The translations under genes were made by a program, and so were the position numbers. Below, piece after piece: positions 1 to 64,000 of a stretch of 64,000 nucleotides of DNA. Source of the stretch: a virus; the IMG/VR virus record IMGVR_UViG_3300001765_000030, positions 96,001-160,000 of that record; one strand, written 5' to 3'. How positions within the stretch are numbered: position 1 is the first letter of the stretch; every line of letters starts with the position of its first letter. Below the pieces are notes generated by a model. That model was not told the DNA's origin. It saw only the letters and a program-made list of their open reading frames with translations, and did not search any database.

Positions 1-8
1 CAAGTGCA

Positions 9-677
9 ATGGATACAACAGTTGCTGCGGACTGGAATGATAGACATATCAGTTATTTCTGTGTAGGAAATAGCGGCATTAACTATGAAAGTCCTCTCAC
101 AATGGCTGAACCTGGAAATTACGAGACTCGTCTCTATAATATGATTCCATTCCGCTGTGTACCAATTGCTAATGATTCCACGATCATGACATCGATTGAA
201 CGTGCAAAATATGCAATGCGTCGTAAAGAAAAAATCGGAAATTCGTGGTATTATACTTATTACCTGAAAAAATTCGATCCGGGCGTATTGCATATGATCG
301 ATGCAAATGGAGTTCCATATACTCCAGTTGATGCGAATAACGCTGCAGTTAATCCTGGTTCTGCAACTCAACACCCTCTTCAGAATAATGCGATCTATAC
401 TCATTATAAATTTGAGCTTCTCGTTGAACCTACAGATTTTAAAGAGTATTTTAAAGTTATGTTTGGAAGTCTTAACGGCGCGAAGATTACCGAATTTGGA
501 CTCTGTATGGTAAATACCACTGCAGGTACAGCTAAAGATGGTATGGTTACTGAGCCTAATGGTCCAACTTACAAAGAAGTTCGTAACGTTGAACTTTACA
601 GTAAGATTGTACATGCTCCTTCTTACATGAATATCGAAGAGAATGGTAAACTTATCAGATATTCAATTCTTTCATAA
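9..677 (+). CDS. Jumbo-phage virion structural (baseplate/tail-associated) protein, 5' end probably outside the window
   Basis: Frame is open to the window edge (AGT GCA ATG). FCVGNSG...IPFRCV...YYTYYLKKF resembles phiKZ-type structural proteins and it lies just upstream of the virion-type beta-prime gene. Recognition from memory only. Confidence 0.45.
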   Translation: MDTTVAADWNDRHISYFCVGNSGINYESPLTMAEPGNYETRLYNMIPFRCVPIANDSTIMTSIERAKYAMRRKEKIGNSWYYTYYLKKFDPGVLHMIDANGVPYTPVDANNAAVNPGSATQHPLQNNAIYTHYKFELLVEPTDFKEYFKVMFGSLNGAKITEFGLCMVNTTAGTAKDGMVTEPNGPTYKEVRNVELYSKIVHAPSYMNIEENGKLIRYSILS

Positions 678-687
678 GGATTGAAAA

Positions 688-1890
688 ATGAAAATTGAGG
701 AGATACTTGCAATTCTCAATAATCCAAGTGGTATATCTGCAAAAGATATATTAGTGTTTAGAAACGTTGTTCCAGAGGTTAAACCTGACGGATCATTTGC
801 GGTTAAAAAGAATGATTTTACTTTAGCTAGTAAAATCATTCTTAATCCGGGAGATGTCATAAATCTGGATAAACAAATCGAAACCACAATTGGACGAGCT
901 ATTGTTAACAGGCTTATTAGAATTGATCCATTCGGTAAATATTTCCCATATGTCGATGGTCCAGTATTGATCAATGATTTTATTAATGAATGCACTGTTC
1001 ATCTTATGAATGGTAAGATTAATACTGATCAAATGATTAAACTCTTCGATAACGCTGTATGGTTGACACGTTTTGCAGATATGGCTCTTCCAAGTCTTTC
1101 TAGAAAGATATTGGTAACGCCTAAGAAATCTATAGCTTTACGTGAAAAATTGGTTAAAGAGCATGCTGATGTAATTGCTAATGGCGATATATCTTATGTA
1201 TCTAAAGTTGAAGATCCTGTACTTGCGTCTATAGTTGATGAGATTAAAGATGATCCTAGTTACATATTGTATAAGTTGGGTAAACCTGATAAAGGTAACC
1301 ATCTTAAACAAACTGTTGGAACATTCTCGCCGATTGCAGACCCTACTACAGGGAAGTATGGTATTCCTGAAGGAAATTTGATGACCGGACTGAATCCTGA
1401 AGATTATAACTTGTGGGCAAATATGAATATTAATGGTTCATATGGTCGAGCAGTTCAGACTCAGGATGGTGGATCTATCGTTAAATCTCTATACGGTTCG
1501 ATGAACTCGGTATCGGCTGGTCCTAAAGATAGTGATTGTAAAACTACGATCTACAAGAAAGTTTTACTTACAAAAACTAATAAGAAACTGTATATGTGGA
1601 ATTATTTCAATGATGGTGGTAAACTTACACTTCTAACTCCAGATAATTTTAAAGATTATGTCGGTAAGATATGTATGTTTAGATCTCCATTATTCTGCAA
1701 AGAACAAAATCCTTTCATTGTTTGTAATAAATGTTGTGGGGAGATTCCATATAGAACAAACCTTCTTTCTATAGGAAGTTTAACTTCACGAGTTGGATTT
1801 AACTTCGTACAGTTAAGTTTGAAAGGTTTCCACAATAATACGATTAGTCTATTAGAGTTGAATCCTTTTGAATTCATGACGGTTAAATAA
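688..1890 (+). CDS. rpoC: Split RNA polymerase beta-prime, C-terminal fragment (probably virion RNAP)
   Basis: Bridge-helix-like GRAVQTQDGGSIVK, then DCKT, RSPLFC...VCNKCCG (Zn site) and trigger-loop-like VQLSLKGFH match the beta-prime DCGT/RSPLTC/CYG/TQLTMRTFH series. No DFDGD. Confidence 0.9.
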   Translation: MKIEEILAILNNPSGISAKDILVFRNVVPEVKPDGSFAVKKNDFTLASKIILNPGDVINLDKQIETTIGRAIVNRLIRIDPFGKYFPYVDGPVLINDFINECTVHLMNGKINTDQMIKLFDNAVWLTRFADMALPSLSRKILVTPKKSIALREKLVKEHADVIANGDISYVSKVEDPVLASIVDEIKDDPSYILYKLGKPDKGNHLKQTVGTFSPIADPTTGKYGIPEGNLMTGLNPEDYNLWANMNINGSYGRAVQTQDGGSIVKSLYGSMNSVSAGPKDSDCKTTIYKKVLLTKTNKKLYMWNYFNDGGKLTLLTPDNFKDYVGKICMFRSPLFCKEQNPFIVCNKCCGEIPYRTNLLSIGSLTSRVGFNFVQLSLKGFHNNTISLLELNPFEFMTVK

Positions 1891-1893
1891 AAA

Positions 1894-1924
1894 AAAAGAG
1901 GAGGGCCAATGTCCCTCCTCTTTT
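1894..1924. terminator. Bidirectional hairpin terminator
   Basis: aaaagaggaggg/ccctcctctttt between convergent genes. Confidence 0.8.
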
Positions 1925-2147
1925 AATTTAGATGCATGTATGGTTTATACTTGCACGCGTCTTTTACTACTGCAAAGATGTCCATAATGGACATCTCCGC
2001 AACGCCGCGCATATCCACGTCTTTTCCATGTAGATATGCGATGATTGCATCCTCCGCAGAGAATGCTTGCTCATTCGGGATTTTTCCCGAATGAACCTGT
2101 CGAGCGGCAGCCTGTACAACCCACTCGATAATTTCTAAACTGGCCAT
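1923..2147 (-). CDS. Small hypothetical protein (74 aa)
   Basis: AGGAG RBS, upstream early-type motif, ends at a hairpin terminator. Confidence 0.7.
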   Translation of the reverse strand: MASLEIIEWVVQAAARQVHSGKIPNEQAFSAEDAIIAYLHGKDVDMRGVAEMSIMDIFAVVKDACKYKPYMHLN

Positions 2148-2180
2148 ATATAACTCCTATATGTTTATTATACTAAGTGC

Positions 2181-2200
2181 CATAATAGTATATAGACATC
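2181..2200 (-). promoter_or_regulatory. Early-type promoter motif
   Basis: GATGTCTATATACTATTATG upstream of 1923..2147. Confidence 0.5.
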
Positions 2201-2226
2201 ATCAATTGATTAATACAAAAAAAAGA

Positions 2227-2248
2227 TAATGGGGATTTCTCCCCATTA
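2227..2248 (-). terminator. GGGGA/TCCCC-family hairpin
   Basis: taatggggatttctccccatta; U-tract on the minus strand. Confidence 0.75.
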
Positions 2249-2256
2249 CCAATATT

Positions 2257-2742
2257 TTACTTAAGTTCATATTCTGTAGGGATGTGATCTTCATCACATC
2301 CTTCAGCTGGTGTAGTTGATACATCAGCTTCATATGTACAGTGATTATCAAGAGAATATCCGCATTTTGTAGGTGTAAGGTAATTTGTACCATTTTCTAT
2401 GACAATAGTTGCAACAAACGTAACTGGAACTTCAACTTTGATTTCAAACCCGCCAAATAGTGCGGTTTCAAGAACTTCAATAAGTTCTCTATATCCAAAC
2501 TGAGAAGGTAAACACTCGTCATGTGAGAAGTTTGGAGCGAACTCACCTTCCATAGACCCACCACAATAAGGACAGTTTTTACCATGATTGTCATCATAGA
2601 TGCGTGAAAATACTACATCTCTTTCTTCGTCAGGACTCTTGAAGAAATGGATCATTCCGTTAGGATGGTTTATGATAATATGATCATAATCATCAGCGAA
2701 TTTTTCAATTACAACGTCTTCTCTCTTTGCAAATTCAGACAT
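2257..2742 (-). CDS. Hypothetical protein with a CxxC zinc-ribbon-like motif
   Basis: GGAGGAG RBS; NCPYCGG, HDEC and KCGYSLDNHC motifs. Confidence 0.65.
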   Translation of the reverse strand: MSEFAKREDVVIEKFADDYDHIIINHPNGMIHFFKSPDEERDVVFSRIYDDNHGKNCPYCGGSMEGEFAPNFSHDECLPSQFGYRELIEVLETALFGGFEIKVEVPVTFVATIVIENGTNYLTPTKCGYSLDNHCTYEADVSTTPAEGCDEDHIPTEYELK

Positions 2743-2790
2743 AAAGTCTCCTCCATAAAATAATTATACTTAGTAGATTGTCTACTTATT

Positions 2791-2830
2791 CATTATTTAA
2801 TATATAGTTTAAACTATATATTAAATAATG
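2791..2830. promoter_or_regulatory. Perfect 40-bp palindrome = two back-to-back early-type promoter motifs
   Basis: cattatttaatatatagttt|aaactatatattaaataatg, between divergent genes. Confidence 0.75.
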
Positions 2831-2894
2831 GTAAGACAATTGATATAGTATTCAGATAGTATACTATATAAACTTTTTAAAAATGGAGAGAGAT

Positions 2895-3857
2895 ATGAAA
2901 TCTCAAGGAAGAAGTATCATTAACGAAATCGGATTCGCATTGTACTCGAAGTTCGATGAACTCTACTCAATCGGATACAACAGAACTGTAAACAGATTTT
3001 ATGAACCATCAAGTCATGTGATGCGGGATATACAACGTCGAAACAAGGTTATATTCTATAAGAATATAATCAAACATGCTTTGAAGACACGCAAATTCAA
3101 AATTGCCGGAAAACTTCAACTCCCTAAAGGTGTTGACGGTGGCCATTATGTCAATCCTGCATACCTCAAGAATCCAATTCACGATATTACATTGGATATG
3201 TGTAAAACGTTTCTTTCACAATCAATTATGGACGAACGCCTTACGGAAAGTGATTTGAATATTGTTGAGCACTTGTACAACGTCGTAAAGGATATCAACG
3301 ATGAAGAACTTACTGAAAGCGTATGGTCAAGTACGGTATCTGTAGCAGATTCTGTGCCAGATCTCTATGATTCTGTCAAAAGTAGTATGAAGATTTCCGA
3401 CGTGGAGAATAAATTTGCAGACATGACGATGTATGAATACCCTGACAGCTACAATCTGTTCTATGATGAAATGGTTAGTGATATTAACCTTATATCTCGT
3501 ACGGAAATATTCTGTGAGAGTTCGAATATGGACGTGGCTTGGAAATTCCAGGTAAGATCTATACTGATCGTGATGATGTCAATCGTTTACAGATTTGCTG
3601 AGACTCGTATGGGGGTTGCCGCAAAGATATTTGTATATCGTCCGAAAGCTGATAGTGCAAGTGCTGTTTCAGATTATCGTTCAAAAGCGTTTCTCAACAC
3701 TGTAAAAGAAGCTGAAACGATCATTGAAAAATCTAAAAGACAAACCTCAAATACTGCCTTTGGAATGGTTGAAGATATCATTGATACACAACCTGTTACA
3801 GCTAGAATTGAGGCTGCAAAAAGTGATAGTGTCGAATTGTTTGGAATTTTGAAGTAA
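2895..3857 (+). CDS. Hypothetical protein
   Basis: Long ORF; start moved to ATG 2895 after the GGAGAG RBS; ends at a hairpin. Confidence 0.7.
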   Translation: MKSQGRSIINEIGFALYSKFDELYSIGYNRTVNRFYEPSSHVMRDIQRRNKVIFYKNIIKHALKTRKFKIAGKLQLPKGVDGGHYVNPAYLKNPIHDITLDMCKTFLSQSIMDERLTESDLNIVEHLYNVVKDINDEELTESVWSSTVSVADSVPDLYDSVKSSMKISDVENKFADMTMYEYPDSYNLFYDEMVSDINLISRTEIFCESSNMDVAWKFQVRSILIVMMSIVYRFAETRMGVAAKIFVYRPKADSASAVSDYRSKAFLNTVKEAETIIEKSKRQTSNTAFGMVEDIIDTQPVTARIEAAKSDSVELFGILK

Positions 3858-3860
3858 TAG

Positions 3861-3888
3861 AATAGTAGGGGATTTCTCCCCTACTATT
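3861..3888. terminator. GGGGA/TCCCC-family hairpin
   Basis: aatagtaggggatttctcccctactatt + T-run. Confidence 0.8.
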
Positions 3889-3893
3889 TTTTT

Positions 3894-5624
3894 TTATCGC
3901 GCTTTACGAACTAGTTCTTTAAGCTCTTTAGTACCAATAATACCCAGAGCTTCAAGTGACTTATAATAACCAGCATGTACCGCAGCATATGCTTTAATAT
4001 TACGCTTATCGTTTTCATCGAATGATCCGTGACTTTCAGTTGCAATTTTCATTGAACTCTTAAACGCAAATACTTCGTAAAGATTCTCTTCAGAAAGATG
4101 AGATCCTTTAGGGTTTCCGCTAAAGAAATCGTCAACGATATCAGAATAATCTTTTGTAGAATAAGCAGTTTCAAGCATTTCCTTAACTCGTGTAGCTTCT
4201 TTACCGAAGTCGACAATGAGTTCAGGTTTAACAATCTGAGCAGTTTTGTAGTAAATAGATTTAAGTCTATTTGCATTCATCTGTCTAAGACCGTCAGCAG
4301 CAGCCGCAGATTTAAGTCCAGAGTTGATCTCTTTAAGACGTTTTGCACGTTCAGCTGGAACATGTTCCATACCTGCAACAACGTATTCTTGAAGAACTTC
4401 TTCACGAACGTCAACCGCTTTAACATACTCATCATAACTAATAACTTCATCAGCTTTCGCAGATTTAAGTTCAAAGTTTTCAAGAGCCATCTGAAGGAAA
4501 GATTCGGCAGATTCGATAGGAACGACACTCTTCTTTACAAGAATTTCAATGTCGTTGATACGTTTAGCTTTGTCATTCTCATCAGTCTTCATGTTTGCCA
4601 TTTTAGCAATCACTTGAAGAGTATCTGCATCACGTTTAGCAGCAGGCTCATCTCCACGTCCGAAACCAAGATTACGGAATGAAGAGAATACTCCATCGAC
4701 ATCACCCTGAGCTTCAGAGAAGATTTTGTTGAAAGCATCTACACTTGACGTATCAAGTTCACGAGTTTCAATCGCATCAGCTTTAACAGCTTCAATACGT
4801 TTCTGTACGAAATCAACGTCAGCTTTATAGCTACCGTTATCTTCGCATGTAAGAAGCATATCAACGAGTTTATGTTTCGTGAAACTTCCTTTTTCCATTT
4901 CAAGAGCAAATCTTGTAGCAGTTACAGGAATACGACTCTTGATGAACTCAGTTGAATCGAAACGAGCAGCTTCGATTGCAGCTTCAGGATCTGGAGCAAG
5001 AGCTTTCTTTTGTTCTTCAGCGGCATCATTTACCTTTTGGAATTCAGTAAGTACCACACGAGTTGCAGCAGATTTTTCTTCAGCATCAGAGATAGACTCT
5101 TTTACTTCATCAGAAACTGATTCAACAACATCATTTTCTTCAGGTTCAAGCTCTACTTCAGTCTCTTCATTCATAGATTCTGAAAGCTCAAGATTGAGAT
5201 CATCACTTTCGAATGCAGAAACAATTTTAGAAATTACAGCTTTACGATCATCAAATGATTCAGCTGCAATGAAAAGTTCTTTTTTGAGTTCATTTACACG
5301 GAAAGAAGATTCCTGCGATACGAATTTGTGGATCGTAGAAGCAAGTCTTTCAGCATAAGTTGACATCAATCCGCCACTTTCAAGAGCCTGGGCAATGCGT
5401 TTGTTCGATATATTTGGAAGAACTTCACTTGTAAAGTTCTTAGCAATTACCGAAACTGCGCTTTCAGTTCCGAGAGCAGGGTTAACTTTAACCATTACTT
5501 TAGCAGTAATTCCAGCAATTCTTTTACCAAATATTGCTCCGGAAGCACGTTTTTGGAATTTAGAACTCTCTTCAGAAATAATAGAAAGAATTTCTTCTCT
5601 ATTAATAGATGTAATACTCATCAC
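3894..5624 (-). CDS. Probable virion/head protein, acidic and helical
   Basis: 576 aa, last gene of the baseplate operon, with an acidic E-rich tract and several [SA]-x-E-S motifs. Function not identified. Confidence 0.45.
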   Translation of the reverse strand: MMSITSINREEILSIISEESSKFQKRASGAIFGKRIAGITAKVMVKVNPALGTESAVSVIAKNFTSEVLPNISNKRIAQALESGGLMSTYAERLASTIHKFVSQESSFRVNELKKELFIAAESFDDRKAVISKIVSAFESDDLNLELSESMNEETEVELEPEENDVVESVSDEVKESISDAEEKSAATRVVLTEFQKVNDAAEEQKKALAPDPEAAIEAARFDSTEFIKSRIPVTATRFALEMEKGSFTKHKLVDMLLTCEDNGSYKADVDFVQKRIEAVKADAIETRELDTSSVDAFNKIFSEAQGDVDGVFSSFRNLGFGRGDEPAAKRDADTLQVIAKMANMKTDENDKAKRINDIEILVKKSVVPIESAESFLQMALENFELKSAKADEVISYDEYVKAVDVREEVLQEYVVAGMEHVPAERAKRLKEINSGLKSAAAADGLRQMNANRLKSIYYKTAQIVKPELIVDFGKEATRVKEMLETAYSTKDYSDIVDDFFSGNPKGSHLSEENLYEVFAFKSSMKIATESHGSFDENDKRNIKAYAAVHAGYYKSLEALGIIGTKELKELVRKAR

Positions 5625-5632
5625 AATCTCCT

Positions 5633-8620
5633 CTATTTGATAATTTTAATATCTATGTCTGGTTTAAATATGATATTCCCGTTTCGGATATCCTCGAGAT
5701 TTTCATTGGCAACTTTATTTTTTATGGTAATAACACCATCGTCAACAATATCATTATCATGGTAAACTGTATTACATCTACCGTATGGGATATCGTTAAC
5801 TTTATACAATTCAAAATACTTTACACCAATGACTTTAGATCTTACATAATCTAACATTTCCACAAAAGAAACTTCATTTGATGTAGATGCACTTCGAATG
5901 TATTTGACAATTTCTGCAATTATCGCGCTTTTAATAATAGTTTCATCAAGGTCGTCAGTTTCAAGTTTAACTCCAATTTTTAAAGTCAGAGCTAACGATT
6001 TCAACAACTCTTTTTTATTATTGTCGACGTCGATGTAGTAGTAATTACCTGCTACAGTATTGTACACGCCAAGCTTTGCAGAAGAACCTGTTGGACTGAC
6101 TGATAACCATGAATCGACTCGCGATACCATATCATTCAACGCATTCATTACGGTTTCATAACCGCTACCGAAATAGATTCTATCAATAAGAGGGATCTCT
6201 CTTACTTCATAAATCATATCAGTGAATACTGGAATTTGGTTTCCGTTTTCATCAACTTTAACATCGCCAATGTCATATTTAAACTTTGGTAATCCGGCAT
6301 CATTAAGTTTTATCTCACCTTTTCTATGAAGAACTTTATTCATCTCATATTCTCGAGGAACATTGTTCGAATCGATTATAAGATTTTTATCTTTCTTTAT
6401 AGAACCGTCAGGATTTGTATCATAGACAATACTATCATATCTTTCATACATACTATCTGTTGGATTTTCAAAATCCTCCGCAGTATACTTCAAATATTCA
6501 GTATTGTTAGATTTTAAATCCACAATAGGTCTAATGATATCCGTTAAGTCTTTGAAGAGAGAAATATTTGTGACAGAGTATACAACTGAGATATCTCTGA
6601 ACCCCATAGCTCTATCTGATAAAGATAGATAATTTGAGTATTTAGGATTATCTTCAGGAGTTGTACCAATAAATGATACTACGATATCAACATCAATTTC
6701 TGAATCAATGTAGTATTTGTCTTTAATACTATAATCATTCTTTGGAAACTCTTCAACGCCATCGGTAATTGCGAGACCTTCGAGAGAGTTGAAAGTATTA
6801 TCTGTCACGACAGATCCTTCAACTTTATAAAACCCATCTGAAATTTCAGTGATTAATATATTATCTCGTTTTATAGAATATTTATAATCTTTATAAACAC
6901 TCTTAATAACGATTTTAATATCGATCTGCTCTTTATTGAGTATCTGATCGGGATTAAACAACTCACTTATCTGCAGATTAAATACAAATTTGTAAGTTTC
7001 ACTGTCATTTCCAGAGATCATACTCAACGGATTTCGACGAACTGCAAGAAGATTGATACCAGCTTCAGAAACAGATCCCTCATTATAATATTCAAAGATT
7101 GTAGGATATGTTTGATTAATAGCCATATCCAATACTCTTGAATTCACATAATGGTTTTCAACGTTGAAAAACATGAAATAAGGGAAGAAGTATTCTCTAT
7201 TTGATAAGCTAGTGTTGTTGAAATCCTTAACATAATCTTCAGGCAGAATTGTTACAGTGGATTGTTTAAATACGCCATCTTGTCCAGATCTGAAGAAATT
7301 CTTAGGAGTTATCAAACTATTGCTATCTGATACACGAACTGTGCCGGGAATTGTTAAGATTTGAGACCCTTGATATTCCAAAAAACCAATGGTTTTGAAA
7401 TATATATCCAGAATGTCAAATCTTTCTTTGGTAATTCTCATACCATATTCTTTAGCAATCAATTCCAATTCTGAGAGTGTAACATTCTTACTGTCAGATT
7501 TACGTATCACGTAATTTCTGAGATCATCAAGTTCCATCTCATTACGACCATTTACAGCTTCTGGGCCGTTTATAGATACAGCTGGATACATAAGGAATAT
7601 TGCATCTTGTTCAGGAATATCTCTTTCTTGAACAAAAGTTATTTCATTGATAGGAGGCGTCTCAGTATTCCAATTGTTAATGAAGAAGTTTCCATCTTCA
7701 CCTTTAGTTGTATACGTAACAATCTTTAGAAAAGATCCTCTAGCAGGCGAGAAGTTTGAACTATCTCTATGAAATTTTATAGTGTAGGATTTGTTGCTGA
7801 GAATTCTATCGTTTAAGCTGAAGTTATAACCTCCAGTATTTACAACACCATCGGGAGTTCCCTTAAGTATTCTAAATTCATTCTCAAACTTTTCTTTGTA
7901 TAGAACTTCAAAAGCATACAAATTGTCCATATATGGCACATTTATTTCATATTCCTTTTGAGAAATATTCATAGATTCCATATCTATAATTTTTCTAGAG
8001 TATTGTTTCATTTGAATTTTCATCATGAAATGATCAACATTGTCAATTCTCTGGAAGTAACTCTTTACAAAAGGATTTGATAAAGGAGGAGTAACATCAC
8101 TCACATCATCTACATACTTCGCAAAGTAAGTATACTTGGCAGGATCTAAACGTTCTGCAGGATTACTAAGATTTCCAGCAAATCGTATATAAATATCAAT
8201 ACCATAATCCATTGTAAATTCTGGTTTATCCATCAATGAAATAATAGTATTTTTATTTATTGTAACCTTTTTAAGATTCTCATTTTGAGAAACTCCTCCA
8301 TCGAGAAGTTCTTTTATAGGAAACCCTACCGTAAATGTAAATACTGAAGGGTTTCCAAATATCCCTGTAAGCTGGGTTGAATCTAAGTTTCTGACAAGAC
8401 TCCTGCGAGTCTTAGCAGTATACTTTGTTGATTCTTGTTTAACCATCAAAAACTCGTAGAAATTTGCTGAAACCATAGATCCAATTTGATCTAGATATAA
8501 ATTCATAAACGAAGTTGGATTTGTAGATCCAACTTCGTTCTTTCCGAGTAACGAAGATGATACCGCTTCGGTAAAATGATTTATAGTACCGGCAGTACTT
8601 TTAATATCTCCTATTGCCAT
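5633..8620 (-). CDS. Baseplate wedge-like protein (T4 gp6-like, inferred)
   Basis: 995 aa, beta-rich. YTTKGEDGNF and AVNGRNEMELDDLRNYVI resemble gp6/baseplate-J-type 'G.D.E..E.LR' segments. Follows a tube-fold gene. Confidence 0.55.
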   Translation of the reverse strand: MAIGDIKSTAGTINHFTEAVSSSLLGKNEVGSTNPTSFMNLYLDQIGSMVSANFYEFLMVKQESTKYTAKTRRSLVRNLDSTQLTGIFGNPSVFTFTVGFPIKELLDGGVSQNENLKKVTINKNTIISLMDKPEFTMDYGIDIYIRFAGNLSNPAERLDPAKYTYFAKYVDDVSDVTPPLSNPFVKSYFQRIDNVDHFMMKIQMKQYSRKIIDMESMNISQKEYEINVPYMDNLYAFEVLYKEKFENEFRILKGTPDGVVNTGGYNFSLNDRILSNKSYTIKFHRDSSNFSPARGSFLKIVTYTTKGEDGNFFINNWNTETPPINEITFVQERDIPEQDAIFLMYPAVSINGPEAVNGRNEMELDDLRNYVIRKSDSKNVTLSELELIAKEYGMRITKERFDILDIYFKTIGFLEYQGSQILTIPGTVRVSDSNSLITPKNFFRSGQDGVFKQSTVTILPEDYVKDFNNTSLSNREYFFPYFMFFNVENHYVNSRVLDMAINQTYPTIFEYYNEGSVSEAGINLLAVRRNPLSMISGNDSETYKFVFNLQISELFNPDQILNKEQIDIKIVIKSVYKDYKYSIKRDNILITEISDGFYKVEGSVVTDNTFNSLEGLAITDGVEEFPKNDYSIKDKYYIDSEIDVDIVVSFIGTTPEDNPKYSNYLSLSDRAMGFRDISVVYSVTNISLFKDLTDIIRPIVDLKSNNTEYLKYTAEDFENPTDSMYERYDSIVYDTNPDGSIKKDKNLIIDSNNVPREYEMNKVLHRKGEIKLNDAGLPKFKYDIGDVKVDENGNQIPVFTDMIYEVREIPLIDRIYFGSGYETVMNALNDMVSRVDSWLSVSPTGSSAKLGVYNTVAGNYYYIDVDNNKKELLKSLALTLKIGVKLETDDLDETIIKSAIIAEIVKYIRSASTSNEVSFVEMLDYVRSKVIGVKYFELYKVNDIPYGRCNTVYHDNDIVDDGVITIKNKVANENLEDIRNGNIIFKPDIDIKIIK

Positions 8621-8629
8621 TTTATCATC

Positions 8630-9916
8630 CTATATAAATAAAAGTTTATTTCCGTTAATAAAAGGAGTTCTAGCCCATATCGTCGCATTTTCCAATTCTC
8701 TTTCATAATCCATAGAATCATCAAATTTTCTTGGAAATTGAAGATTAAATCTATCGATCAATATTCCAATATTGTTTTCCTCAAGAGGCATTACCGCATT
8801 GAAACCTCCTGCAGGAGTTCCTTTGGTCTTATTAGCAAGTGTAGTTGCACCATAATTTGTAAATGCAGTCTGCATTGCCAACCAATTGAAGTCTGCAATA
8901 ATTTTAGGATTCATTGGCTCGTACGAGTTGTATGCATACGATATACTTACTTCATCAAACTCATCGAGCTTATTTTCTCTACTATGATTCAATGTATTCA
9001 TTGGCACACTTATTGGAAAACAACCTGTCAACTTTGCAAATCTAAGTATAGTCTTATTATCCTCGGCAAGTTTAAATACATACATTGAAATTGTATAATC
9101 TATACATCTTTCTTGGATATATCTAAGTCTTGGAGAAATAGTTCCTCTACAAACTTCTTGAATATACTGCAAGTGTAAATAATGTGATAGAAACATTGGA
9201 GATCTATACGCATCTTCAAACGTTACAGTAACTTCACCTATAGAATCATATCCGTCAGCACCTGAAGCATATGTTAACTGACGACCCATAAAGTCACCTT
9301 CAGTTTCATACTTATCCAATGTAAAGTCTTTCAATCCAGTCAATTCTTTACACAAATTACTTTTAAGAGGATCAAAGAATGAATCGGTTGAAAACGATGA
9401 ATCTAATTTTTTCGCATCTCCTCCGTCGGTAGATGGATCATAATCCATAGTTTTATCTCTTGTAGGATACTGTAATAAGTCCACAACAAGTTGTCCGACT
9501 TCGGATTGCATTGAATATTTCAAAAATGCCATTCGATTTACAGTAGATGCGCTTAGATTCAAATCTGGTCTAGTGAAGAACACATACGAATTTCCAGGCT
9601 TTTGAGGATCGAGTCCAAGAGTTTGCATATTTCTATTGAAATTCGTAGAATACGTTTTCAAAGGATCATCAAAATTTAACCCTACACTCGTGAGAGCATT
9701 TGAATATCGTTTAATTATATTATTGATGAGGGTACTGTCTACTCCGGATCCTTCACTATACTGCTTTCCGAATGTTGAGACATTTTCAACTATTGATTTA
9801 CGTATATGCTCCGTTAAATCATCGTTATCTAATGGCCGTTTCACACTACTTGTGGAAGATGCAGTAGTAATTCCAGGAATGACATTACTGAAATCAAAAT
9901 TGTCTTCAAGTGCCAT
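8630..9916 (-). CDS. Tail-tube-fold baseplate/tube initiator protein (T4 gp19/gp54-like)
   Basis: YVFFTRPDLNL, EVTVTFED, DYTISMYVFKL and FAKLTGCFPISVP are typical tube-fold motifs. Confidence 0.65.
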   Translation of the reverse strand: MALEDNFDFSNVIPGITTASSTSSVKRPLDNDDLTEHIRKSIVENVSTFGKQYSEGSGVDSTLINNIIKRYSNALTSVGLNFDDPLKTYSTNFNRNMQTLGLDPQKPGNSYVFFTRPDLNLSASTVNRMAFLKYSMQSEVGQLVVDLLQYPTRDKTMDYDPSTDGGDAKKLDSSFSTDSFFDPLKSNLCKELTGLKDFTLDKYETEGDFMGRQLTYASGADGYDSIGEVTVTFEDAYRSPMFLSHYLHLQYIQEVCRGTISPRLRYIQERCIDYTISMYVFKLAEDNKTILRFAKLTGCFPISVPMNTLNHSRENKLDEFDEVSISYAYNSYEPMNPKIIADFNWLAMQTAFTNYGATTLANKTKGTPAGGFNAVMPLEENNIGILIDRFNLQFPRKFDDSMDYERELENATIWARTPFINGNKLLFI

Positions 9917-9945
9917 ATTACATCCTTAATTGTTCATGACTGTTA

Positions 9946-9959
9946 CACATTGTAATGTT
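9946..9959 (-). promoter_or_regulatory. Late-type promoter motif AACA-N6-TG
   Basis: AACA-TTACAA-TGTG upstream of the baseplate operon. Confidence 0.65.
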
Positions 9960-9981
9960 GTGCGTGATTTATCCTCTAAAG

Positions 9982-9995
9982 AACACACTAATGTG
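9982..9995 (+). promoter_or_regulatory. Late-type promoter motif
   Basis: AACA-CACTAA-TGTG. Confidence 0.65.
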
Positions 9996-10024
9996 TAATG
10001 ATTACTTATAAATAGGAGTTTACA

Positions 10025-11275
10025 ATGAGTCTGCTATACGATATAGCGAAGAGCCTATTTGAAAAACATACCGAGAATGAGAACCAGGATATTGCAAAAA
10101 ATCTTACCAAAATGCAAGGTAAGATGAATGCTATTACAAAAATGGCTAAAGATGCAATCTTCTCATATCCTGTACTGTTTTCAGAAGGTATTGTGGCAAA
10201 CGATGAAGATCTTATGTACGCTATTTGCGGATATTTGGAGACTCAATACGCCGCATTTACAATGATCGCAATGGGTTTAAACCCAGTGTTTGCAGGTAAT
10301 GATCCAAAATCTCATATCGCAACATTCTACTCTGAGGAAAATCTTGCAGACTTTGAAAGATTTGAACTTAAACCTAATGCTACAATTAGCGTTGGTGGTG
10401 GAAAGTTTAAAAATAAAGTAACTGAAGAGCATCTTAAAGAGTACCAAAGTTTTGAAGGTGTAGATTCTGGTAGTAAAGAAATTATCAAAGAAGAAACTGG
10501 AGATTTCAAACGCGATAAACGTGGAAATCCTCTCATAGGTACTGATGGAAAAAAGATTCGTGAAACTCGCGAAATCGAACTTGGTATCTCTGCAAGACTT
10601 GCTAAACTTGAAACAAAAGTTAGATCTAGCGATCCTACAATTGTCAATGTTAAGCTTAAGATGGCTGAAAATCAACATGAAGTTGAGTTTCCTATCGCAG
10701 TTAAAGCAATGCCTCGTTTCGTAACAACTGGTGAATCTACACGGATTTTCTCATATCTTCGTGATGATAAACCTCTTGTACGTATCGTAAAACTTCTTTC
10801 TGGCGAAATCGGTCTGTTCAAAGATATTATTCTTCAAATGGAACGTGCTAAGAAAGATAAAGAACTCTATGCTAAGCTTGGAAGACATCCTTGGTTTAGA
10901 GAGATGATGGAACGTAGAACTGGTCGCAAATGGAATGGATTAGCACAGCTTATTCCAGGAATTTCCGATTTTGTTAAAGGTAGACCTGATGTACTCCCAA
11001 TCTGTTCTCTTTGTGTAACTAAAGATGAAATCGAAAAAGGTTTCAGTAATCTTTGGGCAAACATCAAGAAATCCGATGAGAATATCATGGATAAACTGAT
11101 GCTCCTGTGTCTTTGTATCGTAGATACAACTACACGAACTGTTGAATTTGACTTCTATGGTCTTAAAAACAATACCGTTATTCGTGCAGATAGCCTTATC
11201 AAAGACTATGCTGGTGGAAATAAAGATGGTAAAGATATGGAAAAATTGATCCAATCCCTTATTTATAAAGTTTAA
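10025..11275 (+). CDS. Probable virion structural protein
   Basis: 416 aa, AGGAG RBS, late-type motif upstream, first gene of the head-protein cluster. Confidence 0.5.
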   Translation: MSLLYDIAKSLFEKHTENENQDIAKNLTKMQGKMNAITKMAKDAIFSYPVLFSEGIVANDEDLMYAICGYLETQYAAFTMIAMGLNPVFAGNDPKSHIATFYSEENLADFERFELKPNATISVGGGKFKNKVTEEHLKEYQSFEGVDSGSKEIIKEETGDFKRDKRGNPLIGTDGKKIRETREIELGISARLAKLETKVRSSDPTIVNVKLKMAENQHEVEFPIAVKAMPRFVTTGESTRIFSYLRDDKPLVRIVKLLSGEIGLFKDIILQMERAKKDKELYAKLGRHPWFREMMERRTGRKWNGLAQLIPGISDFVKGRPDVLPICSLCVTKDEIEKGFSNLWANIKKSDENIMDKLMLLCLCIVDTTTRTVEFDFYGLKNNTVIRADSLIKDYAGGNKDGKDMEKLIQSLIYKV

Positions 11276-11287
11276 TGGAGAATTAAA

Positions 11288-12463
11288 GTGACTAAAACAT
11301 TTTCGTTTGAATCATTTGCAGATCTTTTGAAGAGTGATCCTTCCAAGCTTATCGATTCAGCTTTCAAAAAGGCTGAAAAGAATAAAAAAGATGGTGAAAA
11401 AACAGGATTTTTATCTAATGTAAGACACAACACCATCGTGGCGAATATAACTGTAAAACGTTATATCGATCTCATTGAAGGTAAAAATGGTCCAACTCCA
11501 AGACGTTATATCGACGAGATTGAACAGACTGAAGGTATTTACGGTAAACGTAATTCAAAAATTCGTTTCTCTGTAAAATCTATGTCAGATCTTATCTCTA
11601 AAGCTAAACGAGTTTCTAAGAGCGGATACACTGTGCTCGATCTTCATGAACGTCTCTATAAACAGGTTAACAGTTCTAAATGGGGAGATGCTTTCAACAA
11701 AGCATATAAACTCCATAAGAAAGGTGTTAAATCTGCAACTATGGTTTTCATGAAGTATGTATTCATGGTATATGCTCTTGAATATCTAACTCTTACTCTT
11801 AGAGAGTATGCTAAAGATATTTCGATTGGATTGTTTGATGAAGTTAACAAAGCTTACACTTCAAAATATCGTTCATTCGTATCCGCTACTGCAGAAAACG
11901 TTGTGCCTATCGTAGTTTCTTGCGAAAACACTTCAGATCCTAAAAAATATGTAGACGGTGTGATTAAAATCGAAAAGAAGAAATCTTCTGAAGAAAATTA
12001 TCATATCGATACTATTAATCCTGATCTGGATAAAGTTTCTCAGGAAGATGCTATCGGTGCGGCTGTAATGTATGGTGCTCTTAGTATTGTAGTTGCAATC
12101 GCTGTAGTTCATGGTTTGAGATATATCATTTACTCATTATCATGCCTTACAGTTGATATCTCCAAATCTCTTATCGATCAATCTTATACTCTTCTTGTAG
12201 GGATTGAGCATCTTGAAACTAAACTTTCAGGATTGAAACCAGATTCAAGAGAATATAAAGAGCTTCAGACTACAATCGAGAAACAGAAGCAGATGACTGC
12301 AGTACTGATCGATGTTGCTCGGCAGCTTTCTGGGGATGACATTGAAAGTCTTGATGACATCCGTTCCAAAGAACTCCAGGATAATGACACTATTGAAGAT
12401 TCTGAATCTGAAGAGGATGAAGATAATTCTGGAAATAGTGGTTCTGGCGGTCTTGATATCTAA
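11288..12463 (+). CDS. Probable internal head/ejection protein with a hydrophobic segment
   Basis: GTG start with GGAG RBS; SFES near the N-terminus; hydrophobic AIGAAVMYGALSIVVAIAVV after SQED. Confidence 0.5.
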   Translation: MTKTFSFESFADLLKSDPSKLIDSAFKKAEKNKKDGEKTGFLSNVRHNTIVANITVKRYIDLIEGKNGPTPRRYIDEIEQTEGIYGKRNSKIRFSVKSMSDLISKAKRVSKSGYTVLDLHERLYKQVNSSKWGDAFNKAYKLHKKGVKSATMVFMKYVFMVYALEYLTLTLREYAKDISIGLFDEVNKAYTSKYRSFVSATAENVVPIVVSCENTSDPKKYVDGVIKIEKKKSSEENYHIDTINPDLDKVSQEDAIGAAVMYGALSIVVAIAVVHGLRYIIYSLSCLTVDISKSLIDQSYTLLVGIEHLETKLSGLKPDSREYKELQTTIEKQKQMTAVLIDVARQLSGDDIESLDDIRSKELQDNDTIEDSESEEDEDNSGNSGSGGLDI

Positions 12464-12488
12464 ATAATGAATATATACTGATATTAAT

Positions 12489-12502
12489 AACATATTAGTG
12501 TA
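12489..12502 (+). promoter_or_regulatory. Late-type promoter motif
   Basis: AACA-TATTAG-TGTA. Confidence 0.65.
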
Positions 12503-12606
12503 TGAATAAACCGTATGATATTCGATAAAAGCTTTGACGGGTTTCAATTATCGTGTTGAGTACAACGATTTACAAAACAAATATCGTAATTTTGTGGAGG
12601 AAAAAG

Positions 12607-13707
12607 ATGAATGATCTTTCTCTTGAGAGCATGATTGGCAGCCTGTTTCAGGAAACTGCTAAATTCGGCCTTGAATCAGAAGACCTTGTAGATGAAACTG
12701 GTGAAGTTCCTGCGGAAATCACTGACGTTATCGAATCTGACGAATATGAAACTGGTACTGTTGCTGATGAAGTAACTGGAACAGACGAACCTGACGGTGA
12801 TGAAGTTGTAACTGGTGATGTTGCTACATCTGAAGTTCCTGCTGGCGACTCTCCTGCTCTTGCTGAAGAATCTGCTCGCCACCTGGGTGATGCTGCTCTT
12901 ATGGCATTTGCACTCCGTACTGCTGAATCTTATCAGTGGTCTAACGAGTCTGAAGACAACGTGTTCAAAAAATTCTGGGCATGGATCAAAAAGATTTTTG
13001 AAAAAATCAAACTTGGTCTTGTCACTTTCTTCCGTCGCGTTTCTATCTGGATCGCCGGCGACATGAAGAAATATGAAAAATGGGCTCGTGAAAACAAATC
13101 AGATCTTGCAAAAGCTGAAGGTAATGCTAAAGCTATGGAAGTTACAATGAAACTGAAACTCCCTCAGGCTGGTGCGCTTAAAGAAACTCGTGCGAGCATT
13201 GTAACTTTTGTTGACCTTGTTACCAAAAAATCTGGCGCGATCGCTAGTGACAATGCTGATGAGTTTAAATCCATTCTCGAAACTGCTGACAAAAACACAG
13301 TTAAGAAAATGAATGAAACTATGTATGGTAAAGATGCATCTGCTAAAGAAGTTAAAGCTTCTGAGTTCCTTAAAACTCTTGAAAATGGAACATCTGGTTT
13401 CGGCGCAGCTCTTGCGACTATTTCTGCTGACATTCGTAAACAGAATGAAGGTAATGCAAAGCTCATTAAAGATGCATCTGAAGCAGTAAAAGTTGCAAAT
13501 ACTAATGCTAATGGTAATTCGAATGCTACTGATGATCAGAAAAAGAACCGTAAGAAAAACGCTCAGGCGTTCCAGATTATGCTTAACAATGCAACCCAGG
13601 TGAACATTTGGGCTACATCAGAGCGTATCAAAATTGCTGGTAACGCGCTTCGTTTTGCTCAGAAAGTTCTCGCGAAACATAAAGGTTCTGCTGAGAAAAA
13701 AGATTAA
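12607..13707 (+). CDS. Internal head protein (phiKZ gp93-97/SPN3US-like paralog family), with acidic propeptide
   Basis: Start moved to ATG 12607 (GGAGG RBS). Acidic N-terminus with SLES/GLES/TAES, then amphipathic FKKFWAWIKKIFEKIK. Strongly biased codons. Confidence 0.65.
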   Translation: MNDLSLESMIGSLFQETAKFGLESEDLVDETGEVPAEITDVIESDEYETGTVADEVTGTDEPDGDEVVTGDVATSEVPAGDSPALAEESARHLGDAALMAFALRTAESYQWSNESEDNVFKKFWAWIKKIFEKIKLGLVTFFRRVSIWIAGDMKKYEKWARENKSDLAKAEGNAKAMEVTMKLKLPQAGALKETRASIVTFVDLVTKKSGAIASDNADEFKSILETADKNTVKKMNETMYGKDASAKEVKASEFLKTLENGTSGFGAALATISADIRKQNEGNAKLIKDASEAVKVANTNANGNSNATDDQKKNRKKNAQAFQIMLNNATQVNIWATSERIKIAGNALRFAQKVLAKHKGSAEKKD

Positions 13708-13733
13708 TCTTTTATCGGCATTATCAATATCTG

Positions 13734-13759
13734 AGAGACTGCGGGAAACCGCAGTCTCT
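13734..13759 (+). terminator. Intrinsic terminator with a GAAA loop
   Basis: agagactgcgg-gaaa-ccgcagtctct + T-run. Confidence 0.85.
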
Positions 13760-13772
13760 TTTTATTCTTCGA

Positions 13773-13786
13773 AACATATTAATGTG
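13773..13786 (+). promoter_or_regulatory. Late-type promoter motif
   Basis: AACA-TATTAA-TGTG. Confidence 0.65.
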
Positions 13787-13815
13787 ATAAATAGATACTC
13801 TAATTGGAGATTAAT

Positions 13816-15090
13816 ATGAAAAGACGATTCCTTACAGGCGATGTATCTCTGGAAGATGCTATTGTTCAAGTAACACTCAAACGCGATAGAATTCTTGGTC
13901 TTGAATCAAATGACCTCACATCTGTTGATGATGATGGTGTTGAAGAAGAAGATTTCGGTATTACAAATATTCTTGAAGATGATATCACTTACAATTCGAT
14001 AACTCTCTCACAAGAAACACAACGATACCTTACAGACGCAAAACTTCTCGATTATGCTCTTCGTGCTGCAGAAAATCATCTATGGGCTTCAGAGGGTGGT
14101 GGCGCAATAGCTGCTATGCGTATGAGACGTAAGCCTCATGGTACTGACAGTAACGTAGGAGATTCACATTCAAATCATTCCAATAATATGGAAGATGAAG
14201 AAGATCTTCTCAAACTTCCATTAGGTACAGATGAAAATGAGCCTGTTGAAGGTGAAAAAATCTCTACAGAAGCTGAATCTGACACTGCAGTAAACAATGA
14301 TAGTGCTTGGAGTAAATTTTGGAAATTCGTTAAACGGATATTCGAAAACATTCGTATTGCAGTAGTATCCTTCTTCAAACGTGTTTATATTTGGATTGCC
14401 GGAGATATGGCGAAATTTACCAAATGGTATAATGAATATGAACCTAAGTATGGTAAAGAGATTCGTGAGAGCGAAGTAACTCTTAAGATTAAACCTATCA
14501 AACTTAAGTTTGAAGAGTTTAATTCTACTACTCGTAAAGATTTCGATGAAGTTATTAAAACTGCTGAAGATGGTGCTAAAGTTCTTGAGGCTGGTATGAC
14601 ATCACAAGTTGTGTCAACTAGCATAACAACTGGACGTTTCTTCAAGAAAGTTACAGTAACTTCAAACTCTATCGATTATAAAGAGATTGGTATCGCTTAT
14701 AAAGAAGAAGCTGATAAAGTTTCTCTTAAAACTCTAAGTGAAAAACTCTATGGAGATAATCGCGTAAGAGAAGTTAAAGCTTCTGAATTCTTTAAACTAT
14801 TTCCTTTGGATATGCTCGCTAAAGGGAATGAAGTTAAAAATATTCTTAAGACTTCCGAAGATACAATCCGCACAGCTTCACGAGGCATTAAAAGCTCCGT
14901 CAAGGCGACAAAGGTTGAAAATAAGGAGAATAGAAAACTTATTAAGACTGTTGCAAGTAACCTGCAGGTAGGTCTTAACACCATTTCAACTGGATTAGTT
15001 TGGTCTACTTCGGCTCATATTACATTGATGAATGTATGTTTGAGATACGGTAAAAAAGCTGTTAAAAAGATTCAGGGTGAAAAGAAATAA
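13816..15090 (+). CDS. Internal head protein, paralog of 12607..13707
   Basis: Shares YALRAAE, WSKFWKFVKRIFENIR..VVSFFKRVYIWIAGDM and EVKASEF with the upstream gene. Start moved to ATG 13816. Confidence 0.65.
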   Translation: MKRRFLTGDVSLEDAIVQVTLKRDRILGLESNDLTSVDDDGVEEEDFGITNILEDDITYNSITLSQETQRYLTDAKLLDYALRAAENHLWASEGGGAIAAMRMRRKPHGTDSNVGDSHSNHSNNMEDEEDLLKLPLGTDENEPVEGEKISTEAESDTAVNNDSAWSKFWKFVKRIFENIRIAVVSFFKRVYIWIAGDMAKFTKWYNEYEPKYGKEIRESEVTLKIKPIKLKFEEFNSTTRKDFDEVIKTAEDGAKVLEAGMTSQVVSTSITTGRFFKKVTVTSNSIDYKEIGIAYKEEADKVSLKTLSEKLYGDNRVREVKASEFFKLFPLDMLAKGNEVKNILKTSEDTIRTASRGIKSSVKATKVENKENRKLIKTVASNLQVGLNTISTGLVWSTSAHITLMNVCLRYGKKAVKKIQGEKK

Positions 15091-15099
15091 CTCTAGGTT

Positions 15100-15127
15100 A
15101 ATATAGGGGGAGATATCCCCCTATATT
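15100..15127 (+). terminator. GGGGA/TCCCC-family hairpin
   Basis: aatatagggggagatatccccctatatt. Confidence 0.75.
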
Positions 15128-15135
15128 TTAACTTA

Positions 15136-15149
15136 AACATCTTATTGTA
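15136..15149 (+). promoter_or_regulatory. Late-type promoter motif
   Basis: AACA-TCTTAT-TGTA. Confidence 0.6.
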
Positions 15150-15170
15150 ATAAAAAATAAGGGAGCGTAT

Positions 15171-16982
15171 ATGTCTATTCCATTATATGATCAATTAGAT
15201 GAATTGGAAACTAACTATAATAGTTGGTTAAAACCTTTTATCTATGACATACTTAAGAAGATCTCAAATAATGAAAACTTCTATCTGAAAAGTACTGCAG
15301 AGCTTCGTAAATATTTTGACACAGTGTGTGTATCACCAATAAGCGTTACAGATGCTATGGAGAGATTGATAATAGAGGATGACGACTCTAATTTCAAGAA
15401 AATGTACATAACTGGTGTAAAACATGATGAACACATTGTTAGTATACGCCACGTGTTCTATGAGGATAACTTTACTAACATTATCAAAGTTATCGAGTAT
15501 CTCATATCAGTTAAGGATATGGTTAAATCTAAGCATAGAAATTATGTAAATGCTGTAGGTTATCTTGAATCTTTCCTCAATAATATCAGAATGTTATCTA
15601 TCTTTGTGGATGATAAAGATATACTAAATTCAAATATTAAAGATGGTCTTGAACGCATGCTTGATAGCGTTATGGATCGTGTATACTTTGAAGAGACTGA
15701 TGGAAAGTTTCAGTTAGTTGACGATAGCGAACGTAGTAGTGAAAGTATATGGGCGTATTCATTTGAAGAAGATAAATCTCCGGATGAAGGGAATAAAGAA
15801 ATTGATGATGTTAAAAGTGATAGAGAACGTACAAAATCTATCGGTAAAGCAGCTTTGAAAGTAAAGAATGCTATAGATACAGGTAGATTGAAAGTTAAAA
15901 ACTTCTTCGATAAATTCAATATTCCTAGAGATTTATTCTATAAGAATAATATTGGGAAGATTGATCACCTGTATAAACATTACGCTGGCGAAGCTACAGT
16001 TGTTGAGAATGACCTTCTCGGAGATCCAGTTGAAATACTGATGGAAAAATGTGGCCCATATCTAGCTGGTTTGATTGATAAGATCTTAGGGATTTATCAC
16101 AACTATAATAATCATATGAATAAACTATTCCAATCTAAAAGTTACAGTGATATGATTAAAGAAGTTGAAAGTTACCTTTCATTTAAAGGTATACAGTTAA
16201 ACGATAAATCTCCTACAAGTGATGTTAAAAAGGCTATAGCGATGGACGTTCGTCATAGAGTTGCGAAAGCATTGCTTGACGGAGTTGAAGTATATGGATA
16301 TACTGTTGCAAGTATAACTGAGAAGAAGTATCCTCCAATACATCATGTTATGGTGTCATTGTTTATGGAAAAACCTCACGAAAAACCTACAGAACGTTCC
16401 GTTGGAGATGTTTTCAAATCTGCCGATTCATTCAAGTTGATGGGTCGTGAAATGAAAAAGATCGTAATGGAATCATCTCAGATTGTTAATCAAAAACTTG
16501 CAGGTGTAAGTGTTGAAAATGATTTCAAAAAGATTACAGGTCATATGAAATCGTTTAAACAACACATGAACCATAGTAAACTTGAGGTTAATAGTAAATC
16601 TGAAGATGCTTCTGGATCAGATAAAGAGAAGAGTCGTGATTTGAAAAAGATGCTTTCAATCCTTAAGGATCATAAAAGTATACTTGAATCATTTATTCCT
16701 CTATTTATCTACGTATCTGAAGCCGGGAATGTAATGTATGATATTGCGATGAAGATAGATTTCACATGTCAAGATGCTCTCAAATCTCTATTGAATATTG
16801 AAAGATCTAAATCTGACCCACGATATCGATACGATACATCTCGTAATAAAGATATGGTTACAAGTGTTGATAAAGAAAATGGTACAAATCAAGTCAATAC
16901 AGGAAGTAAACGTAGAAAAATACTAAATGAGGCTCGTCAGAAACAAGTGTCAGATAGTGGAACTACAGAGTTCAATTACTAA
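15171..16982 (+). CDS. Probable virion (head) protein
   Basis: 603 aa, own late-type motif, SSES/SFEE followed by an amphipathic helix. Confidence 0.45.
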   Translation: MSIPLYDQLDELETNYNSWLKPFIYDILKKISNNENFYLKSTAELRKYFDTVCVSPISVTDAMERLIIEDDDSNFKKMYITGVKHDEHIVSIRHVFYEDNFTNIIKVIEYLISVKDMVKSKHRNYVNAVGYLESFLNNIRMLSIFVDDKDILNSNIKDGLERMLDSVMDRVYFEETDGKFQLVDDSERSSESIWAYSFEEDKSPDEGNKEIDDVKSDRERTKSIGKAALKVKNAIDTGRLKVKNFFDKFNIPRDLFYKNNIGKIDHLYKHYAGEATVVENDLLGDPVEILMEKCGPYLAGLIDKILGIYHNYNNHMNKLFQSKSYSDMIKEVESYLSFKGIQLNDKSPTSDVKKAIAMDVRHRVAKALLDGVEVYGYTVASITEKKYPPIHHVMVSLFMEKPHEKPTERSVGDVFKSADSFKLMGREMKKIVMESSQIVNQKLAGVSVENDFKKITGHMKSFKQHMNHSKLEVNSKSEDASGSDKEKSRDLKKMLSILKDHKSILESFIPLFIYVSEAGNVMYDIAMKIDFTCQDALKSLLNIERSKSDPRYRYDTSRNKDMVTSVDKENGTNQVNTGSKRRKILNEARQKQVSDSGTTEFNY

Positions 16983-16986
16983 AAAA

Positions 16987-17014
16987 AAGATATGGGGAGT
17001 GATCCCCATATCTT
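16987..17014. terminator. GGGGA/TCCCC-family hairpin
   Basis: aagatatggggagtgatccccatatctt. Confidence 0.75.
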
Positions 17015-18386
17015 AATCGTTTAATTCTGCTAACATTATAGTCTCATAACTTATGAAAACATTATCCGAACTAATATCATTATCTCTCACAAATTCTTGA
17101 TTGAAAGATAAAATAGGAAATAATTTATCAACAAATCTATTATTGTCAACTTCTTTGTCACTATTCATACGTATAGAGAATATCACATTTGGACGGAGAC
17201 AATCTAAATCCATACCTTCAGTATTTACAACATATGTTTTAGTTATACCGAGTTCTTCGAGTACACTAAACATATTGAAACTATTATTTAGTTCGTCATA
17301 TTCAAATGACAATCCAACTCCAGTTTTTGAATGACTTAGAGTATTCCTTAAGAATTCCCTAGATGCAGGTTTTACACTTGCGAGTTTACCATCCTCAAAA
17401 TAGAAAGCTTCAGTTCCAATACCAAAGTTCGTGAATACTATACTATCTCCAAACACTTCACCTGCAGCAATACCTATAGAATTATCCTCTAATTCTTTAT
17501 AGTTATAATGCTGTATGACAGCGTCATCTAAGTATATCATTGAACCATGAGCAGTTTTTTCACGATTTGTATCAATTACTAACTCACATTTTCTTATACG
17601 ACCTTCTTCATATTCGTGAGATTTCGAATATCTGTTCAAGATATACATCCGATTATCCATATCATAGAATGATAAAATGCCTTTCAAATATACTCCATAT
17701 AACATTTGAAGCATATCGATACTATTTTTGACATTTCCAGGAGGAATAACGATATTCTCATATGGTAGCATATTGTCCGGCATATCCAATATATACCCGC
17801 CAACATTTATATTCTCACATATAAATCTAAGAGCAGTGTCAACTGTTATAATCGATGAGTCTTTTCCACCACGTAATACGAAATTTAAGTTTCTCTTATA
17901 CATTGTATAGTAATCTATTGTATTCATATAGAATCTGACCTGATAAAGGTTCATATTTCTACTTAAATCGTTAGAATACATTTCATCAATTTGCTGAGGC
18001 TCTCCTTCAGGAATTGGCACAGTATCTTCGTTCTCACGAAGATTCATTACATCTTCAGTTTCAATTATTGGAACAAGTACCGTATCATACAATATAGTTT
18101 TTTCTACTACAACACGGTCTTTAACGTCTGAAGAATTAGTATATTTAAGCTTATAAAGGATGAATTTGCACATCATAGTGTTTTCATTATTCTTTATAAT
18201 CTTAACGTGACCAGTATTCAACATCGTCGTAATTGTAAGCATAGGGGTAAAATGTTTAGCATAATCAATATATCTAGACATACCTTTAATACGTACAGGT
18301 TGAAATGACTCATTTCCCGATTCAGTATATAGAGTCATTTCAACTTCATATCTGATTCTAAAACTTTCTTTAGGTTCTTCAGCCAT
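17013..18386 (-). CDS. Hypothetical protein, possibly baseplate hub-like
   Basis: 457 aa, beta-rich, in a late-type operon. The hub assignment is a weak impression. Confidence 0.35.
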   Translation of the reverse strand: MAEEPKESFRIRYEVEMTLYTESGNESFQPVRIKGMSRYIDYAKHFTPMLTITTMLNTGHVKIIKNNENTMMCKFILYKLKYTNSSDVKDRVVVEKTILYDTVLVPIIETEDVMNLRENEDTVPIPEGEPQQIDEMYSNDLSRNMNLYQVRFYMNTIDYYTMYKRNLNFVLRGGKDSSIITVDTALRFICENINVGGYILDMPDNMLPYENIVIPPGNVKNSIDMLQMLYGVYLKGILSFYDMDNRMYILNRYSKSHEYEEGRIRKCELVIDTNREKTAHGSMIYLDDAVIQHYNYKELEDNSIGIAAGEVFGDSIVFTNFGIGTEAFYFEDGKLASVKPASREFLRNTLSHSKTGVGLSFEYDELNNSFNMFSVLEELGITKTYVVNTEGMDLDCLRPNVIFSIRMNSDKEVDNNRFVDKLFPILSFNQEFVRDNDISSDNVFISYETIMLAELND

Positions 18387-18387
18387 A

Positions 18388-19422
18388 TTAATTACCCATT
18401 AACCAAAAAGTGTTAAGTGTCAAATCATCATACTTCGAGAAATCATTATATGAATGTATCGCATTTGTATGCAATTTACTGCTCCATATTTTTAGTAATG
18501 TTTTCCCTAATGAAAATGTTTTATTTTGAAAGTCTGGATCAACCTGTTTAAGTCTAATTCCAAACAATTGTACATCACTATCCGATAATCCTAATCCTTC
18601 AACAATAGATTCAAAATTATCTTTATCAACGATCTCTCTGCAGTTCTCAAATATCTTTGAGTATACTATACTAGACTGCTTTCTCTTGAGGGATTCCAAT
18701 CTAGGAAAACCGTTATGAAATCCTAATAGGGATAACATAGATGATATTAATCCTACGTTTCGAGATGATATAAATACATCATCTTTCTCAACTTTAAGAT
18801 AATCAGAATTGAAGAATACGTCTGTTCCACCTGTTATATGACCATGCTTGATATTAATCATTTCAGGATCAATTCTCAACAATTGGAACATCATCGTATT
18901 GTTTCCAATATAAACAATACGATTAGTTCTCTTACTCTCACTATTAAGGGAGAATATATTCATTGCAGTGAAGTATGCTACATTTTGATATATAAACTTA
19001 GTTTCATCTTCCAATCTTTCAACGAAGATTGTTTTTCTGAATAAGTTTAATAATCTACCTATAAGCGCAAATGTCTTCTGATATTTAACATAATGAGAAC
19101 CATTTGAAGCATACATTATCAATACTGAGGCACATTTAAGGGATGTAGACGAATGATGTCTATAATGTCCAGCAACGTTCAATATTCCATATACTAATGC
19201 AGTGATAGTCTTATCATCTAGATCAGTATCAGTGAATCCTGAATCAGGAGATATATTTGCAATACGTTCAATAATAGATATCATATAACTAATATCTATC
19301 AGATAAACATACTTATTTTGAGGATTATTTATGAGGTTTTTAGAAGCAAAGAATTCATTAAGTTTTGAATATTGCATCTTTGCACTGTTACAACCGATAT
19401 CAATATTTTCAATTTTCATCAT
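18388..19422 (-). CDS. Hypothetical protein, possibly a degenerate PIN/5'-3' exonuclease-like fold
   Basis: N-terminal YVYLIDISY strand-helix resembles the first motif of FEN/T4 RNase H. Later acidic motifs are not evident. Confidence 0.35.
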   Translation of the reverse strand: MMKIENIDIGCNSAKMQYSKLNEFFASKNLINNPQNKYVYLIDISYMISIIERIANISPDSGFTDTDLDDKTITALVYGILNVAGHYRHHSSTSLKCASVLIMYASNGSHYVKYQKTFALIGRLLNLFRKTIFVERLEDETKFIYQNVAYFTAMNIFSLNSESKRTNRIVYIGNNTMMFQLLRIDPEMINIKHGHITGGTDVFFNSDYLKVEKDDVFISSRNVGLISSMLSLLGFHNGFPRLESLKRKQSSIVYSKIFENCREIVDKDNFESIVEGLGLSDSDVQLFGIRLKQVDPDFQNKTFSLGKTLLKIWSSKLHTNAIHSYNDFSKYDDLTLNTFWLMGN

Positions 19423-19438
19423 TATTCCTTTGAGTATT

Positions 19439-19452
19439 TACATTAGAATGTT
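19439..19452 (-). promoter_or_regulatory. Late-type promoter motif
   Basis: AACA-TTCTAA-TGTA. Confidence 0.65.
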
Positions 19453-19480
19453 TAGGGGTTTATATATAGACATTACATAC

Positions 19481-19494
19481 AACAATAGAATGTG
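19481..19494 (+). promoter_or_regulatory. Late-type promoter motif
   Basis: AACA-ATAGAA-TGTG. Confidence 0.65.
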
Positions 19495-19515
19495 GGAAAC
19501 ATTATTGGAGGAATT

Positions 19516-20388
19516 ATGAAATTACCTGAGCATTTAACGATAAAGAATTTTAATAACCCTACCGGAACTGCCGTAAGTACTGTACCAATTATACGGGATT
19601 TAACCAATAGATATAACCTTGTTGTATCAAAAACTGGCATAAGTATGAAGGTCTATAACGACCATAAATCTATAGTATTCGTTGTCAAAGTTCCTTCTGA
19701 AAAGAATTTTAGATATAAGAAGAATATTTTCTATGATGTGATAGTTGAGTTTTATCCTATAGCATCGCTTGATCAGGAAGAAGATAAGAGTGTTCGTGAA
19801 TATGGTATGCGAGTTTATTCGAATTGTCCATCATTTACATACACATTTACTCATGTTTATGGGAAAATGAATTCATTGTATCGTAAGATCGATCAATCGA
19901 TGTATAGTGAAAAAGCTCTTAAAGAACCTGCTAATATTAAAAACCCTTACAAATTGTCTGGTATAGAAAAAACTCTATGGTATGCATTACGTTATGTACA
20001 GGATAAAACAGGGTTTAATAAAAAATCTATTGAAGGTTATATCGAAACGGTTCCTGCAAATTTTAAATTTCCTGGCAATATATTCGATGGAATTGTATCT
20101 CAAGAAGGTAAGATTCAAGAGATACATGATACTGAAATGATAAAGCTTAAGAGTAGAAAGTCTAAAGCTCAGTCAACAACCAGAGAGTTTGTTATCGATG
20201 GTAAAACTATTGGCGGCAGAGAAGAAAGATCTAAATCCAATAAACAGGGTAACTTGGCAACTACTATAAATAATAGGTTGGATGACTCTAAAGCTATAAT
20301 GCAAAATAGACTCTCTAAAGATCAATCTAACAAATTGGATTCCAAAGCTACAAATAGTAGCATATTCAAATCACGACTAAAGAAATAA
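19516..20388 (+). CDS. Hypothetical protein
   Basis: Start moved to ATG 19516 (GGAGGA RBS); late-type motif at 19481; basic C-terminal tail. Confidence 0.7.
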   Translation: MKLPEHLTIKNFNNPTGTAVSTVPIIRDLTNRYNLVVSKTGISMKVYNDHKSIVFVVKVPSEKNFRYKKNIFYDVIVEFYPIASLDQEEDKSVREYGMRVYSNCPSFTYTFTHVYGKMNSLYRKIDQSMYSEKALKEPANIKNPYKLSGIEKTLWYALRYVQDKTGFNKKSIEGYIETVPANFKFPGNIFDGIVSQEGKIQEIHDTEMIKLKSRKSKAQSTTREFVIDGKTIGGREERSKSNKQGNLATTINNRLDDSKAIMQNRLSKDQSNKLDSKATNSSIFKSRLKK

Positions 20389-20415
20389 TATAGTGGGGAA
20401 TATCCCCACTATATT
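20387..20415. terminator. GGGGA/TCCCC-family hairpin
   Basis: aatatagtggggaatatccccactatatt. Confidence 0.75.
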
Positions 20416-20417
20416 TA

Positions 20418-20993
20418 TTACGCTGCAGCATTGAAATCTTTGATAAGTTCTGGTTTTTCAGGGTGAAACTGTTTAAGTTTGCTAAACCCTTTAAGCCATG
20501 ACTTGTTTGGATCAATCTCTCTATATCTACGTTTAGCAAACAACAATCCAAACTCAGATAATAAAATTACTCCAACAGGAGCCTTTCTATATCTTAAGAG
20601 TTGAGAATATATTTCATTTGCTTCGGAGAATGAGAAATACTTATTGCCGTAAATAGTATCATGTATAAGTGATGCGATTATAGAATAAGGACTAACTCTT
20701 GACAGATTCCCTATATTTACAGGAGTACTTGAACCATCCCATATAGTTCCTTTAAGTATTATAAGTTCATAATGATAACCTTTGTATTCAAAATAAATTC
20801 TGAAATCTTCGGTTAAAACTATGAGATCTACTTTGTTCAATCCTAACTTATTAAGATCCTTATATGGTGGAAGAACTATTCCATCGTTTAAAAACTCTTC
20901 ATATAGTTTTAATCTTGAAATAGTTTCTGCAGGTATGAATTTAAATTCGGGTTCACCACAAACCATAACTTTAAAACGTTTACGAAATTTCAT
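20418..20993 (-). CDS. DUF1353-like protein
   Basis: GTIWDGSSTP...ASLIHDTIY...FSEANEIY matches the DUF1353 pattern TDGASIP...AA.VHD.LY...EAD.IF. Confidence 0.7.
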   Translation of the reverse strand: MKFRKRFKVMVCGEPEFKFIPAETISRLKLYEEFLNDGIVLPPYKDLNKLGLNKVDLIVLTEDFRIYFEYKGYHYELIILKGTIWDGSSTPVNIGNLSRVSPYSIIASLIHDTIYGNKYFSFSEANEIYSQLLRYRKAPVGVILLSEFGLLFAKRRYREIDPNKSWLKGFSKLKQFHPEKPELIKDFNAAA

Positions 20994-21044
20994 TTACCAT
21001 CTCCATTTAATACAAAAAGAAGAGGTAAATTCCTCTTCTTCAAA

Positions 21045-22178
21045 TCAGTTGTCATAGTATGACATTAAACGCTCCCGTTCTGGAAAAGGATAGTTCACAC
21101 CCTCTATTCCAGCATATTTGTGTACCATAATACCATCATCAGCATCCAACTTCTCACCTATAAACTCAGTTACTTCATAACTACTATCTTTAGAAGCTTT
21201 TGACAAATTATCTGATATAGCATTGTTATAATCCTTATAGATTATTCTACATTTGGAACCAGTCAATGATGGAGAATACAGCATATAAATATTACCGTGT
21301 TCTTTCTCAATAGCTCTTCCACGAACTTCCAACATTGTAAGAAATGTTTGAAGCTCTACACCAGCATTAGTCTCTGTCATATACTTCTTATTGATAATAG
21401 AAGCATCTTTGAAATTTAGACCAAGTTGTGAATCATAAACAAACAAACCTCCGTTTACCATTGAATCACATCCGATTGATTGATTTATACGACATATAGA
21501 ATCTGCCGCACTTGATTCAATCTCACCTCTAGGTCCAAACAACGTTTCGTTATCACTGATCATCATTGTATCACGTATAGTCCTGAAAGAATCCGGACTT
21601 TGTTGATAGATTTCAGTTATATCGTCGATGATGTCCATACCTATAAGGTTTATCGAAAAGTCTTCAATAATTGAATTTCCTTCGGGATATTCACCTGTTT
21701 CATAATACTCTTGTTCAAATGTGTAGTACTTCGGATTAGGCATCATTCTAGATTCGACATAGTCGCTTACAGAATAATTCTTAAAACATGTACTATATAC
21801 TTGAGCTGCATCACTTGAATAGGTTTCATTGCTATTGAAGTTTGTCTCTCTGTCCAATCGTTTCGCTGAAAGTACAGTTAGATTACCGTGTTTAAATTGA
21901 TCTACAAGAGTTTTATCAATCGTATTGAGTTTACAATCATAGACATATACTCCAACAAATGACAAATTTCCATTATCTTTACTGATAAATGTATTGTCAA
22001 ACGTTACGGAACTGCCGACCGTTGTTGATATATTTATCTGAATGACTTTACAATTGAATGGTAAAGCGGGGTCATAAAATATATGGATAACTCTTCTACG
22101 ATCAATTATACCAGCTTTATTGATGACAGAATTATCAAACTTCAAATCATCAATAAATTTACCAGTTGCGATATACAT
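21045..22178 (-). CDS. Hypothetical protein, paralog of 22216..23313
   Basis: Shared motifs MYIxTGK, FxCxxxxxNIS, VYxCK, YDSxxG and TFLxxxE. Confidence 0.65.
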   Translation of the reverse strand: MYIATGKFIDDLKFDNSVINKAGIIDRRRVIHIFYDPALPFNCKVIQINISTTVGSSVTFDNTFISKDNGNLSFVGVYVYDCKLNTIDKTLVDQFKHGNLTVLSAKRLDRETNFNSNETYSSDAAQVYSTCFKNYSVSDYVESRMMPNPKYYTFEQEYYETGEYPEGNSIIEDFSINLIGMDIIDDITEIYQQSPDSFRTIRDTMMISDNETLFGPRGEIESSAADSICRINQSIGCDSMVNGGLFVYDSQLGLNFKDASIINKKYMTETNAGVELQTFLTMLEVRGRAIEKEHGNIYMLYSPSLTGSKCRIIYKDYNNAISDNLSKASKDSSYEVTEFIGEKLDADDGIMVHKYAGIEGVNYPFPERERLMSYYDN

Positions 22179-22215
22179 AGTTCTCTCCTACTATTGTTAT
22201 CATTAAATTGTTCTA

Positions 22216-23313
22216 CTACATCCCAATATTGTTGACCCAATGACTAGCATGGTAATGCTGATCATTTCTAAAGTTTCCAATTTCAAAATTGAAATCTTTA
22301 GTTATAAATCCACCATTATGGACATCATACTTCAAAACACTCACTGTGACAGAACTGATTGTCGATTTAACCATTAGTCTAAATCTCCAACCTACACTCT
22401 CTCTAATATATTCCATCGCAGATAGAAATGTAGATAGTTGGTTATCATGTATCTGTTGCATATAGATATTATTTGTTGGGAAAACATGATCAGTTTTATA
22501 CTGAACTCTAGATATCCCGTCAACACTATCGTATACGAAATTTGCAGAATTCACCAATAAACCTAATATGAAATCTGTCACAGGTCCTACGATCAACATT
22601 GAGAGATTATTTAAATCCAAATACTCAATCATCTCGGCAGTAGAGTGTTCAGTCTCAAATACACCATGTGCATAATCTTCATCATAAGCATTATAGTTGC
22701 TGTAGTTAGACGCTTTTGTAACAATGATTGTGGTATATGAATCAATCATATCCCTAAAAGGGACTAATTCCACATACTTTACAGTATCTTTATCTACCTT
22801 AGGGAGATACATCTTACCGATACTATACTCATTTCCAGAGATATCCTCATTAATAACGTGATGAGTTCTGTTATAGAATCTCACGTTTGGTAATGCGCTA
22901 TATCTAGATGGTGATGAAAATAGATCATCATATGAAGTTGAAGTTTCGAGTTCACCAAACTTAGTTTTACGTAAATCATAGTTATGGATACCGTATGAAA
23001 CATCATCAACTGTTATCATTGAATCCAAATTGATAAGTTTCTTTGTTTCTTCCCAAGTATTCGTTTCAGGAAACTTTGAGAATACCATACCTTTGCAATG
23101 ATAAACGTTTGTATTTTGAAGTTTTTGTAGATCCTTCATAAATCCTAACGAATCTCTATCTGTGAAAGATGAGATATTCATGATGGTTATATCACATTCA
23201 AACATCATACTTTGTGGAATCTCGATGAGTATATACCGTTTACAATAATCGACATTTCCACATTCGAGTATATTGCCAGACGAACGATTTGATTTTCCAG
23301 TATTTATATACAT
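22216..23313 (-). CDS. Hypothetical protein, paralog of 21045..22178
   Basis: Start moved to ATG 23313 (GAGGTG RBS), which gives MYINTGK. Confidence 0.65.
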   Translation of the reverse strand: MYINTGKSNRSSGNILECGNVDYCKRYILIEIPQSMMFECDITIMNISSFTDRDSLGFMKDLQKLQNTNVYHCKGMVFSKFPETNTWEETKKLINLDSMITVDDVSYGIHNYDLRKTKFGELETSTSYDDLFSSPSRYSALPNVRFYNRTHHVINEDISGNEYSIGKMYLPKVDKDTVKYVELVPFRDMIDSYTTIIVTKASNYSNYNAYDEDYAHGVFETEHSTAEMIEYLDLNNLSMLIVGPVTDFILGLLVNSANFVYDSVDGISRVQYKTDHVFPTNNIYMQQIHDNQLSTFLSAMEYIRESVGWRFRLMVKSTISSVTVSVLKYDVHNGGFITKDFNFEIGNFRNDQHYHASHWVNNIGM

Positions 23314-23341
23314 TTTATCACCTCTCTTTGATAAAATATAA

Positions 23342-23364
23342 GGAGTGGTCAAATAGACCACTCC
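23342..23364 (-). terminator. Hairpin terminator
   Basis: ggagtggtc-aaata-gaccactcc after the sigma-like gene. Confidence 0.65.
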
Positions 23365-23373
23365 CCTATAATT

Positions 23374-24990
23374 TCACACAATAACTCTGATATAATAATC
23401 AAGGACCGCATTGATAATCTCATCATCAGAATGTTTTATGGTCTCGCCAAAGCGGGGGTCCATAAATCCATTATATTTGAAGAGATTATTTGCCAAGAAT
23501 ACCGCATCATCACGGATAAAATTCTTACTCTCGAGTTTATCTCGAATGTATCGATATTTACCATTGATCAATTCAATATATCTTGGATCTTCGAACAATT
23601 TTCTATCAGAGACTTTTCCACCCCATCTGTTTTGGAATGAGTATCCAATACAATCTGAGGAAGTATAATCTGCAATAATGTTAAGTCCAATACTCCGTAG
23701 ATACTTATCCGTAAGTAAGAGGAGTCTTGAGTAATTATGCCGATTATTATCAAACATATTTTCATATCCTCCATATTCGTTATGGAAGCACTGGAATATG
23801 ATTCGATTTTGATACTCATGAAGATTCATGTTTTCAACAGTAAATCTCCATTCGTCAATTGAACTGATTCCAATATTGTATCGAATTGATATCTTATTAA
23901 TTGTATCATCACAAGTATTTTTGCGAATAACTTTCAATAATTCATCAGGTCTTGCAATACGAGATTCAGCTCGTTCAGCTTCAGTTACAACTGAATCATC
24001 CCCACCACTATGAACGTAGTCATCTGAGAAACCGTTCAATCCCCCATCATATCCATCATTTTCACGAGGTTTATACTGGGAAGACGAACGTTTAACTGTT
24101 TCGGCAATGAATGCAGGAACAGTTCCAGATGGTTCAAGTTTAGTGATAATTGTCGTCAGAATCTTAGAAAAGACATCTTCTACTTCAGAATCTTTTGTTG
24201 TACCACTAATACTCATACGGTCATAGATCTTCTTATTTGATTTGAAAGATCCACTTACGATCATTGTAACGTATCTGTGAAGTTTGTCGATACAATTCAT
24301 TCCTTGAGAAACTACAGATACTCTGTTGAAGAGTTCTTTGTAAAGTTCAAGGAAGAACTCTTTTGGATCTACATCACGAGACATGATATTACAATAATGA
24401 GTACACAGAGGCACAATGAGATTTCCAGCGAATTTCACATGACAAAGTTGTTTAATTTCACTGTCGTAGAATGTTGTATCTTTATCAAACGATTTATTAA
24501 TAACCTCATCCATTTCCATATCATATACGGAATCGACATAGTTTGAGATTATTTTGAGAATGTCATCGTCGAGAATATTCATCAGTTCCGTAATAAATAC
24601 GATGTAATCGGTTCTTGTTAAGTCACCACCATCGTCAAGGTTCATTTTGAGACTGAAATAGTTTAAGATAAACTTCTCAGCAACTTCACCTTTTTTATTG
24701 TAGGATTTCACTCTAAGTTCATCAGTGTTTACATCGATGAGTTTTTCGTTAAAGTGATGATTTAGAACACGGTTATTATCATCTTCGATAGATAATATTG
24801 ACCGATTGAAAGTTCGTTTAGAGCTCAATGACATTTTGAAACTCTCATAAACTTTACCGAAGTTGAAAGTTTTTCCGAATGATGGGATGTTCATCACACT
24901 TTCTTCTTTCACTCCAACGAAAAAGAATTTACCTTTAAAAGGTTTTTTCTTTTTCGCCATTTTGACTTCATCATCTTTTTCCTCAGCCAT
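23374..24990 (-). CDS. Probable non-virion RNAP promoter-specificity subunit (AR9 gp226/phiKZ gp68-like)
   Basis: 538-aa helical protein. LCHVKFAGNLIVPLCTHYC and DKLHRYV recall the gp226/gp68 family; size and early-type promoter fit. Needs HMM confirmation. Confidence 0.55.
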   Translation of the reverse strand: MAEEKDDEVKMAKKKKPFKGKFFFVGVKEESVMNIPSFGKTFNFGKVYESFKMSLSSKRTFNRSILSIEDDNNRVLNHHFNEKLIDVNTDELRVKSYNKKGEVAEKFILNYFSLKMNLDDGGDLTRTDYIVFITELMNILDDDILKIISNYVDSVYDMEMDEVINKSFDKDTTFYDSEIKQLCHVKFAGNLIVPLCTHYCNIMSRDVDPKEFFLELYKELFNRVSVVSQGMNCIDKLHRYVTMIVSGSFKSNKKIYDRMSISGTTKDSEVEDVFSKILTTIITKLEPSGTVPAFIAETVKRSSSQYKPRENDGYDGGLNGFSDDYVHSGGDDSVVTEAERAESRIARPDELLKVIRKNTCDDTINKISIRYNIGISSIDEWRFTVENMNLHEYQNRIIFQCFHNEYGGYENMFDNNRHNYSRLLLLTDKYLRSIGLNIIADYTSSDCIGYSFQNRWGGKVSDRKLFEDPRYIELINGKYRYIRDKLESKNFIRDDAVFLANNLFKYNGFMDPRFGETIKHSDDEIINAVLDYYIRVIV

Positions 24991-25023
24991 TTAAAACCTC
25001 TCGATAAATGGTTATATATTTGC

Positions 25024-25039
25024 TAAAGTTAGATATATA
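25024..25039 (-). promoter_or_regulatory. Early-type promoter motif
   Basis: TATATATCTAACTTTA upstream of the sigma-like gene. Confidence 0.45.
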
Positions 25040-25062
25040 CTCAACGATAGCTTTTGAAAGAT

Positions 25063-25089
25063 AGGATGGTGCAAACGATGCACCATCCT
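25063..25089 (-). terminator. Hairpin terminator
   Basis: aggatggtgca/tgcaccatcct after gyrB. Confidence 0.7.
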
Positions 25090-25095
25090 CTTGGA

Positions 25096-27453
25096 TTAGT
25101 CAGCACTATTATCTATAAACATCTGTTTCTTCTGGTCAGAATTCGTAAACAAATACCGAATCCAATCAGAAGTATGAACAGGGTCTGTAGCTACTAGTTT
25201 TATAAGGCATCTTGTTTTTGGATCCATTGATGTAATCTTAAGCTCCTCAGGAGTATTGGCTCCAAGTCCTTTACTACGTTTTACATCAGAACCAGCTGAA
25301 CTACTGAAGAAACTATTATTCACAAGCTTACCTTGATTATAATAAAACTCACTATATCTCAACTTAGTTCCACGACCAACAAGTCGAATTCTGCAAAGTT
25401 TGATAGTTTCAGTAATGTATTTAACGATTGGAGCTATGATATTAGTCATAAACTCTCTATCGATCTGAATATAATACTGTTCATATCCTCTACCGATATT
25501 CATTTTTCTATTACCATTTTTGAGAACTTCAAATGTTGAGCATACAAAACCATATGTTTCGAGACATTTGGTTTTACCTGCCATAATTTGTTTGAAATTC
25601 ATCGCGATGGCTTCAAGAAGCAATGGATCGATAGATAATCTTTCTGCCATAGGTTCGAGAATCTGTTCAGAGTAGTACGGGAGATTTTTAATATATTCTC
25701 TCGCAACGCCTTTTGGAAGAATTCTTCCATCTTTATCGATGATATCGAAAACTCTAATAGCTTTCTCACTCATGATTTTATACAGTTCTCTTTGAGATGA
25801 TATAAATACATCACCTTGTTTTGTAGAAAGAGTATACAGTGGCGGTTTCGCAATAAATACGTTACCATTTGCAATCAATTCCGGATAGTGAGTGTGGAAG
25901 AATGCCACAAGTAAAGATGAAATATGATACCCGTCAACGTCCGCATCTGTAAGAATAATAATTCTTTTATACCGAAGTTTACGAATATCTTTATCTTTAC
26001 CATATCCTATTCCGAGAATTTCAACAAGAGTAAATAACTCATCCGAAAACTCTTCACTTTTAATAACATTTTTAACTTTACCACGAAGTGCATACACTGC
26101 TTGGAAGTCACGATCACGGGCAGATCTCACTGTACCTGCTGCTGAATCTCCTTCGCAAAGGAATATTTCCCCACGTTCAGGATCAGTTTTGTTACAGTCT
26201 GAGAACTTCTTAACATCGATTTTACGGAAAAGATCTGTACGGCTTGAAGATCCTGCTTTAAGAATGTTATTCTTAATCTTAGACGCTTCATATTTTGCAA
26301 TCGCTAGTTTTGCACAATATTGTCCGATTTTATCAATTGATTCTTTATCAGATTCAATCCAACGCTTGATCTCTTCCTTAATGATAGGAACTACCGTAGG
26401 TCGATATTCAAGAGAAGTAAACTCGGTTTTCTGTTGAGATCTATATTCAGCGTGTTGTTGTTCAGCAATCACGATAAAGAATAAACAATCTGAAATCTCA
26501 TTTCCAGTAATTTTCACTTTACCGAGAAGAGATTTAGGAATGTAATTACATTTATTGAGATGGGATGTTAGAATTCCCATTGCTTCTGACAAAGATTTGA
26601 CGTGTTCTCCACCATCTTTTGTAAAGATACCATTCACATATGAAATGTTTCCGGCACCTTTTTGAGTAAACCCAAACATGATGTTATACCCTACAGTACG
26701 ACGATCATTAATATATGAAATATTACAAGGTTTTCCGATAGGTTTGAGATCACGACGTTTGTGTTCTTTATTGTAATAATCTACAACTCCATTTGGATGA
26801 TAAAAGGTTTCAGCCTTTTCATCATTCCATTTGAAAGTAAGTTTTACTCCAGGAGTTACCATTGATGTAACTTCAATAAAGTTTCGATATTCTGAACGTT
26901 TACTCGAGATATCGATTTCTCTCATAACTTCAATATCAGGGATCCAACTCACTATAGTTCCAGATGGCCCATTATATTTCTCAATGTGAACAGGTTCTAT
27001 TTGGACACCGGCATCAAATTTTGCAGTATGAGATTCGCCATCTCTTTTGGAAGTTGCTACAAAGTTTCTAGATACCGCTGTCACAAGAGTTATTCCTACA
27101 CCATTAACGCCACCAGATATTTGATAACCTGAATTTTCTTGACCGGCAATATCTCCCATTTTACCAGAAGTATTCATTTTCGTAAGAATTCTTACAAGTT
27201 TACCTTGAGGAATTCCGCGCCCTCTGTCTCTAACAGTGAATACTGGACCAAGTGGGTTGATATTTGTATTTATTTCGATGTCGATCGTATCGCCAAAGCC
27301 AACAATAAATTCGTCAATAGAGTTTGCAAAAACCTCTTGTAATAGGTGAAATACACCGTCAAGACCAATCTTACCATTCAGCATTGGACGTTTTCTTAGA
27401 GCTTCTAATTCTGAAAGCTCTACGATATGGTCGTCAGTATAATTTGAACTCAT
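25096..27453 (-). CDS. gyrB: Type IIA topoisomerase B subunit (DNA gyrase B-like)
   Basis: LRKRP, EVFANSIDE, DRGRGIP, GGVNGVG, EGDSA, ALRGK, ILTDADVDGYHI, KPPLY and SKGLG motifs. Start moved to ATG 27453 (AAGGAG RBS). Confidence 0.93.
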   Translation of the reverse strand: MSSNYTDDHIVELSELEALRKRPMLNGKIGLDGVFHLLQEVFANSIDEFIVGFGDTIDIEINTNINPLGPVFTVRDRGRGIPQGKLVRILTKMNTSGKMGDIAGQENSGYQISGGVNGVGITLVTAVSRNFVATSKRDGESHTAKFDAGVQIEPVHIEKYNGPSGTIVSWIPDIEVMREIDISSKRSEYRNFIEVTSMVTPGVKLTFKWNDEKAETFYHPNGVVDYYNKEHKRRDLKPIGKPCNISYINDRRTVGYNIMFGFTQKGAGNISYVNGIFTKDGGEHVKSLSEAMGILTSHLNKCNYIPKSLLGKVKITGNEISDCLFFIVIAEQQHAEYRSQQKTEFTSLEYRPTVVPIIKEEIKRWIESDKESIDKIGQYCAKLAIAKYEASKIKNNILKAGSSSRTDLFRKIDVKKFSDCNKTDPERGEIFLCEGDSAAGTVRSARDRDFQAVYALRGKVKNVIKSEEFSDELFTLVEILGIGYGKDKDIRKLRYKRIIILTDADVDGYHISSLLVAFFHTHYPELIANGNVFIAKPPLYTLSTKQGDVFISSQRELYKIMSEKAIRVFDIIDKDGRILPKGVAREYIKNLPYYSEQILEPMAERLSIDPLLLEAIAMNFKQIMAGKTKCLETYGFVCSTFEVLKNGNRKMNIGRGYEQYYIQIDREFMTNIIAPIVKYITETIKLCRIRLVGRGTKLRYSEFYYNQGKLVNNSFFSSSAGSDVKRSKGLGANTPEELKITSMDPKTRCLIKLVATDPVHTSDWIRYLFTNSDQKKQMFIDNSAD

Positions 27454-27512
27454 TCTACTAAACTCCTTAAGTTTGTTACGTTTCAATGTTTAAGCCATTT
27501 TACATTTATATC

Positions 27513-27528
27513 CATTATCTTATATATA
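27513..27528 (-). promoter_or_regulatory. Early-type promoter motif
   Basis: TATATATAAGATAATG upstream of gyrB. Confidence 0.55.
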
Positions 27529-27556
27529 ATCCAACCGCCATTTCAAGAAATAAAAA

Positions 27557-27586
27557 AAAAGATGAGAGAATTAACTCCCATCTTTT
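27557..27586 (-). terminator. Hairpin terminator
   Basis: Imperfect stem with a long U-tract on the minus strand. Confidence 0.65.
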
Positions 27587-27590
27587 ATAA

Positions 27591-28100
27591 TCATACACTC
27601 CGAAGAACTGTATGGAATTCTCCAAATCTACGATAACGGTATTTCATTTGGTTCAGAGTAATCACAAGTTTGTTCCCAAGAACGTTCAATTCAATTGTAT
27701 CGCCCTCAAGCTTTCCTTCGAAATATTCGCGAGGAAAATACGTATTCATCCGTTTACATGGGAAATCATCCTGCTCATACTGAGCACCATTTCCAGGAAG
27801 AACTTCATCGGGAATGAAATGATCCTGCCAGTTCTCTGAACCAAGACCTGTGATCCAGCATTGGACAACGTCCTCTCCCGCGGAAATTTCGATTCGACCA
27901 TCTTTGTCGAGATCCTTATCATAAACTTTCATATCCCACAAAGGATATTGACGTGTCGGACGGGTTTCATTTTCCGCTCTTATATGACTTTGTACATTAG
28001 GGATGATAAAGATATCAACCCCGGTAATGATTTCATAATTTTTAACATCACCATTTGAATTTGCGGTAGCAGGTTTTGTTGGGTCGTAAGTAAATTCCAT
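27591..28100 (-). CDS. Hypothetical protein
   Basis: Start moved to ATG 28100 (AAGGAG RBS); ends at a hairpin. Confidence 0.7.
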   Translation of the reverse strand: MEFTYDPTKPATANSNGDVKNYEIITGVDIFIIPNVQSHIRAENETRPTRQYPLWDMKVYDKDLDKDGRIEISAGEDVVQCWITGLGSENWQDHFIPDEVLPGNGAQYEQDDFPCKRMNTYFPREYFEGKLEGDTIELNVLGNKLVITLNQMKYRYRRFGEFHTVLRSV

Positions 28101-28129
28101 AATAAGCTCCTTATTTTGTTTTATAATAT

Positions 28130-28155
28130 AGGTGTAAAACATTCGATTTACACCT
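28130..28155 (-). terminator. Hairpin
   Basis: aggtgtaaa/tttacacct between 28173..28442 and 27591..28100. Confidence 0.5.
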
Positions 28156-28172
28156 ACGTGAATTGGTACTGG

Positions 28173-28442
28173 TTATGCACAATATCTTGTAAATTTAACA
28201 CTTGATGTTGAAATTGAAATATTAGCAATTGTTTTAATATACAATATTTTCATCGCATCGACAATTTCATTCGACTTTGCGACTGATACAATTAGAAGCA
28301 TTGATTCTTTTGAGAGTTTATCCTCATACGTGTGAGCACCTTCATAATCATTTCTAAATGCACAATGCTTCACATTATTGTATAAGCCGCTCAGAATATC
28401 AATCTGATCATTGACCTCATCGACAGTTATAGATTTTTCCAT
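28173..28442 (-). CDS. Small hypothetical protein
   Basis: Start moved to ATG 28442 (AAGGAG RBS), which removes the overlap with the upstream gene. Confidence 0.65.
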   Translation of the reverse strand: MEKSITVDEVNDQIDILSGLYNNVKHCAFRNDYEGAHTYEDKLSKESMLLIVSVAKSNEIVDAMKILYIKTIANISISTSSVKFTRYCA

Positions 28443-28452
28443 AATAAACTCC

Positions 28453-29541
28453 TTAAATGTATTTTGAAACGGTTCCAGCAGATGCGAAGATATACCCGTT
28501 ATAAGGCTTAACATCATCTTCACGGATACGTCTGTAAACTGTAGACTTGTCAAAATCAGCAGTATCTAAAACAGCCACTCTCATAGCTTCTCTAAGAGAT
28601 GGTTCATTCGCAATTACAACCGCACCTTCTCTTGTTACTTCGAGAATCACAACCCAATCTTCAAGTTTTGCGATTGATTTCACAACAAGTCCGACTTTAA
28701 GTTTATTCTTAATAATCTCGGGTTCCGGAGAATACAATCCTGAGAAATCAAAATCAATTGGCACATCTTTAGATTTCGGACCAGCAATGAATGCTCCCGG
28801 AAATTTATCAATTTGTCGATTCTTTTCTTCAGGTGTAAGTGTTGAAAGCCCGTATTGTTTTTTACTTTGATCTATATGATCACCAATACGTAATCGTTCA
28901 GAATCGTCAATAATACGATTTTTCTTCTTAGTTGTCAAAGTTTTAATAATATCTTTTGGTTCAACTTTGAACATCTCCTCAAGAGTTGCAACGTTCATAG
29001 ATTCATTAAGTTTCACCTTTTTGAAACTCATCCAAACGGTATCATGACCTGTTCTTGATACATTCAACTGAGTGTCTATACAGTTCAAAATCTTTGTAAC
29101 AGGAATCTTTGTCACCTTAGATGCTTCAAAGATATTTGGAAATGAAGCTTTTGATACAGGGTTTATGCACCCATCTTTGTATGTAATAACTTCAATTCGA
29201 TCCATTTGTTCGATCGAAATTCCTTCTGTAAGAGTTTCTTCATCTCCGAAATGCATCGGAATGTTAAACCGTTTGAAGTAATCTCTCAAGTCTCCAGCTT
29301 CTGCATCAAACATTATGCACATATCTGAGAAGCTCATTTTAAGAGCATATGCATCTCTTACGTCTGCGTAAAACTTTGATCTTCCTCCCGAATAGTATCT
29401 TAACTCAATGCCTACAACTTTTTCAACAATTTCTTTCGAAGTTTTAAGTTGTACACAAACCTGTTTAACGGATTTCCCAGATTTTAAAAGATCTAGAATA
29501 ATCCCTTTGTCATTCTCGGTAACATTAGCTATACGACCCAT
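28453..29541 (-). CDS. Multi-HTH / NUMOD1-like DNA-binding protein
   Basis: N-terminal HTH (GKSVKQVCVQLKTSKEIV) plus two NUMOD1/IENR1-like segments (FPNIFEASKVTKIPVTKILNC; PSLREAMR...STVYRRIR...PYNGYIF). Start moved to ATG 29541. Confidence 0.55.
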   Translation of the reverse strand: MGRIANVTENDKGIILDLLKSGKSVKQVCVQLKTSKEIVEKVVGIELRYYSGGRSKFYADVRDAYALKMSFSDMCIMFDAEAGDLRDYFKRFNIPMHFGDEETLTEGISIEQMDRIEVITYKDGCINPVSKASFPNIFEASKVTKIPVTKILNCIDTQLNVSRTGHDTVWMSFKKVKLNESMNVATLEEMFKVEPKDIIKTLTTKKKNRIIDDSERLRIGDHIDQSKKQYGLSTLTPEEKNRQIDKFPGAFIAGPKSKDVPIDFDFSGLYSPEPEIIKNKLKVGLVVKSIAKLEDWVVILEVTREGAVVIANEPSLREAMRVAVLDTADFDKSTVYRRIREDDVKPYNGYIFASAGTVSKYI

Positions 29542-29602
29542 ACACGCCTCCACGTTATTTGTTTATTTGTAGAACCATAGAAAAACTTACTATATCTCTA
29601 CT

Positions 29603-29618
29603 CATAATTAAATATATA
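29603..29618 (-). promoter_or_regulatory. Early-type promoter motif
   Basis: TATATATTTAATTATG, identical to the copies at 30914 and 31931. Confidence 0.65.
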
Positions 29619-29642
29619 CTCAAAAATAAAATTGAAAAATCG

Positions 29643-29668
29643 ATAGTAGGGGATCTCTCCCCTACTAT
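29643..29668 (-). terminator. GGGGA/TCCCC-family hairpin
   Basis: atagtaggggatctctcccctactat after GH19. Confidence 0.75.
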
Positions 29669-29673
29669 ATAAT

Positions 29674-30309
29674 TTACGCAAGATTCTTTTTTACGATCGG
29701 GAGCAACTTTGTATAATTGGCAATACGCTTTTCAAGACCGTGATATCCGCCATTTATCGCTTTAGTCTGACCTTTGATGTCATTCTTATCAATATACGAA
29801 TTACAATTTCCACGTTCATTCCAGAACCAAATAGCTGACCGGAAGATACCTTCAAGAGTCTCACAATATACTGTAGTTTCATCGAGAGTTTTACCCAAAG
29901 ATTTTGCAAGAGCAGTATAGTTAGATTTACCAGTTATTTGAATTGCTCCACGACCACGGAACTTCCACCCGTCACCAGATGCTTCATTTCCATTACCAAG
30001 ATTAGCACGCCCATATACTTTGTTCGCAATAGCCTGAGAATTGCGAGCATATTTAACCGCTTGTTCGGGAGTAAAATATTTTGGAAATATTTCAAGAAGA
30101 CGCGGTGCAGAATAGTTAAGATTTTCAACATATCTTGTAAAGTTACCGGATTCAACAGCAGTTTGCGCAATAAATGATGCAGCACGTTCAGGAGTATCAA
30201 TACCATTTGCGATCAAAAGACTGTTGAATTGAGCTGTAGTATCGATTGGATCTTTACATGCCTTGAACAATGATTTGAATTGTTCAACAGTAATTACTTG
30301 TTTTGACAT
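29674..30309 (-). CDS. Glycoside hydrolase family 19 endolysin/muramidase
   Basis: FIAQTAVESGNF, ENLNYSA, GDGWKFRGRGAIQITGKSNY and TKAINGGYHGLEKR are classic phage GH19 motifs. Confidence 0.92.
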   Translation of the reverse strand: MSKQVITVEQFKSLFKACKDPIDTTAQFNSLLIANGIDTPERAASFIAQTAVESGNFTRYVENLNYSAPRLLEIFPKYFTPEQAVKYARNSQAIANKVYGRANLGNGNEASGDGWKFRGRGAIQITGKSNYTALAKSLGKTLDETTVYCETLEGIFRSAIWFWNERGNCNSYIDKNDIKGQTKAINGGYHGLEKRIANYTKLLPIVKKNLA

Positions 30310-30335
30310 AATATCCTTCTTTCTAAGAAAAAAAA

Positions 30336-30569
30336 TTAAAGTTTGAAAATAGAGAGTTCGCCATTTAGGACTTTGAATCTATTACCGAAAGTTATAAAAT
30401 AACTTCCGGGATTAAGATTTGGTTCGAGCTCTCTGATTTTTCGAATTAAAACTGCGAGGAGCCCATCGTTATTCTCAACGATAGGCTCATATGAAACTTC
30501 TTTATTTGGATGTCCATTCTCTAGAACAAAGAATTTGTCACCCTCAAGCTTGATAATTTCCTGTTTCAT
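30336..30569 (-). CDS. Small hypothetical protein
   Basis: ORF overlaps the upstream gene end; start uncertain (GTG 30581 or ATG 30569). Confidence 0.55.
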   Translation of the reverse strand: MKQEIIKLEGDKFFVLENGHPNKEVSYEPIVENNDGLLAVLIRKIRELEPNLNPGSYFITFGNRFKVLNGELSIFKL

Positions 30570-30876
30570 CGCATAACTCACCGGTTAAATTGTTTATTCG
30601 TAACGTCTTCCAGTCTCCTGTTGAGATGTTTTCATCCGCATACTGAGATATTAAAGACTCACCTTTTTTGGTCAATTTGAATGATACAATCTCGTCATTC
30701 ACACTTTTAATATTTACGAGTTCACCCTCATTTGAGAACTCAACATTTGAAAAGATTTCAAGTTTCCCAGGAACAGTTGATTCTGGTCTGAACCATGTAT
30801 CAGGGTTAGCTTCAGTTGACAAAGCTATACGGAGTCGCTCAGGGAATTTGGTAATTTTTAGATTAAAAATAGACAT
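30544..30876 (-). CDS. Small hypothetical protein
   Basis: GGAG RBS before ATG 30876; early-type motif at 30914. Confidence 0.65.
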   Translation of the reverse strand: MSIFNLKITKFPERLRIALSTEANPDTWFRPESTVPGKLEIFSNVEFSNEGELVNIKSVNDEIVSFKLTKKGESLISQYADENISTGDWKTLRINNLTGELCDETGNYQA

Positions 30877-30913
30877 ATATTTCTCCAATTGTTGTTTTAT
30901 TGTTATACTATCT

Positions 30914-30929
30914 CATAATTAAATATATA
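30914..30929 (-). promoter_or_regulatory. Early-type promoter motif
   Basis: TATATATTTAATTATG. Confidence 0.65.
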
Positions 30930-30960
30930 GTTCAAAACGAAGTTCAAAAATGTAAAAAGA

Positions 30961-30976
30961 TGAGGACGAATCCTCA
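30961..30976 (-). terminator. UUCG-loop terminator
   Basis: Minus strand tgagga-ttcg-tcctca + tcttttt. Confidence 0.75.
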
Positions 30977-30982
30977 CCATAT

Positions 30983-31525
30983 TTATTGGAATTTTGTATT
31001 CAAATATGATATAATGAAATCATATTCTTCTTTATCCATCTTCAATCCCCACTTATATTTGACAGTTACCCAATCAATTATATAGGAATCTTTGTTTATT
31101 TTAGGCATCCATTTAGATGGATCTTTGGCACCCTTAGACCTATTCGAAGCGATTGACACAGCATGTAAATGTTTTGTATCGCTAATATTATTGAAGAAAT
31201 TAATCTTTTTATTCTTATCCCAAAGATACCCGCCAGACATATTCGCTTCAGATACTGGAACAAAATGGTCAATGTCTATAAGACTTGCACCTCTAATAGT
31301 ATCTCCACTGTAGATATCTATCCACATTCCTTTAACAATCTTTCCATTGACATATGTAGTACTTTCCGAAGATGCAATATTATCTCGAATCAAAACTTCT
31401 TGTCTTGTATTCTGACCATCTTTATCGGAATCTATCCAAGTTCCCCATGAAGATCTATCATACGTTGGCATCGTTTGACACAGTATACTTGAGAGTAATA
31501 CTAAGATTGATAAAATAACTTTCAT
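30983..31525 (-). CDS. Exported HNH endonuclease (stand-alone DUF1524/GmrSD-C-like)
   Basis: Real start ATG 31525 (AAGGAG RBS) gives signal peptide MKVILSILVLLSSILC. NTRQEVLIRD, IDIDHFVP and LHAVSIASNRSKGAKDPSKWMP follow. Confidence 0.82.
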   Translation of the reverse strand: MKVILSILVLLSSILCQTMPTYDRSSWGTWIDSDKDGQNTRQEVLIRDNIASSESTTYVNGKIVKGMWIDIYSGDTIRGASLIDIDHFVPVSEANMSGGYLWDKNKKINFFNNISDTKHLHAVSIASNRSKGAKDPSKWMPKINKDSYIIDWVTVKYKWGLKMDKEEYDFIISYLNTKFQ

Positions 31526-31540
31526 AAATATCTCCTTGTT

Positions 31541-31573
31541 AAAAAAATAAGGAGGGTGAATAACCGCCCTCCT
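31541..31573 (-). terminator. Terminator closing the ncRNA candidate, just upstream of the HNH RBS
   Basis: Minus strand aggagggcg-gttatt-caccctcct + tattttttt. Confidence 0.75.
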
Positions 31574-31890
31574 ATCTCTCGCACCGTTCGACCGTACGAT
31601 GTTGCGAAAACCATCTTGGTACGGTAAGTGATGGTCCACTAAAAATGTCCGTCACCATAGGACTCATCTATGGATTTGGGTTGAGTAATTATTATTTACG
31701 AATACTCAGACTAGACTCAACACATCTGATCGCACCCTGTCTAGGCGGGTTATAATGACCAACTTTATCCATTCACACGACTGGAATCGTAGAAGCTAGT
31801 TGGAACTCTACAGCAACATCAAATGTATCTAGACATACAATTGATTGATAAATGATTATTAATCAGCGAAAAAACTAATCATTTATCAAT
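31545..31890 (-). ncRNA. Candidate structured non-coding RNA (unclassified)
   Basis: No credible ORF; GC-richer than the flanks. Several stems (ccatag/ctatgg, gttgagt/actcaac, accgtac/gtacggt, long-range gatgttgc/gcaacatc). Upstream early- and late-type motifs; terminator with U-tract at the 3' end. Confidence 0.55.
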
Positions 31891-31898
31891 ACATTGTT
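31885..31898 (-). promoter_or_regulatory. Late-type promoter motif upstream of the ncRNA candidate
   Basis: AACA-ATGTAT-TGAT. Confidence 0.45.
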
Positions 31899-31930
31899 TA
31901 AGCAGATATACATATAAATATACATCTACT

Positions 31931-31946
31931 CATAATTAAATATATA
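31931..31946 (-). promoter_or_regulatory. Early-type promoter motif upstream of the ncRNA candidate
   Basis: TATATATTTAATTATG with no ORF downstream. Confidence 0.65.
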
Positions 31947-31970
31947 ACCATAAATTCGATTTAAATAATA

Positions 31971-31990
31971 AAAAAAATAGCCCGAAGGCT
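31971..31990 (-). terminator. UUCG-loop terminator after the sORF
   Basis: Minus strand agcc-ttcg-ggct + attttttt. Confidence 0.75.
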
Positions 31991-31991
31991 C

Positions 31992-32057
31992 TTATTTTAA
32001 ATTAATGGCAAGAGATTTAATCTCTCTCATCATCGCTTCAAATAATTCTTTAATCAT
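31992..32057 (-). CDS. 21-aa small peptide MIKELFEAMMREIKSLAINLK (missing from the ORF track)
   Basis: AAAGGTGG RBS 5-6 nt upstream, early-type motif at 32085-32104, and a UUCG hairpin plus U-tract directly after the stop. Confidence 0.65.
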   Translation of the reverse strand: MIKELFEAMMREIKSLAINLK

Positions 32058-32084
32058 TTGATCCACCTTTATTAAGTTTATTAT

Positions 32085-32104
32085 CATCACTTAATATAGA
32101 CATC
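32085..32104 (-). promoter_or_regulatory. Early-type promoter motif
   Basis: GATGTCTATATTAAGTGATG upstream of the 21-aa sORF. Confidence 0.55.
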
Positions 32105-32124
32105 AATAAAATGATATTACAGAA

Positions 32125-32138
32125 AACATAGTAATGTA
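32125..32138 (+). promoter_or_regulatory. Late-type promoter motif
   Basis: AACA-TAGTAA-TGTA. Confidence 0.65.
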
Positions 32139-32171
32139 TAAATAAATCAACTCTCCAACAGTGAGGTTACA

Positions 32172-32639
32172 ATGACTCCTGCAGCGTATATTAATACTAT
32201 CTCAACTAAGAAGTTTAATACTCCAGCGTATAGTGGCGCTGGTTACGTATTTTCAAAAATTCCTGAAAATACTCCATTTGCTCGTCACCCAGCAGATGTT
32301 TCACGATACTGTGAGCATATTGAATCTGGAAAAGATAAAGCGTCTTTCGTCGATAAATATGAACGGTTTGAATTCAGAATGACAGATGGTAGAACATTTG
32401 GTGCAATTCTTAAAGGTACACTTGACGTGTCGGATGCAAATATTGCTATATTTAAAACAGATGCTGACTTGTACGATACTATCGCTGTTGCAGGTGCTCC
32501 TCAGCAGAATAAATATGAGTATATCGATAAAACTACCGGAAAAAGAATGCGTAGATATTATGAACGCACTGTAGTTGTTGATTATATCAAAATTGACGTT
32601 ATCGAATTTGTAACAGTTGTTACAGAAGAAATTGTCTAA
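32172..32639 (+). CDS. Hypothetical protein (late-type promoter)
   Basis: GAGG RBS; AACA-N6-TG motif at 32125. Confidence 0.7.
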   Translation: MTPAAYINTISTKKFNTPAYSGAGYVFSKIPENTPFARHPADVSRYCEHIESGKDKASFVDKYERFEFRMTDGRTFGAILKGTLDVSDANIAIFKTDADLYDTIAVAGAPQQNKYEYIDKTTGKRMRRYYERTVVVDYIKIDVIEFVTVVTEEIV

Positions 32640-32646
32640 ATAAATA

Positions 32647-32673
32647 GTATAGTGGGGAATATCCCCACTATAC
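32647..32673. terminator. GGGGA/TCCCC-family hairpin
   Basis: gtatagtggggaatatccccactatac. Confidence 0.75.
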
Positions 32674-32679
32674 ATATTT

Positions 32680-35655
32680 TTATTGATAGTTTACAAATGC
32701 TGTATCCATATTTGTAATATCACCAACATCATTCCTAATCACAGGGATTCCATATTTACTATGTCCAACCCACATATATTCAAGTTTGACAAAACCATCG
32801 CCATTAATCGCTTCATCTCTTACAGATTCTATAGTCTTTTTTGTAGGATTTGTCACGTCAAAATCATAGTAATCAGGATCAACATCTTTAAGTTTCTTAT
32901 TTGCATCAACTAGATCTTTAAGTTCATCGATATAATCTTCAATATTTTCGACTCCCATTTCTTTGAGAACCTTAGTAATATCCGTTAAATCAATTTTCTT
33001 ATCCAATTCTTCTTGAATTTCATCAAGAATGTCGTTAATAGTTTTAATCTCTACAGAAATACCTTTATCAATTTTAGTGATAATATCATTAATCTTAATG
33101 GTCAATATGTTAAACATATCTTGCATTTTATTTGTGATAGTTTTACCATCATTGGTAAGGGCTTCCATCTCTTTTAATAACTGTTCAAATGATTTTCCGC
33201 CAAGGAAATCTTTACCATCATATATGAAATTATTAATCTGATTAATAATATTCGTATTAACTATAGTAATTTGAGTTTTCGGCCATTCAACATTGACATC
33301 CCCGCTATCAATACGATTGTTTATAATCGTAATATACTCGGTAAGGGTTTTAATGTCTTGAATTTTGATAGTTCCTGAAATAACACCATTGATTGTGGAT
33401 TGCATCTCACTCATCATTAGTTTTAATTTCAACAAATCATCAGAATTATTTTGAACTTGTGTATATAGACCGGAAGCAATCAGTTCACTTTTAATAAGTT
33501 TCTGAAGATCCGCCAAAGAAGTTGTATTCAATACTTCTGTAGTATAGGTGTTGTTTTTGATATATTGTATCAGAGTAGAATAAATTAATTCGATATTTAG
33601 ATCTATATAGTTATAAATATCTCCTTTTATTTTATCTATTATCATTTCTTCAACAATCTTTGGATCAAAATCAGGATCTTTACTATCGTCCGCAATTTCA
33701 CCTATAACGGTTGATGTATCGGTACCTGATACCACAGGATCGATAAGTTCATCAAGTTCAGAGACTTTTGTAGGATAATTTCCGGTAATAGAGTTTTCAG
33801 TTATAATCTTGTATTTCAACAACAACTTTAACATATCTTTAATTATATCTATCGCGCTCTTAATTTTTGTTGTAGGTGTAGATGGAACATAATCTCTTGG
33901 GTCAGTAATTACATCTGTATCCGCAAGTTTAATTGCCATCCATGTAGCAGGGTTTACTAAGAAAGGTTCAACTTCTTTAGTATAAGCATATGCTGCATTC
34001 CACCAACCTTCTGCAAAATCTGTAACTTGCTTAGGCAATAATCCTGCAAGACCTTCATCCAAAGCTTCCATCCACACTGTAGTAATTTTGTGCTTCAATC
34101 GATTTGCAAGATTCTTATGAATAAGAGAGTCCTTGGTTCCGTAAGTTCCTTCATCTGCAAGTAGCAAATATAAACGTTTTATTTGTTTATTTCTAGGATC
34201 AATAAACCATGAATCCGATTCAGAATCTTGATTCCGTTTAGTTCTTTCCTTGCGAAATCTTGATGAAATTTTAGATATTGTCGCAATAGTTGCTAGAGCA
34301 CCTTTATTCACAGGTCTATAGAATGGAGCTATGATATCAATATCGCCTTCTGAAATACGATATCTTTTGCGATATGTTTCATCATTATCGCCAAACCAAC
34401 AAGGTTTTATATTATAGGCATCCATCAACTTTTTAAGTTCTTTTACAGTAAACCCGCTAAATCCACAAACTATTGTATTTTTCATAACAGTCAGTATGTA
34501 ATTGTATATCTGATTTGCAGGATCAAGATACTTTATAGTTTCAAGTTCATACTTATCTTTAGCAGTTTCTAGAACTGTTTTGTATACTTTAAATTTCTCG
34601 TTTATAGTATCATACTGAGTTATATATGAATCAACCGTTCTAAAGAACCCGGTCACCGCATTTCCTGTAGACATAGTTGAATATGTAGCATCAGTATAGT
34701 AGACTTTCATTCCTATGAATCCAAGATTCAAAGATTTTAGATCTTCAATGAATGCGATTCCTCTAGAATCCATATATCCTACGATGTATTCAGGCTTAGA
34801 TGCATCAGCACCTTTTAACTCTTCAATGATTTTATTTACATTATCTTCGGCTGTGCGAATTTCAGTCGTATCGACAGCTTTATAAAGAGTCATCAGTTCA
34901 TTATAATTTGAATACATTTCGTCTAAAATGAGTTTAACGTTTTTAAATGCGCCAGATCTTGCGGAAATCATAGGATCTGAGTAGAATGCATCATCTGATA
35001 ACCCAGAATATGTTATATCCCACTCCTTATTCCACCACTCTAATGCACACGTTATATCACGCTTAAGAATAACTTTTCGGATATACCAATCGTTTGCTTC
35101 TAAATCCGAACCAGCTTTATCCAATGCGATAAGTGTTGCAAGATACACTTGGTCAGGGATTACTAAGAAACTTAATAAGAATCCTCCAAATTTACTTAGA
35201 AGAGCACCTCCTACAGCTTCTAATCCTCCAAGAGTATCCATAAGAGCGCCAAGTCCTAAATTACGAACTTTAGAACCGGATGTGAGATCAACATCTTTAA
35301 ATAGTCCTGTAATCTTACCTTTCGTGAGAGCTTTCATACTATCAACACTAGATACTGCGTCTAGGAACCCTTTTAGATTCTTACCACTAAGTTTACCAAG
35401 TTTAATACCGCGTTTCTTAAAGAAATTACCATTGTTTACAGTTTCAGTAACTTCTTTAACTTTACTTTTAAACTTACTTTGAGAAGCTACCGCATCTCCA
35501 GATTTAGAACCCGAATCTTTAGAGTAGTCTTCAGTATATGTATCCATAACTGTCGAGAAGTATGAATTTTTATCAGTTTTAACTTCACCAACTGTTAGTG
35601 GTTTATATTCTCTAGTTGGAACACTTGTCGTATTCTCACCGCTAGTTTCAGCCAT
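32680..35655 (-). CDS. Large hypothetical protein, probably virion-associated
   Basis: 991 aa, GGAGG RBS, late-type motif at 35678-35691, helical I/D/K-rich C-terminal third. Confidence 0.5.
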   Translation of the reverse strand: MAETSGENTTSVPTREYKPLTVGEVKTDKNSYFSTVMDTYTEDYSKDSGSKSGDAVASQSKFKSKVKEVTETVNNGNFFKKRGIKLGKLSGKNLKGFLDAVSSVDSMKALTKGKITGLFKDVDLTSGSKVRNLGLGALMDTLGGLEAVGGALLSKFGGFLLSFLVIPDQVYLATLIALDKAGSDLEANDWYIRKVILKRDITCALEWWNKEWDITYSGLSDDAFYSDPMISARSGAFKNVKLILDEMYSNYNELMTLYKAVDTTEIRTAEDNVNKIIEELKGADASKPEYIVGYMDSRGIAFIEDLKSLNLGFIGMKVYYTDATYSTMSTGNAVTGFFRTVDSYITQYDTINEKFKVYKTVLETAKDKYELETIKYLDPANQIYNYILTVMKNTIVCGFSGFTVKELKKLMDAYNIKPCWFGDNDETYRKRYRISEGDIDIIAPFYRPVNKGALATIATISKISSRFRKERTKRNQDSESDSWFIDPRNKQIKRLYLLLADEGTYGTKDSLIHKNLANRLKHKITTVWMEALDEGLAGLLPKQVTDFAEGWWNAAYAYTKEVEPFLVNPATWMAIKLADTDVITDPRDYVPSTPTTKIKSAIDIIKDMLKLLLKYKIITENSITGNYPTKVSELDELIDPVVSGTDTSTVIGEIADDSKDPDFDPKIVEEMIIDKIKGDIYNYIDLNIELIYSTLIQYIKNNTYTTEVLNTTSLADLQKLIKSELIASGLYTQVQNNSDDLLKLKLMMSEMQSTINGVISGTIKIQDIKTLTEYITIINNRIDSGDVNVEWPKTQITIVNTNIINQINNFIYDGKDFLGGKSFEQLLKEMEALTNDGKTITNKMQDMFNILTIKINDIITKIDKGISVEIKTINDILDEIQEELDKKIDLTDITKVLKEMGVENIEDYIDELKDLVDANKKLKDVDPDYYDFDVTNPTKKTIESVRDEAINGDGFVKLEYMWVGHSKYGIPVIRNDVGDITNMDTAFVNYQ

Positions 35656-35677
35656 GTTGCCTCCGTTTTATAATACC

Positions 35678-35691
35678 TATATTAGTATGTT
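35678..35691 (-). promoter_or_regulatory. Late-type promoter motif
   Basis: AACA-TACTAA-TATA. Confidence 0.6.
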
Positions 35692-35713
35692 TAACTCAGA
35701 ACTATAGAAAAAA

Positions 35714-35737
35714 AAGAGTGGGAATAACCCCACTCTT
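35714..35737 (-). terminator. Hairpin terminator
   Basis: aagagtggg/cccactctt with a U-tract on the minus strand. Confidence 0.75.
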
Positions 35738-35742
35738 CAATT

Positions 35743-36516
35743 TTAGAATTCGATCTCATCGTAAACACTTGAATCGTCGAACGAAGATTTAGGAGAACTT
35801 TTGATCTCCATAGTTGTATCAAGATCTTCTTCAACTTCTTCATACTCAACAATTTCAAATCCATCATTAGCTTCGCCGCCAAGATCGATATTCGTATTAT
35901 TGGATGAGAATTGATTACGAGCAAGTTCAATCTCTTCTTCTTTGTTGAGTTCAACCTTCTCAATATAACGGAAGATCTTATCATAGTTCGGATTTTTGTC
36001 AACCAAATGTGAATATTTTGAAAGAACCATTATCATAGCCATTACAATAGCTTTGATATCATTTCCATCATGATCAATTCCTGTACCTAAGACATCTGTA
36101 TCATCTCTACACCAGATTTCATAGATCACTCCATGAAACATTGCAGGGAGTTTATCACTATCTTTGGGATTTCGTTTGACAAGTTTCACAATATCAATCA
36201 TTTCGCCGTTGCTATTGTATTCAATAACATCTTCTTCATCGCGGAACTTATTACTAAGAGCACGACAAAGGAATTGTGATAGAATGATTGTATGCTCACG
36301 AATTTTGAAAGGAGCGAATATTGTGACAAGTTTCGAATCCTTTGTTGCAAAGTGATCGAATCCATCAGAAGGAACGTAGAAATGTTTACCGTTGTAGGTA
36401 ATACCCTGAGTTCCACCGATCTGTTGGAGGATACCATCGTTATTCATATGGAATCCAAAATAGTTCAACACTGGTCCGATAACCGTGTTAAACATTGTTC
36501 TGTAATCTAAATTCAT
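35743..36516 (-). CDS. Hypothetical protein with an acidic C-terminal tail
   Basis: Translationally coupled (ATGA overlap) to the upstream gene. Confidence 0.7.
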   Translation of the reverse strand: MNLDYRTMFNTVIGPVLNYFGFHMNNDGILQQIGGTQGITYNGKHFYVPSDGFDHFATKDSKLVTIFAPFKIREHTIILSQFLCRALSNKFRDEEDVIEYNSNGEMIDIVKLVKRNPKDSDKLPAMFHGVIYEIWCRDDTDVLGTGIDHDGNDIKAIVMAMIMVLSKYSHLVDKNPNYDKIFRYIEKVELNKEEEIELARNQFSSNNTNIDLGGEANDGFEIVEYEEVEEDLDTTMEIKSSPKSSFDDSSVYDEIEF

Positions 36517-37070
36517 TGTTTATCCTCATCCTTCTCATAGATGTCAAGGGCGAACTCATGACCGAGTAAATGTAGTAGATATGAAAACTTATTCCACGAT
36601 AGAGTATTCTTGTTTTCAAGTCTACTTTTATCGTTATTCATATCAGTTTTTCTCTCTTCACCATATAGAGATTTAAACTCTCCAACGGTGACATTTTTCT
36701 TCATTAACAATGTTTTCATGAGTACCATAAGGTAATCATCATCGTTATTGATAGAAAGTTTCAATATCGTATCATCGCCAGTAAGTCTGCCTTCGGGCAT
36801 CTTTATCTTACTAGCTTTCGACTCTTGAGGAATATTTGCTCTATAAACGGTATTGAAAATCAGTTGCTCGTTATAAATATACGCGCAGTTTACACTTGGA
36901 ACTTCACTCTCATCGGTGAATTCCCCCATAAAGATATAGTATATTCCTCTTAATACTATCTTATGATATCGTTTCATGATTATTCTACGAGTTTGAGTCT
37001 CAAAACTATAAGCTTTAAGAACTCCTCCATCGCCGAATATTCGTGTAACTTTTATTGGTACATGGTGCAT
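36513..37070 (-). CDS. Hypothetical protein, possible C-terminal HTH
   Basis: Helical C-terminus LMKKNVTVGEFKSLY...LSWNKFSYLLHLLG; early-type motif upstream. Confidence 0.55.
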   Translation of the reverse strand: MHHVPIKVTRIFGDGGVLKAYSFETQTRRIIMKRYHKIVLRGIYYIFMGEFTDESEVPSVNCAYIYNEQLIFNTVYRANIPQESKASKIKMPEGRLTGDDTILKLSINNDDDYLMVLMKTLLMKKNVTVGEFKSLYGEERKTDMNNDKSRLENKNTLSWNKFSYLLHLLGHEFALDIYEKDEDKQ

Positions 37071-37106
37071 AATAAACCTCTCTCCAAGTTAATCACCACT
37101 CGCTAT

Positions 37107-37122
37107 CAATATTGTATATATA
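37107..37122 (-). promoter_or_regulatory. Early-type promoter motif
   Basis: TATATATACAATATTG. Confidence 0.45.
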
Positions 37123-37124
37123 CT

Positions 37125-37760
37125 CTAAACATTAGGTTTATTTTTCAATTGATTTAACAATACGCCTAATGTAAGCAAATTCAAATTGCTAGCATATGAA
37201 TTGTCCAAGTAAGTCTTTAATGATTTATAAAAAACCATAAAATCCATATTGGTTAGCTGAGTTAGATATCCTTTCTGAGTCCTTATTGCGACACCTTCAT
37301 AACTCAATCCATCATAGTCTTTAACTACAGCTGGATAGAATCTTATGTACTCATTTTGATTTTTGAATACTGAAGGATTATAAGGTGCAGGATGTCCTAA
37401 ACTTTTAACAATGCCTGTTTCAGGATCTGTATTGAATAGGTGTTTATACTTCTTAGAAGTCAACCATTCATTGCAAATTCGCATTGCTTCAAGTAATTCA
37501 TGATAAGATCTCTGAGAAATATGAAATTGCTCAGAAACCTTATTCTCTTTATCTAATGCATAAAGGCCGATAATTCCACGACTAAACGTGTCAAAATATA
37601 ATGAATTTCCATCAAGGTTATTAGCAGGTTTAGAAATTGTTACTAATTTCCTAGATTTAAATTTATCATCTTTCTTTTCGGGACCATCGTCTCCAAATAT
37701 AGATAATGATACTTTAAATCTATAATTCCTGTACAACACGTCATTTACGCTTTTTATCAT
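37125..37760 (-). CDS. Hypothetical protein
   Basis: Start moved to ATG 37760 (GGAGAGG RBS); follows the helicase. Confidence 0.7.
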   Translation of the reverse strand: MIKSVNDVLYRNYRFKVSLSIFGDDGPEKKDDKFKSRKLVTISKPANNLDGNSLYFDTFSRGIIGLYALDKENKVSEQFHISQRSYHELLEAMRICNEWLTSKKYKHLFNTDPETGIVKSLGHPAPYNPSVFKNQNEYIRFYPAVVKDYDGLSYEGVAIRTQKGYLTQLTNMDFMVFYKSLKTYLDNSYASNLNLLTLGVLLNQLKNKPNV

Positions 37761-37786
37761 TTCCAACCTCTCCAAAGGAAATTATA

Positions 37787-39289
37787 TCAAGCATTTGCTT
37801 TGATTATTTTACCGTTTACATATTCATAATAAACTAAAGATCTAGTATTCTTGATATGATTAACAAGACGTTTATCACGCTGTCTAACAATTCCGTCAAA
37901 TCCTTCATCACACATATCTACATACCATCCTTCAGGATCTCTTACACGACCGCGAATCTGTTTAAGGAGTTGATCAGAACTTAATGGTATAAAATTAATA
38001 ACCATTATAAGTCCCTTAACGTCAAGTCCCATATTATTCGCGATTGTTGTAAACACGACATTCTTTTCAAGTTCTTGATGTCGATCCTTCTTGTTTTCGC
38101 CAGTATAATAACCTATAGATGGTTTAAATCCGTCAGGAAATGTAGTTCCTTCCAAAGCTTTCTTTAGCATTTTAATACCATCTAAGCTTTGAACGAATAT
38201 TATAACCTTTTTGGATTTATCATATCCATGTATACGGAATATTTTACTAACAAAGAATGTTATATAGTCGTAGATTATACGCGTTCTGGACTCATATCTA
38301 AACATGTATTTGAAGTAATTAGAACTATGAACTCCTCGTCTTGGTTGAATCTTCCACATATCACCTACTCCAGGTTTAGTGGAATATCTAGCCATGATTA
38401 CATTGAACTTTGAAACCTCATGAGTTTTATGTCCATACTGTTGAACATTATCTCTAAAGATCTTTCTATACAATGCATCTTGAGCTTTATCACTACGTTC
38501 AGGAGTTGCAGATAAAAACATTACACGTTCAACAGATGTGTTTACAAGAACTTGTAATATCTTCAAGAAATGAGCATGAACTTCATCAAAAATTTGAATT
38601 CCGATTCCAAACTTTTCATAGAACTTGTGCAACATATCACTATCTCTACGTAATCCTGCAACCATTGCATCAAGTCCAATGACGTAAAACATCGCCATTG
38701 GAGGATGTTTCATTGTCATAAGTTTATCAAGATCATTCCAAGTCTTAAGATAGATTAGATCTTCTCCAAGTTTAGCATTTGTAAAACTTTGAATTCGATC
38801 AACCCATTGATTTGATAAACTAACCGATGTTATAATTGACGGCATTTGTAGTTTATGACATGCCATAATTGCACAAACTGTCTTACCGAATCCTGTGTCA
38901 AGGGTTAGTAATCTATGCGCTTTATGACTATCACTTGAATCTTTTGCAACCAAGAAATCTACAGATTCTTTTTGATACCTATCTCTTGGTACAGCATTAC
39001 ATGTAACACTCAAAGTTCGACGATTGCTAACGTATTCATTACTCTTATCGGTAACATTTGTTATAACAATACCATCTGAACAAAATTTATCAAGTATGAA
39101 TTGAATGTCGATAGTAGATGGAATCTTGAGAATTTTATTCTCTTCATCATAAACGAATCCAAAATGAGTATATTTCTTTGAGATATAATCGTATACTGCA
39201 AGAGATCTCTCAAGAATTCTAGCAGTTCCAAGCTCATACCCATAGATATAATAGGCAGATCTTTTAATCTCAAGACGAAGATCTTCCAT
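37787..39289 (-). CDS. Superfamily 2 DExH helicase (UvsW/phiKZ gp75-like)
   Basis: Walker A DTGFGKT, motif II FDEVH, motif III SATPER, motif VI QIRGRVR. Confidence 0.9.
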   Translation of the reverse strand: MEDLRLEIKRSAYYIYGYELGTARILERSLAVYDYISKKYTHFGFVYDEENKILKIPSTIDIQFILDKFCSDGIVITNVTDKSNEYVSNRRTLSVTCNAVPRDRYQKESVDFLVAKDSSDSHKAHRLLTLDTGFGKTVCAIMACHKLQMPSIITSVSLSNQWVDRIQSFTNAKLGEDLIYLKTWNDLDKLMTMKHPPMAMFYVIGLDAMVAGLRRDSDMLHKFYEKFGIGIQIFDEVHAHFLKILQVLVNTSVERVMFLSATPERSDKAQDALYRKIFRDNVQQYGHKTHEVSKFNVIMARYSTKPGVGDMWKIQPRRGVHSSNYFKYMFRYESRTRIIYDYITFFVSKIFRIHGYDKSKKVIIFVQSLDGIKMLKKALEGTTFPDGFKPSIGYYTGENKKDRHQELEKNVVFTTIANNMGLDVKGLIMVINFIPLSSDQLLKQIRGRVRDPEGWYVDMCDEGFDGIVRQRDKRLVNHIKNTRSLVYYEYVNGKIIKANA

Positions 39290-39310
39290 CAGAGCTCCTT
39301 AATAAATAAT

Positions 39311-39324
39311 TACATTAGTGTGTT
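39311..39324 (-). promoter_or_regulatory. Late-type promoter motif
   Basis: AACA-CACTAA-TGTA upstream of the helicase. Confidence 0.65.
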
Positions 39325-39362
39325 TTCGATAGGATATTTTATGAAACAATAGATTATTCATG

Positions 39363-39378
39363 TATATATCTTATTATG
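39363..39378 (+). promoter_or_regulatory. Early-type promoter motif
   Basis: TATATATCTTATTATG. Confidence 0.55.
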
Positions 39379-39398
39379 ACATTAACAAAAGAGGTGTT

Positions 39399-39620
39399 AT
39401 GAAAAAGATACTACTATTACTTGCGATTATTTCAGTCGCTGTAGCAGCGGATCAGAAGAAATCTTATTCTCATAAGAAAGAATCTGAGAATACAAACAAG
39501 ACTATAACAATTATCAAGCTCGACTCATTATCGAGTGTTAAGATAATTGACACAGATTCGTCATCTACCATGGAATATTTTGACGAAGATGTATATTGGT
39601 TCAAGAGAACCAAGAAGTAA
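39399..39620 (+). CDS. Small exported protein
   Basis: GAGGTG RBS; signal peptide MKKILLLLAIISVAVAA; early-type motif at 39363. Confidence 0.65.
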   Translation: MKKILLLLAIISVAVAADQKKSYSHKKESENTNKTITIIKLDSLSSVKIIDTDSSSTMEYFDEDVYWFKRTKK

Positions 39621-39655
39621 GTATGGGGGATTTCTCCCCCTACTTATTTTTTTTA
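39617..39655. terminator. GGGGA/TCCCC-family hairpin
   Basis: gggggatttctccccc + T-run. Confidence 0.75.
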
Positions 39656-40339
39656 TTTCTCTATGCTCACATAAGCATAAAACTTATAAGGATTGTTTGC
39701 ACTATCCTTGCCGTTTTTATCATGCTCAGGTAAACGTCTTAAATTACAATTAGGACACATCGTTGTACTCTTTAAACTCATACTTTTAAGTTGCTTATTA
39801 TCACCACTTTGTATAAGTTTTAATACGACAATACTCCTTGTTTCAGGAGATTCATGCGTTTCCCAAGTTAAAGGATCTCTTGAGAATACAATAGTTCCTG
39901 GAAGAATTTTGTAGTTGCTAGGCTTCTGGTCTACAGGGTCAGGTTTCTGACAATTTTTCATAAACCCTGACATTTTATCCGCGAAATCTTTACCGACATA
40001 CTTGTCAAAATCTGGCAGGATATCATCAGCTTCGACAATCTCATGAACTATCAGAACCATAGGAAACATTCCAAATACTATATCAATTCTGGAATCGGGC
40101 CCAGTTTTTGGAACCAATTTAAAGTTCTTAGGAACAGTTATTGTTACAGGAACTTGCGAACGTACATACAGTCCAATTTCCCAATTCCAAGGATATACAA
40201 TTTCATCTCTTGAAAAGAGTCTTCCGTCTATGGTAACTTCTGTGTCAAGTATGATCGTATTTCCAGGCGCCATCCACACCTTATTTGAAAACATGTTACG
40301 TGAAAATGAATTTTGTCCAAAATTTTGATTTCCGAACAT
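39653..40339 (-). CDS. Hypothetical protein
   Basis: GGAGG RBS; N/F/Q-rich N-terminus; one CPNC motif. Confidence 0.7.
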   Translation of the reverse strand: MFGNQNFGQNSFSRNMFSNKVWMAPGNTIILDTEVTIDGRLFSRDEIVYPWNWEIGLYVRSQVPVTITVPKNFKLVPKTGPDSRIDIVFGMFPMVLIVHEIVEADDILPDFDKYVGKDFADKMSGFMKNCQKPDPVDQKPSNYKILPGTIVFSRDPLTWETHESPETRSIVVLKLIQSGDNKQLKSMSLKSTTMCPNCNLRRLPEHDKNGKDSANNPYKFYAYVSIEK

Positions 40340-40365
40340 TTATAAAACCTCCGTAATTAAAGAAA

Positions 40366-40388
40366 GTAGGGAGGATTGCCCTCCCTAC
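40366..40388 (-). terminator. Hairpin terminator
   Basis: gtagggagg/cctccctac. Confidence 0.7.
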
Positions 40389-40395
40389 AATATCA

Positions 40396-42573
40396 TTATT
40401 TCTTGCGTTTCTTGTTTACAATCAGAGACTGATCTTCGAGTTTATAATTTCTCTTAAGATACGGTCTAGTTCTTGCAAACTCTTCACCATTCTTCAAGAA
40501 TTCTTTATTCTTGAAGAAGATATCGAATATTCCTGGAGTATTTTTCTTCAATGTATCCGCAACTTCAAATTGTCTACGGAGATCTTGGAATACAACTCCG
40601 CTCAAGAAATCAGATCGTTGAATAGCTTGGGTAAGCTTAACAAACTGAATTTCAGGTTCGATAAGAGTACTGTAATCGGGTTTTGTAATTACATCATCGA
40701 TTACACGAGTAAGATTCATCACAAGTGTTTCCATGTGGATAAACATACCATGACTCTTGATTTCAGCTTTATGGAGAACGTCGTAAATATCATAGATCAT
40801 TTCTTCAGCTTTAGTATACGTTGGAGTTTTAATTCCATCGATAGTAGCTTTGATCATACGAAGATATTTAGAAACTTCTTCTGTAAGTAGTTTTACATTA
40901 AAAACGCTTTCAGCAGGTTCCATATCATTGAAATTTATAGCGAAGAATTCTTGATCCTGAAGCTCGAGATCCCAGTTCGCAGTATCATTCATAGTTTCGA
41001 TATTGACGATACTATTGACAACATCTTCAGTTCTAACTATAGTACCGCGTTTATCAGATATCAATGAAATCAAATTATCACTGATATTTACAAAGAATCC
41101 TTTATCATCAAGATCCATACCACGCAGATTTCCATTCTCTACAACATAGATCATCTCTATTTCTTTTGAGAAATTAAGACCTTCTTCAACACTTCCGTTA
41201 TCAATAACGTTGTCTGAAGAAAGGATATCATTCGCAATATCCATTGGAATGAGAAGAACTACATCTTTTCGGGAACATATATCTTTTCTTGGATAAATAT
41301 TAGAGTTAGATTCAGTAAAGTATCTTTCAATAATATCTCCAACGATCTCTTCAGATTTAGTCTTAGAAGCATGTTTTGCCGATAGACCAAGCTGTGTAAC
41401 AGGGTTGATCAGTTTAATTGAAACCAATCCTCCTACACGAGCATCTGACAATGGAACATGTTTATTTCCAAAACATGTACAACACACTTTTCTCAACTTA
41501 TGACCCGTAATACATTTAGTATGGGATCTGATCTGAATAGTTGTTCCAATCAAGTGTTTATCATCTGTAGTAATTTCACGGAGTTTTGATCCATCACTAC
41601 TCATAACCATATACTTACCTTCAATAAGTTTAAGATAATCATAATCTTCAACATAAAGGTTTAAGTAATGTTTAGTTCCACAATCGAAGATATTCGAATC
41701 CAGAATAGTATTCAGACATGCAATATTTACTTTACGTGAAATATAGCCTGAATCTGGAACTGCATCTTTCTTAACGATGATACTGTTACGTGTAGATACT
41801 GCTTCTGCGAAGAATTCACTCACAGTTTGCATACCATGCATCCAACCCTTTTCAATAAGTCTTGGAAGAATAGTTTTATCTATATCGTAACGACCTCCAA
41901 CTGCAATAAACATCTGACTCATCTGAAGTTCTTTTACAATTCCAGTTGAGATAAATGGATACAAATTACTACGACGGTCTTCAATAATCAAATTGTAGAG
42001 TCGTTTGGTTGCGAAATCTAAAAATTTCTCAATCTCTGAGATACTCATAGTTTCAAGATTCAACTGAGTATTAAATAACTCTGCGAACTTTGGATTTCGA
42101 GATTCAAATGCCATCACGTCATACAGACTGAAAGTATTTGATACCACATCACCATAGAATCTTGCGATTTTAATGATACGCTCTTTAACAGTTCCAACAA
42201 TATTTACACTGTTGAGATTGTATCCGAGTTTCATAAACTTCGAGATTATTTTATCCATTGTGGATATGAAATTCCCTTTAGTCGCAGATGTAAGATCGTG
42301 AAGATCTTCGGAAATTATCTTCTCGCTATAGTTAATATTGAACAACCACAAAATCAAATTGATGTAGAATGTTGAATAATTCACCTTATAGAGAGTTCCA
42401 TCGTCCAACTCAACAATCACAGACTTGTGAACTATCGTTGGATCTTCCATAATTCTCATTTCAATCTTATTTAAAAGTTGAAAATAAGTTTTAACTCTCC
42501 CACTCTTTTGCACTATGCCAGTAAGCGCTGAAGTTGAGAATTTAGCAGAATCAGTTTTTACAACACTGGACAT
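40396..42573 (-). CDS. rpoC: Split RNA polymerase beta-prime, C-terminal fragment (probably non-virion RNAP)
   Basis: Bridge helix KKDAVPDSGYISRKV, DCGT, RSHTKC...VCCTCFG and trigger loop NPVTQLGLSAKH. No DFDGD. Lies near the SF2 helicase. Confidence 0.9.
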   Translation of the reverse strand: MSSVVKTDSAKFSTSALTGIVQKSGRVKTYFQLLNKIEMRIMEDPTIVHKSVIVELDDGTLYKVNYSTFYINLILWLFNINYSEKIISEDLHDLTSATKGNFISTMDKIISKFMKLGYNLNSVNIVGTVKERIIKIARFYGDVVSNTFSLYDVMAFESRNPKFAELFNTQLNLETMSISEIEKFLDFATKRLYNLIIEDRRSNLYPFISTGIVKELQMSQMFIAVGGRYDIDKTILPRLIEKGWMHGMQTVSEFFAEAVSTRNSIIVKKDAVPDSGYISRKVNIACLNTILDSNIFDCGTKHYLNLYVEDYDYLKLIEGKYMVMSSDGSKLREITTDDKHLIGTTIQIRSHTKCITGHKLRKVCCTCFGNKHVPLSDARVGGLVSIKLINPVTQLGLSAKHASKTKSEEIVGDIIERYFTESNSNIYPRKDICSRKDVVLLIPMDIANDILSSDNVIDNGSVEEGLNFSKEIEMIYVVENGNLRGMDLDDKGFFVNISDNLISLISDKRGTIVRTEDVVNSIVNIETMNDTANWDLELQDQEFFAINFNDMEPAESVFNVKLLTEEVSKYLRMIKATIDGIKTPTYTKAEEMIYDIYDVLHKAEIKSHGMFIHMETLVMNLTRVIDDVITKPDYSTLIEPEIQFVKLTQAIQRSDFLSGVVFQDLRRQFEVADTLKKNTPGIFDIFFKNKEFLKNGEEFARTRPYLKRNYKLEDQSLIVNKKRKK

Positions 42574-42601
42574 ACACCCTCCGAATTATAAGTCCTAAAT
42601 T

Positions 42602-42615
42602 TACATTAGATTGTT
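42602..42615 (-). promoter_or_regulatory. Late-type promoter motif
   Basis: AACA-ATCTAA-TGTA. Confidence 0.65.
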
Positions 42616-42619
42616 TACC

Positions 42620-42635
42620 CTTAAATTAATATATA
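42620..42635 (-). promoter_or_regulatory. Early-type promoter motif
   Basis: TATATATTAATTTAAG upstream of the non-virion beta-prime gene. Confidence 0.5.
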
Positions 42636-42665
42636 ATCAAGATAGCTCTTTGGGAATTTATAGAA

Positions 42666-42690
42666 AAGTGGTGGGACGAACCCACCACTT
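42666..42690 (-). terminator. Hairpin terminator
   Basis: aagtggtggg/cccaccactt. Confidence 0.75.
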
Positions 42691-42695
42691 CAATA

Positions 42696-43136
42696 TTATT
42701 TAACGACGTTTTTGCACGTATCTTCCAAAGGACATGTTGAACAAAATCTCTCAAGCTCAGGAATCTCTGAACCTTCAAAATTATAACATATCGGAACATC
42801 ACGTCTCATGTCACAAGTGTCTTTAAATGCACAACCTTTGCACATTTTAGAACTTACATTTTCTTTAGGGATGTTTTCATTGCAATAACACGGTTGTAAT
42901 CCCATAAGAGTCTGAGATCTTCTAATCTTGTTAAGTCTTATAAGGATTTCAAGTTCTTTAAAATGCAAACTATCTTCCATTTTACAATATTTGTTTCCAC
43001 ATATTGTCGTAGATTTATCATTCATATGACTAGCCGTATTATGTTCTCCTGTGAGAATATGAACTGCTGAATTAATAAGTCTGTTCACTATAACGTTGAA
43101 CTTTTCCGATACACTTTTTACAAATTTAAAAAGCAC
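42696..43136 (-). CDS. Cys-rich protein with two C-x14/15-C-x2-C-x5-C units
   Basis: GTG start with AGGAG RBS; units end CKGCAFKDTC and CSTCPLEDTC. Confidence 0.65.
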   Translation of the reverse strand: MLFKFVKSVSEKFNVIVNRLINSAVHILTGEHNTASHMNDKSTTICGNKYCKMEDSLHFKELEILIRLNKIRRSQTLMGLQPCYCNENIPKENVSSKMCKGCAFKDTCDMRRDVPICYNFEGSEIPELERFCSTCPLEDTCKNVVK

Positions 43137-43163
43137 TTTCTACTCCTTTTATAAGATTTTCTA

Positions 43164-43177
43164 TCCAATTATATGTT
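43164..43177 (-). promoter_or_regulatory. Late-type promoter motif
   Basis: AACA-TATAAT-TGGA upstream of the Cys-rich gene. Confidence 0.45.
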
Positions 43178-43186
43178 TTATACTTA

Positions 43187-43200
43187 AACATTAGAATGTA
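43187..43200 (+). promoter_or_regulatory. Late-type promoter motif
   Basis: AACA-TTAGAA-TGTA upstream of the beta fragment. Confidence 0.65.
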
Positions 43201-43226
43201 TAGAAATTATTTAACGGAGATTCATT

Positions 43227-43919
43227 ATGGCGACTATCAAGAAGAGTCCTGAAAGAATTCAAGCGGAAAAAGAAATATGTGCATTAATGGATGCATTTGA
43301 TAAAAGCGGGTACAATAGTAGTACATATAAAGAACTGTTTGAAACTATGAGCGATGGCGAATTCAAACGATATATGAAAGATATTGTTGAAGAAGAAACA
43401 TATATTCAATTTGAAGTTGACACATTTGGCGATAAAATTACACTCGATAAAATATTCGACGTGTGCGAATCTATAGGATTTAGAACTCACAAATATGTAA
43501 TGTATCGTGAGAATGAATCTGCTGATGGATCTATATGCTCGATTACACCTCATCCTGCACTTATACTTTACTTGCCTGTAAAACGTCTTCAACAGATGGT
43601 TTCTAAAAAGAATGCTGCGTCTGGAAATATTGATAAAATAAACCCTATGACAGGTACAGTGACTAGCGATAGTAAATCTGCTGGTATAAATGATACTCAA
43701 ACTTTCGGATTAATTACAACAGGTCAGAAGAATACAATTAAAGAATTATTGGGACCTAGAGCTGATGATGAAGTATCTAAGAAACAGATGCTTCATTTAA
43801 TTGAAGAACGCGGAGATGTATCTCTTAAAGATCTTCATATAGTTCCTAAAAACAAACAAGCTTTACAAACGATGAGCGTTTTCTTACGTGGAGTTGGAAT
43901 TGAAGTAGATGTAAAATAA
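43227..43919 (+). CDS. rpoB: Split RNA polymerase beta, extreme C-terminal fragment
   Basis: LYLPVKRLQQMVSKK...INPMTGTVTSDSKS...IKELLGPRADD matches the beta C-terminus (LKL.H.V..K...TQQP.GK...L.E.LT.KSDD). Confidence 0.8.
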   Translation: MATIKKSPERIQAEKEICALMDAFDKSGYNSSTYKELFETMSDGEFKRYMKDIVEEETYIQFEVDTFGDKITLDKIFDVCESIGFRTHKYVMYRENESADGSICSITPHPALILYLPVKRLQQMVSKKNAASGNIDKINPMTGTVTSDSKSAGINDTQTFGLITTGQKNTIKELLGPRADDEVSKKQMLHLIEERGDVSLKDLHIVPKNKQALQTMSVFLRGVGIEVDVK

Positions 43920-43945
43920 ATAGTGGGGAGTGATCCCCACTATTT
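43918..43945. terminator. GGGGA/TCCCC-family hairpin
   Basis: aaatagtggggagtgatccccactattt. Confidence 0.75.
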
Positions 43946-43952
43946 AAATTTA

Positions 43953-46007
43953 TTATGGTACGCTGTCGTATTCAGTGGAAGCCACGTTCTTCTGAAACCC
44001 AGCAACGGTACCTCGTAAACCAAGTGCAGAAAGTATATTAGTTCCGAAGTTATGCTGACCATCAGGATTACCACCATTTGCAGAACTTAGAAAACGTCCG
44101 CCCGCTTTAAATGTATCTTCGAGATTTTTAAACCATCTGCCGGCACGTTTTAAAATATTGCGTTGATCCGTAAGGCTTAACCCTCCAAGTAAGCTAAGAT
44201 ATTGACTATATGAATCATTTCCCATAAATAATGAGAAAAATAACCCACGGTTCATCGACATCATCATTACAGGAGAAATATCTTTAATAGAAACGTTACA
44301 TTTTATAGTTCTAGGTTTATTATCAATGGTCCAGTTATTTTTATCTTCACCTCTTTCAATTGAAAGAGATTCAATAATTCCCATAGGAACGTTGAACAAA
44401 CCATTCGATGAAACTCTTACAACAAATGGATTTGTATAAGTTTTAGAACCAATCTGTCTAGGCATTGTCATTGCGAATAATAATAAAAATGGGATGTATG
44501 TATTTTCAAATATTGAAAGATTATCCCCATAAGGAGATGTGAATTTGAAAGACATACTTACACTTCTACTGAAAGAAGAATCTGTCCATACTTCCGGAAG
44601 AGAAATACGACCTTCACCCGAAAGAACTGTTCCAGAATCTCCTCGCAATAACGTTTTACCAACACGATCTACACGTGCTTTTACAGAATCCAAAAATGAT
44701 TGAGCAGCATTTGCCCCGGCATCATTACTATAATTATTTATAGCTTCATTCTGAGCAGTTGCAGCTTCACCATTAAGGGATGATTGTAAAGGGTTCTGAG
44801 ATGTACTATTATTGATACTTTCAGATATAGAAACATCTTTATTTATCATATAAGGTATAAATTCAGAACCATACGCGGAATCATCATAAAGGATACTTGC
44901 AAGTCTTAAACTTATCAAACGTCCAACATAACCATCCAATGCATTTTCAACCTTATTATCAACTTTAGTTGTCCAATCATTACCAAAGCTTTCATTATCC
45001 CTAAATTTCTCTCCAATTTGATTTAGAAGAGTTTCATCCATAGCGGTACCTTCATCGCCATAGTATTTAACTTCTCCTCCAGCATCATCAACAGATCCAT
45101 TTAAAAGGCCCATCATAGTTGCAACTTGTCGGAGTATATCATTTACATATTTATGGAAAAGATTGTATTGTGGAACAAAGATTGCATATTTTCTCAATCC
45201 AAGAACCCATTTTAATCCTTCAGTACCAAGTCGTAACGGAAATGTTGCAACATTCCAAGACGTAACTAATACTGTCTTTACTGCAATAAATCCTTTCTCA
45301 ACAAGATTTCCTCCACCATCACGGATGTAATTTAATATAGTCTTATCATCCCCACCTTCAAATGCAGTATTGGTAAATAAATTTGTATTGTATTTTATTT
45401 TTCCAACTTCAAAATATGCAATTGGATAATTCGATACGATTTTCTCATTATAAACTCTTCCCAAATGTGGAAAATATAAGTCACTTCTTACATCATCGTG
45501 AGGATTGAACTGAAATGGAGGATTGATAACTTTACTTCTACCAATACCTGTGCCCATTTTATTTGTCTTATATTTTTTACCATCCTCTGTGATAGATGAA
45601 TCAAAGAAGTTAAAATTTGAATCTCTATTAACCGAACCTTCTTCTCCATCGCCACCTTGAGATGCTGGACCTGTACCATCGTCTGCATCAGTATCAAGTA
45701 TTGCTGAAATAGAATCTTTAGCGGCCAATTTAGATGAAGATACGATAGGAGTATAGAAATTTGATCCAGCATCGATCATTTTAAGACCAATACCAGTACC
45801 ATTACTAGATGTGGTGAGAGAGCTCTTTAAACTCTGACTCATTCTAGTAGATATACTTTTTCCAATATCATTGATAGTATCAATCTTTGAAAGGCCTGTA
45901 ATATTATAATCACGCTTTATAGCAACTTTTGAAGTATCTGAAACGAACTGTGATAGATCGAGTTTCTCTTCTCTACTTTGACCAGGCACATTTAATGGAT
46001 CTGCCAT
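43953..46007 (-). CDS. Baseplate/tail-tube junction-like structural protein (phiKZ gp182-like position)
   Basis: LPEVWTDSSFS, SPYGDNLS, MPRQIG, PFVVRV and GIIESLSIERG tube-fold motifs; directly follows the tape measure gene. Confidence 0.65.
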   Translation of the reverse strand: MADPLNVPGQSREEKLDLSQFVSDTSKVAIKRDYNITGLSKIDTINDIGKSISTRMSQSLKSSLTTSSNGTGIGLKMIDAGSNFYTPIVSSSKLAAKDSISAILDTDADDGTGPASQGGDGEEGSVNRDSNFNFFDSSITEDGKKYKTNKMGTGIGRSKVINPPFQFNPHDDVRSDLYFPHLGRVYNEKIVSNYPIAYFEVGKIKYNTNLFTNTAFEGGDDKTILNYIRDGGGNLVEKGFIAVKTVLVTSWNVATFPLRLGTEGLKWVLGLRKYAIFVPQYNLFHKYVNDILRQVATMMGLLNGSVDDAGGEVKYYGDEGTAMDETLLNQIGEKFRDNESFGNDWTTKVDNKVENALDGYVGRLISLRLASILYDDSAYGSEFIPYMINKDVSISESINNSTSQNPLQSSLNGEAATAQNEAINNYSNDAGANAAQSFLDSVKARVDRVGKTLLRGDSGTVLSGEGRISLPEVWTDSSFSRSVSMSFKFTSPYGDNLSIFENTYIPFLLLFAMTMPRQIGSKTYTNPFVVRVSSNGLFNVPMGIIESLSIERGEDKNNWTIDNKPRTIKCNVSIKDISPVMMMSMNRGLFFSLFMGNDSYSQYLSLLGGLSLTDQRNILKRAGRWFKNLEDTFKAGGRFLSSANGGNPDGQHNFGTNILSALGLRGTVAGFQKNVASTEYDSVP

Positions 46008-46020
46008 ATTTTCTCCTTAA

Positions 46021-46060
46021 AATAAGTATACCCTATAAAATGTTATAGGGTATACTTATT
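46021..46060. other. Perfect 18-bp-stem hairpin between the tape-measure and gp182-like genes
   Basis: aataagtataccctataa-aatg-ttatagggtatacttatt. Confidence 0.8.
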
Positions 46061-46061
46061 A

Positions 46062-49000
46062 TTATTTAGACTTACCTGTAGCAACGCTTTTATCTAAAGC
46101 TTCCTTAGTAGGAGTATTCTTACTACCAGTGGCCACTGGAGCAGCTTTCGCAGTTCCAGATTTCTTAGTGTTATCGCTATAATTCTCTCTAAGAACTGCA
46201 GTTTTGACATCTTTTCCAAATATTCTACCTTCGGCAGAAATACGGAATGCGTCAGCCTGACTATTATCGATTCCATATTCGACATCGCCATTTAAGAATT
46301 TACGCATAGTGATAATATCACCCTTTTTATTCTTAGGCGTGTAATATGTAACATCTCCAATTTTAGTTCCCTCAAAATTCATAGCAACTGTGCCGGCTTT
46401 CTCGTGAGTAGCTCCCCATCCAGATATAGATTTCTGTATCCAGTCTGACAATTTCTTAGGATCTTCAACAATTGCATTACCCTTAAATGTGGTAACTTTA
46501 TTTTGTTGCTTATACTTGTCTATTGCCGCTTGAGATTTAAGATCTCCTATCTGACCACCACCAGTTCCAGTAGGCGCATTCTGTTCTGCAGTTTTGCCAT
46601 CGTCAAGAGACCCATCCCCTAATAGTTTTTGATCACCATTGGCAAGATCTATAACCTGGCCAGACGAATCCGTCATCCCAGTTCCTTCGCCAGTTTCTTG
46701 AAACGACATGCTTCCAGTATCACCGCCGCCGCCTCCGAAAGCTGATTTAAACTTCTCACCGAATGTATCAGACTTTCCATCCTGATTCAAGTCAGAATCT
46801 CCAAACAATCCTTTAAATTTCTCCATTAAACTAGGAGCTTTATTAGCTTTCTTTTGTTCATCAAGTAAACGTTTTCTAGACTTAGGATCTACCTCAGCAA
46901 GAAGTTGTTTAGCAAGAATCTCATTTCTACTAATATCGCTATCGTATGTAGCTTTACTATTGTCCACAAGTATCGTTAACAATTCAACAAGTTTTGAAGT
47001 CATCGATTCATCAATTATATTGTGTCTAGATTGTTCAGCATAGATAGCCTTAAGCGCTCCAAGTTCAGTGTTAATAGCATTGCTCATGTTCATCATATTG
47101 TCAGCTACAGGAGAATTCTCAACCTTTTTCTCAGTTGTAGAAGTAATATTCCCAACATCCTTAGGTTCAGATTTCTTACTCTGCGAAGCTTTATCAATAC
47201 TTTTAGAAACTATCCCAACGCTCGCGACTTTAGCTACATCACCTTTAGAAGGTTTAATATCTTTAGCCTTATCAACACCGACAGATTCGTTTATCTCATC
47301 GATCTTTTTACGACCTTTGTCATTAGCTTTAGGATCTACAGCAGCCTTCTTAGGACCAGTAGGTGCTGCAACTGGGGATGCTCCAGGTTTCTTAGCAACA
47401 TTTGGAGGAGTTGGAGTATCAACCGCAGCTGATGCAGCAACAGATGCTGTTGTAACCGCAGGAGTTACAGATGCAACAGGAGTTGTAGGTTTAATAGCCT
47501 TTTCATCAATTGCATCGACAGGTTCCTTGCTAGTCATAGCTTTTTCATCTTCAGGAGTCTTAACTGAAGCTGCAACTAATTTAACACCTTTGACAAGAGA
47601 TTCTGCCGCCTTTAAGAATTCACTACGGAAATTATTAATCTTAGCTTCATGATTTTCGTTTTTAGGAATAGCATTTACAACGTCGTCTCCACCATAAGGT
47701 TTAGCGATCTTCTTACGAAGGTCTTCAACAGGTTTGTAAATCTTTTCAAGCCATTCTTCAAAATCGCCAATAGTTTTAAAATTCAATAGTTTAGAGTTGG
47801 ATTTCTTACTACCGAATATTCTTTCCCAGAAGTTCTTAGTTTCGTATTCCATAAGACGTTTATGTTCTACTCTAAGTATAGTAGCTTTCTTGCCCATGAA
47901 TACTTGGAAGTCGGCTGCAAATTCCTTCTCGCCGGCATTACCAAGTAATCCAAATATCATCTTCGCAATCTTAGCTGACGGAATAAATCCAAACAGAAGA
48001 CAGCTCAACATATTTGCCACACCAGCAGTAAGTCTCATACCAAATGATACTTTAGCACCTCTTCCGAGTTCAAAATATCTATTAGCACTATCCATACCTG
48101 TAATGAAGTCATTCACAAGTAATGCAATACCTACAGGACCGCCAGCATATTTTGCAAGAGATTTAAGAATTCCTTTACTAGCCGCCGGAGATGCTAACAC
48201 TTTAGGATTGATAATACTCTTAACAGCTTGAAGAACTGCAGTTCCAAATTTACCTTTAGTTATTTTCATAACTTGCTTAGATTTGAGAACCTTTTGAACA
48301 AGATCTTCTAACTTTGATATAATATTCTTGACTACAGGAATCTTCTTACCAGCATCAATACCACGTTTAGCGATATTTACACCAGCTTTACCGACATCCC
48401 CTAAACCACTGAACAGTTTCTTATATCCAAACCCAAGAGCCATTAACATAGGAGCTCTAGCTTTAAATACACTAGTAGATCTTGCAGATTTTTCAGATTC
48501 CGACATTTCTCTACCTGAGGAAGAGAAACTTGAAGATCCTGAAGTTCCTGTTTGGTGACTTATGCGGTCTCCAACGGTTCCATCTTCAAATACTTCTTTA
48601 GAACTCTGACTGTTAGACTTCTCGTACAGTTTCTTACCAGCATATGCGGTTACACCTACAGCTGCAGCTCCTAGTCCAATTTTACCAGCAATTTTAGCAC
48701 CCTTAGCAAATTTACTAAATTTACCGCCAATACCACCTCCGCCAAGTAAGCCTCCAGCTCCACTGATAAGAACGTTACGTTCTATATCTTCAAGATTCTT
48801 TCCGATCTCACTCTTTTCAAAACCTTTAATAAGATCTTCTTGATCTTTCTTACGAGATTTTCTTTGTTCTTTAAGATTATCACGGATTTCAACAAGAGTG
48901 TCAGCCATCTTCTTCTCAGAAGCAGCTTTATCCTCTTCTTTCTGATCACGTTCTTGATCTTGAGAACTACCTTCCCGATTAAGGCCAGTTTTATTAGAAT

Positions 49001-52000
49001 CTTCAGGTACAGACTTCTTAGTTGACCCAGTAATTTTCGAAAGTACATCTCCGATAGCTCCTAGACCACCCTTAGCACCTTCTTGAACTGCCCCAAGGAT
49101 GTTTCCAAGTGGTCCATCAAAAGTTCTCTGAGCCCAGTTCTTCTGTTTACCTAAAAGTTTTGAACGTATAGCTTGAACTTCTCCGACGAGAATATTCAAT
49201 GCTTCCTTCTGAGTATATTCTTTTCCACCATTAAGTGCATCTTCAGGACTATCAAACTTTTCAAGACCAGCTTCAGGATCTTTGCCAGCTATCATTTTCT
49301 TAAGACGTTGACCAATTCCTGATGTTACATCTCCTGCAAATCCTGGAATTGAACTGAACCATTTAGCAATATTTCCACCAGCTACACCTAAACCAGGAGC
49401 AGCTTTTCCGAAAGCTGTCGTAATTGCTCCACCGGCATCGGCAATACCGCCTGCAACACGTTGGATCAATCCGCCTTTAATATTACCAATTAATTCCCAA
49501 GCTTCAGGAGTATTCTTAGGATTGAGACCAATATTCTTACCTTTAGGAAGAAGGTTCTTATAAGCTTTACCTTTATAAGAAACTATTCGTCCTTTTTTAT
49601 AAGATTCGGTTTCATCCCATGGAATATGTTTACCAGTTCCACTACCTTTAAGTGCATCACCGGCTCCACTCAAAATACTTCCATAAAACCCTGCAGTGGC
49701 TGAAAATGCTTTACCAAATCCATCACCAATACCGCGAATCAATCCGCCAGTTTTACTGAGTTTTCCAACACATTCCCAAGCTTCAGGAGTATCTTTAGGT
49801 TTAAGACCAATATTCTTACCTTTAGGAAGAAGACTCTTATAAGCTTTACCTTTATAAGAAACACCTTGACCTTTTTTATAAGACTCGGTTTCATTCCAAT
49901 TTGGATATTTGGTTTTATCGCCACTTCCCCCAAGGAAGTCGCCTACTGCAGTTCCTGCAGCTCCTAATACTCCGCCAAGACCTACGAGACCACCTTTAAC
50001 AACCCCTGTATATCCGGTACCTATATCGCCAAATCTTGACACAGTCCATTTTGCAAAACGTCTTCCACGCTGAATCCACTTAGAAGTTCCCTTATTGATC
50101 TCGACACTAGTTCTCCCAAACAGCCCCTTACCTTTAATTTTGATATTAAGTCCAGCCTTTTTCATCTTTTCTATAATATCTTCGGGTAAACCTGGTAATT
50201 GGAGAGACATCAATATCTTTCCAAGACCTTCAAGATTATTCTGAAAACCGCTATTAAGATCATTTACCGCATCTACAACTCTCTGGAAATCTTTTTCATT
50301 CGATTTCTGAAGAGATTCCAATGCAGTAATCAATGATTTCTGATCAAAACCAATATCTTTATTTTTAGTAGTTCCGCGTTTAGACGTTCCTTTCTTCATA
50401 AGATCAAATATACTTGAAACTTTTGAATCTATTGATCCAAGAAGCTTATGTACAGTTTTATCTTCAGAATTGATAGTCTGATTAACGGTAGTTGAAGAAG
50501 GTTTAGGAGTTGAACCAGTATTGAATCCTCCAAGATAATCCGCTTCAGAAGCACCATGGCCAGGATTTGCAACAGGTGCATTAGGATCAACATATCTTGA
50601 AACAAACACCCAGAAATCAGTTTCATTTTCAGGATCTCTACCTAAATTTCTACCCTTTTTACTCTTACGAGTGTCAAGAGCTTTATAGATAGCACCATTC
50701 CGAATAACCTGTCTACCTGAAAAGTATTCGGTTTTAGGATCCCAAGGCACTGGTTTATTTCTAGCTTGAGTATTTAATTCATTTTCAAGAAGATTTGTAT
50801 CTACAGATCTTCCATGAATATCTTCTCCAAGTTGACCAAGTCCACGTTTAGCACGTTTGCCCAATCTCTCGCCAAGTCTTAAACCCTTAATACTTTCATC
50901 AAACTCGTTATTCCCTTCATGTCGACTTTTCTTAAGAACTTTGGAATCGGAGTTCGTATTTTCATGCGCCCCCACCATTCCTTTGAATCCCATTTCGGTA
51001 AAATTATCAAGTTGTCTTTGAATATCAGCATTCTGTTTATCAACGATAGACTCTGCAGATTCCGAGAAATCCATATCATCGCCAAAGAGAAGTTTATGAA
51101 TCATCTTCTCAACAGAATCAGTTCCTTTAAGAACTCCTCTACTAACCTTACCTTTAAGACCTTTGTCGCCACCTTTTTTATCCAGCTGAGACAACAATGC
51201 TTTTGAAGATAATCCGCTGGTGTATTGATATAACTGAGCTTCGAGTTTTTGTTTCATCAACTCATCAAGTTTATCTTGAATCTCAGCATCACGAATTGCG
51301 GAATCTTCTTTAGATTTTCTAGCAGCTTCTTTATGGGAAACCTTTTTAGTTTCAGCAAATTCCGCAACGCCTTTTTTAGGATATACTATAATCCCTTCAA
51401 GCATCAACTCATAGATATTTGATAAAACGTTTAAAGGACTCGCACCAGATCTACCATCTGCGGCTTCTTGACCAACATCAGTAGTCTGGAAATCTTCCAT
51501 TACCTTTGAACGTCCGCCATATTTAAGGGCGTGTTCTTCTTCCATTTTACGACGTTTAATCTTATTCTGATTATACGCAAACTGGTTGGTAATATTTCCA
51601 TCTTTATCGATATACTTATAACTAAGGTCCAAAGTATCAATATTTCGAACTGCAGCTTCTTCTTGTTCACGATATGCTTTATCTGCAAGGAATGATCCTC
51701 CAGCAGCATTATCGTACATTTCAGGAACTTCTTCTTTATAAAATTTCTTAACCTTAGTTTGTACATCTCCAAGACTTAACGCAAAGTAATTCTGGTCGAC
51801 CTGGGCCATACCATTCTTACCTTTATCCTGGAATGCAAATTGGAAGATTTTTAATGATCTTTCATCTTGAACGCCAGTAAGGAGAGCCTTCTTATATCCC
51901 TCATCTTTTTCAACACGACCAGGAGTAAATTCGCCAGTACCAGTTGCAATATTGTTAAATATTGTTTCAAAATCGAGACTTAAAGTATTACGATCAATTT

Positions 52001-53504
52001 TAAACTTTTCAGCTAGCTCTGGAACTCTTACTAAGAATTTCTCCTTAACTTTATTCCATTTATTCGAACTACTGAATGCAGTTTTCTTACGGTTGTCAAA
52101 CTCTAATTCCGCATGTTTAGCAGATTTAAATATACCGGTTTTATGATCGAAATATTCCTCACCCTTACCACCTACAGCAGACAATATCTTTCCAAGGAAT
52201 CCTGGAATAGCTTTAGTAACTGTACTGTAGAATTTCTGGTCAAATGTAGCTTTAGCATTAAGATCTTTAACGCCGAGATCTACATTTACAGCAGAAGATT
52301 CTCGTATACCAAGAGTAGATCCAATCATATTCAAAATAGGATTTTCACTATTCATCGCCATTGTAACAAATTTGTTATTCATGGCCCCCATTAATCCACC
52401 GAATGAATCATTCAATGTATCTAATGAGGTTTTAGCTTGCTGATTGAGGAATAGACCTGGAATCATAGGCAAAAGAGTGCTCATAACCTGCTCACCAGCA
52501 GATTTCTTAGGACCCATTCCGTCTAACATCGACATAGTTCCTAAAGAACTCATTATCATCCCTATAGGAGATGACATGATCATATCGCCAATGTTTTTTC
52601 CTACACCCTTACCATATTCTCCACCATCAAACCCACCGCCGAATATCTGACCAAGAACAGATCTTTCCCTATCAACTCGTTCGTTTGATGGAGTGAAAGT
52701 TTGCTCTTTGATTATATTCAATAATGACACTGTATCCTGTTGCATAGCGAGAGATTTCTCACTATACTCCATTTGAGCAGCAGCAGATTTTACTCCAATA
52801 TCTCCAATGAATGCGGTAATTTTCGCAACGTTGGAATCAATACTAGCCAAGTAACCGACACTCTGCATATGTCTCGCAGTATCTCGATTCTCTTTGCCAG
52901 CATACATCTTCGTAGTCTGTTTAGTATTTGCTCTAAATATATTGAGATTTACATCAGTAAGAGCATTGGTTGAAGCAACTGTAGCATTGACCATTTTCTT
53001 GGCACTAGCATTATTTGCATCTACAAATGCGCCTTCATCTGAACCAGATGAATCATCGTCAAAGTCTTCCATTCCCATATCGAACGAAAACCCTTTGTTA
53101 GCTCCAAATGTCAAATCTCCACTGGTGATAGCCTTCTTCATATCTGTAAAGAATTCTTTTTGGAATTGTTTTACACTATCTTTAAAAGTCTTATCGCCCA
53201 TCTTATCTTTAGCAAACTTTGTTGCAACATCAAGTTTAGCCGCAGCTTGTTCCTTGAGTTCATCCTTAGCAACTCCAAGTTCTCTAACAATTCCCGTCAT
53301 TTCTGGCAGGAACATGTCAACCGTTCCAGTTACAGCTTTTTTAGCAGATCCAAGAAGGTTTTTGGCATAGCTTTTGAATGTAACTTTCCCATCGGAATCA
53401 GTTTGCGGATCGGAACCGAAATCATCCCCCATGGGGAAAAATTCGTCCATCCCGAGATCAAAATCATCTCCAAGATCATCGAATTCGTCGTCTACCTTAC
53501 CCAT
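46062..53504 (-). CDS. Tape-measure-like giant tail protein (phiKZ gp181-like) with three CBM5/12-like modules
   Basis: 2480 aa; acidic D/F-rich N-terminus; long G/A-rich helical tracts; W...Y..G..V.Y.G..YK...W modules. Confidence 0.75.
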   Translation of the reverse strand: MGKVDDEFDDLGDDFDLGMDEFFPMGDDFGSDPQTDSDGKVTFKSYAKNLLGSAKKAVTGTVDMFLPEMTGIVRELGVAKDELKEQAAAKLDVATKFAKDKMGDKTFKDSVKQFQKEFFTDMKKAITSGDLTFGANKGFSFDMGMEDFDDDSSGSDEGAFVDANNASAKKMVNATVASTNALTDVNLNIFRANTKQTTKMYAGKENRDTARHMQSVGYLASIDSNVAKITAFIGDIGVKSAAAQMEYSEKSLAMQQDTVSLLNIIKEQTFTPSNERVDRERSVLGQIFGGGFDGGEYGKGVGKNIGDMIMSSPIGMIMSSLGTMSMLDGMGPKKSAGEQVMSTLLPMIPGLFLNQQAKTSLDTLNDSFGGLMGAMNNKFVTMAMNSENPILNMIGSTLGIRESSAVNVDLGVKDLNAKATFDQKFYSTVTKAIPGFLGKILSAVGGKGEEYFDHKTGIFKSAKHAELEFDNRKKTAFSSSNKWNKVKEKFLVRVPELAEKFKIDRNTLSLDFETIFNNIATGTGEFTPGRVEKDEGYKKALLTGVQDERSLKIFQFAFQDKGKNGMAQVDQNYFALSLGDVQTKVKKFYKEEVPEMYDNAAGGSFLADKAYREQEEAAVRNIDTLDLSYKYIDKDGNITNQFAYNQNKIKRRKMEEEHALKYGGRSKVMEDFQTTDVGQEAADGRSGASPLNVLSNIYELMLEGIIVYPKKGVAEFAETKKVSHKEAARKSKEDSAIRDAEIQDKLDELMKQKLEAQLYQYTSGLSSKALLSQLDKKGGDKGLKGKVSRGVLKGTDSVEKMIHKLLFGDDMDFSESAESIVDKQNADIQRQLDNFTEMGFKGMVGAHENTNSDSKVLKKSRHEGNNEFDESIKGLRLGERLGKRAKRGLGQLGEDIHGRSVDTNLLENELNTQARNKPVPWDPKTEYFSGRQVIRNGAIYKALDTRKSKKGRNLGRDPENETDFWVFVSRYVDPNAPVANPGHGASEADYLGGFNTGSTPKPSSTTVNQTINSEDKTVHKLLGSIDSKVSSIFDLMKKGTSKRGTTKNKDIGFDQKSLITALESLQKSNEKDFQRVVDAVNDLNSGFQNNLEGLGKILMSLQLPGLPEDIIEKMKKAGLNIKIKGKGLFGRTSVEINKGTSKWIQRGRRFAKWTVSRFGDIGTGYTGVVKGGLVGLGGVLGAAGTAVGDFLGGSGDKTKYPNWNETESYKKGQGVSYKGKAYKSLLPKGKNIGLKPKDTPEAWECVGKLSKTGGLIRGIGDGFGKAFSATAGFYGSILSGAGDALKGSGTGKHIPWDETESYKKGRIVSYKGKAYKNLLPKGKNIGLNPKNTPEAWELIGNIKGGLIQRVAGGIADAGGAITTAFGKAAPGLGVAGGNIAKWFSSIPGFAGDVTSGIGQRLKKMIAGKDPEAGLEKFDSPEDALNGGKEYTQKEALNILVGEVQAIRSKLLGKQKNWAQRTFDGPLGNILGAVQEGAKGGLGAIGDVLSKITGSTKKSVPEDSNKTGLNREGSSQDQERDQKEEDKAASEKKMADTLVEIRDNLKEQRKSRKKDQEDLIKGFEKSEIGKNLEDIERNVLISGAGGLLGGGGIGGKFSKFAKGAKIAGKIGLGAAAVGVTAYAGKKLYEKSNSQSSKEVFEDGTVGDRISHQTGTSGSSSFSSSGREMSESEKSARSTSVFKARAPMLMALGFGYKKLFSGLGDVGKAGVNIAKRGIDAGKKIPVVKNIISKLEDLVQKVLKSKQVMKITKGKFGTAVLQAVKSIINPKVLASPAASKGILKSLAKYAGGPVGIALLVNDFITGMDSANRYFELGRGAKVSFGMRLTAGVANMLSCLLFGFIPSAKIAKMIFGLLGNAGEKEFAADFQVFMGKKATILRVEHKRLMEYETKNFWERIFGSKKSNSKLLNFKTIGDFEEWLEKIYKPVEDLRKKIAKPYGGDDVVNAIPKNENHEAKINNFRSEFLKAAESLVKGVKLVAASVKTPEDEKAMTSKEPVDAIDEKAIKPTTPVASVTPAVTTASVAASAAVDTPTPPNVAKKPGASPVAAPTGPKKAAVDPKANDKGRKKIDEINESVGVDKAKDIKPSKGDVAKVASVGIVSKSIDKASQSKKSEPKDVGNITSTTEKKVENSPVADNMMNMSNAINTELGALKAIYAEQSRHNIIDESMTSKLVELLTILVDNSKATYDSDISRNEILAKQLLAEVDPKSRKRLLDEQKKANKAPSLMEKFKGLFGDSDLNQDGKSDTFGEKFKSAFGGGGGDTGSMSFQETGEGTGMTDSSGQVIDLANGDQKLLGDGSLDDGKTAEQNAPTGTGGGQIGDLKSQAAIDKYKQQNKVTTFKGNAIVEDPKKLSDWIQKSISGWGATHEKAGTVAMNFEGTKIGDVTYYTPKNKKGDIITMRKFLNGDVEYGIDNSQADAFRISAEGRIFGKDVKTAVLRENYSDNTKKSGTAKAAPVATGSKNTPTKEALDKSVATGKSK
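49494..49898. repeat. Two 126-bp direct repeats (49494-49619, 49773-49898), period 279 bp
   Basis: About 13 mismatches in 126 bp by hand alignment; in frame; encode the duplicated CBM-like module. Confidence 0.9.
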
Positions 53505-53516
53505 ACTATACCTTTA

Positions 53517-54215
53517 TTATTTCTGATTTATCATGAAACGTTCCTTAAGTTTCTCAACTATAAGTTCCTGTAAATTGATATCTCCTAAAGATTTTATCTT
53601 CAGATTAGATATAAGTACTGGAGTATATTTGACAAGCTCAGGAACCTTATCAGGATCTGTTTTTCCGAATACTACAAACTCTTCTATTTTACCACGAACT
53701 TCGTCATCAACCCATTCAGCGTATTCTGTCATGAATCGTCTCCAATTTCCTTCAACCATTCGAGCATGTACTCTAAGTTCTCCGGAATGAATAAGCTGAT
53801 GCGCTGTAGGGTTAACTGGTACTAATCCTACAAGAAATTCGTAATGTAATAGATTTACTTCTTCTTCAACTCTCCAAGGTTCGATATGAGGATCTTCAGT
53901 ATCCATAGCATAGAATTTTCTAGCTACAGCGTATGTTATATCAAAGAGAGTTAAAGGAGCATGATGCAATTCAATTGTAAAACCATTTTCCATAGAGTAA
54001 TCTTTATAGAATGAACAATGACTAATATTCATAGTCTTTTTCATATAATCAATAAGATTGCGATATTCAATAGTTTTACGTACACGATTAGTTATATACT
54101 TGACAAGAGGTTCATCAAGTACACGATATTTACCATCATATGAAGGACATGGTAAATCTTCGTAACTATACACTTTTGGCACAATTACAGGTTTATTTTC
54201 GTTTTCACTACTCAT
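53517..54215 (-). CDS. HNH-like (beta-beta-alpha-Me) protein
   Basis: HCSF...IELHHAPLT...LVPVNPTAHQLIH pattern. Confidence 0.55.
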   Translation of the reverse strand: MSSENENKPVIVPKVYSYEDLPCPSYDGKYRVLDEPLVKYITNRVRKTIEYRNLIDYMKKTMNISHCSFYKDYSMENGFTIELHHAPLTLFDITYAVARKFYAMDTEDPHIEPWRVEEEVNLLHYEFLVGLVPVNPTAHQLIHSGELRVHARMVEGNWRRFMTEYAEWVDDEVRGKIEEFVVFGKTDPDKVPELVKYTPVLISNLKIKSLGDINLQELIVEKLKERFMINQK

Positions 54216-54235
54216 AATATTTCCTTTTATTATTT

Positions 54236-54249
54236 TACATTATTATGTC
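54236..54249 (-). promoter_or_regulatory. Late-type promoter variant
   Basis: GACA-TAATAA-TGTA upstream of the HNH-like/tape-measure operon. Confidence 0.5.
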
Positions 54250-54290
54250 TCTTGCATATTCTTATCATTTAATATTTTAAAAATTTTATC

Positions 54291-54309
54291 ATGTCTATAT
54301 TAAGTAATG
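54291..54309 (+). promoter_or_regulatory. Early-type promoter motif
   Basis: ATGTCTATATTAAGTAATG, nearly identical to the 32085 copy. Confidence 0.55.
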
Positions 54310-54343
54310 ATATAAACTAATTTCATTTATCTTGGGGGATAAC

Positions 54344-54658
54344 ATGATGAATTACATTGATGTCGAGGATTTGAAAACTCAAATTCATGAGACGTTTCAG
54401 ATTAATGTTGACGAAGAATCTTTTATAAGATTCTACAACCACATTGCGCACATGTGGAAATCTGTGCAAGAGTTTCGCGATACACACATTAGAAACATCC
54501 ATGGCGAAGATGCTTCTATATATGTTGTGGACGACATATGTGTAAGTATTGAAGAATATGTTAGACAATGCGATATAAATCGCATTGTTAACAGTCTCGC
54601 GACGTATGAGATTGAGCACAAAACTTCAATGCGTGAAGCATATGAAGAGTGTGCATAA
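54344..54658 (+). CDS. Small hypothetical protein
   Basis: GGGGGA RBS; early-type motif at 54291. Confidence 0.65.
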   Translation: MMNYIDVEDLKTQIHETFQINVDEESFIRFYNHIAHMWKSVQEFRDTHIRNIHGEDASIYVVDDICVSIEEYVRQCDINRIVNSLATYEIEHKTSMREAYEECA

Positions 54659-54686
54659 AGATATGGGGATCTCTCCCCATATCTTT
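54657..54686. terminator. GGGGA/TCCCC-family hairpin
   Basis: aaagatatggggatctctccccatatcttt + T-run. Confidence 0.8.
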
Positions 54687-54694
54687 TTTTGTCT

Positions 54695-56572
54695 TTAGCG
54701 ACTACGGGCAGCATTATAAATGGTACTATCACCAGGCATAACACTAAGGAATTGGTTAGAAGCCACAAGGTTTCCAACAGTTCCAAATACAGCAGACATC
54801 AGCTCAAGATCAGTATTTCCAGGAACGATAGGTGTTGGAACATCATCGCTCAAAGAAGAGATCTTTCCAGATACAAGGTTAAATACCGCAGGAGCTTCCT
54901 CGACAGAATCTTCATATACAGATTTAACGATTGCATTGTACACAGATGTATCTTTTCCAACCATGTTACCGACTGCAGTAAGGTATGCTGTAGAGAATGC
55001 GTCATCAACAAATTCAAGAATATCAGAAATGATACGCTTCAAATTTTCAGGATCATTTCCGACGATAACGTGTTTATCTTTAGCAATAAGTGCAGTTACA
55101 ACTTCATTGATGATCTCATCCTTATGGAATTTGATCGCATGAGAAACAGATACGTTACCACCGAGAGAGAACCCGTAAGTAGTTGCAGATTCACATGCCG
55201 CTTTCACGTCATCATAAATAAGCTTCTTAGCACGACGTTCTTTATCGCTTACGCCACCAACTTTAATCATATTCATGTCGCTATTAAGCATAGCAATACG
55301 GCGTTTGTGAGATTCTACGCTAGAGAAAGCAAGAATGCCTTCATTAGATTCGATCTCTTTGATACGCTCTTCGATATGTTTAATACGTTCATGGATAACA
55401 GTCTGATCACCTGCACCACGACGGATACGGGTACTAAGCTGCGTACCTTTAAACTCTGCGGCAGAACCAAGGAATTTTTCAATGAATTCAACGTTGTTTT
55501 TGAATTCAAGAACTTTACCTTTACGAGTATCCGCAACGTTACAACCAAGGATAATACGAAGATCTTCAAGACGATCTTTTGATTTTTCACTACCAGTGTC
55601 AATCATAAGTGCCGCAAGAGGTTCTTTCGCATGCTGATACTGAACGTTATTGTTACCAGTGAATGGATAATCGATACAACGTTTCTGAATCTCCATACGC
55701 ACAGGCTGATCATAGTCTTTTGCAACAATAACAAGAGGTTTTTTCTTGTCATAGATTACATAGTCAATGATCTTATTGAGGTTAGGAAGATCGTTTTCTG
55801 TCAGTGGACCGTTTACAAGGAAGAAGTGAGGATTTTCAAGTCGACATGTAATACGGTCAACGTGGTTTGCCATGACCGGATCAATGAATCCTGCACCAAA
55901 TTCGAAGCCCATTTCTTCTTCAACAATAGTTTCATCACCAGTTCCCTGTTCAACTGTGATATAAACGTGGTTTGTTGCACGTTTAATATACAAATCCGCA
56001 ACACGGTTTGCAATTTCAAGATTGTTATTTGAAGATGTTTTCGCAACATGACGGATAAGATCGTTTTCTCTTTCACGAGTCATATTCTTAAGGATGTAAA
56101 GACCTTCTTTTGTAAGAAGAACTTTCTCAAGAACGATACGAATCTCTTCAAGGATAGAGATGAAAGAAATCGGAGGAAGGATACAACCGATACTTGGATG
56201 AGCCTGACGAATGTCATAGTTTTTAAGAAGCTCATACAGTCTGTAACCGATAATGATACCGGAAGTCGTACTGTCACCAAGTTCATTATTCATACGTTTT
56301 GAGATATCCATAATGATAAGAGAGATGAAGAATTTCAACTGGTCATTGAATTTGTATTCACTAACCACAGTAAATCCATCTTTCGTAGGGTATACAGGAA
56401 CTGCGGCATCGATGTTTGATACCATAGTATATCCGCCGCCAGGCCCAAGAGTGTTTGCAATACTTTCAGCCATATGTTTGAAAGTAAAGTCTACAACTTC
56501 ATGGAATTTTTCACTACCTACGATATTTTTATCGTTAAGAACTTCTGAGATTTCACGCATTGGTTTTGACAT
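54695..56572 (-). CDS. groEL: Phage chaperonin (GroEL-like)
   Basis: IANTLGPGG, PTKDGFTV, ELGDSTTS, LVNGPL, IVAKDY, IKVGG and LGGNVS motifs. Confidence 0.92.
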   Translation of the reverse strand: MSKPMREISEVLNDKNIVGSEKFHEVVDFTFKHMAESIANTLGPGGGYTMVSNIDAAVPVYPTKDGFTVVSEYKFNDQLKFFISLIIMDISKRMNNELGDSTTSGIIIGYRLYELLKNYDIRQAHPSIGCILPPISFISILEEIRIVLEKVLLTKEGLYILKNMTRERENDLIRHVAKTSSNNNLEIANRVADLYIKRATNHVYITVEQGTGDETIVEEEMGFEFGAGFIDPVMANHVDRITCRLENPHFFLVNGPLTENDLPNLNKIIDYVIYDKKKPLVIVAKDYDQPVRMEIQKRCIDYPFTGNNNVQYQHAKEPLAALMIDTGSEKSKDRLEDLRIILGCNVADTRKGKVLEFKNNVEFIEKFLGSAAEFKGTQLSTRIRRGAGDQTVIHERIKHIEERIKEIESNEGILAFSSVESHKRRIAMLNSDMNMIKVGGVSDKERRAKKLIYDDVKAACESATTYGFSLGGNVSVSHAIKFHKDEIINEVVTALIAKDKHVIVGNDPENLKRIISDILEFVDDAFSTAYLTAVGNMVGKDTSVYNAIVKSVYEDSVEEAPAVFNLVSGKISSLSDDVPTPIVPGNTDLELMSAVFGTVGNLVASNQFLSVMPGDSTIYNAARSR

Positions 56573-56925
56573 TATTTCTTTTCCTTTGGAGTTGTTTCTT
56601 CATGTTTAAATCCTACAACGATTGTTTTATTCGTTGTAGTAATGTGAGGATCTTTACAGTTATCCGTGATAAGTTCTCTAAACTTATTCGCGTCAGTAAT
56701 AGATTCCCCAGGTATTTCGAATGAAATATTGTGCTTTTCATCCACTACAGCTTTAGGAACGATTATATTCGCAGCATCTGTTGCCTTCTGAAAATGAGAA
56801 AGCCCATTAAACATTCCGGTAACATCTCCTACACATTTTCTGTGAAGGATCTCTTTATTTCCTCCACTACCATTCACGACATCCTGCGCAAATTGAGTTA
56901 ATGTTGGTTTTTGTTCTTTATTCAT
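56572..56925 (-). CDS. Hypothetical protein
   Basis: Coupled to groEL by a TAATG overlap; no GroES signature. Confidence 0.7.
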   Translation of the reverse strand: MNKEQKPTLTQFAQDVVNGSGGNKEILHRKCVGDVTGMFNGLSHFQKATDAANIIVPKAVVDEKHNISFEIPGESITDANKFRELITDNCKDPHITTTNKTIVVGFKHEETTPKEKK

Positions 56926-56933
56926 GTTATCCT

Positions 56934-57158
56934 CTAGGGAGCGAATGCTCCTATCAATTTATCGAAACCGTCGGTATTAAGGGTCTTACGCTCTATATTT
57001 TGGAGTCTAGCTTTGACCATAGCTCTCATCATCGGCACGTCCATATACAAGATATCGTTAAAAGAGAGTCGTCCACTGAACAACTCTCCTACTGAATCTA
57101 ACATAGATGCGAAAGATAGCCTTACATCAGTATTGGCTTCTTTCATTTCATCTGTCAT
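56934..57158 (-). CDS. Small protein, possible tail/baseplate assembly chaperone (T4 gp51/gpT-like)
   Basis: LSFNDILYMDVPMMRAMVKARLQ resembles the short helical partner of gp26-type chaperones; ATGA overlap. Confidence 0.4.
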   Translation of the reverse strand: MTDEMKEANTDVRLSFASMLDSVGELFSGRLSFNDILYMDVPMMRAMVKARLQNIERKTLNTDGFDKLIGAFAP

Positions 57159-58849
57159 GTAGTCATTACGAAATCTTCCAGACCTGCGGCCCTCGAAAAA
57201 AGTATCTCTCTCATGTCAAGAGCAGTTTCACGTTGTGTAGAACCACACTTAGGACACTTACTGTTTCTTACACGGAACTGAATACCTTCTTTGATCATAT
57301 ACTTGCGAATCTCTGTACCAGACGAGAGTACTTTGAAATCGTCAACTGTAAGATCATTGATAAGTCCTGGAATAAATCTAGGATCCGCATCACCATAACG
57401 AGCAATAATTTTTGCACTATTACCGTCAGGGTTCTTAACTTCTTTAAAGATAGGAACGTGAATCTTACGCACATACATACCATATTTGTAGATAAGGACG
57501 CGAGCGGCTTCTTTTTTAGAAAGACCTTCAACTGCCATATCGGAGATAGGATACAATACGCTACGAAGAGTACTATCCGGGACATCGTTTTCCTGTTTAA
57601 GGTATTTAAGATATGCCAACACTTCATCCATGTTAGGAATACCTTGGAATACACGCATTTTGGAATCAGGAAGGAAATTACGAAGATCATCAGTTTCAGG
57701 AAGATTTCCGTTTACAACTTGAATAAGCTTTTCAGCTACTTCATAAGCTTTGATATTTTCTCTAGGATAACCATTACGGATATCAGAAATCGTTGCACCA
57801 GAGATATCATCAGCAGATGGATCAGCTACGAATGTAATTGCAGTGTTTTCGCGCTTTTCACGTACAAGGTGATTACATTTCGCATTGTCACATGTTGCAG
57901 AATATGAATTGATACCAGGATAGTTTACATTGTACATTCCCCAGTATATACACCATATATCAGGAAGTTTAATGTTTTTCAACCATTCATTGAAAGTAAG
58001 ATTCTTCTTGAACGAGTTATTCACAGTGTGTTTAAATGCACTGTAAAGTTCCATTTCAATCTGTTCAACGAAACTTACTTCATGACCTTCACGGTTGAGA
58101 TCAAGGAAGTCTTTATTTGTATAGGTAGAGATATCATAGAAGATACCAGAATATGGCATTACTACGCGACTAATACCTCTTGGACCAACGATAGATGACG
58201 GACCTGCAGCAGTTTTATTGAAATATTGTTCAATAATATCCTGTTGAGATTCCGAGTCATCAATTGCGAAAACTTTAACATTTGAAGATGGTTTAAACGC
58301 GGACAATGCACGAGCACCTTTACGTTCACCGATTGTACCGATTTTAAGAGGTTCCTGAATGATTTCAGTTTCCATTTCGATTGGAACTAATTCACCTTCA
58401 ACTTCAACGCTGAGTTCGTGAGAATCGTCCTGATCACCATCATCTTTGAAAACATCATCGATAACGTCATCTTCAGAAAGAACTTCAAAGTCTTCATCAT
58501 CACCGAAATCATCCTCTACAGGTACTACTGTAGGTTTTGCTTCATCGATGATTACCGTGTTTTCGAGTTCCGCGGAAATTTCTTGGACCGCAGCAGACGG
58601 CTTCTTTTTCTCCGCAGTCGCTCGCCCTCTCGTACTACTTGCTTTGACGACAGGGCTCTTAGCGACGACTTCCACACTTCCGCCAACGTCGCCAAGAATA
58701 CTTTGACCTCCGGAAAGATCAATCTCGCCAATAGCAATAGGAGTGTTATCAGGATTAGTATCTGCAGGCATTGACGAATTTCCATTATCTGTCTCCTGTT
58801 TTCTTTGCGCAGCTTTAAATGCTGCTAGATCCGGTTTCTTTGTATTCAC
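57155..58849 (-). CDS. Possible baseplate hub/tail assembly chaperone (T4 gp26-like) with two Cys pairs
   Basis: Acidic disordered N-terminal third; CDNAKC and C-terminal CPKCG...LDMREILF. Confidence 0.5.
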   Translation of the reverse strand: MNTKKPDLAAFKAAQRKQETDNGNSSMPADTNPDNTPIAIGEIDLSGGQSILGDVGGSVEVVAKSPVVKASSTRGRATAEKKKPSAAVQEISAELENTVIIDEAKPTVVPVEDDFGDDEDFEVLSEDDVIDDVFKDDGDQDDSHELSVEVEGELVPIEMETEIIQEPLKIGTIGERKGARALSAFKPSSNVKVFAIDDSESQQDIIEQYFNKTAAGPSSIVGPRGISRVVMPYSGIFYDISTYTNKDFLDLNREGHEVSFVEQIEMELYSAFKHTVNNSFKKNLTFNEWLKNIKLPDIWCIYWGMYNVNYPGINSYSATCDNAKCNHLVREKRENTAITFVADPSADDISGATISDIRNGYPRENIKAYEVAEKLIQVVNGNLPETDDLRNFLPDSKMRVFQGIPNMDEVLAYLKYLKQENDVPDSTLRSVLYPISDMAVEGLSKKEAARVLIYKYGMYVRKIHVPIFKEVKNPDGNSAKIIARYGDADPRFIPGLINDLTVDDFKVLSSGTEIRKYMIKEGIQFRVRNSKCPKCGSTQRETALDMREILFSRAAGLEDFVMTT

Positions 58850-58905
58850 GCATAACTCCTGCTTATAGGGGTAATTTAACTCAGTAGCTTGTTCAACGCG
58901 TAATA

Positions 58906-58921
58906 AATAATAAAATATATA
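58906..58921 (-). promoter_or_regulatory. Possible early-type promoter motif
   Basis: TATATATTTTATTATT upstream of the chaperonin operon. Confidence 0.35.
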
Positions 58922-58924
58922 GTA

Positions 58925-58951
58925 ATATAGTGGGGAATATCCCCACTATAT
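58925..58951 (-). terminator. GGGGA/TCCCC-family hairpin
   Basis: atatagtggggaatatccccactatat after the portal gene. Confidence 0.75.
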
Positions 58952-58969
58952 ACTTAATATCACATGTGG

Positions 58970-61900
58970 TTAGAAATATTCTCCATCCTTAGGTTTGGAG
59001 TCAGGATCATCTCCTCCAGAGTTATCTCCTCCGGAAGATTCATCTCCTCCAAAGTCGTCACCGTTATCAGAGTCACCACCACTATCGCCGCCACCAAAGT
59101 CAAAATCCCCACCACTATCATCGTCGCCACCATCATCGTCGCTACCATAATCACTATCTCCACTTCCAGAATCGTCTTCGCCATCAATAGTTGGCTGGTT
59201 AAATTTCTCAAATTCTGCAGTAACTTTAGGAGTAAGTGCTCTAGCTTCATCAATGATTCTGTCAATACGTTCCCAGTCAGTAGAAGATGAAAGATCTTTC
59301 ATAAGAAGTTTACGAGTTACCATCATCAGGATAGGCCACTCTTTATTCTCATGGGAATCATCACCATAATACATCTTGATAATATCGTCAACAAGAGCTG
59401 AAGTAGATGAAATCTCTTCAGAAATCTTATTAACTGTAAGATCTTTAGGAGGCGTAAACGCAAAGTTAATCTTTTTGATATCAATATTGATCTCATTTTG
59501 ATTAACTTTTTTGTCAACAGTATCTGAAGCAGCTCCATCTAATGAAGGGAACTTGATATCAGAATAGTTTACAAGAAGCTTAATAGCCTTTGTAACAAAT
59601 TTAGAATAATTGACACCTCTATCTACGATAAGATTTCGGAAGTCAATTCGATGCTGCGTCATAGATGCTACATATTCATCTTGACTCAACATATCCAAAC
59701 TTGATGGAGGAACACCAATCTTCATTACAGCAGATTTAAGTCTATCTCCAGTATATTCATCATCAATCTCAACATCATTGACTTTTTCAACATTCGTGAT
59801 ATCGAACAATTTTTCACCATCGACTACAGGAATTGTAATCGTCTTAAAGTTACCAACAGATCTTACAATACTATCGGTTCCACCGAACAAGGTTCTTGCA
59901 GAGATATTACGCGTTGAAGAGTTTCGAATGATACTACCGATAGTAGTTCCAATCTCTTTACTCTTACCGACATTAATCTCCATAACTTCAACATTACTAG
60001 ACTTCATAACCTTCATCATAAGAGATGAAACGAGAGATGAAATATAGCTATAACAAGTAAAAAGCGTACCATTGAATACACTAACAGGATAACCATCAGC
60101 ATCCAATTCTCTACTCATATATACCATATGAGATTCAGGAATGAATGTAAATCTAATGTTATTTCTGAAGAGTACATCGTCTCTTATAAGATTCATAAGA
60201 GCGCTTTGGAATGTGCCATTATCGATAAGACTATCGTCCCCAAGTCGTTTTGTAATAGTTTTGATAAGAACGGATTTGAGCAGTTCAACCTTTTTATTAC
60301 TTTGACCTGTAGTACCATAGATATTTCCATTCGCATTACCGTTAAGAACGGGAGATACTACTGAAGATGGGGAGAATACTCCAGAAGAGAAAGGATTTCC
60401 TCCATCTGCTCCACCTACACCACCACCTCTAGTTGCAGCAGCATCGTCACCATATCCCAAACGTTTAACGATATCAAGGAAAGAACCACGATCTTTCTTC
60501 ATACCAGTGAAACCATCCATTGACGTTCTAAGATATTCTACAACGTAATACCCGTAATGTGTTCCACCATTAGCGATTGGAATAACATGCTCTGGTTCAT
60601 ACTCAGTAAGAATAGCTCTTCGGTTATGGATAGCTTTCGCATATTCATCAGGTTTAATTGGATCGATATCAAGTTCGATTTCAAACCCATTAATATTTAT
60701 GGCACGCTTAGAATCAGCAACATTTCCAGCAGCTTTTATACTATCGTTTTGACGATAGAAATCCTCAATGATACCCTTATCAATTTCATGAGCTTTATTG
60801 GCATAGAAAGTATTTTTAATGGTTTTAGCACCTTGGTAAAGGTGTCCTTTTTTAGGATCCATAACTTCAACACTTCTATCGAAAGCAACTACCAATTCAC
60901 GAAGTTGTTTCTTAAGCTCAGTAGATCTAGTTTTTCTATTAGCAGGTTTAGATATAGCTTCATTAAATGATTCCATACTAGTTGCCATTTTAGAAATTGA
61001 AGCTCTATCATGCATTTTATTGATTTTAGATTCAATAAAGTTTTCACGAATTTCTTCAAGACAAACAGATTCATACTCATCCAAGAGATCATCAGTGATA
61101 ATGGAATCCACATATGGATCGATTTCACTCTCAACAGACCGAGTAGTTTCAGATTTATCAATATCACTTGAGAAGCTTTCTGTAGAGAACTTATCATAGC
61201 TATCGTAAGCATGCGATATTGGAGATTTGATTTTGAATGATTCAATACTAATAAGATTAGTGACGTCATATGGAATCAAATTCTCTCTAGTATACGCTCC
61301 ACCTTCTTTACGTTTCTTAATCTCATGATTCAGTAAGAATAATACGTCGTCTTGAGGAAGTACACTGAAAGGTTTAACTCCACTAATTTCAGATACCATC
61401 AACCATCTACGAATTTTAGATTCAAAATCGTATTCATCGAGGAGATCTTTAATCTTACCCTCGATAGCAGTTTTGCGCTGATCATCATCATCTTCATAGA
61501 AATTTGTAATAAATCTATGACTAAATTCGTCACGGTTTATCACATCTTTAACAATGATCTCGACAGCTTTACCAAGTTCAGGAATAATATCTGCAATTTT
61601 ACCATATTCTGGCATGAGAGCGAATTTATTGGCACTCTCAGCCATCAACTCTTCTACAGAAGAATGGTCGTTAAGTCTGTCAAGTGTATTATCGCTCAAT
61701 TCCTGATCATAAATACTATGAGAACCGGAAGGATTGGTCATTACATTAGACTGTTTAACACCCTTTAACAGGTTAACCTTTTCTTCATCGCGTAATGCAC
61801 TTGTGATAATCTTAACGTATTCTATTACTTGAGAACCTTTCCCAACTCCAATAGAATCGTTATGTCTAGAACTAGCCAACTTATCAGCTAGAACTTGACG

Positions 61901-62035
61901 AGTATTATCGACAATCTTTTCATTTCGTCGTATAAAATCCGGAGATAACCCTGTTAGTGCGGAGTTAACAATGTTAACTGCCTCTAACAATTCATCCCCT
62001 TTTTGAGTAACGTCGGTGCTTTTAGTCTCAGCCAT
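58970..62035 (-). CDS. Portal protein (phiKZ gp129-like)
   Basis: 1021 aa; IPELGKAVEIIVKDV, FTFIPESHMVY...GYPVSVF, VKIGVPPS and an acidic G/D-rich tail fit jumbo-phage portals. Confidence 0.7.
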   Translation of the reverse strand: MAETKSTDVTQKGDELLEAVNIVNSALTGLSPDFIRRNEKIVDNTRQVLADKLASSRHNDSIGVGKGSQVIEYVKIITSALRDEEKVNLLKGVKQSNVMTNPSGSHSIYDQELSDNTLDRLNDHSSVEELMAESANKFALMPEYGKIADIIPELGKAVEIIVKDVINRDEFSHRFITNFYEDDDDQRKTAIEGKIKDLLDEYDFESKIRRWLMVSEISGVKPFSVLPQDDVLFLLNHEIKKRKEGGAYTRENLIPYDVTNLISIESFKIKSPISHAYDSYDKFSTESFSSDIDKSETTRSVESEIDPYVDSIITDDLLDEYESVCLEEIRENFIESKINKMHDRASISKMATSMESFNEAISKPANRKTRSTELKKQLRELVVAFDRSVEVMDPKKGHLYQGAKTIKNTFYANKAHEIDKGIIEDFYRQNDSIKAAGNVADSKRAININGFEIELDIDPIKPDEYAKAIHNRRAILTEYEPEHVIPIANGGTHYGYYVVEYLRTSMDGFTGMKKDRGSFLDIVKRLGYGDDAAATRGGGVGGADGGNPFSSGVFSPSSVVSPVLNGNANGNIYGTTGQSNKKVELLKSVLIKTITKRLGDDSLIDNGTFQSALMNLIRDDVLFRNNIRFTFIPESHMVYMSRELDADGYPVSVFNGTLFTCYSYISSLVSSLMMKVMKSSNVEVMEINVGKSKEIGTTIGSIIRNSSTRNISARTLFGGTDSIVRSVGNFKTITIPVVDGEKLFDITNVEKVNDVEIDDEYTGDRLKSAVMKIGVPPSSLDMLSQDEYVASMTQHRIDFRNLIVDRGVNYSKFVTKAIKLLVNYSDIKFPSLDGAASDTVDKKVNQNEINIDIKKINFAFTPPKDLTVNKISEEISSTSALVDDIIKMYYGDDSHENKEWPILMMVTRKLLMKDLSSSTDWERIDRIIDEARALTPKVTAEFEKFNQPTIDGEDDSGSGDSDYGSDDDGGDDDSGGDFDFGGGDSGGDSDNGDDFGGDESSGGDNSGGDDPDSKPKDGEYF

Positions 62036-62044
62036 TTATATCTC

Positions 62045-63733
62045 CTAATATGTCATAGCATGTATAACATGTTGGGCTAATGTACCTAATTTTCGAGTTG
62101 TTCCACCATCAATAGCAGTCATATTTCCGACATTGAAAATTTGAGTATTTGCATCAGCGTTAGCTTCTTTTGTAAATACTCCAATCATGGATACCATATC
62201 TCCATCGAAGTCTCCTCCAAGAGCTGAAAGGAATGCTGGAAATATAACCAATGAGTCTGTAAACATTGATGTTACAACTTCAAAATCTTTTTTAGTATCG
62301 ATGATTGGGAAGTTTGGATAAACTGTATCACCGATCATAATGGATCCAACTCTATTGTATGGAACAATATTCAATCCAGAAGGATATGTATTGTTATGGT
62401 CTTCAATCGGATAACGCGTAATATACACATGTTTATTACGAACCTTATCGTATGCCGCCATATAAAAGAGATGGATAAGTCTCATTGTAACAAGTTTAGT
62501 TTTCGCTTTAGCGATATCTTGTTCAATGTCAATATCCGCACCATCATTCACATAGAATTGGACAGTAACTTCTCCACCATCTTCCAATGGAAGTTTGAAT
62601 GGATCAAGTCGATGTTCAGGAGCATCATGATACAATTCGATAAGATTGTATATGTATTGAGATGTAAGGACAACTTTCCAGTCGCTGGCAAGTTTAACTC
62701 GTTCAATTTTAAGACCAGAATTTACAGAATCTAATTTTTCAGTATCCATATCAGATACATCACGATTATGCATTTTCCCAAAATTTAAAATTGAAGAATT
62801 TGTATCCTTATTTACAAATACATACTCTCCACCACTCATGTATTCTTCGATGATTTCTCGAATTCCGTTTACAATAAATGGTGCAAAACATTTGATTACC
62901 GCGAATAATGGTACCATAGATTTATTGAAAGTTGCATCCATAAGATTTGGAGAATCAGCTTTCGATATATCTAAACATGAAATAACGAGACGTGCAGAGT
63001 AGTCGATAGCTTTTCCCATAATATACTTATGGATAAACCCTTTTCTACCACCATACATCTTAATCATCATCTCATGAAAATCTACAAGTATAGTATTCAT
63101 TGTCCGATATGTATCTGAAACGTTATCAAATGTACCAAGAATATTTTCTGTAGATTTAATAGTTGATGCGAGATTCATCAAACTTATATAAATCGTATTG
63201 ATTTCATTCTTCTTATCCCCGCTCATATCTACATCACGGTAGAATGGAGGAATTACAAGGATTTTATTCATGAATATCTGGGACTTGTCAAGAGACTTAA
63301 TAAATCTCAAACGGTTAAATCTTACCCCAGAAGTTTGTCCAAGGTCATCAAATTTAAGTTTCTCCCAGTTATCAAACAAGAACCGAGCTCCAGTACCAGT
63401 TACAGCCCCAGCAGGAACAGCACCTTCAACCTTAACAAGGTCTCCATTCTTTATATAGTATTCGCCAACACCATTTATAAGATCCATAAACTGACGTTTA
63501 ATAGATTTTAATTCGAATTGACAATGAGGGTGTACAAATACATCATTAAGTTCAATGTATGCGAAATGTTTCTTTCGCTCAGCAGTTCCAGGATAACCGA
63601 ATATCTCGTAGGAAGCTAGTCCTTCCGGATCTGGTTCACCTTCCCGTATAAAGATTTTAGATGATGTAACTTCAGTTAAGTTTTCACCTTTAATCATCTC
63701 TTCCGATACGGAGAATAAATCGTATGTTAACAT
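62045..63733 (-). CDS. rpoC: Split RNA polymerase beta-prime, N-terminal/catalytic fragment (probably virion RNAP)
   Basis: EIFG...FAYIEL...HP, GRKGFIHKYIMGKAIDYSARLVIS, ITRYP and catalytic GGDFDGD. Confidence 0.93.
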   Translation of the reverse strand: MLTYDLFSVSEEMIKGENLTEVTSSKIFIREGEPDPEGLASYEIFGYPGTAERKKHFAYIELNDVFVHPHCQFELKSIKRQFMDLINGVGEYYIKNGDLVKVEGAVPAGAVTGTGARFLFDNWEKLKFDDLGQTSGVRFNRLRFIKSLDKSQIFMNKILVIPPFYRDVDMSGDKKNEINTIYISLMNLASTIKSTENILGTFDNVSDTYRTMNTILVDFHEMMIKMYGGRKGFIHKYIMGKAIDYSARLVISCLDISKADSPNLMDATFNKSMVPLFAVIKCFAPFIVNGIREIIEEYMSGGEYVFVNKDTNSSILNFGKMHNRDVSDMDTEKLDSVNSGLKIERVKLASDWKVVLTSQYIYNLIELYHDAPEHRLDPFKLPLEDGGEVTVQFYVNDGADIDIEQDIAKAKTKLVTMRLIHLFYMAAYDKVRNKHVYITRYPIEDHNNTYPSGLNIVPYNRVGSIMIGDTVYPNFPIIDTKKDFEVVTSMFTDSLVIFPAFLSALGGDFDGDMVSMIGVFTKEANADANTQIFNVGNMTAIDGGTTRKLGTLAQHVIHAMTY

Positions 63734-64000
63734 ACTGAAATTCCTTCATTAAATAATGTAACTTCAGAATTATGAGGACCTCGTCTATGCGAACCTAAGA
63801 AAAAAAGGACATTGTTGAAATAATTTGGATCAACCCCATTGTGTATATTGGGAGAAACAAGTGACAAGCCTTTTATTTTAGTATTTTCGACATATTCGAA
63901 AGCCTTAATTAAATACTGAATCATTATAATGTCGTGATCTGTATTCGAGTTTAGTAGGTATTCGCACTCATCATTGTTAAATCTCTCAAGATGATCGCAA
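63727..64000 (-). CDS. C-terminal part of a hypothetical protein truncated by the window edge
   Basis: Frame stays open from 63924 to the edge (...CDHLERFNNDECEYLL...); its stop overlaps the rpoC start. Confidence 0.65.
   Translation of the reverse strand, partial: CDHLERFNNDECEYLLNSNTDHDIIMIQYLIKAFEYVENTKIKGLSLVSPNIHNGVDPNYFNNVLFFLGSHRRGPHNSEVTLFNEGISVC

What the first reader, a model, noticed from the sequence alone, without database searches (positions are those of the whole stretch)
31541..31946. Independently transcribed ~350-nt structured RNA, with alternative pairings, in front of an exported HNH nuclease
Seen: the largest non-coding stretch in the window. On the minus strand it has an early-type motif (31931-46, identical to two bona fide gene promoters), a late-type AACA-N6-TG motif (31885-98), and a 15-bp perfect inverted repeat (31844-58/31876-90). 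A GC-richer core follows with stems ccatag/ctatgg, gttgagt/actcaac and accgtac/gtacggt. The 3' segment gcaacatc (31599-31606) can pair locally inside the accgtac hairpin or long-range with 5' gatgttgc (31813-31820). The unit ends in a terminator with a U-tract that lies directly before the RBS of the nuclease. I could not match it to tRNA, tmRNA, RNase P, SRP, group I/II intron or common riboswitch signatures. Inference: either a new phage ncRNA class or an attenuator/riboswitch-like leader controlling read-through into the nuclease.
Basis: partly seen in the sequence, partly recalled or inferred. Interest (0 to 1): 0.82.

Follow-up and report, generated by a model that had tools for sequence, protein, structure and literature searches.

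The report
Long non-coding leader before phage nuclease
An uncultured jumbo phage has a roughly 350-385-base non-coding stretch, with its own promoters and terminator, in front of a secreted DNase gene; it is a real untranslated unit, but its supposed elaborate RNA structure and switch are no better than chance and it has no relatives, so it is an orphan leader or RNA of modest interest.

Summary
The anatomy is real. On the minus strand lie an early-type promoter motif (31946-31929), a late AACA-type promoter (31898-31887), a long AT-rich hairpin, a 249-nt core at 43% GC, an intrinsic terminator (31573-31541), and then the ribosome-binding site and ATG (31525) of a signal-peptide DUF1524/HNH nuclease. 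It lies in the largest non-coding gap of the 181-kb record, which is a deep branch of AR9/PBS1-like jumbo phages.

- **Known families:** no Rfam family, tRNA or tmRNA matches it.
- **Structure:** significant folding is confined to the 5' hairpin (z -3.5) and the terminator (z -4.5). The core is ordinary (z -0.9 to -1.2). Its 6-8-bp stems are about as frequent as chance predicts, and the terminator/antiterminator pairing scores no better than shuffles.
- **Relatives:** none carries a homologue. The nearest syntenic relative has a different T-loop RNA there and no nuclease, another has a tmRNA, and a third has no gap.
- **Context:** nuclease homologues elsewhere lack a leader. A terminator placed directly before a ribosome-binding site occurs at six or more other junctions in this genome.

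Best reading: a lineage-specific non-coding leader with a passive, leaky terminator that limits nuclease expression. A new functional RNA is not excluded. Other first readers of this scan flagged the same stretch of the same genome. Expression could not be tested.

The parts
31929..31946 (-). Early-type (virion RNA polymerase) promoter motif TATATATTTAATTATGAG. The start site is predicted near 31925, by analogy with AR9's AAATATATATTAT-N6-G(+1).
   Evidence: Three exact copies in the window against 0.36 expected. Genome-wide variants lie upstream of genes. The AR9 consensus is from PMC5312081. The start site is inferred, not shown.
31887..31898 (-). Late-type (non-virion RNA polymerase) promoter AACAATGTATTG, with predicted start site G31887.
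   Evidence: AACA-N6-T[AG] lies 12-80 nt before same-strand starts in 46 of 268 cases, against 10-36 of 275-626 for control words. The extended consensus in this phage is AACA-N3-TAATG/TATTG, 30-47 nt before start codons, and this site fits it.
31826..31908 (-). Long AT-rich imperfect hairpin (33-nt arms, 79% complementary) with a perfect 15-bp centre, 31890-31876 / 31858-31844. In the late transcript a perfect 12-bp stem begins at the very first predicted base.
   Evidence: repeat I1; z -3.5 for 31925-31823 and z -3.1 for 31887-31823. The roles as 5' stabiliser or RNase III site are inferred.
31574..31822 (-). Non-coding core richer in GC (43.4%). It has no ORF with a ribosome-binding site, no significant fold and no homologue.
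   Evidence: GC. (z -0.9 and -1.2). (stops in all six frames; tblastx found nothing). (no Rfam family). (exact 18-mers found only unrelated DNA).
31541..31573 (-). Intrinsic terminator: stem AGGAGGG/CCCUCCU, a 10-nt loop with two inner pairs, then UAUUUUUUU.
   Evidence: I9; -13.3 kcal/mol, within the range of the genome's other terminators; z -4.5.
30983..31537 (-). Ribosome-binding site AAGGAG (31537-31532) and a 180-aa nuclease of the DUF1524/GmrSD_C His-Me type with a hydrophobic N-terminal leader, starting at ATG 31525.
   Evidence: Homologues are 161-307 aa and most carry PF07510. The window protein itself is below the Pfam cut-offs. There is no ribosome-binding site before GTG 31639.
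30959..30978 (-). Terminator that ends the nuclease unit. The next early promoter follows at 30927-30912.
31971..32104 (-). Upstream neighbour: an early-promoter variant, a 21-24-codon micro-ORF and a terminator. It is a separate unit.
   Evidence: Its promoter and terminator positions are conserved in L007, but the peptide is not.

Best explanation
The stretch is the untranslated first part of a small transcription unit whose only gene is the secreted nuclease.

Two tandem promoters, one early-type and one late-type, should give RNAs of about 385 and 347 nt. An AT-rich hairpin sits at or near their 5' end. Most transcripts should stop at the intrinsic terminator at 31573-31541, and the minority that read through carry the nuclease ribosome-binding site and ORF.

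The terminator therefore acts as a fixed, unregulated attenuator that keeps nuclease mRNA low relative to the leader RNA, as at several other gene junctions in this genome.

The 249-nt GC-richer core is specific to this lineage. It has no demonstrable structure or relatives, so it is either spacer or remnant sequence, or an orphan RNA whose function cannot be read from the sequence.

Shown: the motifs, the hairpin, the terminator, the absence of coding capacity, and the absence of homologues. Inferred: the start sites, termination, read-through and stabilisation.
For: - The promoter motifs match this phage's own consensus and the AR9 logic that early plus late promoters give continuous expression.
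- The terminator is as strong as others in the genome and significant against shuffles. AR9 transcription terminates strongly at predicted terminators.
- No good promoter lies between the terminator and the ATG: AACAAGGAGATA at 31540 does not fit the extended late consensus.
- A terminator directly before a ribosome-binding site recurs at six or more other junctions.
- No ORF with a ribosome-binding site lies in the core.
- The core fold is ordinary.
- The nearest relative, L007, has the same slot without a nuclease and with a different RNA. The slot is hypervariable.
- Long 5' UTRs of up to 491 nt are documented in AR9.
- A second long leader exists in this genome.
Against: - There are no expression data.
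- The genome is 93% coding, so 249 nt of functionless sequence would be unusual, and its GC is well above that of other non-coding DNA. This hints at some constraint.
- The minus-strand ensemble is somewhat better defined than shuffles (11th percentile).
- If the terminator were efficient, the nuclease would hardly be made.
Confidence: 0.5

Rival explanations
1. An independent, functional structured non-coding RNA of a new class, acting in trans or binding a protein. In this reading the nuclease gene merely landed behind its terminator.
For: - It has its own early and late promoters and its own terminator.
- Its GC is raised, as in RNA genes of AT-rich genomes.
- Relatives keep RNA genes in the same slot: a tmRNA in L008 and a T-loop RNA in L007 that has no nuclease behind it.
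- The three G-U pairs in the first hairpin make sense only on the minus strand (sequence).
Against: - The core z-score is -0.9 to -1.2.
- No homologue was found in L007, L008, G001 or by exact-word scans.
- No complementarity to other phage genes beyond chance.
- No Rfam family.
Confidence: 0.2
2. A regulated attenuator (riboswitch-, T-box- or protein-dependent leader) in which an antiterminator competes with the 31573-31541 terminator to control the nuclease.
For: - The terminator abuts the ribosome-binding site.
- Truncated folds pair 31754-31743 with 31569-31559, competing with the local ACCC/GGGU hairpin.
Against: - That pairing is no better than shuffles: 84% do as well.
- No riboswitch or T-box hit even at E up to 10.
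- Nuclease homologues lack any leader.
- The terminator-before-RBS layout is generic in this genome.
- No conservation.
Confidence: 0.08
3. A decaying remnant of a former protein or RNA gene in a hypervariable accessory slot, kept only because it separates the promoters from the nuclease gene.
For: - The slot differs in every relative.
- No structure signal, no conservation, and stops in all frames.
- The GC is close to the upper range of coding DNA.
Against: - tblastx against the relatives and the rest of the genome finds no protein trace.
- The tmRNA model finds nothing.
- Compact phage genomes usually delete junk.
Confidence: 0.17

Closest known systems
Long 5' UTRs and tandem early/late promoters of Bacillus phage AR9 (PMC5312081)
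   Same: - The promoter logic is the same: an AT-rich early motif ending ...ATTAT-N6-(+1), and a late AACA-N6-T[A/G] motif.
- Genes with both promoters are continuously expressed.
- UTRs reach up to 491 nt.
- Termination at predicted hairpins is strong.
   Different: - This phage is only 28-30% identical to the AR9 group in the RNA polymerase beta' subunit.
- Its late consensus is extended (AACA-N3-TAATG).
- The leader here ends in a full terminator directly before the ribosome-binding site.
Type III toxin-antitoxin loci (ToxIN type): promoter, RNA, terminator, nuclease gene
   Same: The order of parts is the same, and the idea that a terminator sets the ratio of RNA to nuclease mRNA.
   Different: - There are no tandem repeats in the RNA.
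- The protein is a signal-peptide DUF1524 DNase, not a ToxN-type RNase.
- No PADLOC family matches.
Terminator/antiterminator leaders (riboswitches, T-box) of Bacillota
   Same: A leader of similar length, with an intrinsic terminator just before the ribosome-binding site.
   Different: - No aptamer or T-box signature.
- Antiterminator pairing is at chance level.
- No conservation with the regulated gene.
RNA genes in the same slot of related phages: tmRNA (L008) and a T-loop/ACCA RNA (L007)
   Same: The position is the same, between the 155-aa-family gene and the lysis/topoisomerase block. Size and GC are similar. In L007 it also follows a micro-ORF unit.
   Different: - No sequence or motif-order similarity beyond chance.
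- No T-loop, acceptor end or tag frame in the window RNA.

Membership tests
Any Rfam 15 family (including tmRNA, T-box, riboswitches, group I/II introns, 6S, RNase P, HEARO, GOLLD, ROOL) | A covariance-model score at or above the family's gathering threshold. | tested here: not met
   No hits at gathering in the window or the rest of the record. At E up to 10 on 31400-32100 only noise appeared, with the best hits on flanking terminators.
tmRNA | A tRNA-like domain (acceptor stem with G3-U70, T-arm, NCCA end) plus a tag reading frame. | tested here: not met
   ARAGORN finds nothing down to 80% thresholds and only noise at 70%. RF00023 finds nothing in G000. The hairpin 31598-31582 is a poor T-arm, with G at position 54 and a G-G at 53-61 (sequence).
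Transcription attenuator / riboswitch expression platform | An intrinsic terminator immediately upstream of the regulated gene. | tested here: met
   The same layout occurs at six or more other junctions, so it is not diagnostic.
Transcription attenuator / riboswitch expression platform | A mutually exclusive antiterminator pairing that is better than chance. | tested here: not met
   Best duplex -13.1 kcal/mol against a shuffle mean of -15.0; 84% of shuffles do as well or better.
Transcription attenuator / riboswitch expression platform | A conserved sensor domain associated with the regulated gene family. | tested here: not met
   Nuclease homologues P0002 and P0005 are directly preceded by other genes. 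Relatives of the phage lack the RNA.
Type III toxin-antitoxin antitoxin RNA | Tandem direct repeats upstream of the terminator. | tested here: not met
   Tandem Repeats Finder gives 0 rows, and the only direct repeat is one 10-nt pair 338 nt apart.
AR9-type early/late promoter pair | A match to the phage's own over-represented early motif and to AACA-N6-T[A/G], at the usual places. | tested here: met
   Activity was not tested.
Bacterial Y RNA (YrlA-like) | A long terminal stem plus a tRNA-like module, with an Rsr/Ro (TROVE) gene in the genome. | tested here: not met
   No TROVE or RtcB in the record, which is 69% complete. No T-arm in the window RNA.

The most novel reading that the evidence does not exclude
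The 249-nt core is a genuinely new phage RNA. One version is an RNA that holds the co-transcribed DNase in check inside the cell before export: a repeat-less analogue of type III toxin-antitoxin loci, with the terminator setting the RNA-to-nuclease ratio. The other version is a new sensor that gates read-through.
Probability: 0.07. Interest if true: 0.8.

Novelty: new member of a known kind. Interest (0 to 1): 0.3.

Why it matters
If the core proved functional, it would be a first non-coding RNA for a deep, uncultured branch of AR9-like jumbo phages, and possibly a new way to restrain a secreted DNase.

As it stands, the value is mostly in the annotation:
- It gives the early and late promoter consensus of this lineage.
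- It shows that leaky terminators before ribosome-binding sites are a general design feature of this genome.
- It identifies a hypervariable slot where related phages keep RNA genes (a tmRNA, a T-loop RNA).

It also shows that raised GC plus hand-drawn stems in an AT-rich phage are not enough to call a structured RNA.

Tried and rejected
- **Known RNA families:** Rfam at gathering and at E up to 10, and ARAGORN at default and relaxed thresholds, gave nothing.
- **DNA similarity:** blastn of the region against 50,697 phage records found no match.
- **Protein-anchored searches in IMG/VR:** the nuclease, the 991-aa protein and RNA polymerase beta' gave no close relatives. The 155-aa family alignment found none in IMG/VR or JGI metagenomes.
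- **Exact 18-mers from the core:** scans of viral, metagenome and genome collections returned only unrelated GC-rich DNA.
- **Relatives reached through topoisomerase II:** L005-L014, L042-L044 and G001 have no alignable RNA. Five of these contigs (L006, L012, L013, L042, L043) stop less than 5 kb upstream of the topoisomerase gene, short of the slot.
- **Pseudogene test:** tblastx found nothing.
- **Replication origin:** no GC-skew turn at this place.
- **Repeated operator:** the hairpin arms occur nowhere else in the genome.
- **Antisense targets:** matches are at chance level.
- **Y RNA idea:** no TROVE or RtcB gene.
- **Type III toxin-antitoxin idea:** no repeats and no PADLOC hit.
- **Upstream ORFs:** 31667-31575 (31 codons) and about 31771-31691 (26 codons) have no ribosome-binding site, in a genome where nearly every gene has one.
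- **Second late motif:** AACAAGGAGATA at 31540 overlaps the ribosome-binding site but does not fit the extended consensus.
- **Covariance model:** none was built, because only one distinct sequence exists.

Full report
**Context.** The window is bases 96001-160000 of a 181,190-bp IMG/VR record estimated to be 69% complete. It encodes split multisubunit RNA polymerase subunits, topoisomerase II, a GroEL-like protein and large virion proteins. Its RNA polymerase beta' piece is only 28-30% identical to the best isolates: Listeria LPJP1, Staphylococcus S6/PALS_2 and the Bacillus AR9 group. It is therefore a deep, uncultured branch of AR9/PBS1-like jumbo phages. The record is about 93% coding by a crude ORF call, and the gap holding the finding is its largest.

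**Anatomy on the minus strand.**
- An upstream micro-ORF unit ends in a terminator at 31997-31975.
- TATATATTTAATTATGAG follows at 31946-31929. The 16-mer occurs exactly three times in the window, against 0.36 expected. The other two copies lie 24 and 48 nt before gene starts, and variants lie before other genes across the record. It resembles the AR9 early consensus AAATATATATTAT-N6-G(+1) (PMC5312081), which puts the start near 31925.
- AACAATGTATTG lies at 31898-31887.
- I tested whether the AR9 late motif is used here. AACA-N6-T[AG] lies 12-80 nt before same-strand starts in 46 of 268 cases, against 10-36 of 275-626 for seven control words. The real sites share an extended consensus, AACA-N3-TAATG/TATTG, 30-47 nt before the start codon. 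The 31898 site fits it.
- A second match at 31540 (AACAAGGAGATA, overlapping the ribosome-binding site) does not fit.
- The plus-strand site at 32125 is a textbook late promoter for the divergent 155-aa gene 32172-32639.
- In AR9, early plus late promoters mean continuous expression.

**Structure.**
- The perfect 15-bp repeat is the centre of a hairpin with 33-nt arms, 31908-31876 / 31858-31826.
- The predicted late start, G31887, is the first base of a perfect 12-bp stem.
- The 5' part folds with z -3.5 and the terminator with z -4.5. The terminator's -13.3 kcal/mol lies within the range of other terminators in the genome.
- The 249-nt core (31822-31574, 43.4% GC) has z -0.87 or -1.2. Its ensemble diversity is at the 11th percentile of shuffles. 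The plus strand gives z -0.3.
- The striking z of -5.1 for the whole stretch therefore does not come from the core.
By my own estimate, about 0.7 perfect 8-bp pairs and 2.7 perfect 7-bp pairs are expected by chance in 300 nt.
- I found a candidate antiterminator, 31754-31743 with 31569-31559. However, the best duplex between the terminator's 5' side and the upstream RNA is matched or beaten by 84% of dinucleotide shuffles.

**Coding and identity.**
- All six frames of the core carry stops, and the two short ORFs lack ribosome-binding sites.
- tblastx against the relatives and the rest of the genome finds nothing.
- No Rfam family matches, even at E up to 10. There is no tRNA or tmRNA.
- There are no tandem or dispersed repeats, no GC-skew turn, and no antisense target beyond chance.

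**The nuclease.**
- ATG 31525 follows AAGGAG by seven bases. GTG 31639 has no ribosome-binding site, and starting there would mean translating through the terminator.
- The 180-aa product has a hydrophobic N-terminal leader. It belongs, through close homologues, to DUF1524/GmrSD_C. Its own Pfam scores are below the cut-offs.
- The nearest non-identical homologues are 49-54% identical. In two contigs I fetched, they sit directly behind other genes, with no leader.

**Relatives.**
- Single-protein searches found no close kin.
- Topoisomerase II homologues at 44-64% identity led to contigs of the same clade.
- L007 is the closest across this region, at 30-67% amino-acid identity in six neighbouring genes. 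Between its 155-aa-family gene and its 114-aa-family gene it has a micro-ORF unit in the same place, then a different RNA candidate of about 230 nt (16-bp terminal helix, perfect T-arm...GC-ACCA end), and no nuclease.
- L008 has a canonical tmRNA (162 bits) plus about 800 nt more of non-coding DNA in the slot.
- A relative from SRR19430208 has an unrelated ORF there.
- G001, with the most similar topoisomerase (64%), has a 460-aa ORF and only a 154-nt gap.
- Nothing in any of these aligns with the window RNA beyond chance.
- A near-identical contig, L002, shows no substitutions over 199 nt, so no variation is available.
- Exact 18-mers from the core hit only unrelated DNA.

**Is the terminator-RBS junction special?** No. 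A simple scan finds at least six other places in this record where a strong hairpin and U-tract are followed within 7-37 nt by a ribosome-binding site and start codon, with no promoter between. In AR9, transcription terminates strongly at predicted terminators, so such junctions probably grade expression along short operons.

**Reading.**
- The unit is real and non-coding. It most likely gives an abundant terminated leader RNA and a minor read-through mRNA for the nuclease: a passive attenuator with a 5' hairpin.
- The core may be spacer or remnant sequence in a hypervariable accessory slot, or an orphan RNA.
- Its raised GC, in a compact genome, is the only real hint of function.
- A regulated switch and a new RNA class are not excluded, but nothing measurable supports them.

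Noticed in passing
G000:C1:62569-62832, minus strand (= L018:3169-3432; outside the window, window coordinates about -33431 to -33168): A second long leader: about 264 nt between an early-promoter variant (TATATTAAGTGATGAT, the same as the micro-ORF promoter) and a 102-aa gene. It forms a row of strong hairpins with z -5.3 (0 of 200 shuffles), far more structured than the finding's core. It has no Rfam family.
   Followed up: partly
L007:4712-4940 (+): An RNA candidate of about 230 nt in the nearest relative. It has a 15-16-bp terminal helix with a G-U at the third pair, a 3' ...GC-ACCA end and a perfect T-arm (GUGG-UUCGAUU-CCAC). Neither ARAGORN nor Rfam calls it. It could be an aberrant tmRNA-like or tRNA-like RNA.
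   Followed up: partly
L008:4822-6038 (+): A phage-encoded canonical tmRNA (162 bits, tag ANNFAVKFATAFAENVQLGMATSIAA). About 800 nt of further non-coding DNA follows, carrying three promoter-like TATAATATATTAT motifs.
   Followed up: partly
L007:9343-12025: The topoisomerase II gene is split by a group I intron (9686-9962, 92 bits) into a 120-aa ATPase piece and a 674-aa piece. An HNH_3 gene lies just upstream.
   Followed up: no
window 31971-32104 (-) and L007:4500-4672: The micro-ORF unit keeps its promoter sequence and terminator position between the two phages, but the peptides (21 and 18 aa) are unrelated. It may be a small RNA rather than a peptide gene.
   Followed up: partly
whole record; examples at window 21038, 40388, 46055, 64598 (-): Strong hairpin-plus-U-tract terminators placed 7-37 nt before a ribosome-binding site and start codon, with no promoter between, recur at six or more junctions.
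   Followed up: partly
whole record; for example window 32125-32136 (+), 35691 region (-): The late promoter consensus of this phage is AACA-N3-TAATG(T), typically 30-47 nt before the start codon. This extends the AR9 AACA-N6-T[A/G] motif to a very distant relative.
   Followed up: yes
window 32172-32639 (+): A 155-aa protein family with no Pfam match, found in only four protein clusters of the 5.8-billion-protein collection. It is always beside the hypervariable slot. G001 has a 218-aa version.
   Followed up: partly
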